Assembly: GCA_028286885.1 (NCBI GenBank)
Contig: JAQBQS010000003.1
Location: forward strand, 44,607 to 108,606
From: Patescibacteria group bacterium
Lineage (GTDB): Bacteria; Patescibacteriota; Minisyncoccia; Phycocordibacterales; UBA1006
Reading direction: 5' to 3'
DNA: 64,000 bases
Shown: positions 1-64,000 of the stretch, one piece after another
Layout: the number at the start of each line of letters is the position of its first letter
How positions within the stretch are numbered: the stretch's first letter is position 1
Position numbers and translations under genes: made by a program
Notes under the pieces: model-generated
What the model was told of the DNA's origin: nothing
Database searches by the model: none
Seen by the model: the letters and a program-made list of their open reading frames with translations, nothing else

Positions 1-20
1 TATACTTGTCGTAACCTTTT

Positions 21-1520
21 ATGCCAACTTCCGAAAGTCTTATCATCCTCCGGGACTTCATCTATCCGCTCCTTGTCGCCACGGCGGCTATTTGGGCTCC
101 GCTTTTGATCGGATCGGTCATCTTGCAGTGGTGGCTCGAATACGTCCGCAAGGAAACTGTTGCCAAGGCGAAGTGGACGATGCTCGAAATCAAGATCCCG
201 AAAGAAGTTATGAAAAGCCCGGCAGCGCTCGAGCTCGTACTGACGAGCATGCATGCCGAGACGAAGCCGCCTCTCTTTACGCCGAACGTTCCGACGAAGT
301 GGACGAAGCTCGCAAGCGAGTTTGGAAAATTTTACGCGGCGCTGTGGCTCGGGGCATGGCCACTATGGTGGTCGCTTGAGATCGCTTCGATTGAAGGGAA
401 TATCTATTTCTTCGCACGTGTAGAACCTAAAAATAGACTTGCTGTTGAGAACTTGTTCTACTCGCAGTTTCCTCAGGCGGAAATTACGGAAACAGATGAC
501 TACACAAAATATGTTCCTCCGTTCAAAGCCGGCAACGGCTGGGATTTGCGCGGATGCGAATACAAACTGAAAGAAACGTTCGATGGAGACAAGAAAGAAG
601 CCGGCGACAAGAAGCTCAAGATGCCCGTGGACGCGCTGCCGATCAAGACATATATCGAATACGGATTAAATGATGCGTTCAACTTAGAGGAAGAGCAAAA
701 GATTGATCCACTCGTGTCGCTTTTGCAAGTCATGGGAGCGCTTGGCCAAGGTGAGCAGGCGTGGGTTCAGATTGTAATCCAAGGCTCGTGGGCGAGGTTC
801 GAGAATCCGAATTTGGAAAAGCGAGGTGAAAAGCCGTTTGTTTTCTGGCAGGATGTTGGAAAATATTACATCGACGATGTCATCTTGAAACCGTGGAGAG
901 GATTCATCATCAAGCCAGTGCCGGCAAAAGCGGAGAAGAAAGATAAACTTTCTGGTGAAGTAACCCAAGAGGCCCAGGATGAAGTCAAAGGCGTCCAAGA
1001 CACCGGATTCAAAAACGTTCCCGAGCGCGAGAAAGGAAAGCTCGAATCGACCGAGCGCAACATGCAGAAGCCCGGATACGACACGGGTATTCGCATCGTG
1101 TATCTGGGATACGGAGCTTCGTTCAAAGTTGGACGATTGGGCGAACTCAAAGGCGCATTCAAGCAGTTCAACGCAGCGAACCTGAATTCATTTGAGGTAA
1201 CCAACGGAACCGACGACGGATTTGATTTTCCTTGGCAGGATTACAAAGATCTGCGCAAGCTCAATAATCGCGAAAAAATGTTCAAGCGATACGTTAAACG
1301 AGAATTCTTCTATCCGCCAGAAATGGGCGCGACGCTCGCTTTGAAAAAGGTCATTGACGCGCCGCTTGTCAAAGGAACCCTCAAGCCGCCTGAAATTTCA
1401 GTTTTGACAACCGAGGAGCTCGCGACCATTTTCCATTTCCCGGGAACCGTCGCAAGGACGTCGGGACTCACGCGTGTCGAGGCGCAAAAAGCCGAGCCGC
1501 CTTCAAATCTCCCTATTTAA
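21..1520 (+). CDS. hypothetical membrane-anchored protein (single N-terminal TM helix, large soluble domain)
   Basis: 499-aa ORF with an N-terminal hydrophobic helix (IYPLLVATAAIWAPLLIGSVILQWW). No family recognised by eye. Confidence 0.5.
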   Translation: MPTSESLIILRDFIYPLLVATAAIWAPLLIGSVILQWWLEYVRKETVAKAKWTMLEIKIPKEVMKSPAALELVLTSMHAETKPPLFTPNVPTKWTKLASEFGKFYAALWLGAWPLWWSLEIASIEGNIYFFARVEPKNRLAVENLFYSQFPQAEITETDDYTKYVPPFKAGNGWDLRGCEYKLKETFDGDKKEAGDKKLKMPVDALPIKTYIEYGLNDAFNLEEEQKIDPLVSLLQVMGALGQGEQAWVQIVIQGSWARFENPNLEKRGEKPFVFWQDVGKYYIDDVILKPWRGFIIKPVPAKAEKKDKLSGEVTQEAQDEVKGVQDTGFKNVPEREKGKLESTERNMQKPGYDTGIRIVYLGYGASFKVGRLGELKGAFKQFNAANLNSFEVTNGTDDGFDFPWQDYKDLRKLNNREKMFKRYVKREFFYPPEMGATLALKKVIDAPLVKGTLKPPEISVLTTEELATIFHFPGTVARTSGLTRVEAQKAEPPSNLPI

Positions 1521-1524
1521 TTTC

Positions 1525-2547
1525 ATGGAAGTTCCTGATATTACAAATTACGAAGGTTCGGCTCCTCCCCCTGCTAAGGGGGAGGCTGGGAGGGGGTTTG
1601 AAAATACAAACCCCCTCCTAACCCTCCCCTTAGCAGGTGAGGGAACAGGACAGCCGAAATCGCGCAAACGCAGGTTTGCGTTTTTTGGCTTAGTCGCGGG
1701 ACTTGCCGCCATTGTCGTTATTTCGTTCGGAATCGCCGGACGTCCTCCCTCTGACTTTGTTCCCGAAACGGTGGTTGTTATTCCCGGCAATGCATCTACA
1801 AAATCAGCCGGCGACATTCTCGTTAAAAATCACATCATCAGGTCGAGCAGCATCTTCCAGGCCATCATCCAAACGATCCTCGGCGATCGCCCCGTCATCG
1901 CCGGACAGTTCCAGTTTGACAAACCGGTCAGCGTCCTGAAAGCCGCGCAAATCGTTACGGGCGGATCATTCGGACGTACGCAGATCAAGCTTACAATTCC
2001 CGAAGGTTCAAGCAATGCCGACATTTCAAAAATCGTTCTCAAGCAGATTCCGGATTTCAATGAGAAAACATTTCTCAAGAATTCAGGACCATTCCAAGGA
2101 AACTTGTTCCCTGAGACGTATTTAGTTTTCAAAACCATTACTCCTGACGAATTGATTGCACGAATGCGGCAGGAATTCGACAAGAAAATTTCAGCGCTCA
2201 AGTCTGATATTTCGGCATCGAGACATGATCAAGAAGACCTCGTAAATATGGCTGCCATCTTGGAGAAAGAAGCCAAGAATTCAAGTGACGCTGCGCGCAT
2301 CGCGGGAATTCTGTGGCACCGCATTGCAATCGGAATGCCGCTTCAAGTAGATGCCGCGCCTGTAACATACAAGGAAAAAGGATTTCCGAAAGTGCCGATC
2401 GGCAATCCCGGCGTTGCGATGATCAATGCGGCGATTCATCCCGTTTCATCCGACTATTTGTATTATCTGTACGACAAGAAAGGCGTGATCCATTATGCCA
2501 AGACGTACGCGGGGCATCAGGCGAACATCGAAAAATATCTGAGGTAA
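1525..2547 (+). CDS. mltG: endolytic murein transglycosylase, MltG/YceG family
   Basis: N-terminal TM (FAFFGLVAGLAAIVVISFGIAG) plus the C-terminal YceG-like signature LQVDAAPVTY...PIGNPGVAMINAAIHP. ATG at 1525 chosen; the ORF opens at 1474 but that would overlap the upstream gene. Confidence 0.7.
   Translation: MEVPDITNYEGSAPPPAKGEAGRGFENTNPLLTLPLAGEGTGQPKSRKRRFAFFGLVAGLAAIVVISFGIAGRPPSDFVPETVVVIPGNASTKSAGDILVKNHIIRSSSIFQAIIQTILGDRPVIAGQFQFDKPVSVLKAAQIVTGGSFGRTQIKLTIPEGSSNADISKIVLKQIPDFNEKTFLKNSGPFQGNLFPETYLVFKTITPDELIARMRQEFDKKISALKSDISASRHDQEDLVNMAAILEKEAKNSSDAARIAGILWHRIAIGMPLQVDAAPVTYKEKGFPKVPIGNPGVAMINAAIHPVSSDYLYYLYDKKGVIHYAKTYAGHQANIEKYLR
1556..1641. repeat. GC-rich nested palindromic element (~86 bp) lying in-frame inside the mltG N-terminal coding region
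   Basis: CCTCCCCCTGCTAAGGGGGAGGCTGGGAGGGGGTTT-(loop)-AAACCCCCTCCTAACCCTCCCCTTAGCAGGTGAGGG. The arms are near-perfect reverse complements and far more GC-rich than the flanks. The terminal CCTCACC resembles the DUF559-element termini. Confidence 0.6.
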
Positions 2548-2594
2548 TCCTCGGATTTTTTGTTTTAAAAATTCCGTGCTACGATGTCATCCAT

Positions 2595-3134
2595 ATGAAG
2601 GAAAAGAAACTCGCGTTTATCGACCTCGAAACGACCGGATTTGATCCGTTGACGCAGGAAGTCATCGAGATCGGCTGCCTCTTCGCAAAATTAAACGAGA
2701 ATGGAATTTACGAGGAGCTCGACTCATTCGAGCTCAAGGTGAAGCCGGAACACATTGAAACAGCGGACCGCGAGGCGCTCCGCATCAACCGCTACAGCGA
2801 CGAGGACTGGTTGTTTGCTCACACCCAGAAGGAAGCCTTCACAATGCTCGCGCAGAAATGCGAAGGATGCGTTCTGGTTGCGCAAAACACGCCGTTTGAC
2901 TACGGATTTCTGCAGGCCGGATTCTCGCGAAACGGCCTAAAAGATCCGTTCTTCTTTGCAAAGCTCGATACCATCTCGCTCGCATATTTACGATTTAGGA
3001 AGGATCCCGAGATGAACAACTTTTCGCTCAAGGCGCTTTGCGAGAGATACGGAATCAAGAATGAGAAAGCGCACAGCGCGCTCGCTGACATCCGCGTTAC
3101 GTTTGAGGTGTTCAAGAAATTGATGGGGCAGTAA
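2595..3134 (+). CDS. DEDDh 3'-5' exonuclease (DnaQ / DNA polymerase III epsilon-like)
   Basis: Exo I motif FIDLETTG and Exo III motif HSALADIRVTFEVF. ATG at 2595; the upstream part of the 2313 ORF overlaps mltG. Confidence 0.75.
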   Translation: MKEKKLAFIDLETTGFDPLTQEVIEIGCLFAKLNENGIYEELDSFELKVKPEHIETADREALRINRYSDEDWLFAHTQKEAFTMLAQKCEGCVLVAQNTPFDYGFLQAGFSRNGLKDPFFFAKLDTISLAYLRFRKDPEMNNFSLKALCERYGIKNEKAHSALADIRVTFEVFKKLMGQ

Positions 3135-3178
3135 GGCTCCTTTTTTTCTTGCCAAAAGTATGATAGTGTTGCCGCATG
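3134..3178 (+). promoter_or_regulatory. terminator T-run + TTCTTGCCAAAA + TATGATAGT (-10-like) + 8 nt + ATG promoter-like motif
   Basis: ctttttttcttgccaaaagtatgatagtgttgccgcATG. One of at least 6 similar instances in the window. Confidence 0.45.
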
Positions 3179-4252
3179 TTTTCATGGTTTTTGAAGAAAA
3201 ATAAAATAGGAAAAGGAAAGAAAGCCTTCGTCGGAGTTTCCGGCGGCGTCGATTCGTCCGTGTCGGCGGCGCTCTTGATCGAGCAGGGATACGACGTTGT
3301 CGGTGTTTTCATCAGGACATGGCAGCCCGATTGGATCCCGTGCACTTGGAAGGACGAGCGGCGAGATGCAATGCGCGTATGCGCTCACTTGAACATTCCG
3401 TTTGTTGAACTTGATTTGGAACAAGAATACAAGAAAGGCGTTGCCGACTATATGATCGCTGAATATAAATCAGGCCGTACGCCGAATCCCGATGTCATGT
3501 GCAACCGTGAGGTAAAGTTCGGAGGATTTTTGAACTGGGCGCTCGAGCATGGAGCAGATCATGTCGCGACAGGTCACTATGCAAGAAACGATGGTCAATT
3601 GATGAAGGGAGTTGATCCGTCAAAAGACCAGTCCTATTTTTTGTGGATGCTCACAAAAGAGCAGCTTTCAAAAATTCTGTTTCCCATCGGCCATCTTGAA
3701 AAATCAGATGTGCGAAAACTTGCTGAAAAATTCAAGTTGCCCACAGCGACCAAAAAAGATTCACAAGGGATCTGCTTCATCGGTGAAATCGATATGAAGG
3801 AATTCTTGAGACATTATATTGACATAAATCCCGGAGATGTTTTGAATATCGACGGAGAAAAAATAGGAACGCACGATGGTTCATTGTTTTACACTCTCGG
3901 AGAAAGGCACGGTTTCGTCATTTCTAAAAAAACGACGCGCGACATGCCGTACTATGTCGTCGAAAAAAATATCGACAAGAATACGATTACCGTATCTCAG
4001 GACCCCGCAAGCTTTGAGAATTCGACTGATGTTATCTTGCGTGATTGCGTATGGCGAGAAAAAATAATTTCCGATAAAAAATACGATGCCCAAATCCGCT
4101 ATCACGGGCATTTAAAGCCAGGTATTCTTGTTCAAGGAGTACAAGGGGAATGGATCGTACATTTTGATGAGTCAGATTTCTCGCTTTCACCGGGACAATC
4201 GGTTGTCGTGTATGACGGCGATGTTTGCGTCGGCGGGGGAATCGTGAAATAA
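3176..4252 (+). CDS. mnmA: tRNA-specific 2-thiouridylase MnmA
   Basis: PP-loop SGGVDSS plus conserved MnmA blocks (IRTWQPDW..., NPDVMCN..., FLNWALEHGADHVATGHYAR). Confidence 0.85.
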   Translation: MFSWFLKKNKIGKGKKAFVGVSGGVDSSVSAALLIEQGYDVVGVFIRTWQPDWIPCTWKDERRDAMRVCAHLNIPFVELDLEQEYKKGVADYMIAEYKSGRTPNPDVMCNREVKFGGFLNWALEHGADHVATGHYARNDGQLMKGVDPSKDQSYFLWMLTKEQLSKILFPIGHLEKSDVRKLAEKFKLPTATKKDSQGICFIGEIDMKEFLRHYIDINPGDVLNIDGEKIGTHDGSLFYTLGERHGFVISKKTTRDMPYYVVEKNIDKNTITVSQDPASFENSTDVILRDCVWREKIISDKKYDAQIRYHGHLKPGILVQGVQGEWIVHFDESDFSLSPGQSVVVYDGDVCVGGGIVK

Positions 4253-4262
4253 TGCAAGAATC

Positions 4263-5333
4263 ATGCGGTTTTTTCGCGCCTTTGCAAAGACTTCTTTTGT
4301 CATTCTTGCTCTCATCGGGCTTGCCTTCGTAGGCGTGTTTGTCAGCATGCAATTCGGCTGGACGAACGTGCGCGGAACGATTGCCGAAAGGAATAATTCC
4401 TTCTTTAAGAATATTCCCAAAACTGCTTCGGCAAACAGCAATTCAAGCCAGGCAGTGATTTTGTGCAAGGTTCACGCGCTTGCGAACTTTGCCCCGCAGA
4501 CAGCGCAAAATATCGAGAATGCTTACCAGCAAACTAACGATGGCAGTCTCGCGTCTGCGATGTTTTCCGTCGCAGCGCTTCGTTTCGCGGGGACGTCGCT
4601 CCAATCAAATTTTGACATGTGCGCTACGGCAACCGTGCCGGATTTGACTCCTGTAACCCAGACGGCGTACGCATGGGCGGATTCTGCCGAGTGGGGAGTC
4701 ATGAAGTCCGCATTTGTCCGCGATCAGGATACGATCAATCGCGCGGCGCGCGATGCCGGCATCTCGCCGCGATTGCTTCTCGGAGGAATTATCGGCGAAC
4801 AGTTCCGTTTCTTCACGAGCGAGCGCGATTCGTTCAAGCAGTATTTCGAGCCGTTGAAAGTCCTCGCGTCTCTTTCGAAATTTTCATACGGAATTGCGGG
4901 ACTGAAGCCTGAAACGGCGCAGCTCATCGAAGACCACTTGCATGATTCGACCTCGGTATTTTATTTAGGGTCGGAAATGGAAAATGTCATTGCGTATCCG
5001 GACGGCTCTGATCATGACACGGTTCGATTCGACCGAATCACCGATACCAAGAATACCTACTATTCATATTTGTACGCAGGGCTTTTCATGCGCGAAGTTA
5101 CGAACCAATGGAAGGCGGCGGGGTACGATATTGCCGAGCGTCCCGATGCGCTCTCGACACTCTACAATCTCGGATTCAATCGCTCGATTCCGAAGCCCGA
5201 TCCGGCGGCGGGAGGAGCGCCGATTACGGTCAACGGACAACTTTATAATTTCGGCGACTTGGGGTACCAGTTCTATTATTCAGGGGAATTGATTCAAGAA
5301 TTTCCCTATGTTTCGAGTTCGCCTTCTCAATAA
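4263..5333 (+). CDS. hypothetical membrane-anchored/secreted protein
   Basis: 356-aa ORF with an N-terminal hydrophobic segment (FVILALIGLAFVGVFVSM). No recognisable family. Confidence 0.5.
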   Translation: MRFFRAFAKTSFVILALIGLAFVGVFVSMQFGWTNVRGTIAERNNSFFKNIPKTASANSNSSQAVILCKVHALANFAPQTAQNIENAYQQTNDGSLASAMFSVAALRFAGTSLQSNFDMCATATVPDLTPVTQTAYAWADSAEWGVMKSAFVRDQDTINRAARDAGISPRLLLGGIIGEQFRFFTSERDSFKQYFEPLKVLASLSKFSYGIAGLKPETAQLIEDHLHDSTSVFYLGSEMENVIAYPDGSDHDTVRFDRITDTKNTYYSYLYAGLFMREVTNQWKAAGYDIAERPDALSTLYNLGFNRSIPKPDPAAGGAPITVNGQLYNFGDLGYQFYYSGELIQEFPYVSSSPSQ

Positions 5334-5403
5334 AAAATAAAAAAGATTTTTGTTATCCACAAAAATCTTTTTTTGTTGCAACTTCGTGCTGTATACTTGT
5401 CGC

Positions 5404-5955
5404 ATGAATATCAGCTCTTTCGTTATGCAGACATTTGATGCACCATTTCTTCTTATCATGGCCAAGCTCGCAGTCGCGATGCTCTTGGGGCTTGTCCTCG
5501 GACTCGAGCGCGTCTATGCGCACAAGACGGCCGGAATGCGAACGTACGCGCTCGTCGCGCTCGCTTCCGCCGCGTTCATAACGGTGTCAGTATTTATCGG
5601 AGACCATTTCATGCAGTTTGCCGCGGGTTTCAATCCGGCATTTATCGCAGGCGAGATTGTTGTCGGTGTCGGATTCCTCGGAGCGGGACTTATCATCTTC
5701 AAAGACGGGCATATTGAAAACCTGACAACGGCAGGAGGACTTTGGATCTGTGCCGGCATCGGCATGATGTGCGGATTCGGCATGATCAGAGAGGCTATCT
5801 TTACCGGAGTTCTCACATTTTTCGTCATGGGAGTCCTGTCGGTTGTCGAGCGCAGAATCCGCCTTCATTATTTCCCGGATCCGGTATTTGAAGCCGCGCT
5901 CATCGCCGAGAAAAAGCCCCGCAAAAAGCGAGTTGTAAAAGTTCCTGTGCAATAG
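5404..5955 (+). CDS. MgtC/SapB-family membrane protein
   Basis: MAKLAVAMLLGLVLGLERVYAHKTAGMRTYALVALASAAF is the typical MgtC N-terminal block. A terminator hairpin and a TATACT box lie upstream. Confidence 0.7.
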   Translation: MNISSFVMQTFDAPFLLIMAKLAVAMLLGLVLGLERVYAHKTAGMRTYALVALASAAFITVSVFIGDHFMQFAAGFNPAFIAGEIVVGVGFLGAGLIIFKDGHIENLTTAGGLWICAGIGMMCGFGMIREAIFTGVLTFFVMGVLSVVERRIRLHYFPDPVFEAALIAEKKPRKKRVVKVPVQ

Positions 5956-5997
5956 TACACTTTATCCGTTAGCAATTAATAATTTTTCATAATACTC

Positions 5998-6420
5998 ATG
6001 TCTATTTTCCTTTTGACGCTCATCGCAGCCGTCGTTTCACAGATCCTTTCAGCAATCTGGTACATGTCGCTCTTCGGCAAGAAGTGGGGTATGGCTATCG
6101 GACACCCAATGCCTACTACAGAGGACAAGAAGATGGGAATAAAGCAGATGGCATGGCCTCTTGTTATCGGATTCGTAGGGCATCTCCTCGCGGCATTCGT
6201 AACGTTCCTGATCCTTGCCGGATTCGGAGCCAACACCATCGGGCAGGCCCTCATTACTGTCGCCGTTCTCTTTGTCGGATTCTCAATTCCTCAGGTTGCC
6301 GGCGCAGTCATGTGGAAGGGATTCACGACCAAGCAGCAGTGGATGCAGTTCGGCATCACGATCGGATTCCAGGCAATCAACTTTGTGGTCTGGGCGCTCA
6401 TCTTCGTTTGGCTCGTATAA
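5998..6420 (+). CDS. small polytopic membrane protein (DUF1761-like)
   Basis: 140 aa with 4 predicted TM helices. N-terminus SQILSAIWYMSLFGKKW resembles the DUF1761 family. Confidence 0.45.
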   Translation: MSIFLLTLIAAVVSQILSAIWYMSLFGKKWGMAIGHPMPTTEDKKMGIKQMAWPLVIGFVGHLLAAFVTFLILAGFGANTIGQALITVAVLFVGFSIPQVAGAVMWKGFTTKQQWMQFGITIGFQAINFVVWALIFVWLV

Positions 6421-6430
6421 TATTTCAAGA

Positions 6431-6455
6431 AAGCAGGCCGCAAGGCTTGCTTTTT
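6431..6455 (+). terminator. intrinsic terminator
   Basis: aagcaggccgcaaggcttgcttttt hairpin followed by a T-run. Confidence 0.6.
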
Positions 6456-6518
6456 GCATGTAAATAATGTTAAATCATGGCAAATAATTCCATAATAAAG
6501 CGATTAAAAATATAAAAC

Positions 6519-7055
6519 ATGAGCGAAGAAAAAGTTCCCATATTCTCTTGGGAAGAATTTCTCAAGAATGTCAGGTTGCAAGCCGAATCTTTAGCGATCG
6601 ACATACGGCACGATCCTCATTTGGCTCCGTACTATCTATTTGCAGAGTTTCATCGCAGGTATCCTCAGCAGATAGAATTTACGAAAAATCATTCCGTTGA
6701 TTGCGCCATGATTCATCTCTTTCCCGATTTGAATTATTCGATCGATGGCGTTCCTCAAGGTTGGCTCCGCGTCTCGCGCCATGGCGAGAAAAGCTCGACG
6801 TTGGAGTTTTTTTCGAGAGGGAGGCCCGGAGATGGCATTCAGGATTCTCTTTCAATCAGCTTGGTTGCAGGATTTTTCAAAGAAAACGCAATGACTCATA
6901 ATGAAAAGCCAGGAAAGCCGTCGCTTCGATTCCAAATTCATGACGAGGATGCGCCGCTTAATCTGGACGATGAAATGCTGCTCAAGCATGTTCGCATACC
7001 GTTTCGTCTGGTAAATGAAATGATGGATATTTTCGGAGGATTGTTTAAAAAGTGA
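6519..7055 (+). CDS. hypothetical protein
   Basis: 178-aa ORF with its own upstream terminator. No family recognised. Confidence 0.45.
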   Translation: MSEEKVPIFSWEEFLKNVRLQAESLAIDIRHDPHLAPYYLFAEFHRRYPQQIEFTKNHSVDCAMIHLFPDLNYSIDGVPQGWLRVSRHGEKSSTLEFFSRGRPGDGIQDSLSISLVAGFFKENAMTHNEKPGKPSLRFQIHDEDAPLNLDDEMLLKHVRIPFRLVNEMMDIFGGLFKK

Positions 7056-7061
7056 AACAAG

Positions 7062-7088
7062 TCAGGCGGGCGCAAGCCTGCTTTTTTT
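7062..7088 (+). terminator. intrinsic terminator
   Basis: aggcgggcgcaagcctgc plus TTTTTTT. Confidence 0.65.
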
Positions 7089-7118
7089 CTTGCCAAAAAC
7101 TGCTATAGTTTCCGCATG
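7080..7118 (+). promoter_or_regulatory. TTCTTGCCAAAA-TGCTATAGT-N6-ATG promoter-like motif (possible leaderless start)
   Basis: tttttttcttgccaaaaactgctatagtttccgcATG. An extended -10 TGcTATAGT ends 6 nt before the pepF ATG. Confidence 0.5.
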
Positions 7119-8891
7119 AAAACGACATGGAATCTGGAACTCTTATATAAATCTCCCGAAGATCCGCAGATTGAAAAGGACATCAAGCTGATTGTTTCGG
7201 CGTGCAAGAAATTCGAGAAGAAGTGGAAAGGGACGAATGCATATTTCAAAAGCGATAAAATTCTGGCGGAAGCGCTTAAAGATTACGCAAAGCTGTATGA
7301 AACGATCGGGCAGCAGAAGCCGAGTCAGTATTTTCACCTTTTAAACGATACTCAATTGAATCATCCGACCGCGAAGGCGCGCCTGATGCAGATCGAGCAG
7401 TCCATGACGGAAGCCTGGAACCGGATTATTTTCTTCGACCTGGAGCTTGCGAAAATTCCACCAAAGGACCAGAAGAAATTTTTAAGCAGCGCCATTTTAA
7501 AACAATACCGTTATCATCTTGAAAAAATATTCAAGTCTGCGAAGTATGAGCTTTCTGAATCCGAACAAAAGATTTTAAATCTCACTGAACAGACAAGTTA
7601 CGAAATATGGACAAGCGGTGTAAAAAAGATGCTGTCAGAGCAGAAAATTCTGTTTGGAGGCAAGGAAATGGGAATGAGCGAAGCGGCAGGAATCAGCCCT
7701 TCGCTTCCGCGAGAAGATCGTGAAAATATTTACAATCAAATCATTGAAGCTACAAAACGGGTTGCTCCGTTTGCGGAAAGCGAGATGAACGCCGTACTGA
7801 CAATCAAGAAAATAAAAGACGATCTCAAGGGGTATAAGCATCCTTACTCGTCATCAATTCTTTCAAAACAAAATGATGAAAAGGCGATCATTCGGTTTTC
7901 AAAAATCGTGACAAATCACTTTCCGATCGCTCATCGTTTTTACGCATTGAAGAAAAAAATGCTCGGCATGAAGGAACCGATGAGGATATTTGATGTCAGT
8001 GCCGACCCTGGAAAAGTAAGCAGAAAGTTTTCATTCGACGAGTCGGTGAAAATTGTCAGGGCGGCCTTCGCTTCGATAGATCCCCAATTCGTGGAGGTGT
8101 TTGATTCCTTCTTGCAAAACGGTCAGATCGACGCTTTTCCGAGGTTGAATAAAAGGGCTGGCGGGTACTGCGCGAGCAGCCACGGATTGCCGACATTTAT
8201 TCTATTGAACCATACTGAAAATTTTGATTCCGTAAGAACCTTGGCGCACGAAATGGGACACGCGTTCCATGCGGAATTTTCAAGAAGCCAGCCGGCATTC
8301 TACGAATCATGTACGCTTTCCACCGCTGAAGTCGCCAGCACTTTCTTCGAGAATGTGGCGTTCGACAAAATATTCGAAACTCTTTCGGAAGAAGAAAAAA
8401 TAATCGCTCTTCATGACAAGGTATCAAGCAGTCTCGCTTCGGTATTCTTGCAGATTGCCGGATTCAATTTTGAAGTCGAGCTGCATGAGACGCTGCGCAA
8501 AGAAGGATTTGTTTCAAAAGAAAAAATGTCCGAATTGATGCTCAAGCATCGCGCATCGTATTTCGGTTCCGCTGCAAAACTCGATCGGGACGACGGTCTA
8601 CTCTGGGTCAGATGGCAGCATATGCGCTATTATTTCTATGTCTACACCTACGCTTACGGCGAGCTCATCTCGAGCGCCATGTATGCCAAATACAAAGAGG
8701 ACAAGTCATTCGTCAAGAAACTGAAACAGTTCCTGTCCGCGGGAGGTTCCGATACGCCTGAAAACATTTTCAAGTCGATTGGTATCGATACTACGAAAGA
8801 TGAGTTCTGGATTGCTGGAATAAAGAATATTGAAGCAGATGTTATCAAACTTGAAAAACTGGTGAACAAGAATACAAAGAAAAATAAATAA
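7116..8891 (+). CDS. pepF: oligoendopeptidase F (M3B family)
   Basis: HEXXH zinc motif in TLAHEMGHAFH, plus length and conserved M3B blocks. Confidence 0.85.
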   Translation: MKTTWNLELLYKSPEDPQIEKDIKLIVSACKKFEKKWKGTNAYFKSDKILAEALKDYAKLYETIGQQKPSQYFHLLNDTQLNHPTAKARLMQIEQSMTEAWNRIIFFDLELAKIPPKDQKKFLSSAILKQYRYHLEKIFKSAKYELSESEQKILNLTEQTSYEIWTSGVKKMLSEQKILFGGKEMGMSEAAGISPSLPREDRENIYNQIIEATKRVAPFAESEMNAVLTIKKIKDDLKGYKHPYSSSILSKQNDEKAIIRFSKIVTNHFPIAHRFYALKKKMLGMKEPMRIFDVSADPGKVSRKFSFDESVKIVRAAFASIDPQFVEVFDSFLQNGQIDAFPRLNKRAGGYCASSHGLPTFILLNHTENFDSVRTLAHEMGHAFHAEFSRSQPAFYESCTLSTAEVASTFFENVAFDKIFETLSEEEKIIALHDKVSSSLASVFLQIAGFNFEVELHETLRKEGFVSKEKMSELMLKHRASYFGSAAKLDRDDGLLWVRWQHMRYYFYVYTYAYGELISSAMYAKYKEDKSFVKKLKQFLSAGGSDTPENIFKSIGIDTTKDEFWIAGIKNIEADVIKLEKLVNKNTKKNK

Positions 8892-8905
8892 GGTAATAAA
8901 ATAAA

Positions 8906-8934
8906 AAGCAACCTACTAGGTTGCTTTTTATTTT
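8906..8934 (+). terminator. intrinsic terminator
   Basis: aaagcaacctactaggttgcttttt. Confidence 0.6.
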
Positions 8935-8982
8935 ATTCGTGGTATTCTTGGCAAGAAGATTTTAAAACAAAAAAGTGCAGCG

Positions 8983-9255
8983 ATGATAGTAATAACAGTC
9001 AAATTTCCATTTCACAAAGGTTTCGATCCTTCTCTTTTTAAGGATGAATATTCAAAGATGATAGGAACTATTTTTAACCTTACATGCGAATATAGCACCG
9101 AAGGAAAGGGTGCCAAGAAAACCCAAGTTATCAAACTGAGGTGCAAGAAAGTTGTAAATGACAGAGCGCAAATCAAAAGCTCTTTTCAGACGCTCGTTAA
9201 AAGAGAAACGAAGCAGAAAAGTGTGGAGATCAACCTTTCGATGAAGGAGAGATAA
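8983..9255 (+). CDS. small hypothetical protein (90 aa)
   Basis: Bracketed by an upstream and a downstream intrinsic terminator. No homology recognised. Confidence 0.3.
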   Translation: MIVITVKFPFHKGFDPSLFKDEYSKMIGTIFNLTCEYSTEGKGAKKTQVIKLRCKKVVNDRAQIKSSFQTLVKRETKQKSVEINLSMKER

Positions 9256-9324
9256 GTTTTCTCAAAGGCAGGCCTTTAGGCTTGCTTTTTTACTTGGATA
9301 TGATATAAAAATTAAAACTAAAGC

Positions 9325-9585
9325 ATGGATAAAATTAAAGAAGCTGAAGATTTCCAAAAGAAAATAAAGGAAATTCTGAAAGCAAACAACGTATCAAACG
9401 GAATTCCTCTCATCGAGCAAGCTTTTGAGAAATTGAGTATATTTCCTTATTTCAATCGGTATAATTCTCCGGGTTATTATGGAGTTGATATTGCATTCTC
9501 AAACAGAAGCTATTCGTTTGCTTGCAAAGAAAAAAGTTTTTTAGGGTGGAGATGGTGGAGCGTGAAAATTGTCTATGAAAATTGA
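9325..9585 (+). CDS. small hypothetical protein (86 aa)
   Basis: Own terminator downstream (aagccggaatgccggcttttttt). No homology recognised. Confidence 0.3.
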   Translation: MDKIKEAEDFQKKIKEILKANNVSNGIPLIEQAFEKLSIFPYFNRYNSPGYYGVDIAFSNRSYSFACKEKSFLGWRWWSVKIVYEN

Positions 9586-9600
9586 AGCCGGAATGCCGGC

Positions 9601-9638
9601 TTTTTTTATGCGCCAAAATATGCTACATTTTCGCAATG
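9601..9638 (+). promoter_or_regulatory. GCGCCAAAA-TGCTACATT-N6-ATG promoter-like motif
   Basis: tttttttatgcgccaaaatatgctacattttcgcaATG immediately before alaS. Confidence 0.45.
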
Positions 9639-11456
9639 ACTACGCTATCCTCATCCGACATTCGCGCGCGATTTCTCGCTTTTTTCAAGGCGCGCGCGCA
9701 CGCCATTTTGCCGTCGGCAAGCCTGGTTCCCGAAAACGATCCTTCGGTGCTTTTTAATACGGCCGGAATGCAGCCGCTCGTTCCGTATCTCATGGGGCAG
9801 AAGCATCCGCTCGGAACGCGGCTTGCGTCATCGCAGAAATGCGTGCGAACAGGCGACATCGAGGAAGTCGGCAACCACAAGAACCTGACGTTTTTTGAGA
9901 TGCTCGGCAATTGGTCGCTCGGCGATTATTTCAAGGAAGACGCCATCAAGTGGAGCTATGAATTTTTGACATCAAAAGAGGAAGGTCTTGGACTTGATCC
10001 TGCGCGTTTGTACGTTACCGTCTTCGAAGGCGACGAGGATGCGCCGCGCGACCTGGAAGCCGTTGAGATTTGGAAGAATTATATTCCCGAGAATAGAATT
10101 TATTTCCTGCCCAAGAAGAACAACTGGTGGTCGCCGGGCGACAACGGTCCCTGCGGTCCTGATACGGAAATGTTCTACGATGTGACGCCAAACGGACTTG
10201 GCGACATGACGCATGACGAATACGTTGCGGCGGATGACGACGGCCGCGTCGTTGAAATCTGGAACGATGTTTTCATGGAGTATGAGAAAAAGGATGGATT
10301 GGTAATAGGAAAGCTTGCGCAGAAAAATGTGGACACGGGTTCAGGACTTGAACGTATAACAATGATCGTACAGGGTAAATCGAATGTTTACGATTCAGAT
10401 CTATTTGCCCCAGTAATGAATATAATCAAGGATACTGCAGGGGATCTCTATGATGAGAAGAGTGCCCGCATCATTGCAGATCATGTAAAGGCGTCCGCAA
10501 TGCTTATTGCGGACGGAGTTCGCCCGTCGAACAAAGATCAGGGCTACGTTCTTCGTCGCTTGATTCGACGCGCAGCAATTCGCGCGAAGAAATTAGGATT
10601 TTTTGAAAAGATGGAACCTCATGCTGAAGAATATGAATATAGCTATAATGTCTTCAGCGACCTGCTAAGCAAATTTTTTGAACTTTATGAGGATACTGAC
10701 TATCTTGGAAAGGTGTCTGGATCGCAAGTATCATCGGAGAAACATCTCCTCGTTCTTGACGAATTCAAGAAGGAAGTTGAGAAGTTCTCTAAAACCCTTG
10801 AACTTGGATTAAAGGAATTCGAAAAGAATACTGATCCGTTTGTGCTCGCCACGACTTACGGTTTTCCGATCGAGCTTACAGAAGAGCTTGCTGCCGAGAA
10901 AGGGGTTGCGATAGATCGTGCCGGTTTTGACGCGAAGATGAAGGCGCACCAGGACTTGTCTCGATCTGGATCGGCAGAAAAGTTTAAGGGAGGTCTTGCC
11001 AATACGAATGAGACGACGGTGAAATTGCATACGGCGCATCACCTGCTCCTTGCGGCATTGCAAGAAGTCCTCGGCAAGGAGGTGAAGCAGAAGGGAAGTA
11101 ATATTACCGAAGAACGATTGCGCATCGACTTCAACTTCGATCGCAAGGTAACACCGGAGGAACTCGCAAAAGTCGAGTCGCTCGTCAATGGTTGGATTGC
11201 CGAAAAGCTTCCCGTCATGCGCCGCGAAATGCCGCGAGAAGAAGCCGAGGCTCTCGGCGCCGAAATGGAATTCGGTGCCAAGTATCCGGACATTGTTTCC
11301 GTTTACACGGTCCAGAAACCTGATGATGCCTATGTGTCCAAGGAATTCTGTGGAGGTCCGCATGTAACGAACACGGGAGACATCGGAGTGTTTAAGATCC
11401 AGAAAGAAGAAGCCTCGAGCGCCGGCATCCGCCGCATCAAGGCGGTACTGTCATAG
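9636..11456 (+). CDS. alaS: alanine--tRNA ligase, short form (catalytic + tRNA-binding + editing domains, no C-Ala domain)
   Basis: FNTAGM, QKCVRTGDIEEVG, HKNLTFFEMLGNWSLGDYFK catalytic blocks. HTAHHLL editing-domain motif near the C-terminus. Only 606 aa. Confidence 0.85.
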   Translation: MTTLSSSDIRARFLAFFKARAHAILPSASLVPENDPSVLFNTAGMQPLVPYLMGQKHPLGTRLASSQKCVRTGDIEEVGNHKNLTFFEMLGNWSLGDYFKEDAIKWSYEFLTSKEEGLGLDPARLYVTVFEGDEDAPRDLEAVEIWKNYIPENRIYFLPKKNNWWSPGDNGPCGPDTEMFYDVTPNGLGDMTHDEYVAADDDGRVVEIWNDVFMEYEKKDGLVIGKLAQKNVDTGSGLERITMIVQGKSNVYDSDLFAPVMNIIKDTAGDLYDEKSARIIADHVKASAMLIADGVRPSNKDQGYVLRRLIRRAAIRAKKLGFFEKMEPHAEEYEYSYNVFSDLLSKFFELYEDTDYLGKVSGSQVSSEKHLLVLDEFKKEVEKFSKTLELGLKEFEKNTDPFVLATTYGFPIELTEELAAEKGVAIDRAGFDAKMKAHQDLSRSGSAEKFKGGLANTNETTVKLHTAHHLLLAALQEVLGKEVKQKGSNITEERLRIDFNFDRKVTPEELAKVESLVNGWIAEKLPVMRREMPREEAEALGAEMEFGAKYPDIVSVYTVQKPDDAYVSKEFCGGPHVTNTGDIGVFKIQKEEASSAGIRRIKAVLS

Positions 11457-11460
11457 AACT

Positions 11461-12273
11461 ATGAAGAAATTTTTCTTCATAGCAAAAAATCTTATCCTTT
11501 CGCTAAGATTAATATCAGTAGCCGTATCCGTTCTCATTTTGTTGGCAAGCTATTCGCTGATCCACATGTCTCCGCAAATAGGGATTTTATGCGGACTTAT
11601 TGCGACGACATGTTTTGTAATGTCATTCAACGATTGGTATGATCGCATCCACGATCATGAGAAAAAGAATAAGAGTTTTGCTTTTAAAGAATCTACCATC
11701 TTCAAGATTTGGATCTCATATCTTGCTTTGATAGCTTTTATTGCCAACTTCTATATTTTTTTAAATGTAAGTTGGTTAGCGGGAACGCTTTTGTTGCTTC
11801 TTGCGTCGTTAGGATTAGTCTATGGGGGATTCAGAAGGATTCCTTATTTGTCCGCCCTCACCGTTTCAATTTCGCAATCGCTCGTCGTTTTTCTTGCACG
11901 GCCACAAACAGGCTATGCCTTGTCGCAGATAGTTCTGGCTTTGACGGTTTTCGCAATTATTTTTGGAAGAGAGACGTTGAAAGATTTGCAGGACTCCGCA
12001 CATGATGTTTCTTGGAAAAAGACGCTGCCTGCCCTCAAAGGAAACGTGCGCGGGTCACAAGTTGTACTGTGTTCCCATATCCTTCTCTTGGTCGTCTTGG
12101 CTGTGCTGACGGTTTTTGTCGGAAATATTTTCATTCTCCTTAGTCTCGTTTCGACGGGAATCATTCTTCTGAGGATTTATAACGACCCAAGAAGCTTGCC
12201 GACCAACGTGAACAAAAGACTGCTTGATCTGGCGTGCATTCTTGCATTGGCAGGTGTTTATTTTGTGAGATAA
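11461..12273 (+). CDS. UbiA-family prenyltransferase (polytopic membrane)
   Basis: NDWYDRIHD (NDxxDxxxD) and a second Asp-rich motif KDLQDSAHD. 7-8 TM helices. Confidence 0.6.
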   Translation: MKKFFFIAKNLILSLRLISVAVSVLILLASYSLIHMSPQIGILCGLIATTCFVMSFNDWYDRIHDHEKKNKSFAFKESTIFKIWISYLALIAFIANFYIFLNVSWLAGTLLLLLASLGLVYGGFRRIPYLSALTVSISQSLVVFLARPQTGYALSQIVLALTVFAIIFGRETLKDLQDSAHDVSWKKTLPALKGNVRGSQVVLCSHILLLVVLAVLTVFVGNIFILLSLVSTGIILLRIYNDPRSLPTNVNKRLLDLACILALAGVYFVR

Positions 12274-12324
12274 GAAGGAAGCTCTCGTAGCTTCTTTTTT
12301 ATTTGCATACTATAATAGGCGCAT

Positions 12325-13464
12325 ATGTCACGAAGCCTTTTTGCAAAATCCAAGAAGCAAAAGCCGGTTTCGGTTGCGTGCGTTTGTACGGTCGACAGCC
12401 ATTCGGTCACGGCTGCAGCCGTAAAGGTATGGAGCGGACAAGGGGCGATCCATGCGCCCGTTGTGATTTTTTCTGCGCAGAAAAAAGTCCAAGGCGACAA
12501 GCTATCGGATGTTATTCATCCGCTCAGGGAAATCTTGGAAATGGTTCGTTCGCATGGAGGAAATCCGGATCTCATCAGCTGTGTTATCGGTGAGCCATGG
12601 ATTGCAACGATTCCTCGAACAATAAAAATTGAAAAAGCCGAATCGTTCAAGCTTACTCAAAAAACGGTCGACGATGCGCTTCTTCGCGACATGCGCGCAT
12701 CGGAAGCCGATATCCGGCGCGATGTTGCTGATCCGGACGCGATTGCCATCGTGGATGTTTCAGATCCCATTTGGAGCGTAAACGGATATCGCACTGACAA
12801 CGTAATCGGTTCGGTCATACCGTCGCTTGAACTGGATCGTTCCGTTTCAATCATGCCGGGCGATGTGCTCGACGAGATCGGACTTGCTATTTCCGAAGTT
12901 TTTCATCGCGAGGACATTATTTTTCATTCAGCGCATCACGCATTTGCAAACTATATTGCCAACGAAAAAGCATTAAGCCTTCGCGTAGGTGGCGTATCGT
13001 CCGAGTGGTCAGTCATCGACCGCGGCGTCATTTCGGCGGTCCAGCCGATCCCAGCAGGATTGGTCGAAATCGAAGAGGTCCTCAAGCACGAGTTTTCAAT
13101 TCCGAAAACGCTCATCGAATCAACAATGTCGTTTGCAACGGACGAGGGACTTGCCCTTCATGAGAAGGATGTTTACTATCGCCGAATTGAACGGGCTGCT
13201 TCAGGATGGCTGCACGCAGTCAGATCTTCGCTTGAGGAAATCCGGAAAAAAGCCGACCTGTTGCCGCGCACGCTTGTTTTGTCTTCGGACGCTCCTTGGA
13301 TTCTCGCGCTTGCGCCTGTCATTGCGCGCGAACTTGATATGGCTGTTGCGGTTTTGAGCTCTGATTATATCGGAAATGATGTCGTATTTTCGCATGACGC
13401 TCGTGCCAAGACAAATGCTCTCGGTATTGCGATCGAATATTCGATCAAGAGGATGAATTCATAA
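12325..13464 (+). CDS. hypothetical protein, possibly an actin-like ATPase fold (PilM/FtsA-like)
   Basis: Weak phosphate-1 (VCTVDSHSVTAA), phosphate-2 (IDRGVISAV) and adenosine-like (LSSDAPWILALAPVIARELD) segments at the positions expected for the fold. Low certainty. Confidence 0.35.
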   Translation: MSRSLFAKSKKQKPVSVACVCTVDSHSVTAAAVKVWSGQGAIHAPVVIFSAQKKVQGDKLSDVIHPLREILEMVRSHGGNPDLISCVIGEPWIATIPRTIKIEKAESFKLTQKTVDDALLRDMRASEADIRRDVADPDAIAIVDVSDPIWSVNGYRTDNVIGSVIPSLELDRSVSIMPGDVLDEIGLAISEVFHREDIIFHSAHHAFANYIANEKALSLRVGGVSSEWSVIDRGVISAVQPIPAGLVEIEEVLKHEFSIPKTLIESTMSFATDEGLALHEKDVYYRRIERAASGWLHAVRSSLEEIRKKADLLPRTLVLSSDAPWILALAPVIARELDMAVAVLSSDYIGNDVVFSHDARAKTNALGIAIEYSIKRMNS

Positions 13465-13466
13465 TT

Positions 13467-14867
13467 ATGGACAAGCCCAAGAAAAAAGTGATGTCCGACA
13501 TGGTCGCGCGTCCGAAATCCGGAGCGCGCAAGCCTGCGGAAGCTGTTTCAAAGCCTGTGCGCAAGGAACCCGTCAGGGAGCCTTTGCGGTCTGAAAAAAT
13601 TCCAGTAAGAAAAATTCCGGAGCCGATTCGGTATGAGGAACTTTCGGAAGAAGAGGAAATTTTTGACGAAGAAGAGAACGTTCCAGAGGATGATTATCAA
13701 GACGAGAAATCCCTTGACGAACTGATCCATCATTACGGCGACAAGCCGAAGTCCAAGTTCGGATGCGTCATCTGGTTTGTGGCCCTTCTTGCGATCGTAG
13801 CGCTCGTGGTTGCGATCGGCGGACAATTTACGCATGCGGATATTTCCATTACGCCCAAATCATATTCGGGAGCCGTCGACGCCACGCTTGCTCTTTCTCA
13901 GGCTAGGATTGCGAACGGGATACAAGTGGGCATCGCGACCAAGGACTTCCAATCGGAAACAGTCATTCCTGCAACCGGCAGATCGGAAAGCGATATCAAA
14001 GCTACAGCTGCTGTTCGTTTATATAATTCAACAACAACTTCGAAAACAGTTCCCGTAGGAACAATTCTGGTTTCTTCAAAATCGGTGCAGTATGAAACGG
14101 CAAAATCGGTTACAATTCCCAAGGCAAAATCCGCTAGTGTCTTCGGCCAAGCGGATGTCGCGATTACCGCAGTTGCAGCAGGGGAGTCAGGCAACGGCGA
14201 TCTTGACGACTTTACGTTTGCAAAAAGCTCAACATTATTTAAAGGCATAACGATCCATTCCGTGACGCCGGCAATTGGCGGAACAGTCGGCGACCAGGCT
14301 ACAGCTGATCCGACAACTCTTGCAGCTGCAAAGGATGTAGTAATGTCGAATCTGTCGGATCAGGCCTCTCTTGTTGCAAGGCTGTCGCAAGATCTTCCCG
14401 ATGATGCCATTGCTCTTCCTCTTGTTATTCCGCTTGCGGACGCAACGGTTGATGTTGATGGAACGAAACCGGACGGCGTGCATGTGGTTGCTCATCGTTC
14501 CGTTAGCACTCTGATTGTGAATCGATCGGCGCTTGCTCTAGCCTTGGGTAAAAACCTCTCCGTTCCTGACGGGATAAATCTGACGCTTCCGTCGTTTGAC
14601 GGGCTGACCGTTACCTCATCTGACGTTGCGCAGGGACAAGCCGTTCCAAGTATCGTTCATATTCGCATCACCGGAACAGTCACGATTGCCGGCAGCGTAA
14701 AAGCTTCCGACGTTGCGTCATCCATCCTCGGCAAGTCGCGCTCGCAGGCTCGCGCGACCTTGACCGCGCTCCCGGAAATAAAATCCTTCATCCTGCGCGT
14801 GACGCCTCCTTGGCGGCGACTGCTGCCGACGGATCCGTCTGAAATTTCAGTTTCAATTAAAAATTAA
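13467..14867 (+). CDS. hypothetical bitopic membrane protein (charged disordered N-terminus, one TM, large A/T/V/S-rich extracytoplasmic domain)
   Basis: TM FGCVIWFVALLAIVALVVAIGG after ~105 K/E/P-rich residues. Translationally coupled to the upstream ORF (4-nt gap). Confidence 0.45.
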   Translation: MDKPKKKVMSDMVARPKSGARKPAEAVSKPVRKEPVREPLRSEKIPVRKIPEPIRYEELSEEEEIFDEEENVPEDDYQDEKSLDELIHHYGDKPKSKFGCVIWFVALLAIVALVVAIGGQFTHADISITPKSYSGAVDATLALSQARIANGIQVGIATKDFQSETVIPATGRSESDIKATAAVRLYNSTTTSKTVPVGTILVSSKSVQYETAKSVTIPKAKSASVFGQADVAITAVAAGESGNGDLDDFTFAKSSTLFKGITIHSVTPAIGGTVGDQATADPTTLAAAKDVVMSNLSDQASLVARLSQDLPDDAIALPLVIPLADATVDVDGTKPDGVHVVAHRSVSTLIVNRSALALALGKNLSVPDGINLTLPSFDGLTVTSSDVAQGQAVPSIVHIRITGTVTIAGSVKASDVASSILGKSRSQARATLTALPEIKSFILRVTPPWRRLLPTDPSEISVSIKN

Positions 14868-14979
14868 TACCAAGAAAACCTCGGATATCCGAGGTTTTTG
14901 AATTATTGACTATAAAAAATATATGTGATATTATGATTTGGAAATAAAATTTAATTAAACCAAACCAAACCAACCAACA

Positions 14980-15876
14980 ATGAAAAGAAATATTCTTCTT
15001 TCGATTGCGGCTTTATTCTTAACCATTACCGCGTGTGCATCCGCACCTTTGCTGCTCACGTATCCGAACTCCGGTTCGTTCGCACAGGGCGCACATGTTC
15101 CAATCACATGGAGGAGCGCTGATACAAGCAAACCCATCTTTCTTGCATTGATATCGCAGGTGCCTTTCAAGACACAGCAAGTTATTGCCGTGAGCGTGCC
15201 TTACAACGGAGGGTCATATGCCAACTGGACCATTCCCTCAACGATGTCGCCAGGGAGCTACATGGTCTATGTTCAAAGTAACCGCGGCGTCGGTCCTGCA
15301 GTATGCAATTACGGAGGATTGATCACGGTCACACCGGCACCGGTCTGTACCTTTGGAGGTCTTTATCAGGTACTGGCAGTTCCGGATTCTACTAATTTTG
15401 GAAATTTGACGGTTCCTGCCGGGTCCCGCAATATTGAATGCTTTCATTTCAAGCTGAAGAGTAATTCAACCTGTGACATATCCGTCATTGAGTTCCCAGT
15501 AAGGTTCACAATGTTTTCGGCACCGAACGGCAACACGCTTACGTCATCTGCTGCTCAAGAATTGAGTGACAGTCTGAACGGCGCAATGGTTATAATGACC
15601 CAGTCCGGCACGGTTATTCAAAACGGCCAGTCCTGTCTGGGAGTTATTATTCCCGCAGGAACTGAAATGCAATTCATAATGAAGGCCAGTTTTCCAAATT
15701 CAGTTCCTTCTCAGAGTTCGCTCTCCGGTATTACTACGCGTGCATTTCTTAGCAGTTTGCATGCCGTAAATCTCGGGACAGGACAAGGAATAGGGCCTAA
15801 TGAATTTTCCATAACTGTCGTACCTAGTCAAAACGGCGGACTGCTCTTCGGTACAGGAATTATAACTATTCAGTAG
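14980..15876 (+). CDS. hypothetical secreted protein
   Basis: Signal peptide MKRNILLSIAALFLTITACASA. No homology recognised. Confidence 0.5.
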   Translation: MKRNILLSIAALFLTITACASAPLLLTYPNSGSFAQGAHVPITWRSADTSKPIFLALISQVPFKTQQVIAVSVPYNGGSYANWTIPSTMSPGSYMVYVQSNRGVGPAVCNYGGLITVTPAPVCTFGGLYQVLAVPDSTNFGNLTVPAGSRNIECFHFKLKSNSTCDISVIEFPVRFTMFSAPNGNTLTSSAAQELSDSLNGAMVIMTQSGTVIQNGQSCLGVIIPAGTEMQFIMKASFPNSVPSQSSLSGITTRAFLSSLHAVNLGTGQGIGPNEFSITVVPSQNGGLLFGTGIITIQ

Positions 15877-15901
15877 CGCTAATTGTTTTCTTAAACCGCC
15901 C

Positions 15902-15928
15902 CTCAAAAGACGGTTTTTTTCTTGGAAA
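15902..15928 (+). terminator. intrinsic terminator
   Basis: aaaccgcccctcaaaagacggttttttt. Confidence 0.65.
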
Positions 15929-16002
15929 GGTTCTTTGGTTGCCTTATCAGTACAGAAGAATATACTTGATTCTATTATTCGAATCATCGTCCGTTTATTT
16001 TC

Positions 16003-17616
16003 ATGAAGTCAAAATACATTCTTATCGGCCTCGTCATTGTCGCCATTGCAGTCGTCGGTTATCTTGCCGCTGCGGGAAAGCTGTCAGGATCCACTGCTGC
16101 GTCCGTCTATGGAATTTCCCGAGATTCGCAGGTGCAAAAGTCATCAGTATCGAATGCTTCATTGGCGAATGAAAAGGCGACAACAAATGATAGTTCTGCT
16201 TCATCGAATACTGTTGAGCCTTCGAAGCAATCTGCAGCAGCTAATCAAAATCCGGTTGCTGCTTCCTCTGTTTCTTCTAATACAACCCCAATACCTGCTC
16301 CTGCATCAGGGGGTTTACCGATTCTCGTAACGCCTCGTCCAAGACCTGCAGCTGTGGCTTCGTGTAGTGCGGCATCCTCCTCAGTTAACTTCAACATTCC
16401 TGTTGCGGGCTCAACGGTTCATGCAGGAGATGTTATGAATGTTGGCTGGACATGGACCAATCCGACACCTGCGGCAGTTACCTCGGTCTACGTGGTGCCG
16501 CAATTCGGTATTACAACACCTTTATTATTTTCACAGTATTCAACGGCGACTAATGTAACGACAGGGACTGGACACATGTGGGTCAGCACAATCAATGGGA
16601 ACGTGGGCGGAGGAACACTGTCGGCGTCGACACCTGTTGGTCAGTATCGTATGGAAGTTGTAAACGGATCCAATCAGCTTGTCGGGTGCTCGGGGACGTT
16701 CAATGTCGCAGCACCAGTTCCTGCTTGTGTACCGACGTTTGGATATTTGACAAAATGGGGCTCAACAGGGACAGGAAACGGTCAGTTCAATGCCCCTATG
16801 GGGGTCGCAGTTGATCTCTCTGGTAATGTATATGTTGCAGATTTCACCAACAGTCGAATTCAGAAATTTAACTCATCCGGAGTTTACATTTCTCAATGGG
16901 GTGCTTATGGAACAGGAAACGGTCAATTTATAGATCCAGACGGAATTGCAATCGACGCTTCAGGAAATGTATATGTTACTGATGCTGGTAATAATCGTAT
17001 TCAGAAATTTACATCTTCTGGAACATACTTGACCCAATGGGGATCATTAGGAATCGGTAACGGTCAGTTTCATGGTCCCACAGGTATCGTTGTTGATTCG
17101 GTAGGTAATGTCTACATAACAGATACTCTTGATAGGGTTCAAAAATTCTCAAATACTGGAACGTTTATTACCAAATGGGGAACACAAGGCAGTGGTAATG
17201 GGCAATTCAATCAGCCTTCTGGAATAGTTGCAGATTCATCGGGCAATGTTTATGTTTTGGATACAGCTCCGTTTGGCAACCACCGTATTCAGAAATTCAC
17301 ATCTTCGGGAACTTATGTTACGCAATGGGGAAGCAGCGGGTCAGGTCAGGGGCAATTTAGTGGAATTGCCCAAGGTCTTGCCATTGACTCGCATGATAAT
17401 TTATATGTAAGCGATACATTGAATTACCGAGTTAGTAAGTTTGATCATGCAGGTAATTTTATTACTCAGTGGGGAACACAGGGCAGTGGTAATGGACAAT
17501 TTGTAGGCGGTGAATACGGAATTGCCGTTGATTCGGCAGGTAATGTCTATGTCAGTGATGATAGTACTGTCAATCGTATTCAAAAGTTCGGACTCGTTCC
17601 TTGCATTCAAAGTTAA
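16003..17616 (+). CDS. NHL-repeat beta-propeller protein, membrane-anchored, with S/A-rich linker
   Basis: N-terminal TM, low-complexity S/A/N linker, then at least 6 tandem ~47-aa repeats of the type NxRIQKF..SG.Y...WG..G.GNGQF..P.GIA.D..GNVYV.D. Confidence 0.75.
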   Translation: MKSKYILIGLVIVAIAVVGYLAAAGKLSGSTAASVYGISRDSQVQKSSVSNASLANEKATTNDSSASSNTVEPSKQSAAANQNPVAASSVSSNTTPIPAPASGGLPILVTPRPRPAAVASCSAASSSVNFNIPVAGSTVHAGDVMNVGWTWTNPTPAAVTSVYVVPQFGITTPLLFSQYSTATNVTTGTGHMWVSTINGNVGGGTLSASTPVGQYRMEVVNGSNQLVGCSGTFNVAAPVPACVPTFGYLTKWGSTGTGNGQFNAPMGVAVDLSGNVYVADFTNSRIQKFNSSGVYISQWGAYGTGNGQFIDPDGIAIDASGNVYVTDAGNNRIQKFTSSGTYLTQWGSLGIGNGQFHGPTGIVVDSVGNVYITDTLDRVQKFSNTGTFITKWGTQGSGNGQFNQPSGIVADSSGNVYVLDTAPFGNHRIQKFTSSGTYVTQWGSSGSGQGQFSGIAQGLAIDSHDNLYVSDTLNYRVSKFDHAGNFITQWGTQGSGNGQFVGGEYGIAVDSAGNVYVSDDSTVNRIQKFGLVPCIQS

Positions 17617-17622
17617 TTAAAA

Positions 17623-17649
17623 AACCGCCTCTCAAAAGGCGGTTTTTTC
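17623..17649 (+). terminator. intrinsic terminator
   Basis: aaaaccgcctctcaaaaggcggtttttt. Confidence 0.65.
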
Positions 17650-17837
17650 TTTTAAAAAATAAGAAATTGGCATTTAAACCATATAAATGACTCGAAAAAC
17701 CTGTGAATTTCCCCCTTGACGGCGGTTGTCTTCTTGGCACTGTTTTAAAATCGTTGTAAATGTTGGGTTTCGGGTGGGGATAAGGTCTAGTGTGTTGACA
17801 TTGGTTTTTAATTTTGATAGGATGCTGTTTACTGCAC

Positions 17838-18056
17838 ATGGTACCAAACAAAGACGAAAAAAACATCGTCACAGCAGAAGTCCTCGAGGCGTTACCGAAC
17901 GCTATGTTTCGCGTACGTTTTCAAGATGGTACTGAGCAAGTCTCATACCTTTCCGGCAAGATGAAACTCCACCGCATCAAGGTCCTGATCGGTGATACGG
18001 TTCATGTGCTTCTCGAACCCTATGGGGGAAAAGGAAGAATCGTCAAGCGAGCGTAA
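17838..18056 (+). CDS. infA: translation initiation factor IF-1
   Basis: KDEKNIVTAEVLEALPNAMFRVRFQDGTEQVSYLSGKMKLHRIKVLIGD is the S1-like IF-1 sequence. Confidence 0.9.
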   Translation: MVPNKDEKNIVTAEVLEALPNAMFRVRFQDGTEQVSYLSGKMKLHRIKVLIGDTVHVLLEPYGGKGRIVKRA

Positions 18057-18124
18057 CATTTTACGCTTTCTTGTCATCTCGCCAGTTATTCTGAATTATT
18101 AACTTTAGATACAGATTTTAGATC

Positions 18125-18238
18125 ATGAAAATTCGATCATCAATCAAGAAAATCAGCCCTGACGATATTATCGTCCGTCGAGGAGGCCGTTTGTATCGCA
18201 TTAACAAGAAGAACCCGCGCCACAAGGCTCGCCAATAA
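18125..18238 (+). CDS. rpmJ: 50S ribosomal protein L36
   Basis: 37-aa [40 protein letters not shown], below the ORF-track size cutoff. Canonical position between infA and rpsM. Confidence 0.85.
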
Positions 18239-18244
18239 TTATTT

Positions 18245-18625
18245 ATGCGACTACTAGGAATCACACTCCCTGACAAGAAGAACGTGCAGTACGGTCTTAC
18301 ATCTATCTATGGAATCGGACCTGCACGAGCCCTCGCTATCTGCAAGGAATGCAAGATCGACCCAATGAGCAAGATCAAGGACCTTACGGCGGACAATGAA
18401 GCAGCCATCCGAAAGCTCGTCGAAGAGATGAAGCTCGAGGGAAATTTGAAGCGAGAAATCGGACAGAACGTCAAGCGACTCAAGGACATCGGTTCATACC
18501 GAGGTTCACGACATTCGCGTGGATTGCCGACAAAGGGTCAGCGAACCAAGACGAACTCCCGAACGGTTCGCGGAAACAAGCGAGTAACCATGGGATCGGG
18601 ACGAAAGACCGATTCGAAGACATAA
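18245..18625 (+). CDS. rpsM: 30S ribosomal protein S13
   Basis: MRLLGITLPDKKNVQYGLTSIYGIGPARA... is the S13 N-terminus, with a basic C-terminus. Confidence 0.9.
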   Translation: MRLLGITLPDKKNVQYGLTSIYGIGPARALAICKECKIDPMSKIKDLTADNEAAIRKLVEEMKLEGNLKREIGQNVKRLKDIGSYRGSRHSRGLPTKGQRTKTNSRTVRGNKRVTMGSGRKTDSKT

Positions 18626-18629
18626 TAGT

Positions 18630-19064
18630 ATGGGAAAGAAACGAATCGTAAAAACGGAAGGAAACCGCATGGACAAGTCTCTCAAGGACCGAGCTTTGTC
18701 GCGCGTTCCTAAGAAGAAGCTCGTCGTTGGAATTCTCCACGTTCAGGCAACATTCAACAACACGAAAGCCTTGCTGACTGACATGGATGGAAACGCCATC
18801 ATGTCTTCATCATCAGGAGCACTGGGCTTCAAGGGAGCTAAGAAAGGTACGCCTTTCGCGGCTGCCAAAATTGGAGAAGTTCTGGCTGAAAAAGCGGCAA
18901 TGATCGGCCTCAAGGAGGTGCACGTCGTCGTTCGAGGAGTCGGATCAGGTCGAGAATCAGCCATCAGGGCATTTTCAGGCAAGGGAATTGAGATCGCATC
19001 GATCAAGGACCGCACACCGGTTCCATTCAACGGTCCCCGCGCTAAAAAGCCTCGACGCGTATAA
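18630..19064 (+). CDS. rpsK: 30S ribosomal protein S11
   Basis: GILHVQATFNNT...VVVRGVGSGRESAIRA...G..I..I.D.TP.PFNG.R.KK.RRV. Confidence 0.9.
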   Translation: MGKKRIVKTEGNRMDKSLKDRALSRVPKKKLVVGILHVQATFNNTKALLTDMDGNAIMSSSSGALGFKGAKKGTPFAAAKIGEVLAEKAAMIGLKEVHVVVRGVGSGRESAIRAFSGKGIEIASIKDRTPVPFNGPRAKKPRRV

Positions 19065-19078
19065 TCTCTTAAAATTAT

Positions 19079-19684
19079 ATGACACAGAAAAAATACAAGT
19101 TGTGCCGACGACTCGGCACGCCAATCTTCGAGAAATGCCAGACCGCAAAATTTGCCCAGTCTGAACCAGCTACAAAGAAAGGAAAGAAAGGATTCGGACG
19201 ACGCTCTGACTACGGAAACCAGCTCATCGAAAAGCAGAAGGTGCGATTCATGTACGGCGTCCGCGAGAAGCAGTTCGGAAACTACGTCGAGCACGCAATG
19301 GAAACGGCCAAGAAGGGTACGACTCCTGCGACGCTCCTCTTCCGACAGCTCGAAGAGCGACTCGACAACGTCATCTACCGACTCGGATTCGCGGCAACGC
19401 GAGCCTTGGCCCGACAGATGGCGTCCCACGGACACTTCACCGTCAACGGCAAGAAGATGACGATTCCGTCATATTCAGTCAAGACGACAGATGTCATTGC
19501 TATCCGCGAGGGCAGCAAGACAAACGGACTCTTCACAGACGTTGCGACGAAGCTTAAAGCAGTCAAATCTCCAGAGTGGCTCAAATGGGATCCAGTCTCA
19601 ATGACAGCCAAAGTTATCAGCGACCCGAAGAATCCCGACGCGTTCCTGAATTTTCAGGCCGTTATCGAGTTCTACAGCCGATAG
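19079..19684 (+). CDS. rpsD: 30S ribosomal protein S4
   Basis: CRRLG...EK.Q...YG..L.EKQK.RFMYGV.EKQF and the S4 domain, consistent with the rpsM-rpsK-rpsD-rpoA order. Confidence 0.9.
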   Translation: MTQKKYKLCRRLGTPIFEKCQTAKFAQSEPATKKGKKGFGRRSDYGNQLIEKQKVRFMYGVREKQFGNYVEHAMETAKKGTTPATLLFRQLEERLDNVIYRLGFAATRALARQMASHGHFTVNGKKMTIPSYSVKTTDVIAIREGSKTNGLFTDVATKLKAVKSPEWLKWDPVSMTAKVISDPKNPDAFLNFQAVIEFYSR

Positions 19685-19745
19685 TCATTAGTTAGTTTCG
19701 AGACATTCCTTTATTTATCAATCTATCATCATCCCCCAATCAATT

Positions 19746-20723
19746 ATGATGAACCTTTCAATCGTCCTGCCTTCAAAACTCAAAATCGTTTCAAGCGACG
19801 ATCGGCGCGGAATTTTCGAAATAGAAGGGTTGTACCCGGGATACGGACATACGCTTGGAAACTCCTTGCGCCGTATTATCTATTCTTCGATTCCAGGAGC
19901 GGCGATCACGAGCGTAAAAATCAAGGGAGCCGATCATGAATTCTCAACGCTTGCGGGCGTTCGCGAAGACGTGATGACGATCATCTTGAACTTGAAAAAA
20001 GTAAGGTTCCAGATCGCAGGCGACGAACCACAGGCGGCAACGCTTTCGGTTAAAAGCGGCATCGTAACGGCTGGGGATTTCCAGGTACCGGGCGGACTCG
20101 TGGTGATGAACCCCGAGCAGCCTATTGCCGAGATTTCAGGCAAGGGAGATCTCTCAATCGACATTGTCGTTGAGAAAGGCCTCGGATTCGTTCCTCGAGA
20201 AATGCTTTCCAAGGAAAAAGTTGACGTTGGAACGATCATGACAGACGCGCGATTTTCTCCTGTCGTTGGCGCAAGCTACGACGTAGAAGACATGCGTGTC
20301 GGCGATCGAACGAACTACAACCGCCTTCGAATGACGATCGATACCGACGGTTCAGTATCTCCAAAAGAGGTGCTCGAGCTCTCGATGAAGATCATGCTCG
20401 ACCAGTTCCGCGCGATCCTCGATCTCAAGGAAATTGCCGAGACAAAGATGCCTGAGCCAATGCGCGACATTGCACCGATGTCTGAATCTTCTGAGCCAGA
20501 AATGGACAAGGAAGACTTGACGGAGATGTTGAAAACTCGTATTGATTCATTGCAGCTTTCAACGCGAACCCTCAACGCACTTTCAGATGCGGGAATCCGA
20601 ACAGTCGGAGGATTGCTCCAGAAGACGGAGGAAGGTTTGCTTGATCTCGACGGATTCGGCGAGAAGGGATTGAATGAAGTAAAGGATGTGCTTTCGAGCT
20701 ACGGACTCTCACTTAAGAAATAA
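19746..20723 (+). CDS. rpoA: DNA-directed RNA polymerase alpha subunit
   Basis: N-terminal domain LGNSLRRIIYSSIPGAAITSVKIKG and C-terminal domain (SLQLSTRTLNALSDAGIRTVGGLL). Confidence 0.9.
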   Translation: MMNLSIVLPSKLKIVSSDDRRGIFEIEGLYPGYGHTLGNSLRRIIYSSIPGAAITSVKIKGADHEFSTLAGVREDVMTIILNLKKVRFQIAGDEPQAATLSVKSGIVTAGDFQVPGGLVVMNPEQPIAEISGKGDLSIDIVVEKGLGFVPREMLSKEKVDVGTIMTDARFSPVVGASYDVEDMRVGDRTNYNRLRMTIDTDGSVSPKEVLELSMKIMLDQFRAILDLKEIAETKMPEPMRDIAPMSESSEPEMDKEDLTEMLKTRIDSLQLSTRTLNALSDAGIRTVGGLLQKTEEGLLDLDGFGEKGLNEVKDVLSSYGLSLKK

Positions 20724-20727
20724 ATTT

Positions 20728-21087
20728 ATGCGACATCATGATAACAACCGAAAATTCGGACGCGAGCGGAAAGTGCGCATTGCATTTCTTCGCGGTTTGA
20801 TTCGGGCACTTGTCATCAACGGGCGAATCCAGACCACGCTTCCGCGTGCCAAGGAGATCCGGCCGATGGTTGAGAAGATGGTTACTGTTGCCAAGAAAGG
20901 CAATGCTGACCTGTCGGCGATTCGAAATCTTGCCGCCGATATGGGCGGACAGATCGACGTCGCTCGCGAGCTCGTAAAGAACATTGCTCCGAAATATGCT
21001 GACCGAAAGGGAGGCTACATCCGAATCTTGAAATTGCCAAACCGACTCTCTGACGGGAGCGAGATGGCATTGATCGAGTTCGTATAA
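20728..21087 (+). CDS. rplQ: 50S ribosomal protein L17
   Basis: MRHHDNNRKFGRERKVRIAFLRGLIRALVINGRIQTTLPRAKEIRPMVEK. Confidence 0.9.
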   Translation: MRHHDNNRKFGRERKVRIAFLRGLIRALVINGRIQTTLPRAKEIRPMVEKMVTVAKKGNADLSAIRNLAADMGGQIDVARELVKNIAPKYADRKGGYIRILKLPNRLSDGSEMALIEFV

Positions 21088-21109
21088 TTACTAAATTAGA
21101 CCAAACACC

Positions 21110-21451
21110 ATGGAACATACTATTGATGCAACAGGGAAAAAGCTTGGCCGTGTCGCTTCACTTGCCGCCGCCTATTTGCGAGGCAAGTACGATACGGGAT
21201 TTGCACCCAATAAAGTTTCCAAGGTCAAAGTGACGATCACCAATGCATCGAAACTCGACCTTTCGGAAAAACGACTCGAGGAGGAATACCAGAGCTACTC
21301 AGGATACCCAGGAGGACTCAAGAAGGAGTCGCGAGGGCACCTGATCGGTCGACGAGGTATGAAGGAAGCCGTCATGCGAACAGTCCGAGGAATGCTTCCT
21401 CGAAACAAGCTTCGCACGCCGATGCTTAAGAATTTGATCATCAACGACTAA
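21110..21451 (+). CDS. rplM: 50S ribosomal protein L13 (short, 113 aa)
   Basis: IDATGKKLGRVASLAA.YLRGK... is the L13 N-terminal block, in the rplM-rpsI operon position. Confidence 0.8.
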   Translation: MEHTIDATGKKLGRVASLAAAYLRGKYDTGFAPNKVSKVKVTITNASKLDLSEKRLEEEYQSYSGYPGGLKKESRGHLIGRRGMKEAVMRTVRGMLPRNKLRTPMLKNLIIND

Positions 21452-21456
21452 TTATT

Positions 21457-21864
21457 ATGGCAACAGCAAAAACAGCAACCTACATCGCCGCTATCGGACG
21501 ACGCAAAACGTCAACCGCTCGCGTACGCCTCACCGAAGCATCTGCGGCTTCGTTCATCGTGAACGACAAGCCTCTTGAAAAATACTTTGCGACCAAGGAC
21601 CTCGTCCGCGTAGCGAAGGAATCTCTCGAGAAGCCGAAGGACGTCAAAGACTATGCCATCACCGTCGTCGTCAAGGGAGGAGGAGTTCACAGCCAGGCCG
21701 AGGCCATCCGCCACGGAATCGCTCGAGCACTTTCTACAACTGACGAGACGATGAAGTCAGAAGTCAAAAAGCTTGGATTCCTGAAACGAGACGCTCGATC
21801 AAAAGAGCGCCGCAAGTTCGGACTCAAGAAGGCTCGAAAGAGCTCACAGTGGTCGAAGCGATAA
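21457..21864 (+). CDS. rpsI: 30S ribosomal protein S9
   Basis: GRRKTSTARVRL..., ...GGGVHSQAEAIRHGIARAL and the C-terminal basic tail KERRKFGLKKARKSSQWSKR. Confidence 0.9.
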   Translation: MATAKTATYIAAIGRRKTSTARVRLTEASAASFIVNDKPLEKYFATKDLVRVAKESLEKPKDVKDYAITVVVKGGGVHSQAEAIRHGIARALSTTDETMKSEVKKLGFLKRDARSKERRKFGLKKARKSSQWSKR

Positions 21865-21923
21865 TTTCGCGAGACTCGAAAAACGTCCCGGAAGGGACTT
21901 TTTTCTTGGCAAAAAATCCTGGC

Positions 21924-21960
21924 AGTTTTGCCGAAAGAGGACTATACTAAAGCCATGTAG
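21924..21960 (+). promoter_or_regulatory. TTTTGCCGAAAG-TATACT-N6-ATG-TAG: promoter-like motif driving a start-stop mini-ORF
   Basis: ttttgccgaaagaggactatactaaagccATGTAG, followed by the hairpin tccccggattccgggag, in the 5' region of the Thr-rich protein gene. Confidence 0.35.
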
Positions 21961-22020
21961 TCCCCGGATTCCGGGAGCTGCTTATTACTTATTAATTATA
22001 ATTTCTCACCTAGAACTAGT

Positions 22021-22464
22021 ATGGAAAATAATATGAATGGAATGGGCAGCATGGACAAGAAGAGCTCAACGACAGGATGGATTATTGGAATCATCGCCCT
22101 GATCGTTGTCGTTGCCATTATCTGGATCGCAGTCGCGAGCAGCAAGAAATCAGCCGATACGGCGATGCCGGCTCCGGTTGATACGTCTGCAATGAACGGC
22201 ACGCCGGCAACTGGATCAACTTCAACAAAGAGTACAACAGGAGCGACGTCTGCGGCAGGCGCACCAACGACTGCGCCTAAGACAGGAACGGTTCCAACGA
22301 CGACGACGGGAACAACCTCTACCGGCACGACTCCGGCTTCAACTGGAACAACAAACACGACAGGAACATCAGGTCCGCAGAACGGAACGACGTCAGCACA
22401 GGGCAACGGCGGCGCTGGAAATATCACGACAACTTCGACAAGCACGACGACCAAGTCAAACTAA
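22021..22464 (+). CDS. Thr/Gly/Ser-rich low-complexity membrane-anchored protein
   Basis: TM TGWIIGIIALIVVVAIIWIAVA, then T/G/S/A/P low-complexity sequence. The opposite-strand ORF 21996..22454 is its P/V-rich shadow. Confidence 0.45.
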   Translation: MENNMNGMGSMDKKSSTTGWIIGIIALIVVVAIIWIAVASSKKSADTAMPAPVDTSAMNGTPATGSTSTKSTTGATSAAGAPTTAPKTGTVPTTTTGTTSTGTTPASTGTTNTTGTSGPQNGTTSAQGNGGAGNITTTSTSTTTKSN

Positions 22465-22486
22465 TTGCGTTTTGCAATGCCAAGAA

Positions 22487-22510
22487 GCCCGCACAGAGCG
22501 GGTTTTTTCT
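22487..22510 (+). terminator. intrinsic terminator
   Basis: gcccgcacagagcgggttttttc. Confidence 0.6.
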
Positions 22511-22547
22511 TTATCTATAATTTATTCTAAAAAGATACCATTAATAA

Positions 22548-23000
22548 ATGGATAAGTTGGTCGCACATAGATTTTTCAAGAAGCATGTAAAAGATACTGA
22601 ACGCCATGCGTACGTTGTTATAGAAGAAGTAATTCTATGTTCTTTAACCAAAGCAGTTTCGATTACTATTGGAATTTCGAGTTCAAAGGCATATCTTTCG
22701 AGTCGTGCCGTAAAGCATGTCTACGACAAGCGTCCGGCACAGGAATTTGACATGCTCATTCAAAATCTTCCATCGATTGTCAAATATCCTGATTGCATTT
22801 ATAAAAACAAAAATGCAAAACGCGGATCGTTTTGCTTCGTAAAAAATATAAGAGGAATTCTTTATTTGTGTTCGCTCGAACAAGCGGAGCTGGAAGGAGA
22901 ATCAGTGCTTCAAGTAGCAACATTTTTCAGAACGACTGAAGATTATCTAAAAAATTACGAACTCTTGTGGGAGTGGAAGGGTGGCACTCCTTCATCGTAA
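22548..23000 (+). CDS. hypothetical protein
   Basis: 150-aa ORF. No homology recognised. Confidence 0.4.
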   Translation: MDKLVAHRFFKKHVKDTERHAYVVIEEVILCSLTKAVSITIGISSSKAYLSSRAVKHVYDKRPAQEFDMLIQNLPSIVKYPDCIYKNKNAKRGSFCFVKNIRGILYLCSLEQAELEGESVLQVATFFRTTEDYLKNYELLWEWKGGTPSS

Positions 23001-23164
23001 CGCTTTTGATGCCGGTTGCCCGGTCTACTCGCGCCCCGCAGTAGAGCCTTTCTGCTTTTCGCTCCCGCAAGAAATCGTAATTGTATTTGAAGTATACAGG
23101 AAATTTTTGTCAAGTCAATCTTCTGGCGTAATAAATTTATAAAAACTTTATATTTAAGGGGATA

Positions 23165-23205
23165 TCTTTTTTCCTGGCGAAAATTTGCTATAATGCCGCC
23201 ATATG
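23165..23205 (+). promoter_or_regulatory. TTCCTGGCGAAAA-TGCTATAAT-N8-ATG promoter-like motif
   Basis: tcttttttcctggcgaaaatttgctataatgccgccatATG before grpE. Confidence 0.5.
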
Positions 23206-23835
23206 AATGACGAAAACAACATCACAAATGAAGAATTGGAAATCCGTCCCGAGGAACTCGAATCTGCGGACTTCGTCACGCCGGAGCCTTTGGCGGAGGC
23301 GGACGATGTCGAATTCGTCGATACTGATTCGATGGGCGATGAGCTCAAAGACAAGGCTAAATTGAAAAATCTTCGCGAGGAATTGAAGAAAGTTCAGATC
23401 GAATCACGCGATAACCTGACGGCTTTGCAGCGAAGCCGCGCTGATTACGTGAACCTGAAAAAAGAATTGGACGAGGTTCGCGAAACGACAAAGAAAAAAA
23501 TTACCGAGAAAGTCCTCGGCGATTTTCTGCCGGTACTCGACTCGTTTGATATGGCGATGGGGAATCAGACTGCGTGGGAAGCGGTAGATAAAAACTGGCG
23601 CATGGGTGTCGAGTACATCTACAGCCAGCTCAAGAATACGCTCGAGAATAACAGTGTCGAGGCGATCGACAAAGTCGGTGTGGACTTTGATCCGAACTTG
23701 CATGAGCCGATTGAAACTAAGGAAACAGATGACGCTTCTCTTGATCATAAGATCGAGAAGATTATCCAGAAGGGTTACAAGATGGGCGAGCGAATCATTC
23801 GTCCGGCACGCGTTGTTGTGTGGAAGGTACAATAA
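23203..23835 (+). CDS. grpE: nucleotide exchange factor GrpE
   Basis: Coiled-coil N-terminus, then LDSFDMAM and the C-terminal beta domain (GYKMGERIIRPARVVV). Confidence 0.8.
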   Translation: MNDENNITNEELEIRPEELESADFVTPEPLAEADDVEFVDTDSMGDELKDKAKLKNLREELKKVQIESRDNLTALQRSRADYVNLKKELDEVRETTKKKITEKVLGDFLPVLDSFDMAMGNQTAWEAVDKNWRMGVEYIYSQLKNTLENNSVEAIDKVGVDFDPNLHEPIETKETDDASLDHKIEKIIQKGYKMGERIIRPARVVVWKVQ

Positions 23836-23838
23836 AGT

Positions 23839-24396
23839 ATGAGAAATCTTATATTTCTCAGCGGAATTAATGGTTCAGGCAAATCAACGATTGCGAAGCG
23901 TCTTTCAGAAAAAACAGATATTCCATTTTTTGAAGGTTCCAAAATTTTGATGAAGCATTTTGGACTTGCTGCCGGCGATTACGATGCCTTGCGGGCAATA
24001 CCGCTTGAGGATCAGCTGAAGGGAAATGTGGCAGCGCTGAAACAAATAAGCCAGGAGCATGAAAAAGCAATCGCCATAGGTCACTTCATGCTTACCATCA
24101 AAGGCACAACGCAGCCCTTTCTTGGCGATTGGTTCAATGACTGCCTATGCTTGATCCATTTGTGGAATGATCCCGATGTTATTTTGAAACGCATTGAAGA
24201 CGATGAAAGAGATCGAAAACTTTTTTCGCAACTGAACGCATCGCTTGATGAGAAAATAAAATTCATCAAAGAAACGCAAGAAAAATCGATTGAATGCGCC
24301 AAGCAGATTTCGGAACAATACGGCATTCCTCTGATTATGATTAAAAATGATCTTATAGAAGATTCAGTGAATCAGATCATAGAAAACATTTTATAA
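23839..24396 (+). CDS. P-loop NTPase (putative nucleotide/nucleoside kinase-like ATP-binding protein)
   Basis: Walker A GINGSGKST near the N-terminus. 185 aa. Confidence 0.5.
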   Translation: MRNLIFLSGINGSGKSTIAKRLSEKTDIPFFEGSKILMKHFGLAAGDYDALRAIPLEDQLKGNVAALKQISQEHEKAIAIGHFMLTIKGTTQPFLGDWFNDCLCLIHLWNDPDVILKRIEDDERDRKLFSQLNASLDEKIKFIKETQEKSIECAKQISEQYGIPLIMIKNDLIEDSVNQIIENIL

Positions 24397-24420
24397 ATAA
24401 AAGACCCCCAAAGAGGTCTT

Positions 24421-24771
24421 TTATTTTTTCTTTAAATCTAGATTTGCAATCATCGCAATCACCGTCGCGCCGATGATGTCGCCAGCGGTGTCGTAGAAAT
24501 ACCGCATCTTGGTTCCGTAGATTGCCAAGACTGCCGCCCAGTTCGGCGTTTCGATAAAAATCTCGATTCCTTCCCATAGTATTGCAATGCCGAGTACGAT
24601 GAGCACCGTCTGCCAATAGGAAAAACGCGTGCGGATAATCTTGGCAAGGATTGCGCCGCCGATGATGTGCATCCAGATGCCTTCGTTCATGCCGAACGCG
24701 TAGGTGATAAATGAGGAGCTATGCATGAGTCCGACGAATGATGCCCACGCGTGCATGAGAAAATGTTGCAT
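24421..24771 (-). CDS. small polytopic membrane protein
   Basis: 3-4 TM helices. ATG at 24771 preferred; the ORF track opens at a TTG at 24807 that would overlap the upstream gene. Confidence 0.45.
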   Translation of the reverse strand: MQHFLMHAWASFVGLMHSSSFITYAFGMNEGIWMHIIGGAILAKIIRTRFSYWQTVLIVLGIAILWEGIEIFIETPNWAAVLAIYGTKMRYFYDTAGDIIGATVIAMIANLDLKKK

Positions 24772-24784
24772 AAGAGTATTATAC

Positions 24785-25375
24785 CTACCGTATGAATCTT
24801 CGCGCAATGGACTTGTGTGCGATGACGAACATCATGGCAATGCCAAGAAGCGTAAGGTAGATGCTGAATCCCGCAGTAGGAATCGTCCACACCGTGAGCG
24901 TTGCAAGCCCGATAACATTTCCAATTCCTCCAAGCACGTACATCATGAGCGATTCGGTTTTCGGAGCTTTCCATGTCTTGATGATTGTCGGCAATGCCGC
25001 GAAAATATCCGCGATGATGGCAACGATGGTTGCGAGTACGGGATCATGGGCAAAAATCCAAACAATGATGGCGATCAAGGAAAAAAGTCCGCTTGCGTAT
25101 TCAACCGTTCCGGTTTTCCAAGGCTTGTGTTTCGAGAAAAATGTAAGTCCTAAAATAAACAAGGGAGCAGCTCCCGCAAGCAAAAGAGGAATCGCAGAAA
25201 ACGGCGCGCCATTGGAAATCGCGATCGCAAATCCGATCAGCGGCGCGAGCGCCCACAAGATCAAGCTTACGCGATCAGGCTTGAGATTCCCCGACACCGT
25301 ACCGCGCGTCACGATGACGAGCGAAATTAGTTTCAAGGGAATCAAGAGGAGTAGTGCCGAAAAGGGAAGAATCAT
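24785..25375 (-). CDS. hypothetical polytopic membrane protein
   Basis: 196 aa with 5-6 hydrophobic helices. No family recognised. Confidence 0.5.
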   Translation of the reverse strand: MILPFSALLLLIPLKLISLVIVTRGTVSGNLKPDRVSLILWALAPLIGFAIAISNGAPFSAIPLLLAGAAPLFILGLTFFSKHKPWKTGTVEYASGLFSLIAIIVWIFAHDPVLATIVAIIADIFAALPTIIKTWKAPKTESLMMYVLGGIGNVIGLATLTVWTIPTAGFSIYLTLLGIAMMFVIAHKSIARRFIR

Positions 25376-25449
25376 TGGACAAGTATAGCAAGTTTTTTAT
25401 TTCTGAAATGAAAAATAAAAAACTGCCTCAGTAAGGCAGTTTTATGGAT

Positions 25450-25602
25450 TTAGATTGTTGATCTCACGGTCATTATTGCGCCGGCCGCAAAGATAATTAT
25501 TCCGGCAATAGGATTTGCAACTATTGCTATGAGGCCGCCAATGAGTGCGATCACGATACCGATTTTCCAAGGAGAAAGTTCTTTTTCTTGTTGATGTTCC
25601 AT
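25450..25602 (-). CDS. putative 50-aa small membrane protein
   Basis: MEHQQEKELSPWKIGIVIALIGGLIAIVANPIAGIIIFAAGAIMTVRSTI, below the ORF-track cutoff. A minus-strand hairpin plus T-run terminator (25409..25441) follows it. Confidence 0.3.
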   Translation of the reverse strand: MEHQQEKELSPWKIGIVIALIGGLIAIVANPIAGIIIFAAGAIMTVRSTI

Positions 25603-25656
25603 ACGTATAATGTTTGCGAGTTTTTAGAAATTTGGTTAAATATAATATAATTAATT

Positions 25657-26193
25657 CTACTTGTCAAACATTTGAACCAAACTTTTCTCCGTCTCCTCGT
25701 CAATCGAATCCGTCACGATTACCATCATCTCGGTTGTGAGCCCCAAATCCTTTTTGATATTCATGAACATATGCTCAAACGGAAACGGAGAAATCCAAGC
25801 TGAATTCTTGAGCATGACAAAGCCGGCTTTTTTCAAAAGATAGCGCAAAGATTCTCGTTCATTTTTTCGAGACTCCGGAAGGTCGAGCATGACGATCCGC
25901 CATTTGCCGTCCCAGTTGGGGACGAGGGAATCCGCGGCCTCCAATTTCTGGCTGACGGCCTTTCGGCGGCCGACAGTGGTTAGTCGGGCATAGTCGTTTT
26001 GGCCCGAGAAATGGCTCTCTACCAGTCCCGATTCGCGCAGGTTGCGAAGTGACCGAGCCAGGGCATAGCGCTCCTTGGGAGCCAGTTTTGAGCCTTCAGA
26101 ACCTATTTTGCCTTCGAGTTCAGGCACCGAAATAGCCTTGTTTTCGGCAAGGATTTTAAGGATCTTTTTTGAATAGTCGGGTTTGCTTGGCAT
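25657..26193 (-). CDS. PaaX-family winged-helix transcriptional regulator
   Basis: N-terminal wHTH plus C-terminal WDGKWRIVMLDLPESRKNERESLRYLLKKAGFVMLKNSAWISP, resembling the PaaX C-terminal domain. Confidence 0.55.
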   Translation of the reverse strand: MPSKPDYSKKILKILAENKAISVPELEGKIGSEGSKLAPKERYALARSLRNLRESGLVESHFSGQNDYARLTTVGRRKAVSQKLEAADSLVPNWDGKWRIVMLDLPESRKNERESLRYLLKKAGFVMLKNSAWISPFPFEHMFMNIKKDLGLTTEMMVIVTDSIDEETEKSLVQMFDK

Positions 26194-26426
26194 AATGAAA
26201 TTATCTTTATTTTACATCTATTTTATGATAGTATTCTCCTAATGCGAAATAATGCAGATTTGTTCTTTGGTCCTGAAAAATAGAACGATCCAATCTCATA
26301 AATAAAGGTTTTGTGATGGATCACAAGAAGGCGTAACCGGAAGGGCGTCTTTTTTATTTGACTTTGAAGCAAAAATGGAATATCTTTGGATTAGTCAAAG
26401 TGTGCTGTCCGGGTATCACTGGGCGA

Positions 26427-26700
26427 ATCGGCAATCCTACGGGTTGCTGATTTTTTTCTTGACATAGGAACTTGTTATGCTATAATTCAAATGTGTTTTT
26501 TCTACTTCCAGTATTCGGTAGGCGCGTACTGGCGGGGATCGGCGTTCGCAAGAATGCCGGTTTTTTTATTGACGAGAACCCCGATAACTGCTAAATTAGC
26601 TGTCCATAGTTCCAAGTTGCCTGCCCTGAAGGCGACAAGCGGTGTCCTGCAAAGGATGCCGCTTTTTTTCTTGACATAGAAAAACGATATCACTATAATG
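26427..26700 (+). promoter_or_regulatory. array of three tandem terminator-promoter units
   Basis: Hairpin/T-run terminators at 26430..26456, 26541..26567 and 26641..26669. Each is followed by a promoter: TTGACA-16-TATAAT (26458..26485), TTGACG-17-TAAATT (26569..26597) and TTGACA-17-TATAAT (26671..26699). Units 1 and 3 are near-identical. Confidence 0.5.
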
Positions 26701-26807
26701 GCCTTTGTACAAGGTTTTCGCGATCGCGGAAGACTTGTTGAAATCTTGAAAATTACTTTATTTTTAAATTATTTGGAATTTATTAACTTTTAATTGAACC
26801 TTAAAAA

Positions 26808-27359
26808 ATGGAACAAAAATCAGCATTGCTTGTCATGGATATGCAAATGGGAATCCTTGGTAATTATCTCGATGCTGATGAATTGTTGGATCGCGTATCG
26901 GTTGCCATTGAAAAAGCGCGGACGAAAGGCATTCCGGTCATGTACGTGCATTTGGGATTTCGTCCCGGCGGTCCGGAACTGAATCCGGAAAATAGATTCT
27001 TCCAGCGTTTCAAGCGGGAAGAATTTACTCCGGCATTCATGGAGCGGTTCATGCAGATCCATCCCAAGATCGCGCCAAAGGATGGCGACATCATAATTGA
27101 AAAACGCCGCGTGTCGGCATTCTCGGGAAGCGATTTGGAAGTCATCCTTCGAGCGCAGGGAATCAAGCATCTGATCCTTTCAGGAATTTCTACGTCCGGC
27201 GTCGTCCTCTCGACGACGCGCGAGGCGGCTGACAAGGATTACAAGATCACAATCTTGTCGGATTGCTGCGCCGATAGCGACAAGGAAGTTCATGAAGTTC
27301 TGTTAGAAAAAGTGTTGAACCGGCAGGCGGAAGTGGTGAGGGTAGAGGATTGGAAATAA
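26808..27359 (+). CDS. isochorismatase-family cysteine hydrolase
   Basis: N-terminal ALLVMDMQ block and a conserved C-terminal segment (HLILSGISTSGVVLSTTREAAD) typical of the isochorismatase fold. Confidence 0.7.
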   Translation: MEQKSALLVMDMQMGILGNYLDADELLDRVSVAIEKARTKGIPVMYVHLGFRPGGPELNPENRFFQRFKREEFTPAFMERFMQIHPKIAPKDGDIIIEKRRVSAFSGSDLEVILRAQGIKHLILSGISTSGVVLSTTREAADKDYKITILSDCCADSDKEVHEVLLEKVLNRQAEVVRVEDWK

Positions 27360-27363
27360 TCAT

Positions 27364-27819
27364 ATGTACTCTCCATTAGAACAAAAACCGAAAGTACTTG
27401 AACTAATTGGATTATTCATTGTACTTTTCAATGGAATTGATAGTAGGTTAGGAACAGAATTCTATTGGATACTAGATCAAACAGATCGAAAGAAAAGACC
27501 AATTTTAGATTTTCTAGAAACTCAGCAAACGTCTTCTAAAATTGAAATTTTGAAGGAAATTCTCGGTCCTGATCTCTATAAAGAATTAGGAGAATTAAAT
27601 AAATTTAGAAATCAACTGTGTCACGGAATGTATGGAGTGAATCTTGCTACAGGAGAAATTTCAAATACCAAAAGACTAAAGAAACCAGCAAAAAAGTCTA
27701 AAACTCCATATTTTAAAATAGAATCTATAAATGAAAAGATTCTTGAAAAATATATTGAAAGGGAAAGGTCTGTTTTGCAGGAATTTTATAAGCTGGCGCT
27801 GTCGAGATTACCAAAATAA
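27364..27819 (+). CDS. hypothetical protein with a possible HEPN-like Rx4H motif, in an AT-rich insert
   Basis: ~30% GC versus ~48% in the flanks. NKFRNQLCHG fits the HEPN Rx4-6H signature. Only 4 nt after the isochorismatase stop. Confidence 0.4.
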   Translation: MYSPLEQKPKVLELIGLFIVLFNGIDSRLGTEFYWILDQTDRKKRPILDFLETQQTSSKIEILKEILGPDLYKELGELNKFRNQLCHGMYGVNLATGEISNTKRLKKPAKKSKTPYFKIESINEKILEKYIERERSVLQEFYKLALSRLPK

Positions 27820-27831
27820 TTTTTTTAGTTT

Positions 27832-28251
27832 ATGCCTAATGAAAACTGGAAGTCCTTAGAGGATCAATTAGGAAATCTTAATAATCAAGTTGATGATATT
27901 AAAGATATTCTTAAATCTACAAAAAGTTCGAATGAAAGTGATTTGAAAGAAATCAATAAAAATTCTGAAAAAATAAGAGACATTAATTCTGAATTGTCTG
28001 AATTAAACAGAAATGTAGAAAAAATAAAAGACGAGATTGCATCTCAAAATAAATCAGGTGTTGATTACCAATTAGATGAGTTAGAAAGAATAAATAAAAA
28101 TGTTGAGAGTATTAAAGATATAGCAGAACATCAAATACTTTCTAAAATCAATCAGCATTTAGCCGCAACAAGGAAGATTGTTAATTTGTTGATACCAATT
28201 TTTATTGTACTAGTTGCAATTTTGGTAGAACTAATCAAACTTACAAATTAA
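27832..28251 (+). CDS. coiled-coil protein with C-terminal TM anchor, in the AT-rich insert
   Basis: Repetitive heptad-like sequence (NLNNQVDDIKDILK..., ELNRNVEKIKDEI..., INKNVESIKDIAE...) ending in the TM LLIPIFIVLVAILVELI. Confidence 0.4.
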   Translation: MPNENWKSLEDQLGNLNNQVDDIKDILKSTKSSNESDLKEINKNSEKIRDINSELSELNRNVEKIKDEIASQNKSGVDYQLDELERINKNVESIKDIAEHQILSKINQHLAATRKIVNLLIPIFIVLVAILVELIKLTN

Positions 28252-28264
28252 TTTTTAAAATCAT

Positions 28265-30148
28265 ATGTCAAAAATCATTGGTATCGATCTCGGTACAACA
28301 AACAGCGCTGTCGCCATCATCGAGGGCGGACAGCCGAAAATTATAGAAAACGTTGAGGGAGCGAGAACGACTCCAAGTATTGTCGCGCTTGCGAAAAATG
28401 GAGACCGATTGGTCGGAGCCTTGGCGAAGCGCCAGGCGGTGACGAATCCGGAAAACACGATCTTCGGAATCAAGCGCTACATGGGACACAAGTTCAATGA
28501 CGAGGTCGTGAAAAAAGACCTCGCTCATTCGCCGTTCAAAATTTCATCAGGCGCTGACAACGGCGTGTCCGTAAAATTCGGCGACAAGGAATATCGACCG
28601 GAAGAAATCTCGGCGATGATCCTTGCAAAAATCAAGGCTGATGTCGAGGCGAAACTCGGCGAAACGATCACAGAGGCTGTCATTACAGTCCCTGCGTATT
28701 TCGACGACTCACAGCGACAGGCAACGGTCAACGCAGGTAAAATTGCGGGACTTGATGTAAAGCGAATCATCAACGAGCCGACAGCGGCCGCACTTGCGTA
28801 CGGATTTAATTCCAAGAAAGAGCAGAAGATTGCAGTGTACGACTTCGGAGGAGGAACATTCGACATTTCAGTTTTGGAAGTCGGAGCTGATCTCGTAGAA
28901 GTTAAATCTACCGACGGAGATGCGCACATGGGTGGAGAAGACATCGATCGATCAATCATCGAATGGATTGCAACTGAATTCAAGAAAGAATCCGGAATTG
29001 ATGTCACCAAAGACGTCCTGGCTTTGCAGCGATTGAAAGAAGCAGCTGAAAAGACGAAACATGAATTGTCGACGTCAGTCGAGTCTGAAATCAACATTCC
29101 GTTCATCGCACAAAACGACGGAGTCCCGGCCCACTTGGTCATGAAAATGACGCGAGCGAAACTTGAGGAATTGGCTGCGCCGTTCATCGACAAGTCAATT
29201 GAAATTACAAAACGAGCGATCGAAGCATCACCGTTTAAGATCGGAGAAATCGACGAGATCATCATGGTCGGAGGACAGACGCGCATGCCGAAGATTGTCG
29301 AGGAAGTAAAGAAGCTTTTCGGAAAGGAACCTAACCGATCAATTAACCCGGACGAAGTCGTGGCACTTGGTGCTGCGGTTCAGGCTGGAGTTTTGCAGGG
29401 GGATGTCAAAGACGTACTCTTGCTCGATGTGATTCCATTGTCGCTTGGAATCGAAACGATGGGATCAGTTGCAACGAAACTGATCGAGCGAAACACGACG
29501 ATCCCAACATCAAAGTCGCAAGTATTCTCGACAGCGTCTGACAATCAGACATCGGTAGAAATCCATATCGTTCAGGGTGAGCGCCCAATGGCGGCTGATA
29601 ACAAATCACTCGGTCGGTTTACGCTTGGCGACATTGCGCCGGCTCCGCGAGGAATGCCACAAGTCGAAGTTACATTCGATATTGACGCAAACGGAATCTT
29701 GAAAGTGAAGGCACTTGATAAGGCGACGAATAAGGAGGCATCGATCACCGTCCAGTCAGGCGGGGGACTTTCAGATGCGGATGTGAAAAAGATGCAGGAA
29801 GACGCTGAAAAATACAAAGCCGAAGACGAGAAGAAAAAAGAGTTGATCGACAAGAAAAACACGGCCGACACGACAGTGTTTGGAGCGGAAAAATCGATGA
29901 AGGAATATTCTGACAAACTCGACGAGGCAACAAAGACTTCGATCAATGATGCCATTGCGAAGGTGAAGGAAGTAAAAGATGGGGAAGATGCAGATGCGAT
30001 TCATTCAGCGACAGAAAAGCTTTCCGAGGAGATGATGAAGATTTATGAGGTGATCCAGAAAGCGGGGCAGGCTGAACAGGCGGCTCCGAATGCGGAGGAA
30101 CCTTCAAACGAAGGAACAACTCCAGAAGGGGAAGGTGAGGCAAAATAA
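28265..30148 (+). CDS. dnaK: molecular chaperone DnaK (Hsp70)
   Basis: [18 protein letters not shown], and the complete ATPase, substrate-binding and lid domains. Confidence 0.95.
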
Positions 30149-30180
30149 AAAAGCCGCCTCGTATAAGGCAGCTTATAAAA

Positions 30181-30531
30181 TTAGATGTAAGCAGGATTGT
30201 GAAGTATTGAAGGCTCATTTCCTTCAAAATAAATAACAGGTGCGAGAATGTTCTTCATTCTTTTTACCAGGTTAGTTACTTTGTTGATAAGGATTTCTCC
30301 CAACACTCCTGAAAAGTTGTTCTTCTCCGTATCGGCGACAACAATGACCAGTTCGCAATCGAATCTGTTTTGTATGTTGCCTACCTTTACTGCGTCCTTG
30401 TTGCTTACTTCCTGAGATACTAAGTCATAGATTTCTGACATTTCTTCATTTGTGAATTTCATATATTTAGTTTTAATAGAGAAAATATAGCATATTGGCA
30501 TATATTTGTCAAGTTCACTCTTCTTTCCCAA
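30181..30531 (-). CDS. hypothetical protein
   Basis: 116-aa ORF convergent with dnaK. The start may be the internal MKFTNEEM. Confidence 0.35.
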   Translation of the reverse strand: MGKKSELDKYMPICYIFSIKTKYMKFTNEEMSEIYDLVSQEVSNKDAVKVGNIQNRFDCELVIVVADTEKNNFSGVLGEILINKVTNLVKRMKNILAPVIYFEGNEPSILHNPAYI

Positions 30532-30585
30532 GAAAACCGCTGTTTTCTTGGGTATAGAGGCCTGAATGCCTTATAATAAACCTTC

Positions 30586-31665
30586 ATGTCAAAAGACTTT
30601 TACAAAATTTTAGGAGTGGAAAAAAACGCCAGCGAGGCGGATATTAAGGCTGCGTTCAGAAAGTTGGCGCATCAGCATCATCCCGACAAGAATGGAGGTG
30701 ATGATAAGAAGTTCAAAGAGGTGAACGAGGCATACCAGACTCTTTCTGATAAAACGAAACGTTCACAGTACGACCAGTTCGGGTCAAACGGTCCGCAGTT
30801 CGGCGGACAGGGCGGAGGCAATCCGTTTGATGGCGGAGCCGGAGGTTTTGACTTCGGAGGGTTCGATTTCTCACAGTTCCAAGGAGGCGCTGGCGGATTC
30901 GAATTCGACTTGGGAGATTTGTTCGGAGGCGGCGGACGATCTCGTGCCAAACGCGGAAATGATATCGAAACGCAGATTAGGATTACCTTCAAGGAATCCG
31001 TCTTTGGCGTCGAGAAAACCATTGCAATGAACAAGGTTTCAACTTGCAAGACATGCCATGGAACTGGGGGAAAGCCAGGAACGAAAATGAACGAGTGCAA
31101 GAATTGCCACGGCCAAGGGCGCATCCAAAAGATGCAGCGCACTATTTTAGGTAACATGCAGACAGTGGTGGAGTGCGACGTATGCCATGGATCAGGAAAG
31201 GTTCCCGAAGTTAAATGCGAGACATGCCGCGGCGCGGGAGTCGTTCGCGACCGAGAGGAAATTCTCGTGAAGATTCCTGCAGGACTCAATACGGGCGATA
31301 CGCTCCGTATGGACGGTGCGGGCGAAGCCACGGCGCACGGGCAGTCCGGAGATTTGTTTATTCAGGTTGCAATCGAACCGCATCCGGTTTTCAAGCGGCT
31401 CGGGAATGATTTGATGATGCCGTATGAAATCAATCTTGCCGATGCGCTTCTCGGAAAAGAAATTGAAATTGAGACATTGGACGGGAGCGAAAAACTTCAC
31501 ATCCCCGAGGGAACGAACAATGGCGATCAGCTGAAGATTAAAGGGAGGGGAGTTGTTCACGGACGAAATCGCGGTGATCTTATTGTTGGCATGAAAGTAA
31601 AGATGCCAAAAAAACTCTCGCGCAAGGCACGAGAGCTGGTTGAAGAGTTAAGAAATGAGTTATAA
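30586..31665 (+). CDS. dnaJ: molecular chaperone DnaJ (Hsp40)
   Basis: J-domain with HPDKN, a G/F-rich linker, and four CxxCxGxG zinc-finger repeats ([32 protein letters not shown]). Confidence 0.9.
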
Positions 31666-31731
31666 AATTGTCAAGTAGCAAAAACCTTTCATTGCAAAGG
31701 CTTTTTGCGTATACTCTTTAAAATGCACATT

Positions 31732-31833
31732 ATGATAGCAACAATATTTTGGTTAATGTTTCTGGCTTTATTTATCATTGCGGGCGTAGGTGCGGGTTTT
31801 GTAAAACCTATCTCTGAATCCGAAATGAAATAA
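31732..31833 (+). CDS. putative 33-aa small membrane protein
   Basis: MIATIFWLMFLALFIIAGVGAGFVKPISESEMK. Upstream hairpin plus TATACT, and a downstream bidirectional terminator at 31854..31882. Confidence 0.3.
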   Translation: MIATIFWLMFLALFIIAGVGAGFVKPISESEMK

Positions 31834-31853
31834 AGAATACTTCCGTCAGTCGA

Positions 31854-31882
31854 AATGCAGACCCCGAGGTCTGCATTTTTTA
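31854..31882. terminator. bidirectional intrinsic terminator
   Basis: aaatgcagaccccgaggtctgcatttttt between convergent genes. Confidence 0.6.
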
Positions 31883-31887
31883 ATACA

Positions 31888-33312
31888 CTAAATCTTGGAA
31901 AGTTTTTGCCCCCCGTCCGTGTCCTTTACATCAAACCCATGCGTTTTTATTTCATTCCTGATTTCATCTGACTTGTTCCAATCCTTTGCGCTGCGCGCGG
32001 CCTCCCGGGCATCGAGCAACGTTTGGATTTCAGTTGAAATGACCATTTCAACTTCCTCTGCATTCTTGTCCAAGTCGAGGCCGAGAACGTTGTCAAAATC
32101 GAGAATCGTTGCTTTCTTGTCGGCATCAGATACATCGGCATTTTTCAAAAGTTCCCACACGACCGCGAGTCCGCCGGCGAGATTGAAATCATCATTCACC
32201 ATTTCGTTGAAAAGAATTTTGTAGGATTCTGAAACCGTTCCATCATCCGGCATCTTGGCAACGGTTGCTTTCAGTTTTTTCATCGCTGTTTCAGACGCTT
32301 CCAGATTGTCCCATGTGAAGTTCTGTTTTGAACGGTAGTTCGACTGCAGGAAGAAGTAACGAAGCGCGAGCGGCGAGAATCCTTTAGCGATGATGTCCTT
32401 CATCACGTACGCGTTGCCTTCGGACTTGCCCATCTTTTTTCCATCAACAAGGAGATGTTCGTTGTGCAGCCAGTAGTTGACGAAGTGCGCGCCGTTGGCA
32501 CATTCGGATTGCGCGATTTCGTTGGTGTGGTGGATGGGGATATGCTCGACGCCGCCCATGTGAACGTCAAACGTTGCGCCAAGGTGGTGGCGGCTCATGG
32601 CAGAACATTCGATGTGCCAGCCGGGGAATCCTCGGCCATTTTCAACGAGCGGGGACGCAAACGGCGACTCCCATGTCTGGAGTGCATTGGCGTGAACGCC
32701 TGCTTTGAAAAACCAAAGGGCGAAATCGTGAGGGTCTTTCTTGTCGGAATCGGTAACGGTTCCATGTCCCTCGCCGGATTCCAAGTGATCAAGTTTCTGA
32801 CCTGAGAGTTTCGTGTAATCGGGAAACTTGCAGACGTCGAAATAAACGGCGTGCGGCGTCGAGTATGCGAATCCCTTGTCGAGAAGTTCCTGCACCATCT
32901 GGATCATGTCGTCGATGTAGTGCGTGGCGCGGGTCGCGTGCGTAGGCGGGATGACATTGAGGGACGCGATGTCCTCGTTGAATGCCTTGATGTATTTGTC
33001 CGCGATCGCATCCGGAGACGTGTTTTCGCGCTTGGCGGCTTTCTCCATGCGGTCTTCGCCTGAGTCGGCGTCTCCAATATTGTCGCCAGTCAAATGTCCG
33101 ACGTCAGTATAATTCCGAACGAAATTTGTTTCGTATCCGTTGTACATGAAGACGCGTCGGATCAGGTCCGACATCACCATCGCGCGCATGTTTCCAATCT
33201 GCTGGTCCCAGTATACTGTCGGCCCGCAGTGGTACATGCCGACCTTGCCCGTCGCGATAGGCGAGAAGACCTCTTTTTTCTTGGACAACGTATTGGTGAG
33301 ATGGATATTCAT
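31888..33312 (-). CDS. cysS: cysteine--tRNA ligase
   Basis: HCGPTVY (HIGH-like), GWHIECSAM, KMGKSEGN (KMSKS). Confidence 0.9.
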   Translation of the reverse strand: MNIHLTNTLSKKKEVFSPIATGKVGMYHCGPTVYWDQQIGNMRAMVMSDLIRRVFMYNGYETNFVRNYTDVGHLTGDNIGDADSGEDRMEKAAKRENTSPDAIADKYIKAFNEDIASLNVIPPTHATRATHYIDDMIQMVQELLDKGFAYSTPHAVYFDVCKFPDYTKLSGQKLDHLESGEGHGTVTDSDKKDPHDFALWFFKAGVHANALQTWESPFASPLVENGRGFPGWHIECSAMSRHHLGATFDVHMGGVEHIPIHHTNEIAQSECANGAHFVNYWLHNEHLLVDGKKMGKSEGNAYVMKDIIAKGFSPLALRYFFLQSNYRSKQNFTWDNLEASETAMKKLKATVAKMPDDGTVSESYKILFNEMVNDDFNLAGGLAVVWELLKNADVSDADKKATILDFDNVLGLDLDKNAEEVEMVISTEIQTLLDAREAARSAKDWNKSDEIRNEIKTHGFDVKDTDGGQKLSKI

Positions 33313-33415
33313 GGGGAAATAGTACCAAGAATAAGGGGTTTTGTTGACTTGACAAGTAAATTATAAAGTGCTAATATCGTTCGGTAAAAGATCTTTAACC
33401 AAAATTTTATAAACT

Positions 33416-33736
33416 ATGCGGAAACAAGTTGCAGTCCAAGTGATGACAAAACCGATGACGCTCAAGGAACTTCTTGAGCACATGTATGAACTCGCGCTCG
33501 GAGGGTTCGCCGATTCACAGGCCTTCTATGATACGTTCAAGGAATACGACAAGCGATTCAGCACTCGGGGAATCGACGGTATCGAGAGGCAGGCGGCATA
33601 CGATTATCTCAATGGCAAAGAGGTCAGACTTCACGGGATAGGAGATCTCAATATCCAAAACGTGATCAGCATGTATGAGACGCCGCAGCTCGCGGTTTAT
33701 CCTTCGGAAGCGGAACTCGCAGAAAGCTCAGATTAA
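33416..33736 (+). CDS. hypothetical protein
   Basis: 106 aa. No homology recognised. Confidence 0.4.
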   Translation: MRKQVAVQVMTKPMTLKELLEHMYELALGGFADSQAFYDTFKEYDKRFSTRGIDGIERQAAYDYLNGKEVRLHGIGDLNIQNVISMYETPQLAVYPSEAELAESSD

Positions 33737-33744
33737 AAAACCAA

Positions 33745-33768
33745 AAGCGCCTCGTAAGGCGCTTTTTT
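33745..33768. terminator. bidirectional intrinsic terminator
   Basis: aaaagcgcctcgtaaggcgctttttt between convergent genes. Confidence 0.6.
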
Positions 33769-34657
33769 ATATCCACTTTTTATATGCGAAATAAATCTGC
33801 ATGATAACCAAGAGCACCACGAGGACGACGACGGTAATCCAGAATCCGTGTTCTCCTTGGAACAGGCGCGGCGCGTTATGCGCGACGAGGACCGTTGCCA
33901 CGAGCGTCAGAGGGAACGTTACGAACGCCATGAGCGTGAGTTTTTTTGTTACCTCGTTATTTTTCGCTGTTAGCAGCGAATCGTTCGTCTCTCGCAATTC
34001 CGACAAGACTTCGCGGCAATTCTCAAGCGCGCCTTCCACGCGCGAGAAATCCTTGTACACGCTGTCGCGGTCGACGGACTTCTTCCATAGTTTCTCGGCG
34101 TTGAGTTCGAACGATTTCAAAATGATGTGGTGCGAACGGATCGCCTGTTTGAAATCCAGAAGCCGGCGCGTCAGGTGCGAAATTTCCTCGACCATGCGGA
34201 ATTCGTGTCCGCCGAAGATGCCGCCTTCCACGCCCTTGATTTCCTTGCGGAACGATTCGAGCTCTTCGCGCAATCCCCGGTACAATTCATTGTTGATTTC
34301 GAGGAACAGTCCAGGGGTTGAGATTGCCGCCGCCATGCCGATTTCGAATTTCTTGGCGACTTCCATGATCGCGTCGATCGGCTCGTAATGCGCCGTAATG
34401 AGCAAATCTTTGGTTACGATGTAGTCGATCTCGATATCGCGCGTTTCATGCCGCATGGACGGGTGGTCGGGGTAGTGGAGCGCCGCGTAGAATCCGAGTT
34501 CGTTCGTTTCGGTTTTGGCGCGTGCAGTGGGCTGCGATAATTCCTCGGCCCAGCCGGGAAGGATTTCAAACTCGGCGACGATTTTCGAAATGTCTTCCGG
34601 AGTCGGGCTTTCAATGTCGATCCAAGTGAGGTTCTTATTCTTGATGAGAGTGATCAT
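33767..34657 (-). CDS. CorA-like divalent cation transporter with a degenerate GMN motif
   Basis: ~300 aa with a cytoplasmic N-domain and two C-terminal TM helices (KKLTLMAFVTFPLTLVATVLVAHNAP...WITVVVLVVLLVIMQIYF). The usual GMN signature position reads AHN. Confidence 0.5.
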   Translation of the reverse strand: MITLIKNKNLTWIDIESPTPEDISKIVAEFEILPGWAEELSQPTARAKTETNELGFYAALHYPDHPSMRHETRDIEIDYIVTKDLLITAHYEPIDAIMEVAKKFEIGMAAAISTPGLFLEINNELYRGLREELESFRKEIKGVEGGIFGGHEFRMVEEISHLTRRLLDFKQAIRSHHIILKSFELNAEKLWKKSVDRDSVYKDFSRVEGALENCREVLSELRETNDSLLTAKNNEVTKKLTLMAFVTFPLTLVATVLVAHNAPRLFQGEHGFWITVVVLVVLLVIMQIYFAYKKWI

Positions 34658-34713
34658 GGGATAATTTTAGCAATATTTCGTGCCGTTCGAATACTTGACT
34701 AAAATTAATTGAA

Positions 34714-35184
34714 ATGCTATTATGCAAAAAACTTAAAAATATGAATCAAGTATTTCAAGCAAGAAAGTACAACTCCGGGCGATTGTTTTCGGGATTCAAG
34801 GCGTCATATATGATTCTCAGACAACATAAATTTCCATGGGAGTATCCTCAAAAAGAAGAGGCATACCTCTGCAGATATGATAGTGATCGTGTATTTCGCC
34901 AAGAAAACGAACGTGCAAAAGCCTGTGCTGTCAAATATGTAGGCAAGGATTACCGCAACGAATACGACCTGGTCGCGTGGATCCAAAAGGCAAGGCATGA
35001 GAAAGTGATATCCTTCATCCAGGAATTTATCGAAGCAGACTCTGCCAAGCAGTGGACCGGTTACAGGATCATGCTTACAATGGAACAAGGCTGGCCGATA
35101 CTTACCCTGGAGATGTACGCTCAAACGAAAGAAAGCAATACTAAGGTTTACAGCAGGCGCATCGCACCGAATGTCGAAGCCTAG
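34714..35184 (+). CDS. hypothetical protein
   Basis: 156 aa. No homology recognised. Confidence 0.4.
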   Translation: MLLCKKLKNMNQVFQARKYNSGRLFSGFKASYMILRQHKFPWEYPQKEEAYLCRYDSDRVFRQENERAKACAVKYVGKDYRNEYDLVAWIQKARHEKVISFIQEFIEADSAKQWTGYRIMLTMEQGWPILTLEMYAQTKESNTKVYSRRIAPNVEA

Positions 35185-35282
35185 CTAAAATTATCAAGAT
35201 CTGTCCGCACATGTGCACGGCAGGTCTTTTTTACTGCATGGGGCTTGCAAATTCTGCGACCTCGTGCTACGATGATCCCACT

Positions 35283-35681
35283 ATGGCAACAGCTAAAAAG
35301 ACGACCAAAACGGTCGCAGTCAAAAAAACAGCGGCTAAGAAGGCGGCCCCAAAGGCTCCTAAATCTGGTCCGTTCGCAGTCATTGCAACCGGCGGCAAGC
35401 AGTACCTCGTTCGTCCGAACGATGTCATTACCGTCGAGATCCTTGACGGAGAGTTCAAGGCGGGGGATTCAATCTCATTTGACCAGGTTCTCCTGATCGA
35501 TGACGGATCAACGACAAAGATCGGCGCTCCCTACGTAGCCGGCGCATCAGTGAAAGCTGCATTCGTCGAAGCCGGACGAGCTGCAAAGATCGACGTGATC
35601 AAATACCAGCCGAAATCTCGATACTACAAGAAGCGCGGTCACCGACAGCCTTTCATGAAGTTCAAGATCGTTGGGTTCTAA
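35283..35681 (+). CDS. rplU: 50S ribosomal protein L21 with Lys/Ala-rich N-terminal extension
   Basis: FAVIATGGKQYLVRPNDVITVEIL... is the L21 core. It is preceded by MATAKKTTKTVAVKKTAAKKAAPKAPKSG. Confidence 0.85.
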   Translation: MATAKKTTKTVAVKKTAAKKAAPKAPKSGPFAVIATGGKQYLVRPNDVITVEILDGEFKAGDSISFDQVLLIDDGSTTKIGAPYVAGASVKAAFVEAGRAAKIDVIKYQPKSRYYKKRGHRQPFMKFKIVGF

Positions 35682-35693
35682 CTTGATTTGAAA

Positions 35694-35718
35694 AAGCAGG
35701 CGGAAGCCTGTTTTTTTG
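35694..35718 (+). terminator. intrinsic terminator
   Basis: aagcaggcggaagcctgttttttt after rplU. This argues against the 35688 ORF start. Confidence 0.6.
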
Positions 35719-35744
35719 TTGGACTTTTTTCGATCATTGCCAAA

Positions 35745-38207
35745 ATGTGGGAAAACACCTATGATTGGGCCTATATGGCTTTCGGATTTGAACTATTTAA
35801 GAAACAAAACAAAAAAGAAGAAAAGATTGAGACCTCTCCTTCGCGTCAGGTTGAAAGCATTGAAAGTCGTGAGGCTGAACTTCACGTCATTGGCAATATT
35901 CGAAAATATGGATCCAAGTCGATTCGCAACCTATTCATCGCGATCGCTCTTGTCATGGGCGGAGCCGAATCTACGAGTTCGTTCTTCGAACCCGCTCGAA
36001 AAAATAAACAATATGCTTACGAGGCGGAGTCGCGTCAGGAATTCGAATTCCATAAGCAGGAATTCTCGAGTATCCTCAGTCGCGACGAATACAAAAAGTT
36101 CGTTTCTCTTATGGATAATCATATTATTTCGACTCACGACTTGGTCACCAACGGCGACTACCGTGAGGAGGTTATTTCTCTGGGGAATGAATTCAGTATG
36201 ACGGCGATGGATCTCTACTATCTGAGTGATCCGGAGATTGAGCGGAATGTTATGAGTATGTCGATTGATCCCGAAATAAAACGTTCGATCCATTCGATTG
36301 CAACATCCAGCCGAGGCAAATATAAGCTCGACTTCGGTGCTCTTTCTGTTTCGAAACCCGAGCTTATGAAAAATCCTAAGCATGTCCAAGCCCTCGAACG
36401 CGCTGCAAGCCTCGGTCTTAAAAATGTTCCCGGGTCGCTTGATAGTCTCGAACGGATTAATGACGATGCATTTTACAGTTCCCTCAAGCAAATCGCTGAT
36501 GCGCACGACGTCTCGTTCGATGCAGACGTTGTTTACGCTGAGACGAAAAAGATTTCCACACTCAATGACTTTCCAAATGTCATGGCAAACATTGACGGGT
36601 CGACGATTGATTTTGCGTTAATAGACTTTGCGGCGAGCGGCAACAGCCAATTTTCCGCGTGGGACGGTGCACTAGCCAGTCCGCAAAACCTTGAGACATT
36701 CAAGGAATTTCAGAAGAGGGGATATTCCGTGATATCTCTCCTGAACTCGAGCTTTTATTTCGCTAACACTGACGAGTTTTTCCGTTCGGAGAATACTAGA
36801 CATCTGTATTCCATTATTGCGGACTATGTGGATCGCAAAGATCTAGCAAATACTGAAATCTCGTCCATTGTGGGAACAATTATGCGTTTTTATCGGGAAA
36901 AGAACAGCAAGGATTATCATGATGTTAACCTTGCTTCTGCTGAGATGGATCTGAAGAGGCTCGTTCCTAATGAAATTGTCTCCGCGGACGAGCTTGAGCA
37001 CAGGCTAAAGAAGGATGGTATTTATGAAAATATCTTTCTTCCGCTCGTGGCTGAGACCGACTCGACTGATCGCCTCGAAAATAACTTCATGGGCGATCCT
37101 GCACTGAAGTATGTCCGGGATCTCGGCTATCACAAACATTCTCCAACGTCCCTTGCCGGGATGTCTGCCCGCGAGCGTGCCTCCTGGATCATGCAGACAT
37201 GCCGGGCCATGGAGGTGGCAAATGCCAAGTGTACTCCTGAGAACTTCGACAGTACGCTCTGCTCGATTATGGAAACCAGGAGCAATCCGGAGATGCAGAA
37301 AATGCTTCTTTTCAAGGGCAGGAACGTAGCTTATATGGCAAATAACGAGAAGATGGTAGTTCCCGTCGACAGCGCACATGATGGAAACAGGTTCGGCAAG
37401 AAAAAGACACTCGAGTCGCTTAAAGCGCAGCATCCTGCATCAATGCAGCTTTTCCGTGCCGATTTCGCATTAACGAATGTCGAAAGTCAGAAGAAGGCGT
37501 TCTTCGACTTCGTATCAACCCAGAAAAACGTGACGATTCTCGTTGATGCACACGGCTCGCCCGACGGCATTTATTTTTCCGAAGGGGTACCAGACGCAAA
37601 GGGAAATGCACAGGCAATCGAAGGAGCCAACAAGATCGGCAACTACGACATTGCCCAGGCTCTCATCGAGCGCTATACCAAGCACGGGATCCGCGACAGG
37701 GCAGTCCTGGTGGAGAATGCCTGTATGAACTTCCAGTTCATTCAAGGGCTTTATGACAGGATCCAACAGTACAATAAGGAATTCAAGACCGACGTACCTC
37801 TCCCATATGCCGTAGGTGTTTCTGAATACGGCCAGTATGGCTTCTCGACATTTGAAAACGACTACGGTAATGCCTTGTTCGGTGACATGTTCTCAAATGG
37901 CAGACCTGTCACCATGCAGGATATTATCGATATAGAACACGACGGCAAGGGAATGCTCTCGAACATTTCGATTTTTGCTCCTCACAAGTCCGAGTTATAC
38001 GAGAGTGTGTTCAAGGAAGTTATCGATGCCAAGCCGGCAGCTACGTCTCCTTCCCGCGCCACATCGCACAATCCGCAGGAGCAGTCGCATTCCAAGTCCA
38101 AGATTAAGACTTACCACTCAGTACAGGAAAAGGTCGTTCGCGAGATTCCTTACCAAATCGCTGACGCGTCCAATCTCGAAAGGGACACCGACCAAAACAA
38201 TGCATAA
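35745..38207 (+). CDS. large hypothetical protein (820 aa) with a possible C-terminal caspase-like His/Cys peptidase domain
   Basis: VTILVDAHGSPDG (hydrophobic strand plus HG) followed ~58 aa later by AVLVENACMNF (hydrophobic strand plus Cys), the spacing seen in clan CD peptidases. ATG at 35745 (ttgccaaaATG) lies after the rplU terminator. Confidence 0.5.
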   Translation: MWENTYDWAYMAFGFELFKKQNKKEEKIETSPSRQVESIESREAELHVIGNIRKYGSKSIRNLFIAIALVMGGAESTSSFFEPARKNKQYAYEAESRQEFEFHKQEFSSILSRDEYKKFVSLMDNHIISTHDLVTNGDYREEVISLGNEFSMTAMDLYYLSDPEIERNVMSMSIDPEIKRSIHSIATSSRGKYKLDFGALSVSKPELMKNPKHVQALERAASLGLKNVPGSLDSLERINDDAFYSSLKQIADAHDVSFDADVVYAETKKISTLNDFPNVMANIDGSTIDFALIDFAASGNSQFSAWDGALASPQNLETFKEFQKRGYSVISLLNSSFYFANTDEFFRSENTRHLYSIIADYVDRKDLANTEISSIVGTIMRFYREKNSKDYHDVNLASAEMDLKRLVPNEIVSADELEHRLKKDGIYENIFLPLVAETDSTDRLENNFMGDPALKYVRDLGYHKHSPTSLAGMSARERASWIMQTCRAMEVANAKCTPENFDSTLCSIMETRSNPEMQKMLLFKGRNVAYMANNEKMVVPVDSAHDGNRFGKKKTLESLKAQHPASMQLFRADFALTNVESQKKAFFDFVSTQKNVTILVDAHGSPDGIYFSEGVPDAKGNAQAIEGANKIGNYDIAQALIERYTKHGIRDRAVLVENACMNFQFIQGLYDRIQQYNKEFKTDVPLPYAVGVSEYGQYGFSTFENDYGNALFGDMFSNGRPVTMQDIIDIEHDGKGMLSNISIFAPHKSELYESVFKEVIDAKPAATSPSRATSHNPQEQSHSKSKIKTYHSVQEKVVREIPYQIADASNLERDTDQNNA

Positions 38208-38223
38208 GTATGTCAAGAAGACC

Positions 38224-38246
38224 GCAAGCCCTCGCTTGCTTTTTTC
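38224..38246 (+). terminator. intrinsic terminator
   Basis: gcaagccctcgcttgctttttt. Confidence 0.55.
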
Positions 38247-38289
38247 TTGAAAATGTTATATAAAGTTCTAAATCAAAAACAGAATAAAC

Positions 38290-38859
38290 ATGAAAAAATT
38301 AAGCATTATTCTTTTCTTACTTGTTACCGCTACGTTTTTTACGGGCTGCAAGAAGAACAGCAGCTGGAACGTCATCGTCGACAGAGACTATCGCATGATA
38401 ATCTCCAAAAGCAATGACCAGTCGGTCGATATCCTGCGCAGCATGTTCGGCGGGGAGACAAGCCAGGCCGTATTTCGCCTCAACAGCGACAAGACAGGCA
38501 CTCTCTCATTTGGGAGTCAGTCGTCCGGTTCAACGAATGTAACGATTGTCACCAATGTTTATTTCAGCAATGGAAGCTACTACTGCGAAACAAAGGGCGG
38601 AACGAGCTACCAAATCGGAACTTCGGGATTCACGCCGGTTTATACGTTTTCGTGGTCGAGGCCGACGGACGAAACACTCAGATTTACATTCGATGTTGAT
38701 CCGGCGACGTACAACCAGGATTTCGGGCAGATGCTTCTCAATCTCTCAGCAACCACGTATGACGTTTATCGGACGAACGGATGCGTGATCTGCAGTAACG
38801 AGGCTGTTACGATCAGAAATAAGTATGCTTATTTTGATCTGGTGATTATGCCGCTCTAG
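38290..38859 (+). CDS. hypothetical lipoprotein
   Basis: Signal peptide with lipobox (LLVTATFFTGC). Confidence 0.5.
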   Translation: MKKLSIILFLLVTATFFTGCKKNSSWNVIVDRDYRMIISKSNDQSVDILRSMFGGETSQAVFRLNSDKTGTLSFGSQSSGSTNVTIVTNVYFSNGSYYCETKGGTSYQIGTSGFTPVYTFSWSRPTDETLRFTFDVDPATYNQDFGQMLLNLSATTYDVYRTNGCVICSNEAVTIRNKYAYFDLVIMPL

Positions 38860-38939
38860 AAATAGAAAAAGTAAAAGCAAGTGAAAACTTGCTTTTTTAT
38901 TTAAACATGATATAAAATAACAAATCAAAAACTAAATAC

Positions 38940-39194
38940 ATGAAAAAACCTTTTGTTATTCTCGCTGCTATCTTGGTTGTAGCAAGTTCCGGCTGCAGCC
39001 ATAGGAAGGCTGAAGATCCGAAGAAGTATTCGGATTACGATATCAGATTCGCCAAATCACAAGCTTATTTTACCGCTGCGCTTATTGCTAATGGACGCGC
39101 ATCAAATGCCGGGTCGCATGAAGAAGTCGACAGATTTTACAGCCTGTATGAGCAATTCAGAGACAGCGCTAATGTTTATCGCGAACCAAACTAA
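38940..39194 (+). CDS. small hypothetical lipoprotein
   Basis: MKKPFVILAAILVVASSGC lipobox. 84 aa. Confidence 0.4.
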   Translation: MKKPFVILAAILVVASSGCSHRKAEDPKKYSDYDIRFAKSQAYFTAALIANGRASNAGSHEEVDRFYSLYEQFRDSANVYREPN

Positions 39195-39241
39195 CCGTCA
39201 GAATTATTTAGAGCAGGTCGAGAGACTTGCTTTTTTATTAC

Positions 39242-39734
39242 CTCACCCGTCTCGCTTCGCGAGCCACCCTCTCCTCTGCGAGGAGAGGGACGAACTTTAG
39301 ATTTTCTTTAAATATGGTTGTTAAAATTCCATTCATGGGAATTATCAATGGAATTCAAAATAAAGAAAAAAGAAGATTTCTTCGCAAAAACCAAACACTT
39401 GAGGAAGAATTTGTTTGGAGAAACCTACGAGGGAACAAAATGGGAATGAAATGGCGACGGCAAGTAAGTATTGGTCAGTATGTCGCAGATTTTTACTGCA
39501 CGGCAAGAAAGCTTGTTTTAGAGATCGATGGCGACCAACATCTTGCTGAGAGTGCTAGAGGATATGATGAAATTAGGACTCATTTTTTCGAAATAAATGG
39601 AATTAAAGTAATTCGGATTTCTAATAAAGAACTTAATAGCGACCCTCAGATTCTTTATCAGAAGATAAAAGATTTCGAACGCTGACCCTCTCCTCGCAGA
39701 GGAGAGGGTGGTTTGCGCAGCAAACCGGGTGAGG
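39242..39734. mobile_element. MITE-like element: DUF559 endonuclease gene flanked by ~55-bp GC-rich nested-palindrome terminal inverted repeats
   Basis: Left IR 39242..39296 CCTCACCCGTCTCGCTTCGCGAGCCACCCTCTCCTCTGCGAGGAGAGGGACGAAC. Right IR 39677..39734 GAACGCTGACCCTCTCCTCGCAGAGGAGAGGGTGGTTTGCGCAGCAAACCGGGTGAGG. The arms are reverse complements, and each contains the internal palindrome CCCTCTCCTCTGCGAGGAGAGGG. Host terminators flank both ends. Confidence 0.6.
39314..39685 (+). CDS. DUF559 (Vsr-like endonuclease fold) domain protein
   Basis: FVWRNLRGNKMGMKWRRQVSIGQYVADFYCTARKLVLEIDGDQH...IKVIRISNKEL matches the DUF559 core. The stop codon lies inside the right IR. Confidence 0.65.
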   Translation: MVVKIPFMGIINGIQNKEKRRFLRKNQTLEEEFVWRNLRGNKMGMKWRRQVSIGQYVADFYCTARKLVLEIDGDQHLAESARGYDEIRTHFFEINGIKVIRISNKELNSDPQILYQKIKDFER

Positions 39735-39742
39735 TTTGTAAA

Positions 39743-39766
39743 AGGCGACTAACATCGCCTTTTTTC
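39743..39766 (+). terminator. intrinsic terminator
   Basis: aaggcgactaacatcgcctttttt, followed by cttgccaaaaa. Confidence 0.6.
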
Positions 39767-39950
39767 TTGCCAAAAATTATTTTCATGTCGTTTTAACGAA
39801 TATAAGCAAGTTATGCACAAGAATCTTCAAATGGAACATTGTGGAACTTGGTGGGATGGCGTACGATATAAGTGGGATGAAGTGGCATACACTTGTGAAC
39901 GCCGATAAATCCTGGATCCCGGATCAAGTCCGGGATGACGAACAATTATT

Positions 39951-40385
39951 ATGTTAATCGGAGAATACCGGCACACGCTGGACGAAAAGAATCGATTGTC
40001 GCTCCCGGCGAAATTTCGCAAGGAGCTCGGCAAAAAAATTATCATGACGCGAGGTCTCGATCGCTGTCTTTTCGTATATCCGGTTGCCGAGTGGAAGAAA
40101 TTTTCCGAACAGCTCGCATCGCTCTCGATCGGTTCGGCCGAGGGGCGAGGTTTCTCGCGAGCGATGCTCGGAGGCGCCATGGAGGTTGATGTGGACGGCA
40201 GCGGCCGCGTGCTCGTGCCCGACCATTTGAAATCCTACGGATCGCTCTCGGCGAAAGTCGTCGTGGCAGGAATCCATAATCGCGTCGAGCTTTGGAACGA
40301 GGAGGCTTGGAACTCGTACACCACAGGCGTCGAGAAGGAAGCGAATTCATTGGCTCAGAAATTAGCAGATATCGGAATGATCTAG
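39951..40385 (+). CDS. mraZ: transcriptional regulator MraZ
   Basis: MLIGEYRHTLDEKNRLSLPAKFRKEL and a second repeat, GRVLVPDHLKSY. It heads the dcw cluster. Confidence 0.85.
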   Translation: MLIGEYRHTLDEKNRLSLPAKFRKELGKKIIMTRGLDRCLFVYPVAEWKKFSEQLASLSIGSAEGRGFSRAMLGGAMEVDVDGSGRVLVPDHLKSYGSLSAKVVVAGIHNRVELWNEEAWNSYTTGVEKEANSLAQKLADIGMI

Positions 40386-40389
40386 TTGT

Positions 40390-41304
40390 ATGCACATTCC
40401 CGTACTGTTTAATGAATCAATAGAAGCTCTTTCAATAAAAAAAGACGGGACATACGTTGACGGGACGCTCGGAGGGGCAGGGCATGCCTGTGAAATTGCC
40501 AGGCATTTGGGGCCAGATGGAACGTTGATTGGTTTCGATCTGGATTCGAATGCAATAGCTCGCGCCAAGGAAAAACTTACCCCCTCCGCGATACGCTCCG
40601 GCGGGTCAGGGCAGATGTGCAAAGTCATTCTTGTTCAAGAAAACTTCAGGAATCTCGATAAAGTTCTTGAAGAACATGATATCCAAGAAGTTGAGGGAAT
40701 ATTTCTTGATTTGGGATGGTCGTCATTTCAGATTGCCGACGCGAGCAGGGGGCTATCTTTCCAAGAAGACGGGCCTCTGAAAATGACATTGAAGGACAAT
40801 CCGGGCGAGGACGATGTGACGGCTTATGACATCGTGAACTCATGGGACGAGAAAACGATCGCGGATACGATCTACACCTACGGCGACGAGCGCGCATCGC
40901 GCAGAATTGCCAAGGCAATCGTGGATTGGCGCCGCAAAAAGCCGATTATCACGACGTTCGACTTAGTTTCCGTCATCGAATCGGTAATGCCAAGAAAGCC
41001 TTGGATGAAAACCAATCCGGCAACGAAAACGTTTCAGGCCCTTCGCATCGCAACGAATGATGAATACGGGGCGCTCGGCGAAACGCTTGAGAAAGGATTC
41101 GAAAGGCTCAAGCAAAGCGGGCGATTCGCGATCATTTCATTCCACTCGGGCGAGGATCGCATTGTCAAAAATTTCTTCCGCGACAAGGCGCATGCCGATC
41201 TTGCAACCTTGATTACGAAAAAACCAATCACGCCAAGCGAAGCGGAACTCGCAGTCAATCCGCGTGCCCGAAGTTCGAAGCTGCGCATCTTAGAAAAAAT
41301 ATGA
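40390..41304 (+). CDS. rsmH: 16S rRNA (cytosine1402-N4)-methyltransferase RsmH
   Basis: HIPVLFNESIEAL...YVDGTLGGAGHA...GFDLD is the RsmH/MraW signature. Confidence 0.9.
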   Translation: MHIPVLFNESIEALSIKKDGTYVDGTLGGAGHACEIARHLGPDGTLIGFDLDSNAIARAKEKLTPSAIRSGGSGQMCKVILVQENFRNLDKVLEEHDIQEVEGIFLDLGWSSFQIADASRGLSFQEDGPLKMTLKDNPGEDDVTAYDIVNSWDEKTIADTIYTYGDERASRRIAKAIVDWRRKKPIITTFDLVSVIESVMPRKPWMKTNPATKTFQALRIATNDEYGALGETLEKGFERLKQSGRFAIISFHSGEDRIVKNFFRDKAHADLATLITKKPITPSEAELAVNPRARSSKLRILEKI

Positions 41305-41609
41305 TTCCTTTTACAAAAAAAATCTTTTCCGGAACTTTGAACACGACACTCCTTATGGTCATCGTGGGCTTGTTCGGTGCGTACTCGTTTTTCATCGGGC
41401 ACAGCGTTGTTGCTATTAACCAGCGCAAGGCTCTTTTGTCGCAAGTACGTACCACCCAATCAGCAGTGTCAGATTCAGAAATTAAATATTTCAACCTTGC
41501 CTCCGCAATCGACATGAATACGGCGGCGAAATACGGCTTCGTTGATTCCAAAACACCCGACTTTGCCTACACGGCACCGAATGGCGAGAATACAGTGGCT
41601 GTAAGATAA
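41301..41609 (+). CDS. FtsL-like small bitopic cell-division protein
   Basis: 102 aa with a single TM (LLMVIVGLFGAYSFFIGHSVVAI), positioned between rsmH and ftsI. Confidence 0.5.
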   Translation: MIPFTKKIFSGTLNTTLLMVIVGLFGAYSFFIGHSVVAINQRKALLSQVRTTQSAVSDSEIKYFNLASAIDMNTAAKYGFVDSKTPDFAYTAPNGENTVAVR

Positions 41610-41617
41610 ATATTTCA

Positions 41618-41775
41618 TACCCCCTCGCCTCGCAGAGCCTCGGCATTCCCCCTAGAAGGGGGAGACAGTTCTGCTGGATTATTTTTTAAAATCTTTTTTT
41701 CAGCTAAATCACAACTTCCAGTTATGCGAAGCTGTCCTCCCCTTATAGGGGAGGTGCCCGTAGGGCGGAGGGGTA
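41618..41775. repeat. cargo-less GC-rich nested-palindrome element (related to the DUF559 element)
   Basis: Left TACCCCCTCGCCTCGCAGAGCCTCGGCATTCCCCCTAGAAGGGGGAGACAG. Right CTGTCCTCCCCTTATAGGGGAGGTGCCCGTAGGGCGGAGGGGTA. The arms are inverted repeats separated by a 63-bp AT-rich spacer, filling the ftsL-ftsI intergenic region. Confidence 0.55.
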
Positions 41776-41798
41776 TTGGTATGTTAAAATAACACCCA

Positions 41799-43514
41799 AT
41801 GGATGCAATTATTTTTAAAAAGCGAATATGGATCGTGATCTTGGGAGTCGTTCTCGTGGTCCTTTTGATCATCGGAAAATTATTTTATCTGCAGATCATC
41901 CACGGCTCGACGTACGAACTCTTGGCGGACCGGCAATACGTAACGCAGCTCTCAACGCTCTTTGACCGCGGATCGATTTATTTCTCTGACAAGGACGGCA
42001 ATCTCGTTTCCGCCGCGACGCTCAAATCAGGATTCAAGGTAGCGATTAATCCGGGACAGATCACCGATCCGGAAACTGTTTTTAAGGCGATCGGTCCGAC
42101 GCTCGGACTCGACCATGACACGTTCGTTATGCGCGCGTCCAAGAAGAACGATAGCTATGAGGAAATTGCAACGAATATTGACGAGGAAGCGGCGTCTCAC
42201 GTTTCAGCTCTTAAGATTCCAGGCCTTTCCATCTACCGAATGAACTGGCGGTTTTATCCGGGAGCATTCTTGGCGTCGAATGTCATCGGATTTATGGCGT
42301 ACAAGGGAAACGATTTCACGGGCCGTTACGGCATCGAACGCGCCTACAACGACATTCTCTCGCGGGCGAGCCAGGACTTGTACGTGAACTTTTTCGCGGA
42401 AATCTTCTCGGACGTGGGCAACCTTGTCGACAAGAAGACCGAGACCGAGGGCGATATTGTTACGACGATCGAGCCGTCAGTGCAGCAAAACTTGGAGTCG
42501 ATGCTCAAGGGAGTCCAGACAGAGTGGAATTCGGATCGCGTCGGCGGCATTGTCATGGATCCCAAAACCGGAGCGGTCTTGGCCATGGGGCTCTCCGACG
42601 GATTCGATTTGAATCAGAGCCGAAACGTTACCGACGTTTCGCAGTTCAATAATCCTCTTGTGGAAAGCGATTTTGAAATGGGCTCGATCATGAAGCCGGT
42701 CATCATGTCGATTGCGATCGATCAGGGCGCGGTTACGCCAACAACGACTTATAATGACAAAGGATTCGTGCAGGTTGCAAACCGCACGATCTACAATTTC
42801 GACAAGAAAGGGCGCGGTGCAAACATCACGATGCAACAAGTTCTTAATCAATCCCTTAACACGGGAATGGTCTTCGTCATGCAGCACATGGACAAGGCGG
42901 CGTTTCGCGACCAGTGGAAATCATTCGGATTCGGCGAAAAAACGGGAATCGATCTGCCGGCCGAGGGAACGGGACTCATTTCGAACGTGAACACGAACTA
43001 TGATGTGAACTTTGCGAACATCTCGTTCGGCCAAGGCGTTGCGGTCACGCCGATCGAGATGATCCGCGCGCTTGCTGTTTTGGCAAACGGCGGGCATTTG
43101 GTCACGCCGCATGTCGCTTCGCGAGTCGAGTATCCGAGCGGACTTTCAAAGACGTTGGACTGGCCGGTAACAGGGCAATTGATCAAGCCTGAGACTGACG
43201 CGACAATTACAAAGATGCTCACAACCGTGTTTGATAATTACAACGGCGGAACGATCAAGCTCGATCATTATTCCATCGCGGCGAAAACGGGTACGGCGCA
43301 GATTCCTGATTCGTCCACCGGAGGCTACTATCCTGATCGCAACCTTCACACGTTCATGGCGTACTTCCCGGCGCAGGATCCAAAGTTCATCGTCTTCTTC
43401 TACAACTACTATCCGAAAAACGGCGCCAAATATTCGTCAGATACGCTCCTTCCGCCGTTCGTAAATTTTGCGAAATTCCTGATAAATTATTACGATGTTC
43501 CGCCGGACCGGTAA
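41799..43514 (+). CDS. ftsI: penicillin-binding protein / peptidoglycan D,D-transpeptidase FtsI
   Basis: N-terminal TM and dimerisation domain. Transpeptidase motifs SIMK (SxxK), SLN (SxN) and KTGTA. Confidence 0.85.
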   Translation: MDAIIFKKRIWIVILGVVLVVLLIIGKLFYLQIIHGSTYELLADRQYVTQLSTLFDRGSIYFSDKDGNLVSAATLKSGFKVAINPGQITDPETVFKAIGPTLGLDHDTFVMRASKKNDSYEEIATNIDEEAASHVSALKIPGLSIYRMNWRFYPGAFLASNVIGFMAYKGNDFTGRYGIERAYNDILSRASQDLYVNFFAEIFSDVGNLVDKKTETEGDIVTTIEPSVQQNLESMLKGVQTEWNSDRVGGIVMDPKTGAVLAMGLSDGFDLNQSRNVTDVSQFNNPLVESDFEMGSIMKPVIMSIAIDQGAVTPTTTYNDKGFVQVANRTIYNFDKKGRGANITMQQVLNQSLNTGMVFVMQHMDKAAFRDQWKSFGFGEKTGIDLPAEGTGLISNVNTNYDVNFANISFGQGVAVTPIEMIRALAVLANGGHLVTPHVASRVEYPSGLSKTLDWPVTGQLIKPETDATITKMLTTVFDNYNGGTIKLDHYSIAAKTGTAQIPDSSTGGYYPDRNLHTFMAYFPAQDPKFIVFFYNYYPKNGAKYSSDTLLPPFVNFAKFLINYYDVPPDR

Positions 43515-43526
43515 GACTTTGTTTCA

Positions 43527-43853
43527 ATGCTGCAATCTGCTAGAATGTGGAAAATTCAAACAATGAAACAGAAACAAGGAATCGAACTTTTACAGCAATG
43601 GGAAAATACCAAGAAGGCAGTTCTTATGATCATCATGGAAAATCCGGACGGAATATCGCATACGGCGCTTGTGCAAAAAATAAACAAGGCTGATCAGTCC
43701 TCCTATGACAAAAATGGCGAAAGTATTCTTGATTATTGTAACGATCGTGGTCCGCATTATTTTATTAACGAGCTTATGGACGCGAACAAGATAGAGAATT
43801 TCTATCTGCCTGCAAATATCTGCAGCGAATGCCTCTATCGCGTTGCGGCTTAA
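43527..43853 (+). CDS. hypothetical protein
   Basis: 108 aa. No homology recognised. Confidence 0.35.
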   Translation: MLQSARMWKIQTMKQKQGIELLQQWENTKKAVLMIIMENPDGISHTALVQKINKADQSSYDKNGESILDYCNDRGPHYFINELMDANKIENFYLPANICSECLYRVAA

Positions 43854-43860
43854 CATAAAA

Positions 43861-43887
43861 CCGCCCTTAATCAAGGCGGTTTTTTCT
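43861..43887. terminator. bidirectional intrinsic terminator
   Basis: aaaccgcccttaatcaaggcggtttttt between convergent genes. Confidence 0.6.
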
Positions 43888-44502
43888 TGCAAGAAGTATT
43901 CCGTTATCCATATCCAAAATTTCAAACGTCCATCCTTTTTCTTTTAAGAGTTCAAAAAACGGCTGCATACGCGAACCCATATTGCCCGCGTTATCCGCAA
44001 TGATTGTTGCATTCTCGGCAAGGTGAGGTTCGAGGAGGGGGAAGTATTCATGGTAATGTCCGCGGTCGGCGTCCATGAAAACGAAGTCGAATTTCAAATT
44101 TTGTTTCAGCAAGTCTGAATTATTCAACACATCCATGATAGTGCCTAAATAAGGCGTTACATATTTCTCAAATCCTGTATTCTTAATATTTTCTTTTGCG
44201 AGTTCGAACTTGTTTTCCATGTGTTCGATGGTGAAAACGTGCGCGCCAATTTCTGCTGCTGCATGCGAGAGCCAAACGGTCGAATAGCCGAGGGATGTTC
44301 CGAGTTCGAGAATGCTTTTTGGTTTCAATATTAAAACCTGTTCATGCAAAAATTCTCCCGTAGCGCGGGGAATGGCCCAGGCGCGCTGGCCTTTGGTCGG
44401 ATCGTTTATGAGGTCTTCGCCTCGCGCGATCTGGCTCGGCGACCACCAAACAAATTGTTCCGCCTGCTTCTCGATATTGGAAAGGGATTCCTCGAATGTC
44501 AT
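43867..44502 (-). CDS. class I SAM-dependent O-methyltransferase (family 3-like)
   Basis: ILELGTSLGYSTVWLS...VFTIEH...FDFVFMDAD are typical O-MT family 3 / YrrM-like blocks. Confidence 0.7.
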   Translation of the reverse strand: MTFEESLSNIEKQAEQFVWWSPSQIARGEDLINDPTKGQRAWAIPRATGEFLHEQVLILKPKSILELGTSLGYSTVWLSHAAAEIGAHVFTIEHMENKFELAKENIKNTGFEKYVTPYLGTIMDVLNNSDLLKQNLKFDFVFMDADRGHYHEYFPLLEPHLAENATIIADNAGNMGSRMQPFFELLKEKGWTFEILDMDNGILLARKNRLD

Positions 44503-44533
44503 GGGGGAAGTATAGCAAAATAAAAACCGAGTC

Positions 44534-45052
44534 CTAGGACTCGGCGTATTCTAATAGAATTTCTAGCTGCTTCTCAAAGATTCGTATATAGCGATCGTAT
44601 CTTGCAACGAGCCTTTCGACACCTTCGATATCGTAACCGATACCGAGTATCATCCTGCCTTTCTCGAAAGTAAATACATTCGAACTAAGTAAGTCACGGA
44701 ATGTAGTAAGATAGCGAATTCGGACTTTTGTTTTGTCGATAAGCGCATAGATACTGGGAATGTTAGTATTCTTTTTTACGGATTTTGTTATCGTAGTGAT
44801 ACGTTTTGTAAGTTCGCGCGCATCCCGATCCTCGAGAGGTTTTGTTTTCAAATCGTTAAGCTGCGTGACGATATCTTCGTTGTTTGAAGCCATGAAGGCA
44901 TAGTTCTTTCTGATTCTGCGGAGCGACCTCCAAAAGATCCACAATAGGAATCTTCCTGCAATAATATCCGATTTGTCGACATAGACGACGCGAGTGAGGA
45001 AAATGACTGTTCCGACTAAAAAGATGATAAGCGGGATGTAGTAAATATTCAT
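44534..45052 (-). CDS. hypothetical membrane-anchored protein
   Basis: N-terminal TM IYYIPLIIFLVGTVIFL. 172 aa. Confidence 0.45.
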   Translation of the reverse strand: MNIYYIPLIIFLVGTVIFLTRVVYVDKSDIIAGRFLLWIFWRSLRRIRKNYAFMASNNEDIVTQLNDLKTKPLEDRDARELTKRITTITKSVKKNTNIPSIYALIDKTKVRIRYLTTFRDLLSSNVFTFEKGRMILGIGYDIEGVERLVARYDRYIRIFEKQLEILLEYAES

Positions 45053-45149
45053 ATTATATTGTTATATTTCCTTTACTATAGCACAAATTATACTTTTTTC
45101 AAGAGCGCTTCACGATTCCAAAAAACCGCGCAATGCGGTTTTTTGGAAT

Positions 45150-45950
45150 TTAATAATTTGTTGTTGTATTCAACTGATAGGTTCCGACGACATTTCCACT
45201 CTGGTCATAAACCGTCACCGTTCCTCGGTAATTGGTGTTACTTGAAAGATTATTCAAGTAAATAGTATTCGACATTCCGTAGAGATTTCCGGAGTTCGCA
45301 GTCAACGTATTTCCATTAGGACCATAATAGCTGACAGTTGCTCGTACGGGCATGTTTGCGCCGATGTTGAGCGTTGCCGCGTTGTTCGTCACATTAGAAA
45401 CTGAGAATGTCGGATTATATGACATGCTCGTGCCCGCAGGGAATGCCTGGATCGTTGAAGATCCAAAAGCTCCTCCTGAAGAATTTCCTCCTACTGAGAA
45501 CGTGTGGCCCGCGCCCGTATTGATTCCGCTTAGCGTTATGTTGTGGTTCGTGCTGTATCCTTGTGAAGGATTTGCATATCCTGACAACACATTTGGCGTC
45601 GTAGGATTAGCTGTGTACCAAAGAAGGGTCGTTGTAGGCTGATCGGTTGTCCATGAAATCATAGCGCCAGTTGATGTCAGATTAGTCACCATGATATTGC
45701 TTATGACCGGTGAACCTGTTGTTATGACAGTTCCACCTGTGTTGTATCGGCAAAACGACATCTGGGCAGCGATCGCATCAGGCAACGACTGGCATACGAC
45801 AGCAGCCTGCGTGACGCTCAGAAGCGTAAAGCCGCTGACCTGGGGCGAGACGGTATAGTTGGATGCGAGTGAAAGAGCAGGGAATGCGAAGAGTGCTGCA
45901 AGTCCGGCGATAGTTGAAACCAGATACGTCTTCGTTGAATATTTTTTCAT
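45150..45950 (-). CDS. secreted Thr/Ser/Asn-rich protein (beta-sandwich repeat-like)
   Basis: Signal peptide MKKYSTKTYLVSTIAGLAALFAFPALSLA. T/S/N/G-rich. Confidence 0.5.
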   Translation of the reverse strand: MKKYSTKTYLVSTIAGLAALFAFPALSLASNYTVSPQVSGFTLLSVTQAAVVCQSLPDAIAAQMSFCRYNTGGTVITTGSPVISNIMVTNLTSTGAMISWTTDQPTTTLLWYTANPTTPNVLSGYANPSQGYSTNHNITLSGINTGAGHTFSVGGNSSGGAFGSSTIQAFPAGTSMSYNPTFSVSNVTNNAATLNIGANMPVRATVSYYGPNGNTLTANSGNLYGMSNTIYLNNLSSNTNYRGTVTVYDQSGNVVGTYQLNTTTNY

Positions 45951-46157
45951 ACGTCGTGGCGATTACTTCATATTAACTCGTTAATATTCGGTAATCGTAA
46001 AATTAGCGAATAAACTCCGTTGCTATTAATAATGACTCTCGACACCTTCAGTATACTCCTCTAAAAATAAGAGGAGTACATATTGACAGTGGATAAGATT
46101 TGTATCTTATTTTTCAATGAAAAATCCCCTTGGTTTGCAAGGGGATTAGATAAATTC

Positions 46158-46709
46158 TTAATCAAGAACTGTTTCTTTAGTTCCGATAGAAATAATTTCG
46201 AGACCTGTCACGTCCAGATTCCCTTTGTAGAGAACATGGGGAACTTTGTAATTTACGAGGAAGTTCAATCCGTTGCCAAGCCTTTCCTCGAAGTACGTTA
46301 TCGTTTCCTTAGGCAGCATGGAGTGGCGGCGGACGGATTCCGGAGAAAATTCCTCGAGATGTTCAGGTGCGATGCTATGCCATTCCTTTTTTGGAGGATG
46401 AACATAGATTCTCGTCAGTTCATGATCGAGCATCTCGACAGGAATCTTGTAGAATCGGGTGCCAAAGGGCGTGTAGTTAAACCGGTCGTAGACTTCCTGA
46501 TACTGGTTCGGATGGACCGGCGACATGAAGATCACGTCGTTCCACATGCAATCCAGAGTTGGAATCCGGATATCAAGTACCTTTTCTCGGCCTTCGTATT
46601 TGTTGACGTGCAGATCGTATGCCTCGGGATTTACCAACCGCAATGCATTGAGCGTGTAAAGGATCGGTCCCTCCATATTGGGAGGAATCCGGTGATAGAC
46701 ATATTCCAT
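46158..46709 (-). CDS. hypothetical protein
   Basis: 183 aa with balanced composition. The fully overlapping + strand ORF 46083..46751 is judged a shadow. Confidence 0.45.
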   Translation of the reverse strand: MEYVYHRIPPNMEGPILYTLNALRLVNPEAYDLHVNKYEGREKVLDIRIPTLDCMWNDVIFMSPVHPNQYQEVYDRFNYTPFGTRFYKIPVEMLDHELTRIYVHPPKKEWHSIAPEHLEEFSPESVRRHSMLPKETITYFEERLGNGLNFLVNYKVPHVLYKGNLDVTGLEIISIGTKETVLD

Positions 46710-46835
46710 GATTATATATTTTTTGTTGGGAAATATTTAAATATATCATAGCATTATCTTTATAAAAGTCAAATTTTATTCTTTTACAAGAATTCCGCTG
46801 AAAATACTTGAAAGTATTGAAGAATGAGCGTATAG

Positions 46836-47381
46836 TTGAGTAAAACATGTAATATGAGCCTTAAAAAGAAAATATGCTACACGACTCAGCCGTTTGATCT
46901 CTTGCAAAAAATGGATTGCACAGGAATGCTTGAAAAGGCAAAAATATTCTTTTCGGATACGGACCATTCGAAAGAAATCTCATCCGGCGAACTGGATGAG
47001 ATATTGAGAATCCTGATTGAGATAAAGCTTCTGGGCATTCAGTTTGAAGTTCAATTTTCTGCGGATAATTCCCAGGAACTGATTGCTGGCTGGAACGAAG
47101 TTTTTCCAAAAACGAATCCAGGGTCGAGAATGTCATCGCTCGCGTATCTGACAGGGGGAGAAGAAAAAGACATTCTTCTTTTGCTGAAAACGCTCGACAA
47201 GGATCCTGATCTTTCGAAACGCTTCGATGACCTTGTTCAATTTGAGGCGAGCGTCGCTCCTTACAGGATTAATCAGCCAAAGGCATTACAATCTGCCGCA
47301 GAAGCTTTGCTTTTGCCAGGTCGAAAAACTGACTACATAACAGCATTCGGTCCGCCGGAAAAAGATTTCATCAGACTATAA
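46836..47381 (+). CDS. hypothetical protein
   Basis: 181 aa. No homology recognised. Confidence 0.4.
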   Translation: MSKTCNMSLKKKICYTTQPFDLLQKMDCTGMLEKAKIFFSDTDHSKEISSGELDEILRILIEIKLLGIQFEVQFSADNSQELIAGWNEVFPKTNPGSRMSSLAYLTGGEEKDILLLLKTLDKDPDLSKRFDDLVQFEASVAPYRINQPKALQSAAEALLLPGRKTDYITAFGPPEKDFIRL

Positions 47382-47406
47382 AAACCCTCGCGGGTTTTTT
47401 TATTTA

Positions 47407-47868
47407 TTACACGTGATGATATTTTCCTCCTGAAATCAAATTTGTCACCCGATACAGCTGTTCGGCAATGACAAGCCGCGCCAGTTCGTGCGGCATGGTC
47501 ATGGCTCCGAGCTTTATAATCTGATTTGCTTGCGACTTGAAATTCTCATCAAGTCCGTACGCGCCGCCGATGACAAAGACCATTCGCTTGAATGATTCGT
47601 TCAGCTTCGATTCGATCAGTTTCGAGAATTCCGCTGTCGAGTATTCGCGTCCGCGTTCGTCGAGTGCTACGACAAAATCACCCTTCTTTATTTTTGAAAG
47701 AAGTTTTTCTGATTCTTTGATTCTGCATTGTTCGGTGTTATCGATGCCAAGAGGTTCCAAGATTTCCAGTTCCAAGGAAAACGGAGCGACAATGCGCTTT
47801 TTGTATTCTTGGATCATTGGATCGTATTCTGATTTTTTCTTGCCGATGGCGAGGATGGTGAGGGTCAT
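47407..47868 (-). CDS. rlmH: 23S rRNA (pseudouridine1915-N3)-methyltransferase RlmH
   Basis: SPOUT YbeA-type: LTILAIGKKKSEYDPMIQEYKKRI...VFVIGGAYGLDE...MTMPHELARLVIAEQLYR. Confidence 0.85.
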   Translation of the reverse strand: MTLTILAIGKKKSEYDPMIQEYKKRIVAPFSLELEILEPLGIDNTEQCRIKESEKLLSKIKKGDFVVALDERGREYSTAEFSKLIESKLNESFKRMVFVIGGAYGLDENFKSQANQIIKLGAMTMPHELARLVIAEQLYRVTNLISGGKYHHV

Positions 47869-47879
47869 AACAATAGGAG

Positions 47880-48425
47880 TTACTTAACGTAAACAGAACC
47901 TTCCTCGCACAGTTCGCACATGTATGAAATTCTGGATTTCTTGCCGGTCTTGTTTTTGTCGGGCGCGTAGACGGCGCATGCCTTGTCGCAGCGGAATCGC
48001 AGATATTGGTCGAGTGTTTTACCGGACTCTGTGCCGAGCATTGATTGGTAGTGCGATAGGTCTATTTCAAAATCAACAGGAACCATATTTTTGGCGACGA
48101 TGGAATATTTGCTTCCGACAAGGAGAACTTCTTCTGGAAGCAGAGACCATTCTTCGTCATTGATTGAATAATGCAAAAGTCTTTCAATGGGGGAATTAAA
48201 GTTAGAGGGTGTTTTGGTAAATAATACGGTAACTTTTTCGCCTTCGGACTTGGCGAGTTTTACAAATTCGGAAACGCGTCTCGGATGGCAGAATACGCCG
48301 CTGTAGCCGAGGAAAAACTTTCCGATCGCGGCCTGTTCCTTGGTTTTAATATCGATTATTTCCTCCAAGCTAAAACCGCAGAAAGGGCCGATTTTCATAA
48401 TGAGAATATACTTGGGCAAATTCAT
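47880..48425 (-). CDS. hypothetical protein with C-terminal Cys4 zinc-ribbon-like cluster
   Basis: RCDKAC...CELCEEG near the C-terminus. 181 aa. Confidence 0.45.
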   Translation of the reverse strand: MNLPKYILIMKIGPFCGFSLEEIIDIKTKEQAAIGKFFLGYSGVFCHPRRVSEFVKLAKSEGEKVTVLFTKTPSNFNSPIERLLHYSINDEEWSLLPEEVLLVGSKYSIVAKNMVPVDFEIDLSHYQSMLGTESGKTLDQYLRFRCDKACAVYAPDKNKTGKKSRISYMCELCEEGSVYVK

Positions 48426-48520
48426 GACTTCGGGAGCATATCATATTGTTCTTATGAAATACATTCTTGAGAAATCGCCGCATTAAAAAAGCGCTCAAGC
48501 GCTTTTTTAATGAAGGAATT

Positions 48521-49630
48521 TTATTTTGTTCGGAATGACATGGAATCTCCCAATGTCGTGCCGACGCTGTTTTGAGCGACAAGGCGGAAATAGTAGGTCG
48601 TGCGGCTGTTGAGCCCTGATACTGTTGATTGGATCGAATCGGAGCTCGTGCCTGACCCTGCGGACTGCTGTGCCGAATTGGTCACGCCTGTTGCGAACGA
48701 CGGATCGATCGTGTATTCGAACCAGTAGCTCGTGCCTGCGCCGTCAGGATTGACGGTACCTCGAAGCGTTGCGGCGGTTGCCGTAATTCCGGTCGCGCTT
48801 CGCGTAGTGACCGAAGGTGCAGTCGGAGCAGCAGGCCCGGAAGTCTTGAAATTCTGTATCGTTCCGCTCACGGTGCCAAACTGGTTTTGCGCGTCGATGC
48901 GGAAGTAATACGTTGTCAGGGGGTTCAGGTTGTAAACGGGGATGGATGCCGCAATGGCGCTGGTGCCGCTGCCCGCTGATACCAGCGAAGTTGTATTGTT
49001 AAGGCTTGTCGTCGTTCCATATTCGAACCAATAATTGGTCTGAACGCCGTTAGGAATAACGGAACCGTTCAAACTCGCTGAATTTCTTGCGATGTCGTTT
49101 GCGGCCCGCGTGCTAACGGCAGGAATCGTTCCGGCAGGCGCAGGAGTGCCCATGGTTGTCTGGAATGAGTACGTTGTGCCGTTCGTCCGGCCATACTGGT
49201 TTTCAGCGACAAGGCGAAAATAATATTTCGTGCTCTTGGCAAGTCCGGTGATGTATCCGGGCGCCGAAGTCGTTGCATATCCGGAGCCTACGCTTTGGTT
49301 AGGCGTCTTGCTTCCCAGATTTGAAGAGGTTCCATATTCGAACCAGTAGCTGGTAAACGCTCCGTTAGGACTGATCGTTCCCGCAACGATTGCGGCCGTG
49401 TCGCTCGGAGTTGAGCTCGATCCGGTTATGACGGAAGGCGCGCTCGGCTGTGCAGATGGTTTGGAAGGAGTGCTTCCGTTTGTTCCCGTGTCCGTACTCG
49501 CCGGCGTCCCTAGAGGAGTCACGATGACATTGGTGGGTGCCGGATTTCCCGTCTTAACGATTGCCAATACAATTGCCGCGATGGCAACCAATCCGATAAT
49601 TCCCACGACGATTGCTGTGTTTCTGTTCAT
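48521..49630 (-). CDS. membrane-anchored protein with three tandem Fn3-like repeats
   Basis: N-terminal TM. Three ~90-aa repeats each contain YWFEYG...S...Y(Y)FR(L/I)VAQN..G, separated by S/T/P-rich linkers. Confidence 0.55.
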   Translation of the reverse strand: MNRNTAIVVGIIGLVAIAAIVLAIVKTGNPAPTNVIVTPLGTPASTDTGTNGSTPSKPSAQPSAPSVITGSSSTPSDTAAIVAGTISPNGAFTSYWFEYGTSSNLGSKTPNQSVGSGYATTSAPGYITGLAKSTKYYFRLVAENQYGRTNGTTYSFQTTMGTPAPAGTIPAVSTRAANDIARNSASLNGSVIPNGVQTNYWFEYGTTTSLNNTTSLVSAGSGTSAIAASIPVYNLNPLTTYYFRIDAQNQFGTVSGTIQNFKTSGPAAPTAPSVTTRSATGITATAATLRGTVNPDGAGTSYWFEYTIDPSFATGVTNSAQQSAGSGTSSDSIQSTVSGLNSRTTYYFRLVAQNSVGTTLGDSMSFRTK

Positions 49631-49773
49631 ACGCTTCTTTCATGGTGATTATGACTAATCGTGCAGCGACCTCAACTGGGGTGGATGCACATAACCAGTA
49701 TACTCCTTATATTTTTACAAATGGGGTAAGCAGAGATTTGATCTTGTCGGGCCGGTGTTCTATACTTCAATTT

Positions 49774-50274
49774 ATGATCCAGAAATCAAAACCAGCCTAT
49801 TTTTTCAAGACCATAAAGTCGCCTGTAGGAATATTGAAATTGATTGCAAGCGATAAAGCACTTGTGGGAATTTTGTGGGAAAACGACAATCCCAACCGCA
49901 TTCAGATCCGCGAATATGCCAAGAATGCAAACCACCCAGTCTTGCTGAAAGCGGAAAAGGAGCTCGGCGAATATTTTGCCGGCAAGCGCAAGAAGTTTTC
50001 GGTGAAGATGGATTTTGCGGGAACTGAATTTCAGAAATCGGTATGGGCGACGCTTTTGACGATTCCGTTTGGCGAAACGCGCAGCTATGCCGACATCGCC
50101 AAGCAGATCAAGAATCCCAAAGCCGTCAGAGCGGCAGGTTCCGCCATCGGCAAGAATCCGATTTCGATCATCGCGCCATGCCATCGCGTGGTTGCAACGT
50201 CGGGCAAGCTTGCGGGATTTGCGGGCGGACTTGCGAACAAGAAGAAGCTTTTGGATTTGGAGTGCAAAAAATAA
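49774..50274 (+). CDS. ogt: methylated-DNA--protein-cysteine methyltransferase
   Basis: Active-site PCHRV motif (IAPCHRVVATSGKLAGF) and a helix-turn-helix segment (SYADIAKQIKNPKAVRAAGSAIGKNP). ATG at 49774 preceded by TATACT. Confidence 0.8.
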   Translation: MIQKSKPAYFFKTIKSPVGILKLIASDKALVGILWENDNPNRIQIREYAKNANHPVLLKAEKELGEYFAGKRKKFSVKMDFAGTEFQKSVWATLLTIPFGETRSYADIAKQIKNPKAVRAAGSAIGKNPISIIAPCHRVVATSGKLAGFAGGLANKKKLLDLECKK

Positions 50275-50300
50275 AATCTTTTTTAAATAAAAAAAGCGCT

Positions 50301-50771
50301 CTAAGTTGAGCGCTTTTTGCGGTATTTAGAAAATGCGACCAGCATTCCTATTACAAAGTAAGCGATAACTACGATGCAGCTGCCGAAGAAGAAACCTTTC
50401 ATAAAATGAAAATCTTTCGAAATGAATGCAAAAACATATAACCATATTATTCCTGCTCCGAAAGCGTGAAGAAAAATACCGGTGTAGAGAAATGTTATCA
50501 TCGTTGCGAAGACGGGTCTCTTGTTTCCTCCGAGGAGTCGATAAAGAGGTTTGGTCGTTTCTTCCGTGACAACGGGATTCCAGCTTGACCAGAACATTTC
50601 AATTGCAGCGAGAATCTTTTTCTGTTTCATTAATTTCCAAACTCTCTTGTATCCTTTTGATCGGAACAAAGATTCTGAAAAAGAATGTTCAGGCCCCATC
50701 CATCGGTTCTTAAAATAAAACAGCGGAGGAAAGAGGGCCTGGGCGAGGGTGTAAGCGATGAGTCTAAGCAT
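50301..50771 (-). CDS. hypothetical polytopic membrane protein
   Basis: 156 aa with 3-4 TM helices. Confidence 0.45.
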   Translation of the reverse strand: MLRLIAYTLAQALFPPLFYFKNRWMGPEHSFSESLFRSKGYKRVWKLMKQKKILAAIEMFWSSWNPVVTEETTKPLYRLLGGNKRPVFATMITFLYTGIFLHAFGAGIIWLYVFAFISKDFHFMKGFFFGSCIVVIAYFVIGMLVAFSKYRKKRST

Positions 50772-50955
50772 TTTTATTTTTTTCTTGAAGAAATAGTTTT
50801 TTGTCCAATTGGCAGTAACGCTATTATTTAGTATAAATTAGCATATAAAACATCTTTTGTCAAAAAATGCTTGGTAAAGTAAAAAATGGATAATTTATTT
50901 TGAATTTATTGGATCATTTCCTCGGAAGCGAAATTCGTGATAAGGTTTCAATAGT

Positions 50956-52428
50956 ATGGAAAGCGTAATAATTTCGGGACAATCGAAAAAATCCGGCAAA
51001 AGCGAGTTTGAAAAAACGAAGCTTTACGAGTCGGAAAAGGAAATACCGGGCTCAGTAAAAGGTTCGCATCTTGAAAAGATGGAAGAATATAGATTGAAAG
51101 TCAGGTCATATGACTCATCCAATCCGGACGAGTATATCCGTTTTTCTCTCGGAGAGGGGGCAGGCAAGGATTATATCAGCGCCACGCTTGTAAATTATTA
51201 CGATAGCAAGAAAACGCTAGCCCACCTAGGAATGAAAGGAGGCTATCCGGAGTACGTTATTTCCGGAGTTGATGAAAATGCGAAACGTTCCGATTCTTAC
51301 AGAAACTGTACTTGCGTTATAGCGGCCGGAGAGGATGTTCGAACTGGCAAGCAGATATCCTTCATGACGCATCAGAATCCAAGCTTTGCTTTTTCGACCG
51401 CAAGCGAGGATTTTAAGCGTGATCTTGGCGATACGATCAGAGAGTTTTTATCAAGGATCAAAGAAGGAACGGAGGACGTTGTCATTTTGGGCGGAAATTA
51501 TTATGAAAGCGTAAACAATGAGAACAAAAACGTTGAGCGAGTTTTTACGAACGCCGAGCAATATGCCGAATCGCTTCCAAGGCTTGCCGAGCTTATAACC
51601 TCGGAGTTCCGTCGTTCGGGGGTGGAGATACCGCCGGTGGTTCTTGTCGGACCGGATCTTTCAGATCCCTCTTCAAAATTTAAAGAAATGGACGTCGTGA
51701 TTGACACCCAAGCCCGCCTTGTTGTTACCGCGCGCAGCAAGCAATTTTATCAAATATCCGACGAGGTGCACGATTCTTCCGATACTCCGGCGGTTCTCGG
51801 CATCTTGGAAGAAAACAAAATTCGCGTCGGCAAGCCTTTCCGAAAGCATCGCTCGGACGAGCTTCTTGAGCTTGCGAATGAAAAAGCGTCGCGTCACGTG
51901 AAAGGCGAAGAAAAGGATTTTGTTCCTCGAACGGAAAGAGAAACGTACGAACTTTTAAAATCGCTGAAACTCCCGGTGTTTGAAAAGTTCGAGAGGGGAA
52001 ACGAGGCCGATGTCGGCGAGATAAACATCGGCTCCAAAAGCGAGCATGACAATATGGATCTTATTTACGGAGACGTAGCGTCCGAACTTTTGAAAAAGAA
52101 GATTGTCGACATATCCAACATTCAGGAATTTTTAGACAGCGCGATAGCGGATATGGTTCTCATGTCCGAGCAGTCAATGGAAATTTTAAGCCCGCAAAAC
52201 TCGTTTCTTTATTATTACGGCAAAACCACGGGTGATATCTCGTACCTGATAGGGGGAATCGGAGGATATATGCATATCGAAAAAAATACTGAAAACAGGG
52301 AAGATGCGCTGGTTCGAAATGTCGCGAATTTCATGAAGAGTTTTCATACGTTTATCGATTCCTTTGCAAAGCCGGAACATATTTCCAAGTACATGGAAAT
52401 TTTCCAAGTACATGGAAATGCTCAGTAG
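50956..52428 (+). CDS. hypothetical protein (490 aa); 3' end disrupted by a 19-bp tandem duplication
   Basis: No family recognised. A 19-bp direct repeat at 52384..52421 shifts the frame and creates the present stop. Confidence 0.5.
   Translation: MESVIISGQSKKSGKSEFEKTKLYESEKEIPGSVKGSHLEKMEEYRLKVRSYDSSNPDEYIRFSLGEGAGKDYISATLVNYYDSKKTLAHLGMKGGYPEYVISGVDENAKRSDSYRNCTCVIAAGEDVRTGKQISFMTHQNPSFAFSTASEDFKRDLGDTIREFLSRIKEGTEDVVILGGNYYESVNNENKNVERVFTNAEQYAESLPRLAELITSEFRRSGVEIPPVVLVGPDLSDPSSKFKEMDVVIDTQARLVVTARSKQFYQISDEVHDSSDTPAVLGILEENKIRVGKPFRKHRSDELLELANEKASRHVKGEEKDFVPRTERETYELLKSLKLPVFEKFERGNEADVGEINIGSKSEHDNMDLIYGDVASELLKKKIVDISNIQEFLDSAIADMVLMSEQSMEILSPQNSFLYYYGKTTGDISYLIGGIGGYMHIEKNTENREDALVRNVANFMKSFHTFIDSFAKPEHISKYMEIFQVHGNAQ
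52384..52421. repeat. perfect-ish 19-bp tandem duplication (ttccaagtacatggaaatt / ttccaagtacatggaaatg)
   Basis: Seen directly. Removing one unit extends the ORF 34 codons, to a TAA at 52514..52516. Confidence 0.8.
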
Positions 52429-52525
52429 TAAGCATCAAGGATGCATTGAGAGAAAATCTCGATCCGAAAAGATATCGTTCGCTCATCGAGACATTTTAAA
52501 AGAGAGATTGTCATAATAAATTCAC

Positions 52526-53077
52526 ATGGAATCAAACCTACCAACAAAAGAACAAGCGAAAGAATTGCTTTACAAGCACGTCACGGACGAGTATCAGCGC
52601 CTTCACGCCCTCATGGTCGGCACCGCACTTGAAGGGTACGCGCGCTTGTTCGGCGAGGATGAACATTTGTGGTTTATAACCGGGTATTTGCACGATCTCG
52701 ATTTCCAAGAATACCCGACGATCCATCCCGGCGAATCGATGAAATGGTTTGCCGAGTGGCAGTATCCGCAGGAATTAATTCATGCCGTCCATGCGCATGC
52801 GCTCGGATACAACGGATATACGCAAGAACCCGAGACGAAACTCGCCTCGGCTCTGATTGCGTGCGACGAAATCTGCGGAATCTTTTACGCGTATCGGAAA
52901 TTGAATCCGGTTCCCTACAATCAGATCAAGCAGAGCTCGATCTTGAAAAGACTGAAAGAAAAAGCGTTTGCTCCGGGAATCAAGAGGGAAGACATTCAGT
53001 ACGGATGCCAAAAATTAGGCGTGACGATAGAAGACCACGTCAAAAACCTGATTGATTTTTTGGGTGAGATCGCCTAG
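52526..53077 (+). CDS. HD-domain metal-dependent phosphohydrolase
   Basis: H...HD signature (RLHALMVGTALEGY...ITGYLHDLDF) and downstream His residues (HAVHAHALGY). Confidence 0.7.
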   Translation: MESNLPTKEQAKELLYKHVTDEYQRLHALMVGTALEGYARLFGEDEHLWFITGYLHDLDFQEYPTIHPGESMKWFAEWQYPQELIHAVHAHALGYNGYTQEPETKLASALIACDEICGIFYAYRKLNPVPYNQIKQSSILKRLKEKAFAPGIKREDIQYGCQKLGVTIEDHVKNLIDFLGEIA

Positions 53078-53085
53078 AACGTAAT

Positions 53086-53754
53086 TTACTTTCTCACCTC
53101 ATTTGAAACGTTTGATTCGTGGACAATTTCTATCCACATGGGTTTCGATGATGGCAGCAAGACTACTTCTTCGCCCGATTCGAAAATTTTTGAATGATTG
53201 TATTGAAGAATGCATCCATCTTTAGGGGCGATCATTGATAGGAAGTGATTATTTTTTGCATTAAATTCGTGCGTAATATCCGTTCTTAGGTCCAATTGCT
53301 GGCCTTTTTCCAAGCTCACGATGCACCTACGGAGATTGTCTTCCGCATAGGTCTGAACTGCTTCCATGTACTGATTGTCGAACATATCATCGTTATCGAT
53401 TCTCGAAGTGATGAACCATTCGTTTTTATAACCACTGTCATCTATAAACTTCTCAAAACGAAAAGGCTCGTCGTCCCCGAAATACAGATCTATAAAATCA
53501 TACTGTTTTTTGAGTCCTTGTATTTTTTCCTTGAAAGCTGCCGGGGTTTCCTTGTGAAAAAGAATAATCCACTTGAAATTTTGAGATGTCTGGTTCTTAA
53601 TGGAAGGGAACGTATAAGTTTCAAACAAGCGGAATCTGTTTTCCAAGTAGGCCGAATCCAGAATCAAGTTCATCGGATTATTGTTCGGATCTCTTAACTT
53701 GGCATAGGTTGCCCTTATATTGAATCTTGTTATTAAAAAATGTTGGTAGCTCAT
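53086..53754 (-). CDS. putative glycosyltransferase (rhamnosyltransferase-like family)
   Basis: N-terminus HFLITRFNIRATY and a DxD-like SRIDNDD, resembling the putative rhamnosyl transferase family. Confidence 0.45.
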   Translation of the reverse strand: MSYQHFLITRFNIRATYAKLRDPNNNPMNLILDSAYLENRFRLFETYTFPSIKNQTSQNFKWIILFHKETPAAFKEKIQGLKKQYDFIDLYFGDDEPFRFEKFIDDSGYKNEWFITSRIDNDDMFDNQYMEAVQTYAEDNLRRCIVSLEKGQQLDLRTDITHEFNAKNNHFLSMIAPKDGCILQYNHSKIFESGEEVVLLPSSKPMWIEIVHESNVSNEVRK

Positions 53755-53800
53755 AAAGTTTTATTATGTTCAGTAATAGCAAAAACTACTTGCAATGGAA

Positions 53801-54346
53801 CTATTTTAGCTCCTCAGCCAGCCCCACAAGAATTCCCTCGGGACCTCGGATATAACAGAGCCGATACGAGTTCTCATATTGAACCACTTCGCCAACTATT
53901 TTTGCGCCGTGTTTTTCAAGTCGTTCAAGCGTCTCATCGATGTCGCTTACCGTGAACATTGCACGGAGATAACCCAATGCGTTCACAGGATCATTGCGGT
54001 GATCAGCGACTATGGCCGGAGCAATAAATCGCGAGAGTTCAATTCGGCTGTGGCCGTCGGGAGTGATCATCATTGCGATCTCAACTTCTTGGTTCCCGAG
54101 TCCTGTAACGCGACCGGCCCATTCTCCCTCGACCATAGCTCGCCCTTCAAGTTTGAGTCCAAGTTCGGTGAAAAAAGAAATAACCTCGTCGAGCGATTCC
54201 ACGACGATGCCGATGTTGTCCATTCGGAGGAGGGTGGATTTTTTAGAGATCATATTTGTGAACATACAGCCCCTAGAGTGGACCACCTTTGAAACAGAGA
54301 TTCTGCGCTGGAAAAGCACTGTCTCAGTATACGGGCGTTTATTCAA
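53801..54346 (-). CDS. VOC-family (glyoxalase/bleomycin-resistance fold) protein
   Basis: MDNIGIVVESLDEVISFFTELGLKLEGRAMVE..., and a second beta-alpha-beta-beta-beta module ending YIRGPEGILVGLAEEL. Confidence 0.7.
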   Translation of the reverse strand: MNKRPYTETVLFQRRISVSKVVHSRGCMFTNMISKKSTLLRMDNIGIVVESLDEVISFFTELGLKLEGRAMVEGEWAGRVTGLGNQEVEIAMMITPDGHSRIELSRFIAPAIVADHRNDPVNALGYLRAMFTVSDIDETLERLEKHGAKIVGEVVQYENSYRLCYIRGPEGILVGLAEELK

Positions 54347-54423
54347 GGAATCTGAGGAGCTTAATTTAAGCGTTAGTTTTTAATCAAAGTATCTGAGAAT
54401 TATTACCTTAAGGGTAATAGAAC

Positions 54424-56487
54424 TTACAAAGATAGAACATTTGTAAAAATGTCATCGAGGTCGGCTTTGTGGTCTGTGTGCATTGTAGAAAGGTTGTCAT
54501 TGCTACAGTAATCTACAACCTCTTGCAGTCCCTTACTAGGAAATTGTAGATAGGTTTCAATTGCTCCGTATGAGAGGACAAAAACCCTTATTGCTCTTAA
54601 GTTAATTATTTTTTCTTTGATTTTTAAAATCACTGCAGGATTTAAAGTAAGGACAGAGATTATTTTTGAGAAAGGTATTCGCTTTTTATATAGGAAATAC
54701 CAAATATCTTTTATTTGATTTATTTCATCCTGGCTTATAGCAGATACATCCTTATCTTTTATTTCCTGCATTGCATTGAATAAATCAGCTGTAATCTTAG
54801 TTCCTGATTGTGAGAGGGTGCTTTTGACGCGCGTTATTGTGTCGGCATCTAATCCTGACAATAAAATCTCCTCTTTGGCAGTCTCTATCCCTAAGTCAGA
54901 AAATTGCTCAAGAAAGTCAAAATCAGTTATAAATGCTGACTTTATTTTTAACTTATCTAGAAAATCAAACCATTTCTTATATTCATGCTTACCGTTTATG
55001 GAAAGAAATTCAAAATCTTCATCTGATTTACCTGCTTTATTTAGAAAATATGAATAAAAATAGTTATCAGTTTCGCCTTCAACCAAAATAACCTTATTTG
55101 TGAAGAAAATCTTTGCTGAATTTGTATAATTTAAAAATTTTATCAAATCTTCTTCAGAAGAAGTGACCACATTTCCTTGAACAATGTTTGTTGCAGAATT
55201 TTCAACATAAAACCGATAGGTGTTTTTTATTGTTTTCTCATCGATGAAAACAGGGGAATGTGTTATCAGAATTGACTGCAGGCCATAATCATTAGAAAAG
55301 CGCTTTAATAGATTGAAATATTTTTTCTGCAATTTTGGATGTAAGTGTATCTCAGGTTCATCTATAACAAGGAGTCCATTTTTTATCTCTAATCCCATTA
55401 CAAGGAAAATAAGCGAAAATATACTTTTTTGGCCACTGCTAAGTTGATTGAAATCCATAACTCGACCATTTTTAGTTGTGTATATTTCTATAACTATTGC
55501 CTTAATACTTGGCGGGGGTATTTCTCTATATCTAACTTTAAGTCCTAGATATTCATCAAGCATGTTGTTTATGTCATGCAATAAAGAGCCTGTGGCTGTA
55601 AATTGTTTGGTTATAGAATCAGGTACGCTTAAAGAGCCGTAGCTATCTTTTGCGATTTTATTTCCGACCTTAGTAAAGGGAATGTTAAAAATATGCCCTG
55701 AATCAGAACTATTTTTTATATTGACACCTTTTTGCCCATCCTCTAGATTGCCAACTTGATTCTCTTGTCCGGTATTGAAATTAATCTGTGGAGGAAAACT
55801 ACTTATGAATCTTTGAGCTCCTAAGAATTCAAACGATATTACTAGCTCGTCCCAGTTTTTTGATTCTCGCTCCGTACCGATAATGATAAGTTTCTTGAAC
55901 AAGTCGAAGTTTTTCAGATAAAAATTGACAATTTTTTGCTCATCTGTACCATCGGGTTCAAGAGAAAAGACTAACCTTGGTTGGCCATTATCAAGTTTAA
56001 ATTTGAAACTAACATTCGAGATTGTCGAAATATTTGTGGTTTCAATTGGGAACGCAGAAACATTAAGCAGCCCTTGTGCGTATTTCCTTGAGATTTCATT
56101 TATTATTGCAAAATTTGCCTTAATAAATTCTAGGTTTTTTCTATCAGATTCATTCAATTCAATTTTTAATTCAAGGTAAGAATTTTTAGTACTTGAAAGG
56201 TTGTGCTTATCAAGCCTCAAGCCATTACGAGTATTCTCCTTTTTCTTCAAATACCGAGGATTTTTGGAGCGGTCTGTGTCGTATGCGGGCTCATAATCAT
56301 ATGGCTCAACAAAGTAAATTTGGAAAAGCGTAAATAAGATTTCAACAAAATTGCTTTTCCCCGAACCGTTTGCGCCAACAATAATATTTAAAGCGTCACC
56401 GAATATAATATCTGAGGGAGAGGTATTAAAATCAGCTTTTTCTGCAAAACTTAATATATTTGAAATTTTGACCTCTTTGATTTTCAT
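54424..56487 (-). CDS. OLD-family ATP-dependent endonuclease (ABC-type ATPase + TOPRIM)
   Basis: Walker A GANGSGKSN. Walker B/D-loop LLVIDEPEIHLHPKLQ. C-terminal TOPRIM KVILVEGETDNYFY. The gene is ~30% GC, far below the genome background. Confidence 0.75.
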   Translation of the reverse strand: MKIKEVKISNILSFAEKADFNTSPSDIIFGDALNIIVGANGSGKSNFVEILFTLFQIYFVEPYDYEPAYDTDRSKNPRYLKKKENTRNGLRLDKHNLSSTKNSYLELKIELNESDRKNLEFIKANFAIINEISRKYAQGLLNVSAFPIETTNISTISNVSFKFKLDNGQPRLVFSLEPDGTDEQKIVNFYLKNFDLFKKLIIIGTERESKNWDELVISFEFLGAQRFISSFPPQINFNTGQENQVGNLEDGQKGVNIKNSSDSGHIFNIPFTKVGNKIAKDSYGSLSVPDSITKQFTATGSLLHDINNMLDEYLGLKVRYREIPPPSIKAIVIEIYTTKNGRVMDFNQLSSGQKSIFSLIFLVMGLEIKNGLLVIDEPEIHLHPKLQKKYFNLLKRFSNDYGLQSILITHSPVFIDEKTIKNTYRFYVENSATNIVQGNVVTSSEEDLIKFLNYTNSAKIFFTNKVILVEGETDNYFYSYFLNKAGKSDEDFEFLSINGKHEYKKWFDFLDKLKIKSAFITDFDFLEQFSDLGIETAKEEILLSGLDADTITRVKSTLSQSGTKITADLFNAMQEIKDKDVSAISQDEINQIKDIWYFLYKKRIPFSKIISVLTLNPAVILKIKEKIINLRAIRVFVLSYGAIETYLQFPSKGLQEVVDYCSNDNLSTMHTDHKADLDDIFTNVLSL

Positions 56488-56628
56488 ATTATTATCTATT
56501 CTACAATGTTCTTACTTTATTTAATAGGCATTTAAAATACCCCTATTCGGAAATAGTGAGTGGAATACCAAAACAGACCTTAGTGTTTAAGCTTAATAAG
56601 GAGAATATAGATGAAAAATCTCTGTCTG

Positions 56629-56700
56629 TGACCTTACGGGGAATCGAACCCCGCTTCCAGGAATGAGAATCCTGTGTCCTAGCCGATAGACGATAAGGCC
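56629..56700 (-). tRNA. tRNA-Glu (anticodon CTC)
   Basis: Minus-strand sequence GGCCTTATCGTCTATCGGCTAGGACACAGGATTCTCATTCCTGGAAGCGGGGTTCGATTCCCCGTAAGGTCA folds as a cloverleaf: acceptor GGCCTTA/TAAGGTC, anticodon stem CAGGA/TCCTG, loop TTCTCAT, T-arm CGGGG-TTCGATT-CCCCG. Architecture parallels E. coli tRNA-Glu. CCA is not encoded. Confidence 0.75.
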
Positions 56701-56764
56701 GGCTGTCTTCTTGGCAAAGACTTGCCAAGCGGGAAATAGTATACCTATTTTGGGATTTTTTTCA

Positions 56765-56795
56765 AGTAAAAAAGCCGTCAATCATTTGACGGCTC
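56765..56795 (-). terminator. intrinsic terminator (minus strand)
   Basis: Minus strand reads agccgtcaaatgattgacggcttttttac, downstream of gene 56812..57465. Confidence 0.55.
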
Positions 56796-56811
56796 TGTTC
56801 TAATAGAGAAG

Positions 56812-57465
56812 TTATTTCGGCTCAAGGCTTTTAAAAAAGTAGTCGCGGATCTCTTTTGGAAAACCTCTTAGTTTTCTCCGAGTAGGCATGGGTCCTGATT
56901 CAGCATATCTGTCATACAGATATCTGAGACGCGCGATAGCTTTCTCTCTTTGATCTAGCCGGTAACCCTTTGGAGAGTCGACGATCTTCTTGATCTTTTC
57001 AAAGACGACTTCGTCAAGGTTTTTTATGGCTTGGCTTCTTGCCTTCGCGAGTCTTTTTAATCTCGAGTCGAAGCTTTTTGCAGGATCTAAAGAGCGGGTC
57101 ATGATAGACAAGACGCAGGAGAGGTTACTTTCTAGTGAATTAAATTTTTCTGATGAAAGATTTTTCTCCAAGATTTTGTTGAGGATCATCTCCTCGAGAT
57201 CGACAATAGCGGTTACGAATTCAGACCTAAAATTGTCTCTTTTGCCGCGAGGAAAATTAAAATTCAAATTATCGGTATTGAAGGCATACATTTCTTTGAG
57301 GAGTTCTGTATTTTTCTCGACCGAATTTTTCTGATGATCGTGAAGCGTTACTTTTTGAAGGAGTAGCACCAACTTGATGAGGTGTGGGTAGGTAGGACCG
57401 GTGTTTTTCATGATATTTTGTTTTTTAAATAGTACCATGAATATTAAAATAAGGCAAATTATCAA
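56812..57465 (-). CDS. hypothetical protein
   Basis: 217-aa ORF; the start may be the internal MKNTG. No homology recognised. Confidence 0.4.
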   Translation of the reverse strand: MIICLILIFMVLFKKQNIMKNTGPTYPHLIKLVLLLQKVTLHDHQKNSVEKNTELLKEMYAFNTDNLNFNFPRGKRDNFRSEFVTAIVDLEEMILNKILEKNLSSEKFNSLESNLSCVLSIMTRSLDPAKSFDSRLKRLAKARSQAIKNLDEVVFEKIKKIVDSPKGYRLDQREKAIARLRYLYDRYAESGPMPTRRKLRGFPKEIRDYFFKSLEPK

Positions 57466-57520
57466 ACTTCTCTAAGTTATTCCTTGCGATAAAAGTCGTT
57501 ACCTTGGTATAATAGTTTCC

Positions 57521-58216
57521 ATGATTCGTTTTGAACACGTAACCAAACACTACACAGATGACGACCGATCGGTTGAGGATATCAACCTTTCCGTGCACGC
57601 AGGGGAATTCGTCTCCATCGTGGGACATTCCGGCGCAGGGAAGACGACGCTGATTCGATTATTATTAGGAGAGATCAAGCCGACGGCCGGAAACATCTGG
57701 TTTGATGACTTTGACGTTGATGCCTTGAAACGATCGCAGCTGCCTATGTATCGAAGGCGTATCGGAGTTGTCTTTCAGGATTTTAGATTATTGAATAATC
57801 GAACGGCATTTGAAAACGTCGCATTCGCGATGGAGGCGGCAGGACGAAGTGATGACGAGATCGTAGCGGACGTTCCGCATGCGCTCGAACTCGTGGGGCT
57901 GACACACAAGGCGCGAAGCTTCCCGCAGGAAATGTCGGGAGGAGAGCGGCAGAGACTTGCCATTGCGCGCGCGATCATCAATCAGCCGGAGGTCATCTTG
58001 GCGGACGAACCTACTGGAAACCTTGATCCTGATTCCACGAGGGAAGTCATTGAAATTTTGAAAAAGATCAACGATCTCGGTACGACAGTCATCTTGACGA
58101 CGCATAACAAGTCTGTCGTCGACGGACTCGGCAAGCGCGTTGTCACCTTGTCCAAGGGAAGGCTGGTCAAGGACGCGGCCGTCGGACGCTATCATCACCA
58201 CGAAACCGAAGAATAA
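57521..58216 (+). CDS. ftsE: cell-division ATP-binding protein FtsE
   Basis: ABC ATPase: Walker A GHSGAGKTT, signature LSGGERQR, Walker B ILADEPTGNLD. Immediately upstream of ftsX. Confidence 0.85.
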   Translation: MIRFEHVTKHYTDDDRSVEDINLSVHAGEFVSIVGHSGAGKTTLIRLLLGEIKPTAGNIWFDDFDVDALKRSQLPMYRRRIGVVFQDFRLLNNRTAFENVAFAMEAAGRSDDEIVADVPHALELVGLTHKARSFPQEMSGGERQRLAIARAIINQPEVILADEPTGNLDPDSTREVIEILKKINDLGTTVILTTHNKSVVDGLGKRVVTLSKGRLVKDAAVGRYHHHETEE

Positions 58217-58219
58217 CCT

Positions 58220-59149
58220 ATGTCAATCCAAACAGATTCAAAACGAATATTGCGATGGGGGCTCATCAACTTTTACCGAAATACGGTTGTTTCGATCGCG
58301 TCGGTCCTCATGATGACGGTAACGTTAACCGTTATCGGTATTGTTATCTTTTTAAATGCAGTATTAGGATTCTCGCTCGCGCAGATCGGAAGCAAGGTGG
58401 ACGTGAACGTGTATTTTTATCCGAGCGTTTCGGAAGCCCAAGTGTTGCAAGTGCAGCAGAATTTGCAGCAGCTGCCCGAGGTGGCAAGCGTCGAATACAT
58501 TTCCGAAGATCAGGCATTGTCCGACTTCCGAACGCGACACGCATCCGATTATCTGACGCTTCAGGCGCTCGACGAGCTAGGCGCGAATCCGCTTGGAGCG
58601 ACGCTCAACATTCGCGCCAAGGAATCCGGCCAGTACGAGTCTATCGCCAATACGCTCGACCAGAACACAAGCCTTTCAAACGGCTCAACGCCGATCATTG
58701 AGAAGGTGAACTACGCGCAGAACAAGGCGATTATCGAACGCTTGACCTCCATCATGCGATCGGTCCAGACGCTCGGCCTTGCGATCACGGCATTCTTCAT
58801 CGTCATCTCGATCCTGATCACGTTCAACACGATTCGCCTTGCGATCTACATGTCACGCGAGGAAATCGCGACGATGCGCATGGTCGGCGCCGAGAATAAG
58901 TACATTCAAGGGCCGTTTATGACCGAGGGAATCGTCTACGGAATCGTGTCTGCGATCCTGACGCTCGTCCTGTTCGTTCCGATCACGTACTGGCTCACGG
59001 GGCACACGCAGGCGTTCTTCGGAGGGCTCAGCTTGTTTAGATACTATGGAGACAACTTCTTCCAGTTCCTGGCCATCCTCCTTGTCGCGGGAATCCTCCT
59101 CGGCATGATCTCGGCATGGTTCGCGATTCGGAAGTACTTAAGGAAATAG
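58220..59149 (+). CDS. ftsX: cell-division permease-like protein FtsX
   Basis: N-terminal TM, periplasmic domain, and three C-terminal TM helices, in the FtsX topology. Coupled to ftsE. Confidence 0.85.
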   Translation: MSIQTDSKRILRWGLINFYRNTVVSIASVLMMTVTLTVIGIVIFLNAVLGFSLAQIGSKVDVNVYFYPSVSEAQVLQVQQNLQQLPEVASVEYISEDQALSDFRTRHASDYLTLQALDELGANPLGATLNIRAKESGQYESIANTLDQNTSLSNGSTPIIEKVNYAQNKAIIERLTSIMRSVQTLGLAITAFFIVISILITFNTIRLAIYMSREEIATMRMVGAENKYIQGPFMTEGIVYGIVSAILTLVLFVPITYWLTGHTQAFFGGLSLFRYYGDNFFQFLAILLVAGILLGMISAWFAIRKYLRK

Positions 59150-59183
59150 ATAAAACAAAAAATCCCGTGGGGGATTTTTTGTT

Positions 59184-59921
59184 TTATCTCGGATGAAACG
59201 TTTCTGTTCCAATTTCGATTTCTTTCTTGAAAACGCTCGCATTTGCCTTGTTATACCTTCTCATGATTTCCCACGGATTCGGAGCATTGTTAAACCTTCT
59301 TGCCGATGTTTTTATTTCAAACGAGCCTGAGTAACGAATTGTTCCCTCATTGAGAAGTCTGCTCGTCGTGTCATGTTCTTCGCCGTAGAATTCCGAACCG
59401 TTTCGGTAGCCTCCTATTTTTTCAAGGGCGCTGGCGCGCATGAAAATATTCGCTCCCCAGCAGATGTTTCTTTTCTTGAATCTGTTCAAGAAATAATTGA
59501 ACGTACCGAGAAACATTCCGGAAATTTTCGTTCCGACGCGCAATCTCCATTCGCCGTCATAGTAATCGATCGTTCCGGCTACCGCTGCGATGGTTGGGGA
59601 ATCGAAAAGCGCCGTTGCGTTCCTCATCCAGTTTTTAGGAACGATGCAGTCGGCGTCGAGCTGCGCGATGATTTGGCCTTTGGATGCGCGCCGTCCGGCT
59701 TCGCGGGCAAATGAAACGCCTTTGTTCGGTTCGGAGACGGTTTTTATTTTTCCAGGATACTCGGATTCAAGGCTTGAAATGATCTCGGAAGTCTTGTCAG
59801 TGGAAGCATTATTTACCAAGATAACTTCAAAATCCTGATAATCCTGTTTCAAAACGCTCTCGACGGTTTCCTTGATCCATTTTTCCTCGTTGTAGCAGGG
59901 GATGACGACAGATACGTACAT
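59184..59921 (-). CDS. family 2 glycosyltransferase
   Basis: VVIPCYNEEKWIKETVESVLKQDY..FEVILVNNASTD...QLDAD are GT2 blocks. Confidence 0.8.
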   Translation of the reverse strand: MYVSVVIPCYNEEKWIKETVESVLKQDYQDFEVILVNNASTDKTSEIISSLESEYPGKIKTVSEPNKGVSFAREAGRRASKGQIIAQLDADCIVPKNWMRNATALFDSPTIAAVAGTIDYYDGEWRLRVGTKISGMFLGTFNYFLNRFKKRNICWGANIFMRASALEKIGGYRNGSEFYGEEHDTTSRLLNEGTIRYSGSFEIKTSARRFNNAPNPWEIMRRYNKANASVFKKEIEIGTETFHPR

Positions 59922-59990
59922 ATCAGTTAACTATCTCATATTTTTAATATTATCGCAAAAATATCCGCATGACCTGCGGATATTTTTTGC

Positions 59991-60611
59991 CTAAGCGCCG
60001 GCTTTTTTCGACCGGTGTTTTTTTATTTTCTTGATCAGATACTGGGTCAGGATGATCGCGAAAAACGAAAGGATGATGAGCAAAAAGATATGCTCGACTC
60101 CTCCGACTTTCTTGGCCACCTTGTTCCAGTAGGGCCCCGAAACATATCCCAAGATGACAAATCCGAAATTCCAAACGATGTCCGAGACGATGACGGCGGT
60201 TGCGAATTTCCAAGGCTTCACCTTCATGAGTCCGGCAGCGACGCAGATGTATCCCCGGCCGAACGGCACGACGCGCCCGATCATGACGGCGACGATTGAT
60301 CTCTTGGAGATCTTCTCGGAAAGGTTTTTTACGAGAGAGCGAGGGAAGGGGATCCTAGGATGGTGCATGACCCATTCTCCGATGAAGTAGAATGCTCCGT
60401 ACAGTATCCATGCGCCGATCATGCTTGCGACCGTCGCAGCTGCAGCGGCGAGCACCAGATTGAATGTCGAGAGATATGCCAGATATCCGAAGAACATCAG
60501 GAGAAGTTCGTTCGGCGCGGGAACGGGAATTCCCAATTCCTGCACGACAATGAGGCCGATGATGGCCACGTAACCGTACTGGGTGAGAAAATGAATGATC
60601 GAAGGTGACAT
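59991..60611 (-). CDS. DedA/TVP38-family membrane protein
   Basis: YGYVAIIGLIVVQELGIPVPAPNELLLMFFGYL and the conserved GR..PFGRGYI segment. Confidence 0.75.
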   Translation of the reverse strand: MSPSIIHFLTQYGYVAIIGLIVVQELGIPVPAPNELLLMFFGYLAYLSTFNLVLAAAAATVASMIGAWILYGAFYFIGEWVMHHPRIPFPRSLVKNLSEKISKRSIVAVMIGRVVPFGRGYICVAAGLMKVKPWKFATAVIVSDIVWNFGFVILGYVSGPYWNKVAKKVGGVEHIFLLIILSFFAIILTQYLIKKIKKHRSKKAGA

Positions 60612-60627
60612 GGTGTGCCAGGTGTTG

Positions 60628-60698
60628 TTGCCAGACTAGGACTCGAACCTAGATAGTCGGTACCAGAAACCGAAGTCCTACCATTAGACGATCTGGCA
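60628..60698 (-). tRNA. tRNA-Gln (anticodon CTG)
   Basis: Minus-strand sequence TGCCAGATCGTCTAATGGTAGGACTTCGGTTTCTGGTACCGACTATCTAGGTTCGAGTCCTAGTCTGGCAA. Perfect 7-bp acceptor with U1:A72, anticodon stem TCGGT/ACCGA, loop TTCTGGT, T-arm CTAGG-TTCGAGT-CCTAG. Confidence 0.75.
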
Positions 60699-60743
60699 AT
60701 GTTTTGAAATAGTAGCAAATTTTCCCGCAGGAATCAACCGGAG

Positions 60744-60771
60744 CATAAAAAAATCCCGCCGTGAAGCGGGA
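60744..60771 (-). terminator. intrinsic terminator (minus strand)
   Basis: Minus strand reads atcccgcttcacggcgggattttttt, downstream of gene 60791..61570. Confidence 0.55.
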
Positions 60772-60790
60772 TTGATAAGGGGTTTGTATT

Positions 60791-61570
60791 TTACAAAAAT
60801 GACTTGATCACTTCCACATACTCGCTGTTCAATCCGCCGAGCCTGAAAAGGGTGACGGTCTTGAATCCTGCGTTGGTCGCGTATTGCAGATCCTGGCTGA
60901 GCATCTGTGGCGTCAGGATCTGCTCGTTGCCGAAGACTCCCGTAGCGATAACGCCGAGCGAAAGCTCGAGGTTCCGGTTTTGCGACCGCTGTTTGGTCAG
61001 ATGCTTGTGCATCATTGGCTTGAGAAAGTCCGCAATCATGCTCGAGTAGTACATCGGCGATGATCGGTGTCCGAGTACTGGATCATAGGAATTGCCCAGG
61101 AATCTGTACACACTTTCCGCTAGTCCGAATGGTGCAGGATATTGTGCGGTTACGGGTGTGATGCCATGACGAGATGCCTTCCTCAAGAAATTTCTGATCA
61201 TCTTCTTGTTGTTTGAAAATGAGAAGAGATTCTTGAAAAACAGATGACGCCTGCCTGCAAGAATGGGCAGCTCCAAATCGACGAGTACGGTGAGCGGTTC
61301 GCCTGCCGAGAGCACGTCGTTGATCATTCCCTCGAGATCTAGAGAATAAGAGAATGCCGACACCCAGTAGCTCCGGTTAATGATGGGCCAATATGCCGCT
61401 TCCAATTTTGGATTGATAGCAAGCAGCTTCTCGCGAAATTTCTTGAATTCCGAAACGGAGTGCGCGGCGATGTAAATCATGGACGGGAAGTCGATAAGGC
61501 GTGCCTTTTCAAGATTCTCCGGGTTGTCGGGATACTCTTCGTAAAAGTTAATTCTTTCTATTTTTTCCAT
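60791..61570 (-). CDS. hypothetical protein
   Basis: 259 aa. No homology recognised. Confidence 0.45.
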   Translation of the reverse strand: MEKIERINFYEEYPDNPENLEKARLIDFPSMIYIAAHSVSEFKKFREKLLAINPKLEAAYWPIINRSYWVSAFSYSLDLEGMINDVLSAGEPLTVLVDLELPILAGRRHLFFKNLFSFSNNKKMIRNFLRKASRHGITPVTAQYPAPFGLAESVYRFLGNSYDPVLGHRSSPMYYSSMIADFLKPMMHKHLTKQRSQNRNLELSLGVIATGVFGNEQILTPQMLSQDLQYATNAGFKTVTLFRLGGLNSEYVEVIKSFL

Positions 61571-61689
61571 TGTAATGTATTTGTGTGCATATTAGCATAT
61601 TTATTAAATCGTGTCAAATAAAAAGCGGCCTTCATTCTTATACATGAAAGCCCTTGATTTTTTTGAATATTCGTGCTATTTTAATTTAT

Positions 61690-62445
61690 ATGTCAAAAGA
61701 CTTCTATATTTACGGGAAGAAGCCAATCGAAGAAGTCCTCGCTCGCAATCCGGGTTCAATTCGACGTGTCTACATCAAGGACGGCGTCAAGCAGGGATCG
61801 TTCGAAAAAATCCGAAGCCTCGCCAACGCCGGGCATGTTCCAATCAACGGCATTGATGATCGCCAGATTACGCGCGCGCTCGAAGATGAAGTGAATCACC
61901 AGGGCGTAATCGCGCTTTCGAAGCCGTTCGAATATGCGACGCTCGACGCGTGGATCCACTCGCTCAGCATGGACAAGAAGCCGACTGTTTTGATCCTTGA
62001 TCACATTCAGGATGTTTCGAACCTCGGGGCGATCATCCGTTCTGCAACAGCAGCCGGAGTTGCGGGAATCATCGTTGCTGAACTCAATCAGGCGCCGGTT
62101 ACATCTGCCGTTTACAAAACGTCAGCAGGAACGGTTGGAAAAATTCCCTTGATCCAAGTCGGAAACATCAACCAGACTCTTGAGAAATTGAAGAAGGCAG
62201 GATTCTGGATCGCCGGACTCGGAATTGTCGATGACAAGAATAAGTCGACGGATCTCTGGAAATATGATTTCACCGAACCAACAGCGGTTGTTATCGGAAA
62301 CGAGGGAGACGGCTTGCGCGAGAAGACCGCCGAGCACTGCGATACGATCGTCTCGATCGTCATGCAGAACGAGGTTGAGTCGTTGAACGCTTCAGTCTCG
62401 GCAGCATTGGTCTGTTATGAGATTCTGCGACAGCGAAAGGCTTAA
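61690..62445 (+). CDS. rlmB: 23S rRNA (guanosine-2'-O)-methyltransferase RlmB (SpoU/TrmH family)
   Basis: N-terminal substrate-binding domain plus SPOUT motifs (LILDHIQDVSNLGAIIRSATAAGV, VIGNEGDGLRE, LNASVSAALVCYEI). Confidence 0.8.
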   Translation: MSKDFYIYGKKPIEEVLARNPGSIRRVYIKDGVKQGSFEKIRSLANAGHVPINGIDDRQITRALEDEVNHQGVIALSKPFEYATLDAWIHSLSMDKKPTVLILDHIQDVSNLGAIIRSATAAGVAGIIVAELNQAPVTSAVYKTSAGTVGKIPLIQVGNINQTLEKLKKAGFWIAGLGIVDDKNKSTDLWKYDFTEPTAVVIGNEGDGLREKTAEHCDTIVSIVMQNEVESLNASVSAALVCYEILRQRKA

Positions 62446-62460
62446 ATGAATTTAGCAAAA

Positions 62461-62488
62461 AGGCGGACACCGCAGGTGTCCGCCTTTT
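62461..62488 (+). terminator. intrinsic terminator
   Basis: ggcggacaccgcaggtgtccgccttttt. Confidence 0.65.
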
Positions 62489-62506
62489 TGCTGCCCAATG
62501 GATATT

Positions 62507-62535
62507 TCGCAAAATTCTGCTATAGTATCCGCATG
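62507..62535 (+). promoter_or_regulatory. TTCGCAAAA-TGCTATAGT-N6-ATG promoter-like motif with a 17-codon leader ORF upstream of trpS
   Basis: atttcgcaaaattctgctatagtatccgcATG, then MLSFTVFSRISISWRRS* (62533..62586), then a T-run, then trpS. Confidence 0.4.
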
Positions 62536-62622
62536 TTATCGTTTACCGTCTTTTCTCGAATCAGCATCTCGTGGCGAAGGTCATAATTTTTTTATTATGA
62601 TTCTTAACGTTATCTAAATTAT

Positions 62623-63567
62623 ATGGCAAAAAAAATATTACTCTCCGGAATACAGCCGACAGGCGCTCCGCATGTCGGAAACTATTTCGGCATGATGAAG
62701 CAGGTGATCGACTTGCAGAATGAATATGAAACATATGGAATGATCGTGAACTATCACGCACTTACGACTATTTCAAATAAAACTGAATTAGAGGAAAATA
62801 CGAAAAACGTTGTTCTTGATTTTCTTGCAATCGGAGCCGATCCAGAAAAAATGATTTTGTTCAAACAGTCAGATGTTCCCGAGCATGTGGAACTCACCTG
62901 GATCTTCAACTGTCTTGTAACGATGCCGTGGCTATCGCGCGCGCATGCGTTCAAAGACAAAACTGACAAAGGGATCGAAGCATCCGTCGGATTGTTCGAC
63001 TACCCAGTTTTGATGGCAGCCGATATCTTGTTATACGATACGGAAGTCGTTCCTGTCGGCGAAGATCAGCGCCAACATGTCGAGATGGCTCGCGAGATCG
63101 CGCGTAAGTTCAACGCGAATTACGGCGATACGTTTGCCGAACCGAAGGAAATGATCAAAGCTGAAGTCGCGATTGTTCCCGGAACTGACGGGCAGAAAAT
63201 GTCCAAGTCATATGGCAATACGATTCCGCTCTTTGGAACGGATGAGGAGATTCAGAAAGCCGTGATGTCGATCGTTACCGATTCAGGAACTGACATTCCT
63301 GCTAACGTTTATGCGATTCATAAACTGTTCAAGACGGAAGCCGACCTTGCTCCGATTTATGAGGAAAACAAAGGCAAGTACAAGGCTCTCAAAGATGCGC
63401 TCTTGGCTGACATTTTGGCATTCGTAACTCCAATGCGAGAACGTCGAGAATATTATGTAAATAATCCTGACCTCGTCGCAGAGATTTTGCGAAAGGGAAG
63501 TGAAAAGGCAAACGCGAAAGCTTCGGCGAAAATGCAAGACGTGAGAAAGAAAGTGGGACTCGACTAA
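62623..63567 (+). CDS. trpS: tryptophan--tRNA ligase
   Basis: SGIQPTGAPHVGNYFG (HIGH region), KMSKSYGN (KMSKS), and class Ic TrpRS blocks. Confidence 0.9.
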   Translation: MAKKILLSGIQPTGAPHVGNYFGMMKQVIDLQNEYETYGMIVNYHALTTISNKTELEENTKNVVLDFLAIGADPEKMILFKQSDVPEHVELTWIFNCLVTMPWLSRAHAFKDKTDKGIEASVGLFDYPVLMAADILLYDTEVVPVGEDQRQHVEMAREIARKFNANYGDTFAEPKEMIKAEVAIVPGTDGQKMSKSYGNTIPLFGTDEEIQKAVMSIVTDSGTDIPANVYAIHKLFKTEADLAPIYEENKGKYKALKDALLADILAFVTPMRERREYYVNNPDLVAEILRKGSEKANAKASAKMQDVRKKVGLD

Positions 63568-63621
63568 TCGAGAAACAAAAGCATTCCAACGGGAATGCTT
63601 TTGTTGTATAATCATAAAATT

Positions 63622-64000
63622 ATGGCAAAGCTTCCGAACATCATTGAGAAGGATAGATCGCTCTGGAAGGTACTTGTGTTTGCAATTAGAGAGTCCATAA
63701 AGGGATCGCCCGGATATTCTGTCGCACGTTATATTTTCGCTACGATAAATGCTACGTTGATCTTCGTACAGTTCGGAGGCTTGGCAATTATCGTAAACGA
63801 GTTCACGCGTGCGGGAATTCAAAATGCTCATCTGAATGTGATCGTGGGAGCCTTTGCGTTAATTGTTACGGGAACCTTAGTTCCTTCGATTGTCGCATCG
63901 CTGAGCAATTTTGTTTTTAGCGTGCAATTCAACGACATGCAAAAACATATTCAGAAAATTATCTTTTCCAAGATGGACAGCATTGATATTGCCACGGTCG
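63622..64000 (+). CDS. ABC exporter (transmembrane domain, N-terminal part; truncated by window end)
   Basis: ATG at 63622 preceded by TATAAT. TM helices (VLVFAIRESI..., ATLIFVQFGGLAIIV, VIVGAFALIVTGTLVP) typical of type I ABC exporter TMDs. No stop before the window end. Confidence 0.5.
   Translation, partial: MAKLPNIIEKDRSLWKVLVFAIRESIKGSPGYSVARYIFATINATLIFVQFGGLAIIVNEFTRAGIQNAHLNVIVGAFALIVTGTLVPSIVASLSNFVFSVQFNDMQKHIQKIIFSKMDSIDIATV

Follow-up and report, generated by a model that had tools for sequence, protein, structure and literature searches.

A GC-rich palindrome within the mltG gene of a Patescibacteria bacterium as a probable inverted pair of BoxC / PIT / TM repeats

Background

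A GC-rich palindrome, with its core at positions 1564-1643 of the 64,000-nucleotide stretch analysed (hereafter the window), lies within mltG of an uncultured Patescibacteria MAG, in frame and between the conserved ATG and the membrane anchor. Its position raises the questions of what kind of element it is, how it came to sit in a coding sequence, and whether it is translated or otherwise serves the gene. We read it, with a probability of about 0.75, as a compact inverted pair of BoxC / PIT / 'TM' GC-rich repeats, which is selfish, tolerated and probably translated. The family is already a named one, being known as BoxC, PIT (potential intrastrand triplex), TM_ECO or HPGQ (Holder et al. 2015, PMC4666352; Kaplan et al. 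2016, PMC5100583), and BoxC/TM-type repeats occur in more than 260 genomes (PMC4666352).

Position and structure of the palindrome

The palindrome is contained wholly within the mltG open reading frame (1474/1525..2547). A repeat search delimited inverted arms at 1547-1600 and 1607-1660, which show 74% complementarity and are separated by 6 nt, and on reading the GC-rich core the arms at 1564-1600 and 1607-1643 were found to be complementary at 30/37 positions (about 81%). Folded as RNA, 1546-1655 forms a single long hairpin of -67.1 kcal/mol (shuffle mean -41.3 kcal/mol, z = -6.9), with 0/200 shuffles equalling it. The inverted repeat reported at this place by the first-pass annotation is thus borne out by both arms and fold. 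Its dimensions required amendment, with a loop of 6 nt (AAAATA, 1601-1606) rather than 9 nt, and a start 35 nt rather than 30 nt past the upstream stop codon (1518-1520), or 31 nt past the mltG ATG (1525). Each arm forms a small hairpin by itself and includes a mirror-repeat arm (1589-1596 and 1611-1618, respectively); the upstream hairpin is followed by its mirror arm, while the downstream mirror arm precedes its hairpin (Table 1).

Amplification or mis-assembly can yield inverted duplications, and only one contig carries the exact protein. However, a fold-back chimera in the MAG is extremely improbable, considering that complementarity between the arms reaches only about 81%, the differences being structured as is typical of the repeat family, that the reading frame is preserved, and that the relatives have an identical order of flanking genes.

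Table 1 Features of the window considered in this study
Feature	Positions	Strand	Details
mltG, YceG-family endolytic transglycosylase	1525..2547	+	Pfam PF02618, E 2.2e-48
Lineage-specific gain	1543..1611	+	69 nt, 23 codons, TNYEGSAPPPAKGEAGRGFENTN; absent from five relatives and more distant ones
Upstream module	1564..1596	+ (purine-strand orientation)	pyrimidine arm CCTCCCCC 1564-1571; loop TGCTAA 1572-1577; purine arm GGGGGAGG 1578-1585; linker CTG 1586-1588; mirror third arm GGAGGGGG 1589-1596
Spacer / apical loop of long hairpin	1597..1610	.	TTTG-AAAATA-CAAA
Downstream module	1611..1643	- (purine strand on minus)	third arm CCCCCTCC 1611-1618; linker TAA 1619-1621; pyrimidine arm CCCTCCCC 1622-1629; loop TTAGCA 1630-1635; purine arm GGTGAGGG 1636-1643
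Terminator-like hairpin	1662..1690	+	GCGCAAAC-GCAG-GTTTGCGT (1662-1681), then TTTTTGG; first-listed such site in 1-4500
Left flanking repeat of DUF559 unit	39240..39291	+	third arm ACCTCACCC; linker hairpin TCTCGC-TTCG-CGAG; mini hairpin CCCTCTCC-TCTGCGA-GGAGAGGG
DUF559 gene, Vsr-fold PD-(D/E)XK endonuclease-like	39335..39685	+	Pfam PF04480, E 7e-26; PDB 3HRL, E 3.5e-13
Right flanking repeat of DUF559 unit	39686..39735	+	CCCTCTCC-TCGCAGA-GGAGAGGG; TGG; linker hairpin TTTGC-GCA-GCAAA; CC; mirror arm GGGTGAGG(T)
Gene-less repeat pair, between ftsL-like and PBP genes	41617..41776	.	module 41617-41663; 72-nt AT-rich middle; inverted module 41736-41776

Start codon and reading frame of mltG

The mltG ATG is located 4 nt past the TAA of the upstream gene, and the start ATG GAA RTT is kept in 6/6 relatives, 3-4 nt after the upstream stop. 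An NCBI protein of 340 aa with 100% identity begins at the same ATG, with the MltG membrane helix at approximately residues 50-73 (FAFFGLVAGLAAIVVISFGIAG), preceded by KSRKRR. On the + strand over the palindrome only the mltG frame is stop-free; with both of the others interrupted by stops, an open frame cannot be taken as trivial here. All indels among the mltG relatives are multiples of three. As had been recognised at first reading, the palindrome passes through the N-terminal tail in frame and without a stop, and encodes the Pro/Gly/Ala-rich peptide GSAPPPAKGEAGRGFENTNPLLTLPLAGEG (an example of an N-terminal MltG peptide predicted from sequence is MEVPDITNYEGSAPPPAK). It is probably translated as a low-complexity stretch, tolerated in the disordered cytoplasmic tail. 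An antisense ORF (1548-1817) overlaps the palindrome and is read as a by-product of the latter being stop-free.

It had also been suggested that the true mltG start lies downstream, with the palindrome serving as an untranslated terminator or attenuator of the upstream gene. The GC-rich hairpin just past the upstream stop, a terminator-like hairpin with a T-run at 1662-1690 and the lack of an obvious Shine-Dalgarno sequence before the ATG at 1525 accord with this. However, no in-frame ATG, GTG or TTG occurs between the end of the palindrome (1643) and the membrane helix, the next start being a GTG near 1771, past the helix, while the ATG GAA RTT start and the frame are kept through several indels across six relatives and the other two + frames are interrupted by stops. 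Furthermore, the palindrome is followed by AACAGGACAGCC rather than by a T-run and does not appear in the terminator scan of 1-4500, whereas the 1662-1681 hairpin displays the GC-rich stem and immediately adjacent T-run of an intrinsic terminator. A start downstream of the palindrome is thus very improbable, and its identification as a terminator was rejected on the basis of the conserved ATG, the frame and the missing T-run. The terminator-like hairpin itself lies inside mltG, 19 nt downstream of the repeat pair, with a hairpin plus T-run of differing sequence at the same codons in the relatives, and may or may not be functional.

Relationship to the BoxC / PIT / TM family

Both arms of the palindrome follow a single module layout, consisting of a pyrimidine arm, a short loop, a complementary purine arm, a short linker and a third arm mirroring the purine arm. 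The pairing typical of BoxC/PIT/TM repeats (8-9 nt arms, 3-6 nt loop) and the mirror third arm (G*G, A*A or T*A triads) were found in both mltG modules, with the E. coli TM_ECO control scoring 9/9 for the hairpin and 9/9 for the mirror. The upstream module scores 8/8 for hairpin pairing and 8/8 for mirror triads, and is nearly identical to metagenome copies, for example L182 (CCTCCCCTTTCAAGGGGGAGGCTGGGAGGGGGA). The downstream module (hairpin 7/8, mirror 6/8; linker TTA on the purine strand) is partly decayed, its purine arm GGTGAGGG carrying one G>T change where the relatives have GGGGAGGG.

A covariance model (R1) built only from 90 metagenome modules, all unrelated copies, matched the downstream arm at 1602-1645(+) with 31.8 bits (E 6.3e-7) and the upstream arm at 1562-1605(-) with 17.9 bits (E 0.0035), these being its two full-length matches in the 64-kb window. 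Five pyrimidine/purine hairpins of the module type are present in the window, against 0.03 expected from Markov shuffles, and they belong to a low number of copies at three repeat loci. A search of the window for further copies gave family-level relatives only, with no second exact or near-exact copy of an arm at up to 3 mismatches. Among metagenome sequences, the motif AACCCTCCCCT-N3-4-AGGKGAGGG was observed in at least 120 stretches, on contigs with GC contents of 0.39-0.71. Viral contigs yielded the motif in 12 stretches only, so that phage carriage is rare. Among the matches listed, 19/114 metagenome copies have an inside-out partner as in mltG, and the arm asymmetry is likewise the same (CCTCCCCC on one side, CCCTCCCC on the other).

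The mltG pair shares with the named family the three-arm layout, the 3-nt linker (TTA, CTG or CCG), the mirror purine arm, the G/C-rich stems of 8-9 nt, the frequent occurrence as inverted ('palindromic') pairs and the multi-copy presence in many phyla. It differs in its stem variant (CCCTCCCC / CCTCCCCC rather than CCCTCTCCC), in its short third arms and partly palindromic spacer of only 14 nt, which is unusually short given that canonical metagenome pairs have non-palindromic spacers of 17-54 nt, and in its host, a reduced-genome Patescibacteria MAG. It is also intragenic and in frame, unlike the E. coli copies, for which an extragenic location is a description rather than a structural criterion. 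The E. coli module layout folds single-stranded DNA into an intrastrand triplex in vitro, as demonstrated by CD and NMR for TM_ECO only (PMC4666352).

Gain and turnover of modules among relatives

Five relatives (61-77% MltG identity) possess the downstream module only, at the same codons and in the same frame, while more distant MltG proteins lack it. This single module, which reads PLPNPPLQGEG in L001, L004 and L008, is the positional orthologue of the module at 1611-1643. As the five relatives carry the downstream module alone, the upstream 69 nt, comprising 21 nt of non-repeat sequence, the upstream module and the spacer, represent a lineage-specific gain, with boundaries (1543-1611) that are alignment-dependent, give or take a few nt. 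On sequence comparison, this shows one module to have entered the coding region of the MltG cytoplasmic tail in the ancestor of a small Patescibacteria clade, and an inverted partner plus spacer (69 nt, 23 codons) to have been added upstream in the window lineage.

Alternatively, the whole pair could have been inserted as a unit in the clade ancestor, with the relatives later losing the upstream half. Canonical pairs with exactly such arm asymmetry are widespread, and one module in a relative against two in the window is also observed at the ftsL/PBP spacer, where the closest relative (L213) has the left half only. This course of events is nonetheless unlikely, since it calls for two or three independent deletions at the least, all with identical boundaries (L001; L004/L006/L008; L005 lineages), making a single gain in the window lineage more parsimonious, and since an intact upstream and a decayed downstream module fit a younger upstream copy. 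The complementarity of TTCGGCT (1556-1562) and AGCCGAA (1651-1657), both outside the repeat, hints at a local fold-back copy as the origin of the upstream half (chance about 0.01 by our estimate); the arm asymmetry instead matches that of canonical pairs. By inspection, no target-site duplication or other insertion scar was seen at the boundaries of the 69-nt gain.

The similarity of the modules disagrees with the gene tree. The 36-nt modules of L001 and L004 are 100% identical, where the gene bodies share 64% identity (46% at third positions), while those of L004 and L006, with 83% identical gene bodies, differ at 9/36 positions, including two compensatory pairs. This suggests turnover by gene conversion, although a function at the mltG site is another possible cause of the perfect conservation between L001 and L004.

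A protein-level function, with the segment selected as a Pro/Gly-rich linker for MltG, would be in line with the presence of the downstream half in five orthologues. It is contradicted by the absence of the segment from most MltG proteins and by a peptide dictated by the repeat consensus. The relatives also bear in-frame modules at two sites in mnmA, where the same DNA is read in another frame (HPLTPSNRGG, against PLPNPPLQGEG in mltG), which points to a DNA-level rather than a protein-level origin. The first-pass annotation had held that conservation of the segment in MltG orthologues, with synonymous-site variation, would mark a genuine coding sequence. The downstream half is indeed present in orthologues, but its variation shows no synonymous bias, keeps the base pairing intact rather than the residues and conflicts with the gene tree, as expected of a DNA repeat, and a selected linker can hardly be credited.

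Selection could also act on the RNA, with the hairpin, possibly together with that at 1662-1690, controlling translation, coupling to the upstream gene or mRNA stability. Several observations are compatible with such a role: the fold is very stable, five relatives retain a hairpin at these codons, L004 and L006 differ by two compensatory base-pair swaps, the L001 and L004 modules are identical, and a conserved terminator-like hairpin follows. However, the module is also found at unrelated sites, in the coding sequence of mnmA and in intergenic regions, and on contigs whose GC contents differ widely. Both stem variants belong to the standard set of the family, so that the swaps can come from replacement by another copy, and the MltG genes of more distant relatives do without the module. 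The conserved mirror third arm is a feature of DNA triplexes, and purine-motif triplexes do not form in RNA (PMC4666352). Earlier work on the E. coli PIT elements found neither promoter nor terminator activity (PMC4666352). At gathering thresholds Rfam matched two tRNAs only in the window, and a permissive search of 1450-1750 gave only generic eukaryotic miRNA-precursor hairpin matches, on both strands and far below threshold. A regulatory RNA is therefore improbable. The mRNA hairpin begins 37 nt after the AUG, outside the initiation footprint, and would thus at most slow elongation.

Association with DUF559 nuclease genes

The one gene-carrying unit of the window encodes a DUF559 protein and no known transposase. 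The gene, which on homologue alignment likely starts at MGIINGI, is flanked by inverted modules whose sequences are nearly those of E. coli TM_ECO, the right one (hairpin 8/8, mirror 8/8) being close to it (table in PMC4666352). A relationship between the mltG palindrome and these flanks had been noted previously and is upheld at the level of repeat type. The shared CCTCACC terminus cited in its favour (CAGGTGAGGG) is superficial, with the mltG GGTGAGGG being a purine arm and the DUF559 GGGTGAGG a mirror third arm. The flanks have CCCTCTCC stems and are not detected by the covariance model from CCCTCCCC modules, so that the two kinds of module represent subtypes rather than identical repeats. 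The mltG pair is furthermore inside-out relative to the DUF559 unit, with its mirror arms innermost rather than outermost.

Across 79 DUF559 loci from many phyla, such hairpins are present within 260 nt of the gene on the upstream side in 58 and on the downstream side in 58, with 46 loci having them on both, at a density of 2.93 per kb near the gene against 0.09 per kb farther away. Conversely, an adjacent DUF559 ORF was found at 4/120 module loci among the matches listed. In E. coli, ycjD adjoins TM_ECO #9. No relevant paper came up in literature searches pairing DUF559 with inverted repeats or with mobile elements, or ycjD with BoxC, so that the DUF559-repeat link appears not to have been described, and neither PMC4666352 nor PMC5100583 mentions a nuclease gene. 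The role of DUF559 in the spread of the repeats is at present a correlation only.

Comparison with other repeat systems

The REP / BIME / REPIN elements with their RAYT transposase are also short GC-rich hairpin repeats (PMC3479197, PMC3733652). These likewise occur as singlets and as inverted doublets forming long hairpins, the arrangement seen in mltG, with a small nuclease-type gene between inverted copies and most copies gene-less. However, the gene in question here encodes a DUF559 Vsr-fold PD-(D/E)XK protein rather than a Y1 HUH transposase, REPs are species-specific and extragenic whereas the module consensus is common to many phyla, and the modules have no consistent GTAG/CGTC tag (PMC3733652). 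Given the differing flank subtype, the identity of gene-flanking and dispersed copies seen in REP/RAYT systems is also not found in this genome. MITEs (e.g. Correia, Nezha; PMC10969869) are similarly small, non-coding and multi-copy with inverted ends, and are occasionally in frame within genes. The mltG palindrome, for which a tolerated MITE insertion had been considered as one possibility, has neither a target-site duplication nor a transposase-bearing parent insertion sequence, and was on these two counts ruled out as a strict-sense MITE. Its polarity is also the opposite of that of the gene-carrying unit. By inspection, no direct repeats were seen bordering the DUF559 unit or the 41.6-kb element.

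REPIN repeats and RAYT were reportedly treated by Bertels and Rainey in 2011, and the Rickettsia palindromic elements (RPE) by Ogata et al. in 2000. The latter resemble the modules of mltG, and of mnmA in the relatives, as palindromic repeats lying in frame in coding sequences and translated as extra peptide segments, with presence/absence varying between related genomes. RPEs (mentioned in PMC1779305) differ in composition, length and host, being AT-richer, about 100-150 bp long and a separate sequence family confined to Rickettsia, without a triplex-type mirror arm or associated nuclease gene. That a nuclease of the Vsr / DUF559 fold can bring about selfish spread, through the cleavage and repair of DNA, is shown by the homing endonuclease I-Bth0305I (listed alongside DUF559 in PMC3424549). 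It is intron-encoded, whereas the DUF559 genes here are free-standing between structured repeats and have no known cleavage site.

Proposed mechanism and significance

To our knowledge, the function of the BoxC / TM repeats has been unknown since the 1990s. The mltG element probably acts at the DNA level as a selfish structural repeat that does not serve mltG, with recombination with other copies keeping the module uniform. The DUF559 nuclease, whose genes are flanked by inverted modules, may drive the spread or maintenance of the repeats. It would recognise the hairpin or triplex module. With cleavage and subsequent repair from another copy, modules would spread, form pairs and be homogenised, reaching gene interiors wherever the frame stays open. 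Such cleavage and repair would explain the cross-phylum conservation, the 'genomic instability' at E. coli TM sites and the single-to-pair conversions at mltG and the ftsL/PBP spacer. We thus put forward tentatively, by analogy and as a possibility below even odds, that BoxC / TM repeats are the cis-elements of a selfish system driven by a DUF559 (Vsr-fold) nuclease, comparable to REPIN-RAYT with a different enzyme.

BoxC-type repeats, known as extragenic in E. coli, can sit in frame and are apparently translated in the core genes mltG and mnmA. In bacteria with very small genomes, in-frame repeats add low-complexity peptide segments and presence/absence differences between close relatives, and in annotation such Pro/Gly-rich stretches and antisense ORFs are to be regarded as repeat-derived. 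The strong cross-phylum association of the repeats with DUF559 genes, including E. coli ycjD, makes the nature of the BoxC/TM repeats and the job of the DUF559 proteins jointly testable in E. coli.

Structure and reading frame of the mltG palindrome

The inverted repeat which the first-pass annotation placed within the mltG reading frame was borne out by a repeat search of the window, which located arms at 1547-1600 and 1607-1660 (74 % complementarity, 6 nt apart), by its position inside the ORF 1474/1525..2547, and by RNA folding, with 1546-1655 forming a single long hairpin (-67.1 kcal/mol) and none of 200 shuffles reaching an equally stable fold (mean -41.3; z = -6.9). The two halves are modules made up of a pyrimidine/purine hairpin and a third arm. 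The upstream module is intact (hairpin 8/8, mirror 8/8), while the downstream module is decayed, with 7/8 positions paired in the hairpin and 6/8 positions of the third arm mirroring the module's own arm.

The gene encodes a YceG/MltG protein (PF02618, E 2e-48), and a Patescibacteria group MAG has a recorded protein of 340 aa that is identical and begins at the ATG at 1525. MltG proteins are anchored in the membrane at the N-terminus, with the YceG domain outside the cytoplasm; from this established topology and the positive-inside rule, the palindrome segment is a cytoplasmic tail. The alternative in the first-pass annotation, that mltG starts elsewhere and that the hairpin is a terminator or attenuator of the upstream gene, can be rejected on several grounds. 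In the window and six relatives, 3-4 nt separate the stop of the upstream gene (ending at 1520 in the window) from ATG GAA RTT, and the stretch from the palindrome to the membrane helix (FAFFGLVAGLAAIVVISFGIAG, with KSRKRR before the helix) has no in-frame ATG, GTG or TTG. The several tail indels among the relatives are all multiples of three, only the mltG frame is stop-free on the plus strand through the element (two or three stops in each other frame), and no T-run follows the palindrome, which is absent from the terminator scan. These points argue for translation of the segment.

The upstream gene has no Pfam match and directly precedes mltG in all relatives examined; the gap of 3-4 nt suggests translational coupling. 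A separate terminator-like hairpin lies inside mltG where the membrane helix begins, and a hairpin with T-run is kept at these codons in relatives with differing nucleotide and amino acid sequences (RKRRFAFF, RKNFLAFF, RKNILALL), including ATCCCG-11 nt-CGGGAT followed by GGTTTTTTG in the more distant relative L010. It could be an intragenic attenuator, or a side effect of codon use, as the Lys codons (AAR) are the reverse complement of the Phe/Leu codons (YTT). The antisense ORF through the palindrome is most likely a spurious product of the stop-free repeat; such ORFs are a typical origin of 'hypothetical protein' calls.

Coordinates of the modules and associated features (window positions unless a relative's contig, L-number, is named)
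Feature	Position	Sequence or remark
Upstream gene	21-1520	499 aa
Upstream-arm hairpin	1564-1585	CCTCCCCC-TGCTAA-GGGGGAGG; pyrimidine/purine, read from sequence
Third arm, upstream module	1589-1596	GGAGGGGG; mirrors upstream purine arm, 3' of its hairpin
Third arm, downstream module	1611-1618	CCCCCTCC; complement of GGAGGGGG, 5' of downstream hairpin
Downstream-arm hairpin	1622-1643	CCCTCCCC-TTAGCA-GGTGAGGG; pyrimidine/purine, read from sequence
Terminator-like hairpin	1662-1690	GCGCAAAC-GCAG-GTTTGCGT + TTTTTGG
Antisense ORF	1548-1817 (minus)	89 aa; …GRVRRGFVFSNPLPASPLAGGGAEPS
Locus 1		mltG pair
Locus 2, both DUF559 gene flanks	39240-39291, 39686-39735	gene PF04480, E 7e-26
Locus 3, both ends of gene-less element	41617-41776	160 bp, between ftsL-like and PBP genes; module pair, 72-nt AT-rich middle
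rsmH insertion	40591-40617	IRSGGSGQM; nine codons, in frame, GC-rich
mltG module, L001 and L004		CCTCTCCCCAA-CCCTCCCCT-GCA-AGGGGAGGG; peptide PLPNPPLQGEG
mltG module, L006		CCTCCCCCT-AAT-AGGGGGAGG; variant, two compensatory swaps
mltG module, L005		decayed copy
mltG/RNase T spacer, L001	3967-3987	further module
mnmA with modules	L001 4643-5803; L004 4580-5722; L008 1636-2445	
mnmA insertion 1	after codon ~10	HPLTPSNRGG
mnmA insertion 2	mid-gene	VRIPPLRRGGGIRAAND

Membership of the BoxC/PIT/TM repeat family

Literature searches with sequence strings, together with the metagenome and covariance analyses below, identified the mltG element as a member of the BoxC/PIT/'TM' family, of which E. coli K-12 carries 23 copies (TM_ECO), for example CCCTCTCCC-TTGA-GGGAGAGGG-TTA-GGGTGAGGG (Holder et al. 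2015, PMC4666352). The TM motif is reported from more than 260 genomes, forms an intrastrand triplex in vitro and has been tied to local genomic instability (PMC4666352), and the BoxC/TM sequence has been described as a G-quadruplex/hairpin switch (Kaplan et al. 2016, PMC5100583). Both papers treat the repeat as intergenic and mention no nuclease.

Scanning metagenome contigs for AACCCTCCCCT-N3-4-AGGKGAGGG gave at least 120 matching stretches. Among the matches listed, contig GC ranges from 0.39 to 0.71, the consensus ACCCCATCCCCACCCYAA-CCCTCCCCTTGAAGGGGAGGG is nearly invariant, and 19/114 copies have an inverted partner upstream, in the order CCTCCCCCTTCAAGGGGGAGG, YYR, GGAGGGGGATGGGGT, a spacer of 17-54 nt, ACCCCATCCCCACCC, YAA, CCCTCCCCTTGAAGGGGAGGG. 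The mltG pair shares this architecture, arm asymmetry included, but its spacer is 14 nt long and its third arms are shorter. When the window was scanned with a covariance model trained on 90 of these metagenome modules, two full-length matches were obtained, namely the mltG arms (31.8 bits, E 6e-7; 17.9 bits, E 0.0035), and one other significant match (19.9 bits, E 0.001) restricted to the hairpin at 41736-41754. The motif is rare in IMG/VR viral or proviral contigs (12 stretches, L215-L226), by which it may nevertheless have passed between phyla.

Gain and turnover of modules

The window and the contigs of five relatives share the gene order unknown 500-aa gene, mltG, RNase T-like gene and mnmA. 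In the MltG proteins of these five, the closest to that of the window (61-77 % identity), a single module only is present, at the same codons, and more distant MltG proteins (e.g. L010, 54 %) contain none. The downstream module of the window pair is the positional orthologue of this single module, while a stretch of 69 nt upstream of it (23 codons, about 1543-1611) occurs in the window only, among the relatives compared. By parsimony, one gain of the 69 nt is to be preferred to identical losses on two or three occasions, and the intact state of the upstream module relative to the decayed downstream one counts alongside parsimony for its later gain. The ancestral state is one module, and the pair is specific to the window lineage.

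Module similarity is out of step with the gene tree. The 36-nt modules of L001 and L004 are 100 % identical, while identity across the gene bodies is 64 % (46 % at third positions of conserved residues); for L004 and L006 the gene bodies are 83 % identical, and the modules differ at 9/36 positions. Module evolution is decoupled from that of mltG, which is consistent with replacement by other copies or gene conversion from them, and inconsistent with constraint at the protein level.

The search for other copies found module-type hairpins at only three loci in the 64-kb window, against 0.03 expected by chance, two of them additional to mltG. At the ftsL/PBP spacer, the closest relative (L213, 4154-4200) has the left module only and the window both; as the same contrast is seen at mltG, pairing-up of modules may be a recurrent process in the window lineage. 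The mnmA genes of relatives contain two in-frame module insertions, both lacking from the window mnmA (3176-4252). Their reading frame is not that of the mltG copy, and the module peptide is therefore a by-product of the DNA repeat. The rsmH insertion, preceded by ACCCCCTCC, the motif of the mltG third arm, and missing from nearly all of 120 listed RsmH relatives (most 295 aa, compared to 304 in the window), may be a decayed module.

The pair lies in frame between the conserved start codon and the membrane anchor, where it would be translated and tolerated because the tail is presumably unconstrained. The mRNA hairpin starts 37 nt past the AUG, and initiation should therefore stay unblocked. 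The repeat would act as selfish structural DNA, with the inverted partner arising through recombination or template switching with another copy, possibly triggered by the DUF559 nuclease. Arm asymmetry favours acquisition of a canonical partner; one detail favours a local fold-back copy instead, namely the complementarity of TTCGGCT (1556-1562) and AGCCGAA (1651-1657) outside the repeat.

Association with DUF559 genes

The relation to the DUF559 element proposed in the first-pass annotation stands at the family level, while the specific match of termini does not, GGTGAGGG in mltG being a hairpin arm with one substitution rather than a mirror arm. The CCCTCCCC-based covariance model missed the window DUF559 flanks, which are of the CCCTCTCC subtype, and mirror arms are innermost in the mltG pair and outermost in the DUF559 unit. 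Subtype and mirror-arm placement therefore exclude the pair as a simple internal-deletion derivative of that unit.

An alignment of DUF559 homologues was used to collect 80 loci from GTDB species genomes (Patescibacteria, Cloacimonadota, Gamma- and Alphaproteobacteria, Acidobacteriota, Planctomycetota, Bacteroidota, Bacillota, Chloroflexota and others), most with GC-rich inverted repeats of module-like layout on the DUF559 flanks. Perfect pyrimidine/purine hairpins occur within 260 nt upstream in 58/79 loci, downstream in 58/79 and on both sides in 46, at a density of 2.93 per kb near the gene versus 0.09 per kb at distances above 400 nt. Conversely, a DUF559 ORF abuts the module in 4/120 metagenome loci, among the matches listed. 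In the E. coli K-12 region L212 (NC_000913.3 1350300-1351800), the 3' end of ycjD, a gene annotated as DUF559, forms a decayed mini hairpin, CCCTCTCCCTGAAAGAGCGAGGGGG. Beyond it come a ~50-nt duplicate of the ycjD 3' end and then TM_ECO #9, which sits in the fabI-ycjD spacer, and a perfect palindrome, CACCTCATTCTGACAAAAGATTAAATCTTGTCAGAATGAGGTG, lies on the 5' side of ycjD. Upstream of mraZ, both the window (39240-39735) and L213 (1780-2300) carry a DUF559 gene with inverted, structured flanks, in which the mini hairpins are identical and the linker hairpins differ with pairing kept (TTTGC-GCA-GCAAA versus CTCGCC-GCA-GGCGAG). The closest solved structure to the window DUF559 protein is 3HRL (E 3.5e-13), and a homing endonuclease is among the members of the Vsr/DUF559 fold group (PMC3424549).

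Overall, the first-pass observation is upheld and its interpretation in part. The tolerance of the mltG element within a gene recalls the Rickettsia palindromic elements, and the singlet, doublet and gene-flanking organisation of its modules recalls REP/REPIN-RAYT systems. It belongs to a known repeat family, with the intragenic, in-frame and compact form and the Patescibacteria host being new here. No paper linking DUF559 genes with BoxC/TM repeats was found within the literature searched, and the putative DUF559-BoxC partnership is the more interesting lead.

Follow-up and report, generated by a model that had tools for sequence, protein, structure and literature searches.

The locus lies in a 64,000-nucleotide stretch of Patescibacteria DNA (hereafter the window) and comprises two small, AT-rich genes directly in front of dnaK. 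ORF1 (positions 27364 to 27819, forward strand; NCBI MDB4983973.1, 'hypothetical protein JWM20_152') encodes a basic protein of 151 aa (pI 9.4), predicted to be a stand-alone HEPN-superfamily RNase from a rare, unannotated family. ORF2 (27832 to 28251, forward strand) encodes an acidic protein of 139 aa (pI 5.1), an orphan tail-anchored coiled-coil protein. They are preceded by an isochorismatase-family gene (26808 to 27359, forward strand; Pfam match 7.5e-38) and followed by dnaK (28265 to 30148, forward strand), with gaps of 4 nt between the isochorismatase stop codon and ORF1, 12 nt between ORF1 and ORF2 and 13 nt between ORF2 and dnaK. The GC content is 0.305 for ORF1 and 0.262 for ORF2; it is 0.493 for the isochorismatase gene, which is native-like in this respect, 0.488 for dnaK and 0.459 for the whole window. 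At third codon positions (GC3) the two ORFs reach 0.211 and 0.186 and their neighbours 0.53-0.65, and among the 78 window ORFs of at least 130 aa ORF1 and ORF2 rank lowest in GC. An open frame of 139 codons at 26% GC would arise by chance with a probability of about 3e-6, as estimated from base composition, and ORF2 is therefore not a chance ORF. The initial annotation had described both as AT-rich genes wedged between the isochorismatase gene and dnaK, and coordinates, gaps and GC and GC3 values agree with this description.

The upstream region places the two genes under the likely control of the dnaK regulatory site. A gene for a PaaX-like regulator with a winged-helix and a Cas2-like domain (25657 to 26193, reverse strand in the window) is found next to dnaK, in divergent orientation, in about 25 relatives, most of which have a spacer of 110-150 bp holding a palindromic operator. 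The operator-like palindrome CAAGGTTTTCGCGATCGCGGAAGACTTG at 26710 to 26737 is unique in the window and corresponds to this conserved site. Just upstream of it, a perfect match (12/12) to a sigma-70-type promoter, TTGACA-17-TATAAT (26671 to 26699, forward strand), is likely the promoter of isochorismatase-ORF1-ORF2-dnaK, as read from the sequence; in relatives, operator and promoter serve dnaK. No terminator-like site was detected on the forward strand from this promoter to the end of dnaK. Since the slot between operator and dnaK lies downstream of the dnaK promoter, ORF1 is probably co-transcribed with the isochorismatase gene, ORF2 and dnaK. The earlier view of the block as standing apart from the chaperone operon therefore does not hold in terms of expression.

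The distance from operator to dnaK is 55-122 nt in most relatives and 1555 nt in the window, where the isochorismatase gene, ORF1 and ORF2 all lie in between. Enlarged slots with unrelated cargo also occur in L009, L016, L013 and L014 (963, 1028, 516 and 509 nt, respectively). The slot of L016 holds grpE; elsewhere it is occupied by unrelated orphans, including AT-rich ones without recognisable function, and by a P-loop kinase-like gene. The orphan in the L014 slot, which contains the sequence RINWFH, and an orphan in the L016 slot were considered as possible ORF1 relatives, and hhalign showed no relationship for either. ORF1, ORF2 and the isochorismatase gene were absent from all 80 other related dnaK loci examined, including that of the closest GTDB representative (DnaK 86% identical). 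Within the dnaK operon, the locus is an example of a cargo slot that has been reused repeatedly.

The ORF1-ORF2 block is flanked by a 10-nt direct repeat, AATCATATGT, which occurs exactly twice in the 64 kb. Its left copy (27358 to 27367, forward strand) runs from the end of the isochorismatase stop codon through the ORF1 start codon, and its right copy (28259 to 28268, forward strand) covers the dnaK start codon in its native start context. The probability of a 10-mer common to both junctions was 0.005 by shuffling and 0.009 empirically. In relatives the sequence before dnaK reads AAATCATATG (L016) and AAAACATATG (L009). A third AATCATATG at 56295 lies inside an OLD-family gene on the opposite strand and was treated as coincidence.

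Homologs of ORF1 adjoin Replic_Relax, TraG/TrwB and UvrD genes, that is, relaxase/TraG-type mobile elements, and a remote branch of stand-alone genes resides in an island that also contains genes for a reverse transcriptase, DUF3800 and RadC, along with a methylase and a helicase. The closest homolog (L004) shares 75% nucleotide identity with ORF1, and the adjacent dnaK shares 80%; this similar divergence suggests long residence rather than recent transfer. A 71-aa protein upstream of the L004 homolog was considered as HicB-like, for which Pfam gave no support. In L006 and L008 a highly acidic peptide of 39-43 aa (pI 4.05) starts 1 nt after the stop codon of the homolog, and small or membrane proteins are encoded ahead of some other homologs. 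Downstream of the L001 and L100 homologs lies a sequence that matched no tRNA, tmRNA or Rfam family and does not occur in the window. The proposal that the block is of accessory, horizontal origin is borne out by its atypical GC3, its absence from the 80 related dnaK loci and the mobile-element contexts of ORF1 homologs. We conclude that it is an accessory, horizontally acquired islet, although the gain of ORF1 does not appear to have been recent.

In 1.84 billion proteins, the family of ORF1 has about 33 cluster representatives, most of them from Patescibacteria. ORF1 carries the sequence NKFRNQLCHG at aa 79-88. The Rx4H motif within it, R82-N83-Q-L-C-H87 (codons at 27607 to 27624, forward strand), supplies the predicted catalytic Arg (27607 to 27609) and His (27622 to 27624). 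HEPN proteins have been described to possess an Rx4-6H motif at the end of the penultimate helix, a polar residue (mostly N, D or H) after the Arg and, ahead of the motif, a second conserved acidic residue that usually sits within Ex3[KR] (PMC3710099). In an alignment of 60 relatives, whose identity to ORF1 is otherwise 17-72%, R82, H87 and G16 were conserved in 60/60, D/E26 in 59/60 and N83, the polar residue following the conserved Arg, in 51/60. D/E26 sits in the first long helix; its Ex3[KR] context is present in only some family members. An AF2 model of ORF1 (pLDDT 94.7, pTM 0.87) predicts helices at 9-36, 42-52, (56-62) and 64-87, a beta-sheet at 89-122 and a final helix at 124-147, which puts R82-H87 at the C-terminus of the penultimate helix, as described for HEPN, judged by secondary-structure order only. 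Accordingly, the reading of NKFRNQLCHG as an HEPN Rx4-6H signature in the initial annotation stood up, both in the R-N-x3-H pattern kept in relatives and in its helix-end position (PMC3710099).

Profile searches point in the same direction at lower stringency. ORF1 scored above the curated thresholds of no model in Pfam, NCBIfam, PADLOC or PHROGs, its best matches being the sub-threshold hits PADLOC Csx1 (E = 0.006) and Pfam 'Pim' (0.087). Pfam scans of the family members returned HEPN_Cthe2314 (8 members), HEPN_RiboL-PSP (4 members, best 6e-4), Swt1, Apea and HepT, and of the 25 PADLOC models with matches, about 18 bear HEPN domains (CARF_HEPN, Csx1, Csm6, Cas13b, RTasHEPN). One remote member, P0036, which the ORF1 profile picks up with E = 5.2e-4 in the search of 1.84e9 proteins, reached 23.7 bits against Cas_Csm6_HEPN and is the only one to pass the Pfam curated cut-off of 23.4. 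In a search of PDB sequences the top two matches were Csm6 and HepS, both aligned on the motif helix, and all profile matches were centred on about 40-65 residues around the motif. Foldseek searches of the high-confidence model against PDB and BFVD returned no HEPN structure and no significant structure of any kind, and searches of the phage, plasmid and viral-contig collections with ORF1 and its remote members found no match. The profile searches proposed earlier had a mixed outcome: HEPN models dominate the sub-threshold matches of family members, but ORF1 itself stays below every curated threshold. Taken from sequence and model, the assignment of ORF1 as HEPN-like is supported, and the family is probably a new, very rare HEPN family within an already well-known class of mobile toxin and defence genes.

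ORF2 is of a different kind. It contains a 14-residue repeat, [DE]LxxINxN[VS]ExI[KR]D, in three copies (aa 37-50, 54-67 and 83-96; 27940 to 28119, forward strand), recognised both as a DNA repeat family and as a peptide pattern, and a predicted single C-terminal TM helix (about aa 116-137; 28177 to 28242, forward strand) followed by only two residues. The Kyte-Doolittle 19-residue maximum is 2.86 at aa 116-119, and the cytoplasmic part has a pI of 4.85. Its profile matches were generic coiled-coil matches only, and together with the one strongly hydrophobic C-terminal segment they agree with the earlier description of a coiled coil ending in a single TM helix. No homolog was found in a word-indexed search of 5.8e9 clustered proteins, by tblastn on 88 loci, among the 100 loci retrieved or in the phage collection, and no similarity to any antitoxin family appeared in Pfam, NCBIfam, PADLOC or PHROGs. 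None of nine contexts of other ORF1 homologs contained an ORF2-like gene; in L004 the ORF1 ortholog directly abuts dnaK, and homology with the window ends at the ORF1 stop codon. Comparison with the ORF1 family ruled ORF2 out as a member. It was also rejected as a GrpE substitute, as its best Pfam matches do not include GrpE, it has a C-terminal membrane anchor and the true GrpE in L016 differs. The proposed two-gene module found no support: ORF1 and ORF2 are not a conserved module, because ORF2 has no homolog and is missing beside every other ORF1 homolog, including that of L004. ORF2, unique to the source genome, is probably a separate, later gain; it may be unrelated cargo or, at most, a partner that serves ORF1 in this lineage only.

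Among characterised proteins, the HEPN domains of the type III CRISPR ancillary RNases Csm6 and Csx1 (PF09659 Cas_Csm6_HEPN; PDB 6tug, 8pcw) are the best profile matches of the ORF1 family in Pfam, PADLOC and PDB sequences. As in ORF1, the helix ends in R-N-x3-H ('NNLRNKVAHN' in Csm6, 'NKFRNQLCHG' in ORF1), and by analogy the same chemistry, that of an RNase working through Arg and His without a metal (PMC3710099), is predicted for ORF1. However, the models are matched only in their C-terminal HEPN part, for example at profile positions 354-393 of 440. Csm6 and Csx1 possess an N-terminal CARF (or SAVED) sensor fused to HEPN, for which ORF1 has no counterpart in its 151 aa, the model being filled by the helical domain and a beta insert. 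This insert, a three-stranded sheet between the motif helix and the last helix, is a further difference, and CRISPR-Cas genes are absent among the ORFs within about 4 kb of ORF1.

Similarities to smaller HEPN proteins were also observed. HepS, the abortive-infection system of the Gifsy-1 prophage (PDB 9oij; PMC13043305), like the ORF1 family, is a single small HEPN protein that is borne on a mobile element without a dedicated partner. It was the second-best PDB sequence match, with the motif helix 'NNIRNKYAHK' and an E-value of 0.16-0.19 over about 25-30 residues. HepS was reported to be a latent oligomeric RNase which is activated by a phage protein and then cleaves tRNA anticodon loops (PMC13043305), and by analogy it could offer a working model for ORF1; it is, however, a 212-aa protein of a Salmonella prophage, whereas ORF1 has 151 aa and lies in a chromosomal dnaK operon. 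HepT of the HepT/MntA toxin-antitoxin system (PMC7641770, PMC4621449; PF01934) resembles ORF1 as a small HEPN toxin of about 130-150 aa with an Rx4H motif in a compact, horizontally spread cassette, although the HepT-like match in one family member (0.027) was far below threshold. HepT has an adjacent antitoxin gene for a minimal nucleotidyltransferase (MNT); the neighbours of ORF1 are the isochorismatase gene, ORF2 and dnaK, and MNT was absent in all homolog contexts examined. The Pfam families most often matched, the small stand-alone HEPN families Cthe_2314 (PF18730; 8 members, best 0.0035) and RiboL-PSP-HEPN (PF18735; 4 members, best 6e-4), stayed below the gathering scores (17-20 bits versus 27-28), and ORF1 itself matches neither. 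In a survey of HEPN proteins, Cthe_2314 was described with a conserved motif and without a detected operon partner, a situation like that of the remote ORF1 relatives that stand alone.

Taking these observations together, we give about an even chance to ORF1 being a stand-alone HEPN RNase of the latent toxin or abortive-infection type that reached the region before dnaK as mobile-element cargo, with ORF2 as a separate later gain. By analogy with characterised HEPN enzymes, ORF1 would oligomerise, and Arg82, Asn83 and His87, aided by Asp/Glu26, would form a metal-independent RNase site. Once triggered, it would cut cellular RNA, either as a latent toxin or as an abortive-infection-type RNase. 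Its gene would be accessory cargo derived from a mobile element which landed between the dnaK operator/promoter and the dnaK start codon. Several points speak against this explanation. The MNT, CARF or AbiE-like partners typical of HEPN toxins are absent, and an unrestrained toxin would hardly be expected on one transcript with dnaK, which is highly expressed. ORF1 also has neither an above-threshold profile match nor a Foldseek neighbour, its matches are confined to the motif region, and its relatives are absent from phage, plasmid and viral-contig collections.

As an alternative, ORF1 and ORF2 could be a true toxin-antitoxin or toxin-immunity pair in which the acidic cytoplasmic coiled coil of ORF2 binds the basic HEPN RNase and neutralises it, or holds it at the membrane, until stress or infection releases it. 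We regard this as unlikely. The 12-nt gap, the common strand and the extreme AT-richness of both ORFs fit such a pair, as do their complementary charges (pI 9.4 for ORF1, 4.85 for the cytoplasmic part of ORF2) and the AATCATATGT repeat flanking both genes as a single block. Moreover, the acidic peptides in L006 and L008 and the small or membrane proteins beside other homologs make a variable neutralising partner conceivable. Nevertheless, ORF2 lacks homologs and accompanies no other ORF1 relative, the L004 gene keeps its dnaK-proximal position without it, remote family members are stand-alone and ORF2 is unlike any antitoxin family. A type III system with the tandem upstream RNA units as antitoxin was also rejected: the units do not repeat one another in sequence, carry a promoter and a terminator apiece and are kept apart from ORF1 by the isochorismatase gene.

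It is improbable, in our estimate, that ORF1 is a non-catalytic helical protein in which RNxxxH is structural, with both ORFs being fast-evolving AT-rich orphan cargo and neither a nuclease nor a defence gene. Such a protein could explain why Foldseek found no significant neighbour at a pLDDT of 94.7 and why ORF1 falls below all curated thresholds with short, motif-centred matches; the slots of relatives, too, hold other AT-rich orphans without recognisable function. Yet R82 and H87 never vary, and N83 and D/E26 rarely do, in a family otherwise 17-25% identical, which is the pattern expected of catalytic residues. Furthermore, HEPN models lead the sub-threshold matches in two independent libraries as well as the PDB list, which is not expected of a random helical protein, and one member exceeds the Pfam Csm6-HEPN cut-off.

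Quite improbable, too, is a domesticated role, in which ORF1 would be a stress-operon HEPN-type RNase or RNA-binder serving the DnaK system, for example in the processing or degradation of heat-shock transcripts, and not a selfish toxin or defence gene. ORF1 does lie downstream of the dnaK operator and promoter, nothing resembling a terminator stands ahead of dnaK, its closest homolog is likewise immediately 5' of dnaK and has diverged to a dnaK-like extent, and in L016 the slot is taken by grpE. However, ORF1 is absent from the 80 other related dnaK loci, the closest GTDB representative included, and other members reside on relaxase/TraG elements and in accessory islands without chaperone genes. 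The slot cargo otherwise consists of unrelated orphans and the P-loop kinase-like gene, and the atypical GC3 of ORF1 persists. We consider it improbable as well that the operator-dnaK slot is a capture site where promoterless AT-rich cassettes insert via start-codon microhomology (AATCATATGT) and ride the stress-inducible dnaK promoter. Production of the ORF1 RNase would then depend on the DnaK regulon being derepressed, and a minimal-genome Patescibacterium would answer proteotoxic stress or takeover by a phage with RNA-cleaving suicide or dormancy.

Returning to the stand-alone RNase, an active ORF1 would add a compact, sensor-less, Csm6/Csx1-like HEPN family of about 150 aa that is recognised by no current profile library among Pfam, NCBIfam, PADLOC and PHROGs. 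The immune and toxin repertoires of Patescibacteria are poorly charted, and the family could be useful for the annotation of defence systems. It also raises the question of how a toxin is controlled without a dedicated antitoxin in an episymbiont with a reduced genome. ORF1 is not a new kind of system, and current understanding is not overturned, as the discovery of new HEPN families and of small AT-rich islets is routine. Toxin-type cargo upstream of dnaK is also seen in L009, the closest GTDB representative, where the gap between the PaaX-like gene and dnaK contains a HicA module (HicA_toxin 2.9e-8). This HicA belongs to a family and fold unrelated to ORF1 and is located upstream of the operator, not between operator and dnaK, but it indicates that the PaaX-dnaK region collects cargo of this type. 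The conserved pair of PaaX-like regulator and operator that borders this region may be the heat-shock control of the lineage.

Between the isochorismatase gene (26808-27359; Pfam match 7.5e-38) and dnaK (28265-30148) lie ORF1 (27364-27819, plus strand, 151 aa; NCBI MDB4983973.1, 'hypothetical protein JWM20_152', from a Patescibacteria MAG on a 123,627-bp contig) and ORF2 (27832-28251, plus strand, 139 aa). The gaps measure 4 nt from the isochorismatase gene to ORF1, 12 nt between the ORFs and 13 nt from ORF2 to dnaK. With GC contents of 0.305 and 0.262, compared with 0.49 in each flanking gene and 0.459 in the whole window, ORF1 and ORF2 rank as the bottom two among the 78 window ORFs of at least 130 aa. 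This is not due to amino-acid composition alone, since GC3 is 0.211 and 0.186 as against 0.53-0.65 for the neighbours. The initial annotation had described a tightly packed AT-rich pair at this site, and what it observed of both genes was confirmed. NKFRNQLCHG occupies aa 79-88 of ORF1. ORF2 is acidic (pI 5.1) with a 14-residue repeat in three copies, has profile matches to generic coiled coil only, and carries a single helix of strong hydrophobicity (about aa 116-137), the proposed C-terminal transmembrane segment. As this hydrophobic helix ends two residues before the C-terminus, we regard ORF2 as a tail-anchored protein.

The ORF1 family is very rare. It comprised 7 proteins in a word-indexed search of 5.8 billion clusters and, when 1.84 billion proteins were searched exhaustively with an HMM, 34 representatives at E <= 1e-3, of which P0021 was discarded as a spurious repeat protein. 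An extra branch of about 172 aa occurs in Daviesbacteria and other candidate phyla. The closest homolog (locus L004, 72% identity) likewise lies immediately 5' of dnaK, with a 48-nt spacer, and that dnaK is 88% identical to the window's over the N-terminal part. Between the two loci, ORF1 is 75% and dnaK 80% identical at the nucleotide level. GC3 of ORF1 is still low in both genomes (0.21 in the window, 0.11 in L004), which despite the divergence indicates that the gene either has long been resident without amelioration or was acquired repeatedly at this slot. L004 is without ORF2, and the genes upstream are different small AT-rich ORFs. Because the similarity to the window breaks off directly behind the ORF1 stop codon, ORF2 represents a clean indel, roughly 440 bp long. 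No relative of ORF2 was found in the protein-cluster search, the fetched loci or the phage collection.

A branch of about 50% identity sits at one end of elements with relaxase (Replic_Relax, 3e-23), TraG/TrwB and UvrD genes, with varying membrane or unknown proteins encoded upstream and a GC-rich, 95% identical segment downstream. Members of the remote branch of about 172 aa are stand-alone genes, one of which shares an island with genes for a reverse transcriptase, DUF3800, RadC and a methylase plus helicase. No ORF1 relatives were found in phage, plasmid or viral-contig collections. From these contexts it follows that ORF1 is mobile accessory cargo and that any partner is unconserved. The proposed horizontal acquisition is supported for ORF1 by its relaxase/TraG contexts. 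The proposed two-gene module is not supported, as ORF2 has no relatives and is missing from the closest homolog's locus. A genuine toxin-antitoxin pair, which the close packing of the two genes brings to mind, is rather unlikely beside these findings. We favour a stand-alone ORF1, to which ORF2 would be a later, lineage-specific gain.

Several homologs have further neighbours. In the contigs L100 (3537-4341) and L001 (8688-9315) the segment 3' of the ORF1 homolog comprises 505 bp with a GC content of 0.53-0.55 and an inverted repeat, is 95% identical between the two, and was excluded as a tRNA, tmRNA or Rfam family. On the relaxase-type element of L100, the gene before the homolog (2513-3070) encodes a 185-aa protein that has an RNFFKH (Rx4H) string of its own and matched nothing in Pfam. 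In L006 (1470-1601) and L008 (617-736) an extremely acidic peptide of 39-43 aa (MDEETFE.AKENDLSLDEAE..., pI 4.05; weak Spo0E-like match, 0.0016) begins 1 nt past the homolog's stop codon and is possibly a small inhibitor or antitoxin of that branch. At 1-357 of L005, a short contig, the other homolog of 72% identity is located 3' of a fragment of an NYN-domain (predicted RNase) gene (1.6e-6), and a 67-aa membrane ORF is also found upstream of it.

For ORF1 itself, Pfam, NCBIfam, PADLOC and PHROGs gave no match that passed the threshold; the top match was to the C-terminal part of a PADLOC Csx1 model (E = 0.006). Pfam scans of all family members detected HEPN_Cthe2314 in 8 and HEPN_RiboL-PSP in 4 (best 6e-4), besides matches to Swt1, Apea and HepT, and the remote member P0036 scored 23.7 bits for Cas_Csm6_HEPN against a curated cut-off of 23.4. 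Family members matched 25 PADLOC models, about 18 of which are HEPN-bearing (CARF_HEPN, Csx1, Csm6, Cas13b, RTasHEPN). Among PDB sequences, the family profile matched Csm6 (6tug) and HepS (9oij) best, both aligned at the motif helix. Hence, the profile evidence for the family converges on HEPN, and the HEPN-like character claimed for ORF1 is supported through its relatives, while ORF1 alone stays below all thresholds.

In an alignment of 60 sequences, most of them just 17-25% identical to ORF1, G16, R82 and H87 are invariant (each 60/60), and D/E26 and K/R59 (59/60 each), N83 (51/60) and N23 (50/60) are conserved as well. The AlphaFold2 model built from this alignment (pLDDT 94.7, pTM 0.87) predicts helices at 9-36, 42-52, 56-62, 64-87 and 124-147 and a three-stranded sheet at 89-122, and would place R82-H87 at the closing end of the penultimate helix. 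A survey of HEPN proteins described that the residue after the motif arginine is typically N, D or H and that an acidic residue upstream of the motif is often conserved (PMC3710099). ORF1 agrees with this survey in the motif, the residue after R and the motif position, and, compared at the sequence level, also has a conserved acidic residue, D/E26. Membership of ORF1 in the HEPN superfamily is quite likely, and its invariant catalytic-type residues predict an RNase. That ORF1, with its subthreshold matches, is without any nuclease function is improbable in view of these residues.

Csm6/Csx1 contains the HEPN domain most similar to the putative RNase ORF1 in sequence and presumed working, but ORF1 is not a member as it lacks a CARF domain. 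Nor is it a HepT/MntA module, since an MNT gene is absent, and for the small stand-alone HEPN families Cthe_2314 and RiboL-PSP it falls short of the curated cut-offs. By analogy, the closest working model would be HepS, a single-protein HEPN system that cuts tRNA anticodon loops once a phage tail-tip protein has activated it (PMC13043305). ORF1 is best classed as a rare new family inside the known HEPN superfamily.

We compared 80 dnaK loci of GTDB species representatives, for whose retrieval the C-terminal half of DnaK, which is variable, served as query. None of the 80 carried ORF1, ORF2 or the isochorismatase gene at a distance of up to 10 kb from dnaK. A PaaX-like regulator gene (in the window 25657-26193, minus strand; winged helix plus Cas2-like PaaX_M domain, 8e-22) lies next to dnaK in divergent orientation in 25 of the 80 loci, e.g. 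in the Patescibacteria loci L010, L051 and L074, with a spacer of just 108-154 bp in 14 of them. The relatives' spacers contain a conserved palindrome, CAAGTATTTCGCG-N2-CGCGAAATACTTG, in a single copy per locus; it usually lies 55-122 nt ahead of dnaK and overlaps the promoter region. Regulator and palindrome may act as repressor and operator of the lineage's heat-shock control, in the role of HrcA/CIRCE. The single palindrome of the window (26710-26737) closely follows a perfect TTGACA-17-TATAAT promoter (26671-26699), and the isochorismatase start comes about 70 nt further on. Since both elements precede that start, the isochorismatase gene, ORF1 and ORF2 lie between the dnaK operator/promoter and dnaK. 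No terminator-like site was found on the plus strand between the operator and the end of dnaK. The three genes are probably co-transcribed with dnaK, and an internal promoter in the AT-rich DNA is possible.

Our best explanation, to which we give about an even chance as a whole, is that ORF1 would be a minimal, stand-alone HEPN RNase behind the dnaK operator, with ORF2 gained later. By analogy with characterised HEPN enzymes, it would oligomerise to form the Arg/His active site and could serve as a latent toxin or abortive-infection-type effector. From its position it would be made together with the chaperone and, because of this, would need a restraint, whether post-translational, through poor translation or from a partner. 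A domesticated stress-operon RNase would suit the same position and is distinctly improbable beside the mobile contexts of the family; a capture slot in the stress operon, by which a HEPN RNase would be tied to the heat-shock regulon, appears more doubtful still.

ORF1 is carried as cargo in a variable dnaK-operon slot, and its family is a modest addition and no new kind of system. Between operator and dnaK, L009 (DnaK 86% identical) carries a P-loop kinase-like gene, L016 (7894-8846) grpE (5.5e-36) and a 118-aa AT-rich orphan, and L014 a 132-aa AT-rich orphan containing RINWFH (8389-8787); both orphans were ruled out as relatives of ORF1. The PaaX-dnaK region of L009 (2599-7215) additionally holds an ABC transporter and a HicA toxin module (2.9e-8; 100-aa partner upstream) between the regulator gene and the operator. 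The 10-nt direct repeat AATCATATGT is present in exactly two copies in 64 kb, at the starts of ORF1 and dnaK, 901 bp apart; the chance of such a 10-mer common to both junctions is 0.005-0.009. Near-identical contexts in L016 and L009 show that the copy on the right is native to the dnaK start. The repeat is only suggestive of microhomology-mediated insertion or duplication.

Three, possibly four, tandem mini transcription units were observed at 26290-26700 (plus strand), in the interval that separates the PaaX-like gene from the dnaK-operon promoter. Every unit combines a sigma-70-like promoter with an RNA of about 65-75 nt that shows an unpaired 5' end, one small hairpin and, with its U-run, a strong terminator hairpin (folding z-scores -4.0, -4.0 and -5.5). 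They matched no Rfam family, are absent from the relatives' short PaaX-dnaK spacers and are candidate small-RNA genes. A third low-GC orphan (30181-30531, minus strand, 116 aa, GC 0.35) occupies the dnaK-dnaJ interval on the opposite strand, with no Pfam match and no counterpart in the 80 relatives; its true start may be further in, since an 11/12 promoter-like site (30512-30484) falls inside its 5' end. A second low-GC island (54424-56487, minus strand, GC 0.33) adjoins tRNA-Glu (56628-56700) and encodes a 687-aa OLD-family nuclease, a defence-type gene (AAA_21 2e-23, AAA_15 1e-19, OLD-like TOPRIM 7e-13).

Follow-up and report, generated by a model that had tools for sequence, protein, structure and literature searches.

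The repeats known as boxC, PIT or TM have been recognized since the 1990s and occur in hundreds of genomes, where they mark unstable regions (PMC4666352), and no enzyme or origin has been assigned to them so far. As described by Holder et al. 2015 (PMC4666352), and by Hoyne et al. 2000 as cited there, a TM consists of a C-rich arm, a loop of 3-6 nt, a fully complementary G-rich arm, a second loop of 1-6 nt and a third G-rich block that is the mirror image of the G-arm. Genomic instability was reported around TMs, with no mobility gene nearby (PMC4666352). Only with the E. coli motif has triplex formation been obtained in vitro, and in vivo footprinting gave no support for a stable triplex.

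A comparable arrangement in which palindromic repeats do have an enzyme is the REP-RAYT system ('REPtron'), where a single-copy gene is flanked by inverted short palindromic repeats and many cargo-less copies or clusters are found elsewhere in the genome. RAYTs are HUH/Y1 transposases whose substrates are hairpins of single-stranded DNA. Other near systems include Rickettsia palindromic elements (RPEs) and further in-frame MITE-like insertions; RPEs differ from the repeats studied here in sequence and taxonomic range, and to our knowledge no enzyme gene is associated with them.

On the nuclease side, the DUF559 family (YcjD; NGO0050, PDB 3HRL) is annotated as having unknown function. We found no published nuclease activity or DNA specificity for any DUF559 protein, and no literature linking DUF559 to flanking repeats or to mobility. 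The EDxHD homing endonucleases, which have a Vsr-like core, are found within group I introns or inteins, or else between the two halves of a split intein, and possess an extra DNA-binding domain (I-Bth0305I, PDB 3R3P; Taylor et al. 2011, PMC3239194).

The window analyzed here is a 64-kb stretch of DNA that contains a DUF559 gene between inverted TM-type arms. With a probability of roughly 0.6, we read positions 39240-39735 as one copy of a widespread, selfish, homing-like DUF559 nuclease cassette whose arms are inverted triplex-motif repeats of the boxC/PIT/TM type. The repeat and the nuclease, two orphans until now, look like one mobile element because the nuclease-plus-repeats cassette recurs across phyla as a discrete insertion, for which no name was found in the searchable literature. 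If the two do belong together, both would gain a function, and there would be an explanation for one source of genome instability and of domains inserted in frame into essential genes. Restriction-modification (R-M) genes would then appear as a favoured target, and a nuclease that possibly reads DNA structure would be opened to study.

The cassette and its repeat arms

The initial annotation had described a 123-aa DUF559 ORF between inverted flanks with two hairpins each, and this architecture was recovered by direct reading, by inverted-repeat search and by folding (Table 1). The flanks had been given as ~55 bp long; the arms are closer to 50 nt. The inverted-repeat search paired them over 61 nt, with 82% complementarity and 396 nt between them, and each arm comprises two hairpins and a G-rich box. 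The outer hairpin, hp1, has a 10-bp stem and a 3-nt loop in both arms, and its pattern occurs exactly twice in 64 kb compared to no occurrence in 100 shuffles. The stems of the inner hairpin, hp2, are unlike between the arms, each being perfectly paired. Both arms fold as two DNA hairpins, and none of 200 shuffles was equally stable. The stop codon, which had been placed inside the right repeat, is a TGA at 39683-39685 that overlaps only the first base of the right arm. Of the two terminators said to enclose the element, the upstream one was returned by the terminator scan at 39210-39233, and the downstream one, a hairpin followed by T6 that separates the cassette from the conserved promoter region of mraZ, rests on reading of the sequence.

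Table 1. Positions of the cassette, its parts and the cargo-less repeat pairs in the window.
Feature	Position	Strand	Basis or remark
Cargo-less inverted TM pair in the MltG N-terminus, translated in frame	1564-1597 / 1612-1643	+ / -	TM detector; fold z = -7.2
Intrinsic terminator of the upstream 84-aa gene	39210..39236	+	Terminator scan, sequence; left outer boundary of the cassette
Left arm, one TM/boxC-type unit	39240..39289	-	Sequence, inverted-repeat search, TM detector; fold z = -4.0
Left arm, G-box complement, ACCTCACCC	39240-39248		Plus-strand reading
Left arm, inner hairpin hp2, CTCGC-ttc-GCGAG	39251-39263, within 39249-39265		
Left arm, outer hairpin hp1, CCCTCTCCTC-tgc-GAGGAGAGGG	39267-39289		
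TTTAGATTTTCTT, between left arm and ORF	39296..39308	+	Comparison with the sister-genome cassette
DUF559 ORF, Vsr-fold PD-(D/E)xK (predicted)	39314..39685	+	Pfam PF04480
Right arm, TM unit of hp1, hp2 and G-box GGGTGAGGT	39685..39735	+	Sequence, inverted-repeat search, TM detector; fold z = -5.0
Right arm, hp1, (A)CCCTCTCCTC-gca-GAGGAGAGGG(T)			
Right arm, hp2, GGTTTGC-gca-GCAAACC	39710-39726		
Right arm, G-box after hp2, GGGTGAGG(T)			
Hairpin GGCGA-ctaaca-TCGCC then T6, terminator-like	39744..39765	+	Direct reading, alignment with relatives; missed by the terminator scan
Cargo-less TM pair in the ftsL-ftsI intergenic region	41619-41663 / 41736-41774	- / +	TM detector, sister-genome comparison

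The arms are members of the described class of G/C-rich intrastrand triplex motifs (boxC/PIT/TM, TMECO) and not a terminal repeat private to this element. They share with that class the C-arm, the loop, the G-arm and a third G-block mirroring the G-arm (GGGTGAGG vs GAGGAGAGGG), as well as the occurrence as single units and inverted pairs and the variability of flanking regions between relatives. Our TM detector compared the G-box with the reversed G-arm and accepted G·G, A·A and T·A as triplets; the G-box of the right arm gave 8-9 of these. Both DUF559 arms meet the first-loop and stem criteria of a TM. The second-loop criterion is not met, since this loop is 16-18 nt long and forms a hairpin; in the cargo-less pair at 1564-1643 it is 2-3 nt long and falls within the definition. 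A further difference is that published TMs in E. coli are intergenic only and have no mobility gene, whereas the repeats here lie on either side of a nuclease gene and can also be translated as part of an ORF. A G-quadruplex reading of the G-rich strand was considered because many family members have four G-tracts, and was set aside because the arms in the window contain just two G3 tracts.

The ORF matched Pfam PF04480 with 89.9 bits (cut-off 20.6, E = 1.3e-25), DUF559 and MTES_1575 being its only Pfam domain matches, and NCBIfam PRK09767 matched under its model cut-off (E = 1.2e-18). Translation starts at ATG 39314 (123 aa) or at ATG 39335 (116 aa), the latter being considered because homologues begin with MGIING. 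In an alignment of 14 homologues D59, E70 and D72 were invariant and H76 nearly so, giving an E70-x-D72 motif; the aspartate lies in YVADF and the remaining residues in E-x-D-G-x-x-H, in line with the conserved D...ExDG..H core that marks clear membership of the family. The DUF559 profile matched PDB 3HRL (E = 4e-23) and, over the ExDG region, the homing endonuclease 3R3P (E = 0.004), and the catalytic core aligns with 3HRL and with ExNG of 3R3P. Judged by sequence alone, these two matches are sufficient to predict a Vsr-like PD-(D/E)xK fold; nuclease activity of DUF559 and self-mobilization of the cassette are inferred and have not been shown. The family is very large, the library searched containing 35,008 of its clusters (50% identity). 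At ~100 aa and without an extra DNA-binding domain, DUF559 is small for a sequence-specific homing enzyme, which counts against homing.

DUF559 is the only ORF of the cassette, which contains no DDE, HUH, serine or tyrosine transposase. Neither a self-splicing intron nor an intein was detected, there being no Rfam intron match and no intein domains in Pfam. The Rfam scan of the whole window at gathering thresholds returned two tRNAs only, and a permissive scan of 39100-39900 gave one chance sRNA match (E = 0.63) and no known RNA family. TTTAGATTTTCTT is the sole non-coding stretch between arm and ORF that was found also in the sister-genome cassette. We infer that it is possibly an expression signal; a sigma-70 promoter scan gave no site at the cassette and no consensus match in this stretch.

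A discrete insertion unit across phyla

In genome contigs of many phyla, 64 of 80 DUF559 loci had a TM unit in their flanks, 49 of them on both sides, and 16 had none by our detector. TM density was 3.0/kb near the DUF559 gene compared to 0.155/kb beyond 220-260 nt, a 19-fold local enrichment, and five shuffles gave 0-2 units. These loci were gathered by DUF559 search, so that the content between TM pairs in general was outside the sample. Arm polarity depends on the lineage, being (-) then (+) in the window and in CPR (Patescibacteria-type) relatives and (+) then (-) in most others, which is hard to square with recognition of a fixed terminus.

The cassette also occurs between or inside Pfam domains of ValRS, PriA, HrpA, HsdM and an MmeI-type methyltransferase, the domain being split in the last case. 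In-frame cassettes were found in valS, priA, hrpA and recG, and often in R-M genes. Among the best 150 representatives (50%-identity clusters), 21 had DUF559 embedded in a protein of >300 aa. The hosts include HsdS (five cases), HsdR (three cases), Eco57I and Type ISP enzymes, AroA, Ham1, MiaA, RecG and HolB, and R-M genes account for about half of the insertions within genes. Often the cassette is translated in frame, in which case its arms are read as Pro/Ser...Gly/Glu linker peptides. The possibility that DUF559 is a genuine fused domain in methyltransferases was considered and rejected, since it interrupts the MmeI_Mtase domain and has linkers derived from the repeats. The labels "cytosine methyltransferase" and "intein-containing" on DUF559 proteins are probably insertion artefacts, and annotation of DUF559 fusions is affected.

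In hrpA, the repeat-nuclease-repeat unit is an exact indel between filled and empty alleles, bounded precisely by the outer base of the arm hairpins. The empty alleles of close relatives (...AAACATTTTTTGAATGCGCCC...) have no repeat whatsoever, indicating that repeats and gene arrived together, and most hrpA alleles are without the cassette. One filled allele (L179) is 88-90% identical in nucleotides to an empty one (L180) and 80% identical to another filled one (L024), which points to repeated gain at one site or to precise loss, as in a homing cycle. The search for target-site duplications gave none of at least 4 bp at the hrpA filled/empty junctions, and nothing convincing in the ftsL-ftsI spacer of the window.

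The cassette behaves as a discrete insertion unit across phyla, both between and within genes. The initial annotation would have been refuted had its repeats been unique in the genome and the gene conserved in relatives without them; the repeats have further copies, and relatives that lack them lack the gene too. A non-mobile reading, in which the hairpins serve locally for regulation or insulation (as terminators or mRNA stabilizers) around a conserved housekeeping nuclease gene, could appeal to the flanking terminators, to the synteny with the sister genome and to the syntenic position of the cassette upstream of pheT across Bradyrhizobium species. However, PIT/TM elements had no promoter or terminator activity in earlier experiments (quoted in PMC4666352), unrelated host genes and domains are interrupted or split, and the mraZ loci of 80 relatives as well as most hrpA alleles are without the cassette. 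We regard this reading as having almost no chance of being right; the filled and empty alleles and the in-gene insertions have already largely refuted it.

The same indels could be attributed to a cut-and-paste transposon, with the arms as terminal inverted repeats, DUF559 as a novel PD-(D/E)xK-type transposase cutting at hairpin ends, and cargo-less pairs as MITE-like derivatives. Inverted arms that bound the hrpA indel, the existence of short-core cargo-less pairs such as 41619-41774 and the arrival of the cassette at naive, repeat-free sites would be consistent with this, and the terminal inverted repeats of a transposon or MITE are present, but no target-site duplication was seen at the hrpA junctions, and no recognized transposase is encoded. 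The lack of a duplication, together with the lineage-dependent arm polarity, argues against a classical terminal-inverted-repeat transposon. In E. coli, the sole genomes in which copy number was measured, there are at most 2 copies per genome, and we know of no strand-transfer chemistry in Vsr-fold enzymes. Moreover, two divergent hosts have the cassette at one and the same position in hrpA, a better fit to homing or allele transfer than to random transposition. A cut-and-paste mechanism therefore seems improbable to us.

No recent multi-site copies of one protein were seen, and the contigs found for two of the proteins (P0014 and P0003) gave one context each. Phages and plasmids were excluded as the main route of spread, with only 2 viral loci and 45 of 72,556 plasmid records, most of these 45 being chromids or chromosomes with a wrong label.

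Age of the window copy and cargo-less repeats

In a sister genome the cassette occupies the same position upstream of mraZ, with 67% protein identity and with the hp2 types swapped between the arms. At 80 other mraZ loci from metagenome relatives no DUF559 was found, and TM density there was 0.005/kb. These loci align from the mraZ promoter inward only, and the upstream genes differ in every relative; the junction of the window copy therefore cannot be defined, and only presence or absence upstream of mraZ can be scored. The window copy is old, having persisted upstream of mraZ, and nothing shows current activity here. The proposal of a small mobile or homing-like element is accordingly supported by the flanking architecture across phyla, the hrpA alleles, the split domains and the 80 mraZ loci without it, but not as one recently mobile in this lineage.

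The two cargo-less relatives reported for the window were both located (Table 1). As is typical of the TM class, the units are dispersed in multiple copies, numbering 6 in the 64-kb window and 7 in 20 kb of the sister genome, compared to 2 in 367 kb of the relatives' mraZ loci. The (+) unit in mltG is a 69-nt insertion that the sister genome does not have. The ftsL-ftsI pair encloses a 72-nt AT-rich spacer with the same polarity as the DUF559 cassette, and the sister genome has the (-) unit only; a possible ~11-nt duplication beside a lone TM in this spacer is ambiguous. Both places count as TM gains in the window relative to the sister genome, in which, additionally, identical 38-nt TM units occur in uvrA and mltG.

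In E. coli, the DUF559 cassette (ycjD) is present in 3378 of 5426 genomes in single copy, occupies no more than 2 places per genome and has a TM on the 3′ side only, for which reasons E. coli was discarded as a model for active copies. TMs number 1-27 per E. coli genome and are found in ycjD-negative strains too. Since they outnumber the cassette and persist without ycjD, TM spread is not strictly dependent on a resident DUF559. According to the tables of two papers, phylogroups with ycjD have 19-30 TMs and others 1-15, in favour of a link between cassette and repeats; this correlation is confounded by phylogeny, and no direct per-genome test was made.

These observations could also be explained if DUF559 is merely a passenger. 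The TM/boxC repeats would then be unstable or mobile by themselves, as host replication or repair deals with non-B DNA, and DUF559 would be cargo with a cellular job such as R-M-linked defence or repair. The excess of TMs over DUF559 genes, the new TM units in the window without a new DUF559, the identical units of the sister genome, the share of in-gene insertions in R-M genes and weak PADLOC matches to mREase_II and DpdF all point this way. It is harder to reconcile with DUF559 lying between repeats at every cassette examined in many phyla, within a sample found via DUF559 rather than via TM pairs in general. Enrichment of TMs at one small gene to the extent observed demands a specific link, the empty hrpA alleles imply joint arrival, and the insertions in valS, priA, recG and aroA have no defence logic. 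We consider the passenger explanation unlikely, although it deserves more weight than cut-and-paste transposition.

A tentative mechanism and its relatives

Under the homing-like reading, DUF559 would nick or cut DNA at the structured repeats or at an empty target allele, and recombinational repair from a filled copy would copy the cassette in without target duplication. That DUF559 itself drives mobility is an inference. With inverted repeats as arms, insertion would not depend on orientation, and cargo-less units or pairs may represent non-autonomous relatives or footprints, the cassette possibly being the autonomous partner of boxC/TM repeats. Going further, DUF559 could be the missing mobilizing enzyme of boxC/PIT/TM, and the two together would make up a class of mobile element new to prokaryotes. 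The ends of the element would be recognized as non-B DNA (a hairpin, triplex or cruciform) by its Vsr-fold nuclease. Repair of breaks would spread the element without duplicating the target and would seed cargo-less repeats, and essential genes as well as R-M genes would be invaded in frame, with Pro/Gly linkers encoded by the repeats taking the place of an intron or intein. We offer this extended proposal tentatively and consider it less likely than not.

Among described systems, EDxHD homing endonucleases resemble the cassette in the Vsr-like core and in being selfish nuclease genes at one site of conserved host genes with filled and empty alleles, which family members in hrpA satisfy. They differ in that the cassette has no intron or intein, has structured DNA repeats at its borders and remains part of the host protein; a homing gene would be intron- or intein-borne, or free-standing without terminal repeats. 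With REP/RAYT the cassette has in common that a palindromic repeat dispersed in the genome stands in inverted copies on either side of the gene, but its enzyme is a Vsr-fold nuclease rather than an HUH/Y1 protein, and it also invades coding sequences. Recombination between the arms would lead to inversion of the gene or to an arm swap. In the literature, DUF559 is 14-fold enriched among predicted targets of programmed inversion.

Architecture of the DUF559 cassette

The initial annotation had described a DUF559 nuclease gene between inverted repeats, and sequence reading, Pfam, an inverted-repeat search, shuffling and folding all bore out that the gene lies between flanks that are reverse complements of each other. 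An alternative in-frame ATG at 39335 corresponds to the MGIING start of the closest homologues. The inverted-repeat search gave an arm length of 61 nt with 82% complementarity, and the pattern of hairpin hp1 occurred exactly twice in the window, compared to 0 times in 100 shuffles. Each arm, as single-stranded DNA, folded into two hairpins (hp1 and hp2; z = -4.0 and -5.0), as had been claimed. Of the reported terminators, the upstream one was found by the terminator scan and the downstream one read from the sequence as a hairpin plus T6; the location of the stop codon in the right repeat (the overlap being the first base of the arm) and the two relatives without a DUF559 gene, here called cargo-less, were likewise recovered. 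The contig comes from a Patescibacteria MAG, and the cassette lies between a small lipoprotein-like gene and mraZ-rsmH-ftsL-ftsI. Every relative examined shares the 48-nt box stretch upstream of mraZ, probably the promoter region with the MraZ operator; synteny with relatives starts there. The two tRNA genes of the window have no relation to the cassette.

Features of the window, in window coordinates
Feature	Position	Strand	Description
Cargo-less inverted TM pair	1564-1643		
Terminator	39210-39233		just upstream of cassette; terminator scan
Left arm	39240-39289		ACCTCACCC, hp2 (CTCGC-ttc-GCGAG), hp1 (CCCTCTCCTC-tgc-GAGGAGAGGG)
DUF559 ORF	39314 (ATG) to 39685 (TGA)	+	Pfam PF04480, E = 1.3e-25; sequence reading of 38900-40100
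Right arm	39685-39735		hp1, hp2 (GGTTTGC-gca-GCAAACC), GGGTGAGGT
Hairpin loops in arms	39277-39279, 39696-39698, 39717-39719		hp1/hp2
Hairpin + T6	39744-39765		just downstream of cassette; read from sequence
Box stretch	39838-39885		recurring GTGGGATG boxes
RsmH insertion	40575-40612		PSAIRSGGSGQM region; CCCCCTCCGCGATACGCTCCGGCGGGTCAGGG
Cargo-less TM pair	41619-41774		spacer 72 nt
tRNA genes	56629-56700, 60628-60698	-	

Both arms are repeats of the boxC/TM type. In G/C-rich intrastrand triplex motifs (TM, "TMECO"; older names boxC and PIT elements), a C-rich arm is joined through a loop to a G-rich arm, and a short second loop leads to another G-rich block that mirrors the G-rich arm (Holder et al. 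2015, PMC4666352). That study counted 3610 TMs in 262 proteobacterial genomes and 23 in E. coli K-12, five as inverted pairs, found their surroundings highly variable between strains, and explicitly stated that a transposase or other mobility function is absent near them. As in a TM, GGGTGAGG of the window arms can line up antiparallel to GAGGAGAGGG, requiring no triplets other than G*G, T*A and A*A; the sole departure from the layout is the second loop, which is 16-18 nt long and contains hp2. No link between the repeats and the DUF559 family was found in the searchable literature on DUF559, ycjD, boxC and EDxHD; as far as could be found, both components are known separately and have not been connected.

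The hp2 stems differ between arms yet pair perfectly in 8/8 elements with hp2 in both arms, which, judged from sequence, suggests that selection or repair favors a DNA hairpin. Most hairpin loops on the G-rich strand, in the window and at other loci, have the sequence GAA or GCA with a C-G closing pair. Such loops form unusually stable DNA mini-hairpins, and the loop type hints at a structure of single-stranded DNA, not RNA.

Recurrence across phyla and insertion in host genes

The repeat-DUF559-repeat cassette recurs across phyla. A scan for relatives of the DUF559 protein, with one genome per species, provided 80 loci from Patescibacteria, Proteobacteria, Cyanobacteria, Clostridia, Planctomycetes, Chloroflexi and others, and in most of them the left flank, aligned with the reverse-complemented right flank, showed inverted repeats built in the same way. 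According to a TM detector written for the pattern C-arm / G-arm / mirror-box, 64 of the 80 loci had a TM unit in their flanks and 49 had units on both sides. TM density was 3.0 per kb adjoining the gene and 0.155 per kb further away, and five block-shuffled sets contained 0-2 units. Some loci missed by the detector, mostly Clostridia, still present the hairpin-hairpin-TGAGGG layout. G-boxes point towards the gene (left unit plus, right unit minus) in 20 loci, mostly Proteobacteria, and outward (left minus, right plus) in the window and most close, Patescibacteria-type relatives. TM-like units were also observed near the N. gonorrhoeae locus of 3HRL, the only solved DUF559 structure. Plasmids and viral contigs seldom carry members of the DUF559 family. 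Six Bradyrhizobium-type genomes (L023, L034, L043, L063, L076, L080) share upstream sequence and apparently carry the cassette at one locus, with pheT beginning directly downstream in L043; a single apparent locus indicates that the cassette can be stably inherited across a genus.

The cassette also tolerates translation inside host proteins: in many loci a single reading frame covers both arms and DUF559 and continues into a genuine host protein. By Pfam, the DUF559 domain separates the catalytic domain of ValRS from its anticodon domain, the 3'-binding domain of PriA from its helicase domain, and DEAD from Helicase_C in HrpA; it follows N6_Mtase in HsdM and interrupts the middle of MmeI_Mtase, leaving that domain in two pieces. 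A profile search, run exhaustively, yielded 35,008 DUF559 cluster representatives at E <= 1e-3, and 21 of the best 150 were longer than 300 aa, with DUF559 embedded and PSP...GEG-type peptides on either side. Their hosts were HsdS (five), HsdR (three), Eco57I and Type ISP enzymes, AroA, Ham1/RdgB, MiaA, RecG, HolB and an acetyltransferase. Out of frame, a Synechocystis plasmid cassette splits a DUF1156 methylase into two ORFs.

Restriction-modification genes host about half of the in-gene cassettes (best 150 representatives and loci L014, L021, L039, L062, L075, L184), at points just after the conserved FKSWFxDFDP motif of HsdS, at the HsdR N-terminus, and in HsdM and MmeI/Eco57I/Type ISP and DUF1156 methylases. 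Protein P0255 (377 aa) has three tandem, partly degenerate DUF559 domains, and P0256, an Eco57I-type methylase of 1214 aa, contains two separate DUF559 cassettes.

Gain, rearrangement and cargo-less copies

As an insertion the cassette is discrete: some alleles are filled and others empty. The empty sites that the initial annotation proposed to look for were found for hrpA in Gallionellaceae, where close relatives (85-87% protein identity) show ...KHF(xx)APILQVSGRTYP without any sign of a repeat, and two genomes have a full repeat-DUF559-repeat block at that point. At the DNA level the indel boundaries coincide with the outer base of the hp1 hairpins; the target-site duplication that had also been suggested was not evident at this indel when filled and empty DNA were compared. 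Filled allele L179 is 88-90% identical in nucleotides to empty allele L180 and 80% to filled allele L024, and the cassette cores of L179 and L024 are 75% identical. Since L179 is nearer to the empty allele, either this site was filled twice or the cassette was lost precisely. As far as allele comparison goes, a homing-type element would be expected to give this pattern. Further along hrpA, at residues ~750-800 of the alignment, P0135, a Gallionellaceae HrpA from an allele without the DUF559 cassette, has another, different repeat-like insertion in frame (…HSGEGRNPVEKN…SGLRRNDG…).

In a sister genome (ENA GROS21-1), with MraZ 89% and RsmH 87% identical to those of the window, a DUF559 gene of 67% identity lies in the same place upstream of mraZ and its arms likewise have outward G-boxes; upstream of the cassette the two genomes have different genes. 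The cassette arms recombine: the left hp2 of the window (GGCTCGC..GCGAGAC) matches the right hp2 of the sister genome, and the right one (GGTTTGC) resembles its left (GGTTTC). Since the gene has the same orientation in the two genomes, it is the arms that have traded places around it, through at least 2 inversion or re-insertion events. This fits a published result in which DUF559 was enriched 14-fold among the predicted targets of inversion. DUF559 was absent from 80 further metagenome mraZ loci (MraZ identity 51-88%), which contained 2 TM units in 367 kb and had the mraZ promoter region, and nothing upstream of it, in common with the window. The window cassette is thus an insertion specific to a small lineage, old, retained and not recently mobile.

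Cargo-less units have also been changing in this lineage. MltG homologues of several relatives already have one in-frame TM unit (PLPNPPLQGEG), and the window mltG acquired another, in inverted orientation, through an in-frame insertion of 69 nt, the old unit being altered to match. The ftsL-ftsI spacer of the sister genome has a minus-strand unit only. Identical 38-nt units (ACCTCTCCCCAACCCTCCCCTGCAAGGGGAGGGAGCCG) in its uvrA and mltG (L177, 2945-2982 and 10018-10055), 7 kb apart, suggest that a cargo-less unit spread recently. Window RsmH has a 9-aa GC-rich in-frame insertion, absent from the sister genome, which may be degenerate and repeat-derived.

Encoded protein, inferred mode of spread and E. 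coli

Residues D59, E70 and D72 are invariant and H76 nearly invariant among DUF559 homologues, matching the Vsr-type core. The nearest structure was 3HRL (E = 4e-23), and over the ExDG segment the profile also matched the homing endonuclease I-Bth0305I in its catalytic domain (3R3P, E = 0.004), in agreement with a published classification of Vsr, DUF559 and I-Bth0305I in one clade. PADLOC gave weak matches only. We infer that DUF559 is an active nuclease, that it would cut structured repeats or empty alleles, whereupon recombinational repair would copy the cassette, and that it is required by the cargo-less repeats. In the main rival reading, host processes spread the repeats and DUF559 is cargo; this reading stays alive because TMs persist and multiply without a nearby DUF559 gene. 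We favor a homing-like mechanism ahead of transposition because of the lack of target duplication, variable arm polarity, low copy number and repeated use of one site. The earlier mobile or homing-like reading was broadly right, given cross-phyla recurrence, discrete insertion and filled versus empty alleles, with nuclease activity inferred; we regard the element as one member of a large class of nuclease-encoding selfish cassettes.

In E. coli, ycjD was present in 3378 of 5426 complete genomes, essentially as a single copy, and TM units numbered 1-27 per genome. According to published tables, strains have 19-30 TMs in phylogroups A, B1 and C, 12-15 in D, 10-11 in E, 6-7 in F and 1-2 in B2. 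A separate study reports that ycjD takes the place of the eefRABCD efflux operon in phylogroups A, B1 and C. These distributions are consistent with the nuclease and repeat number being linked, but are phylogenetically confounded, with no per-genome test. E. coli ycjD has a degenerate TM unit at its stop codon; in K-12 (L081, NC_000913 1351039-1351830) its 3' end is partly duplicated downstream, followed by a boxC/TM unit between ycjD and fabI. A perfect 18-bp palindrome, unrelated to TMs, overlaps the ycjD start at this locus.
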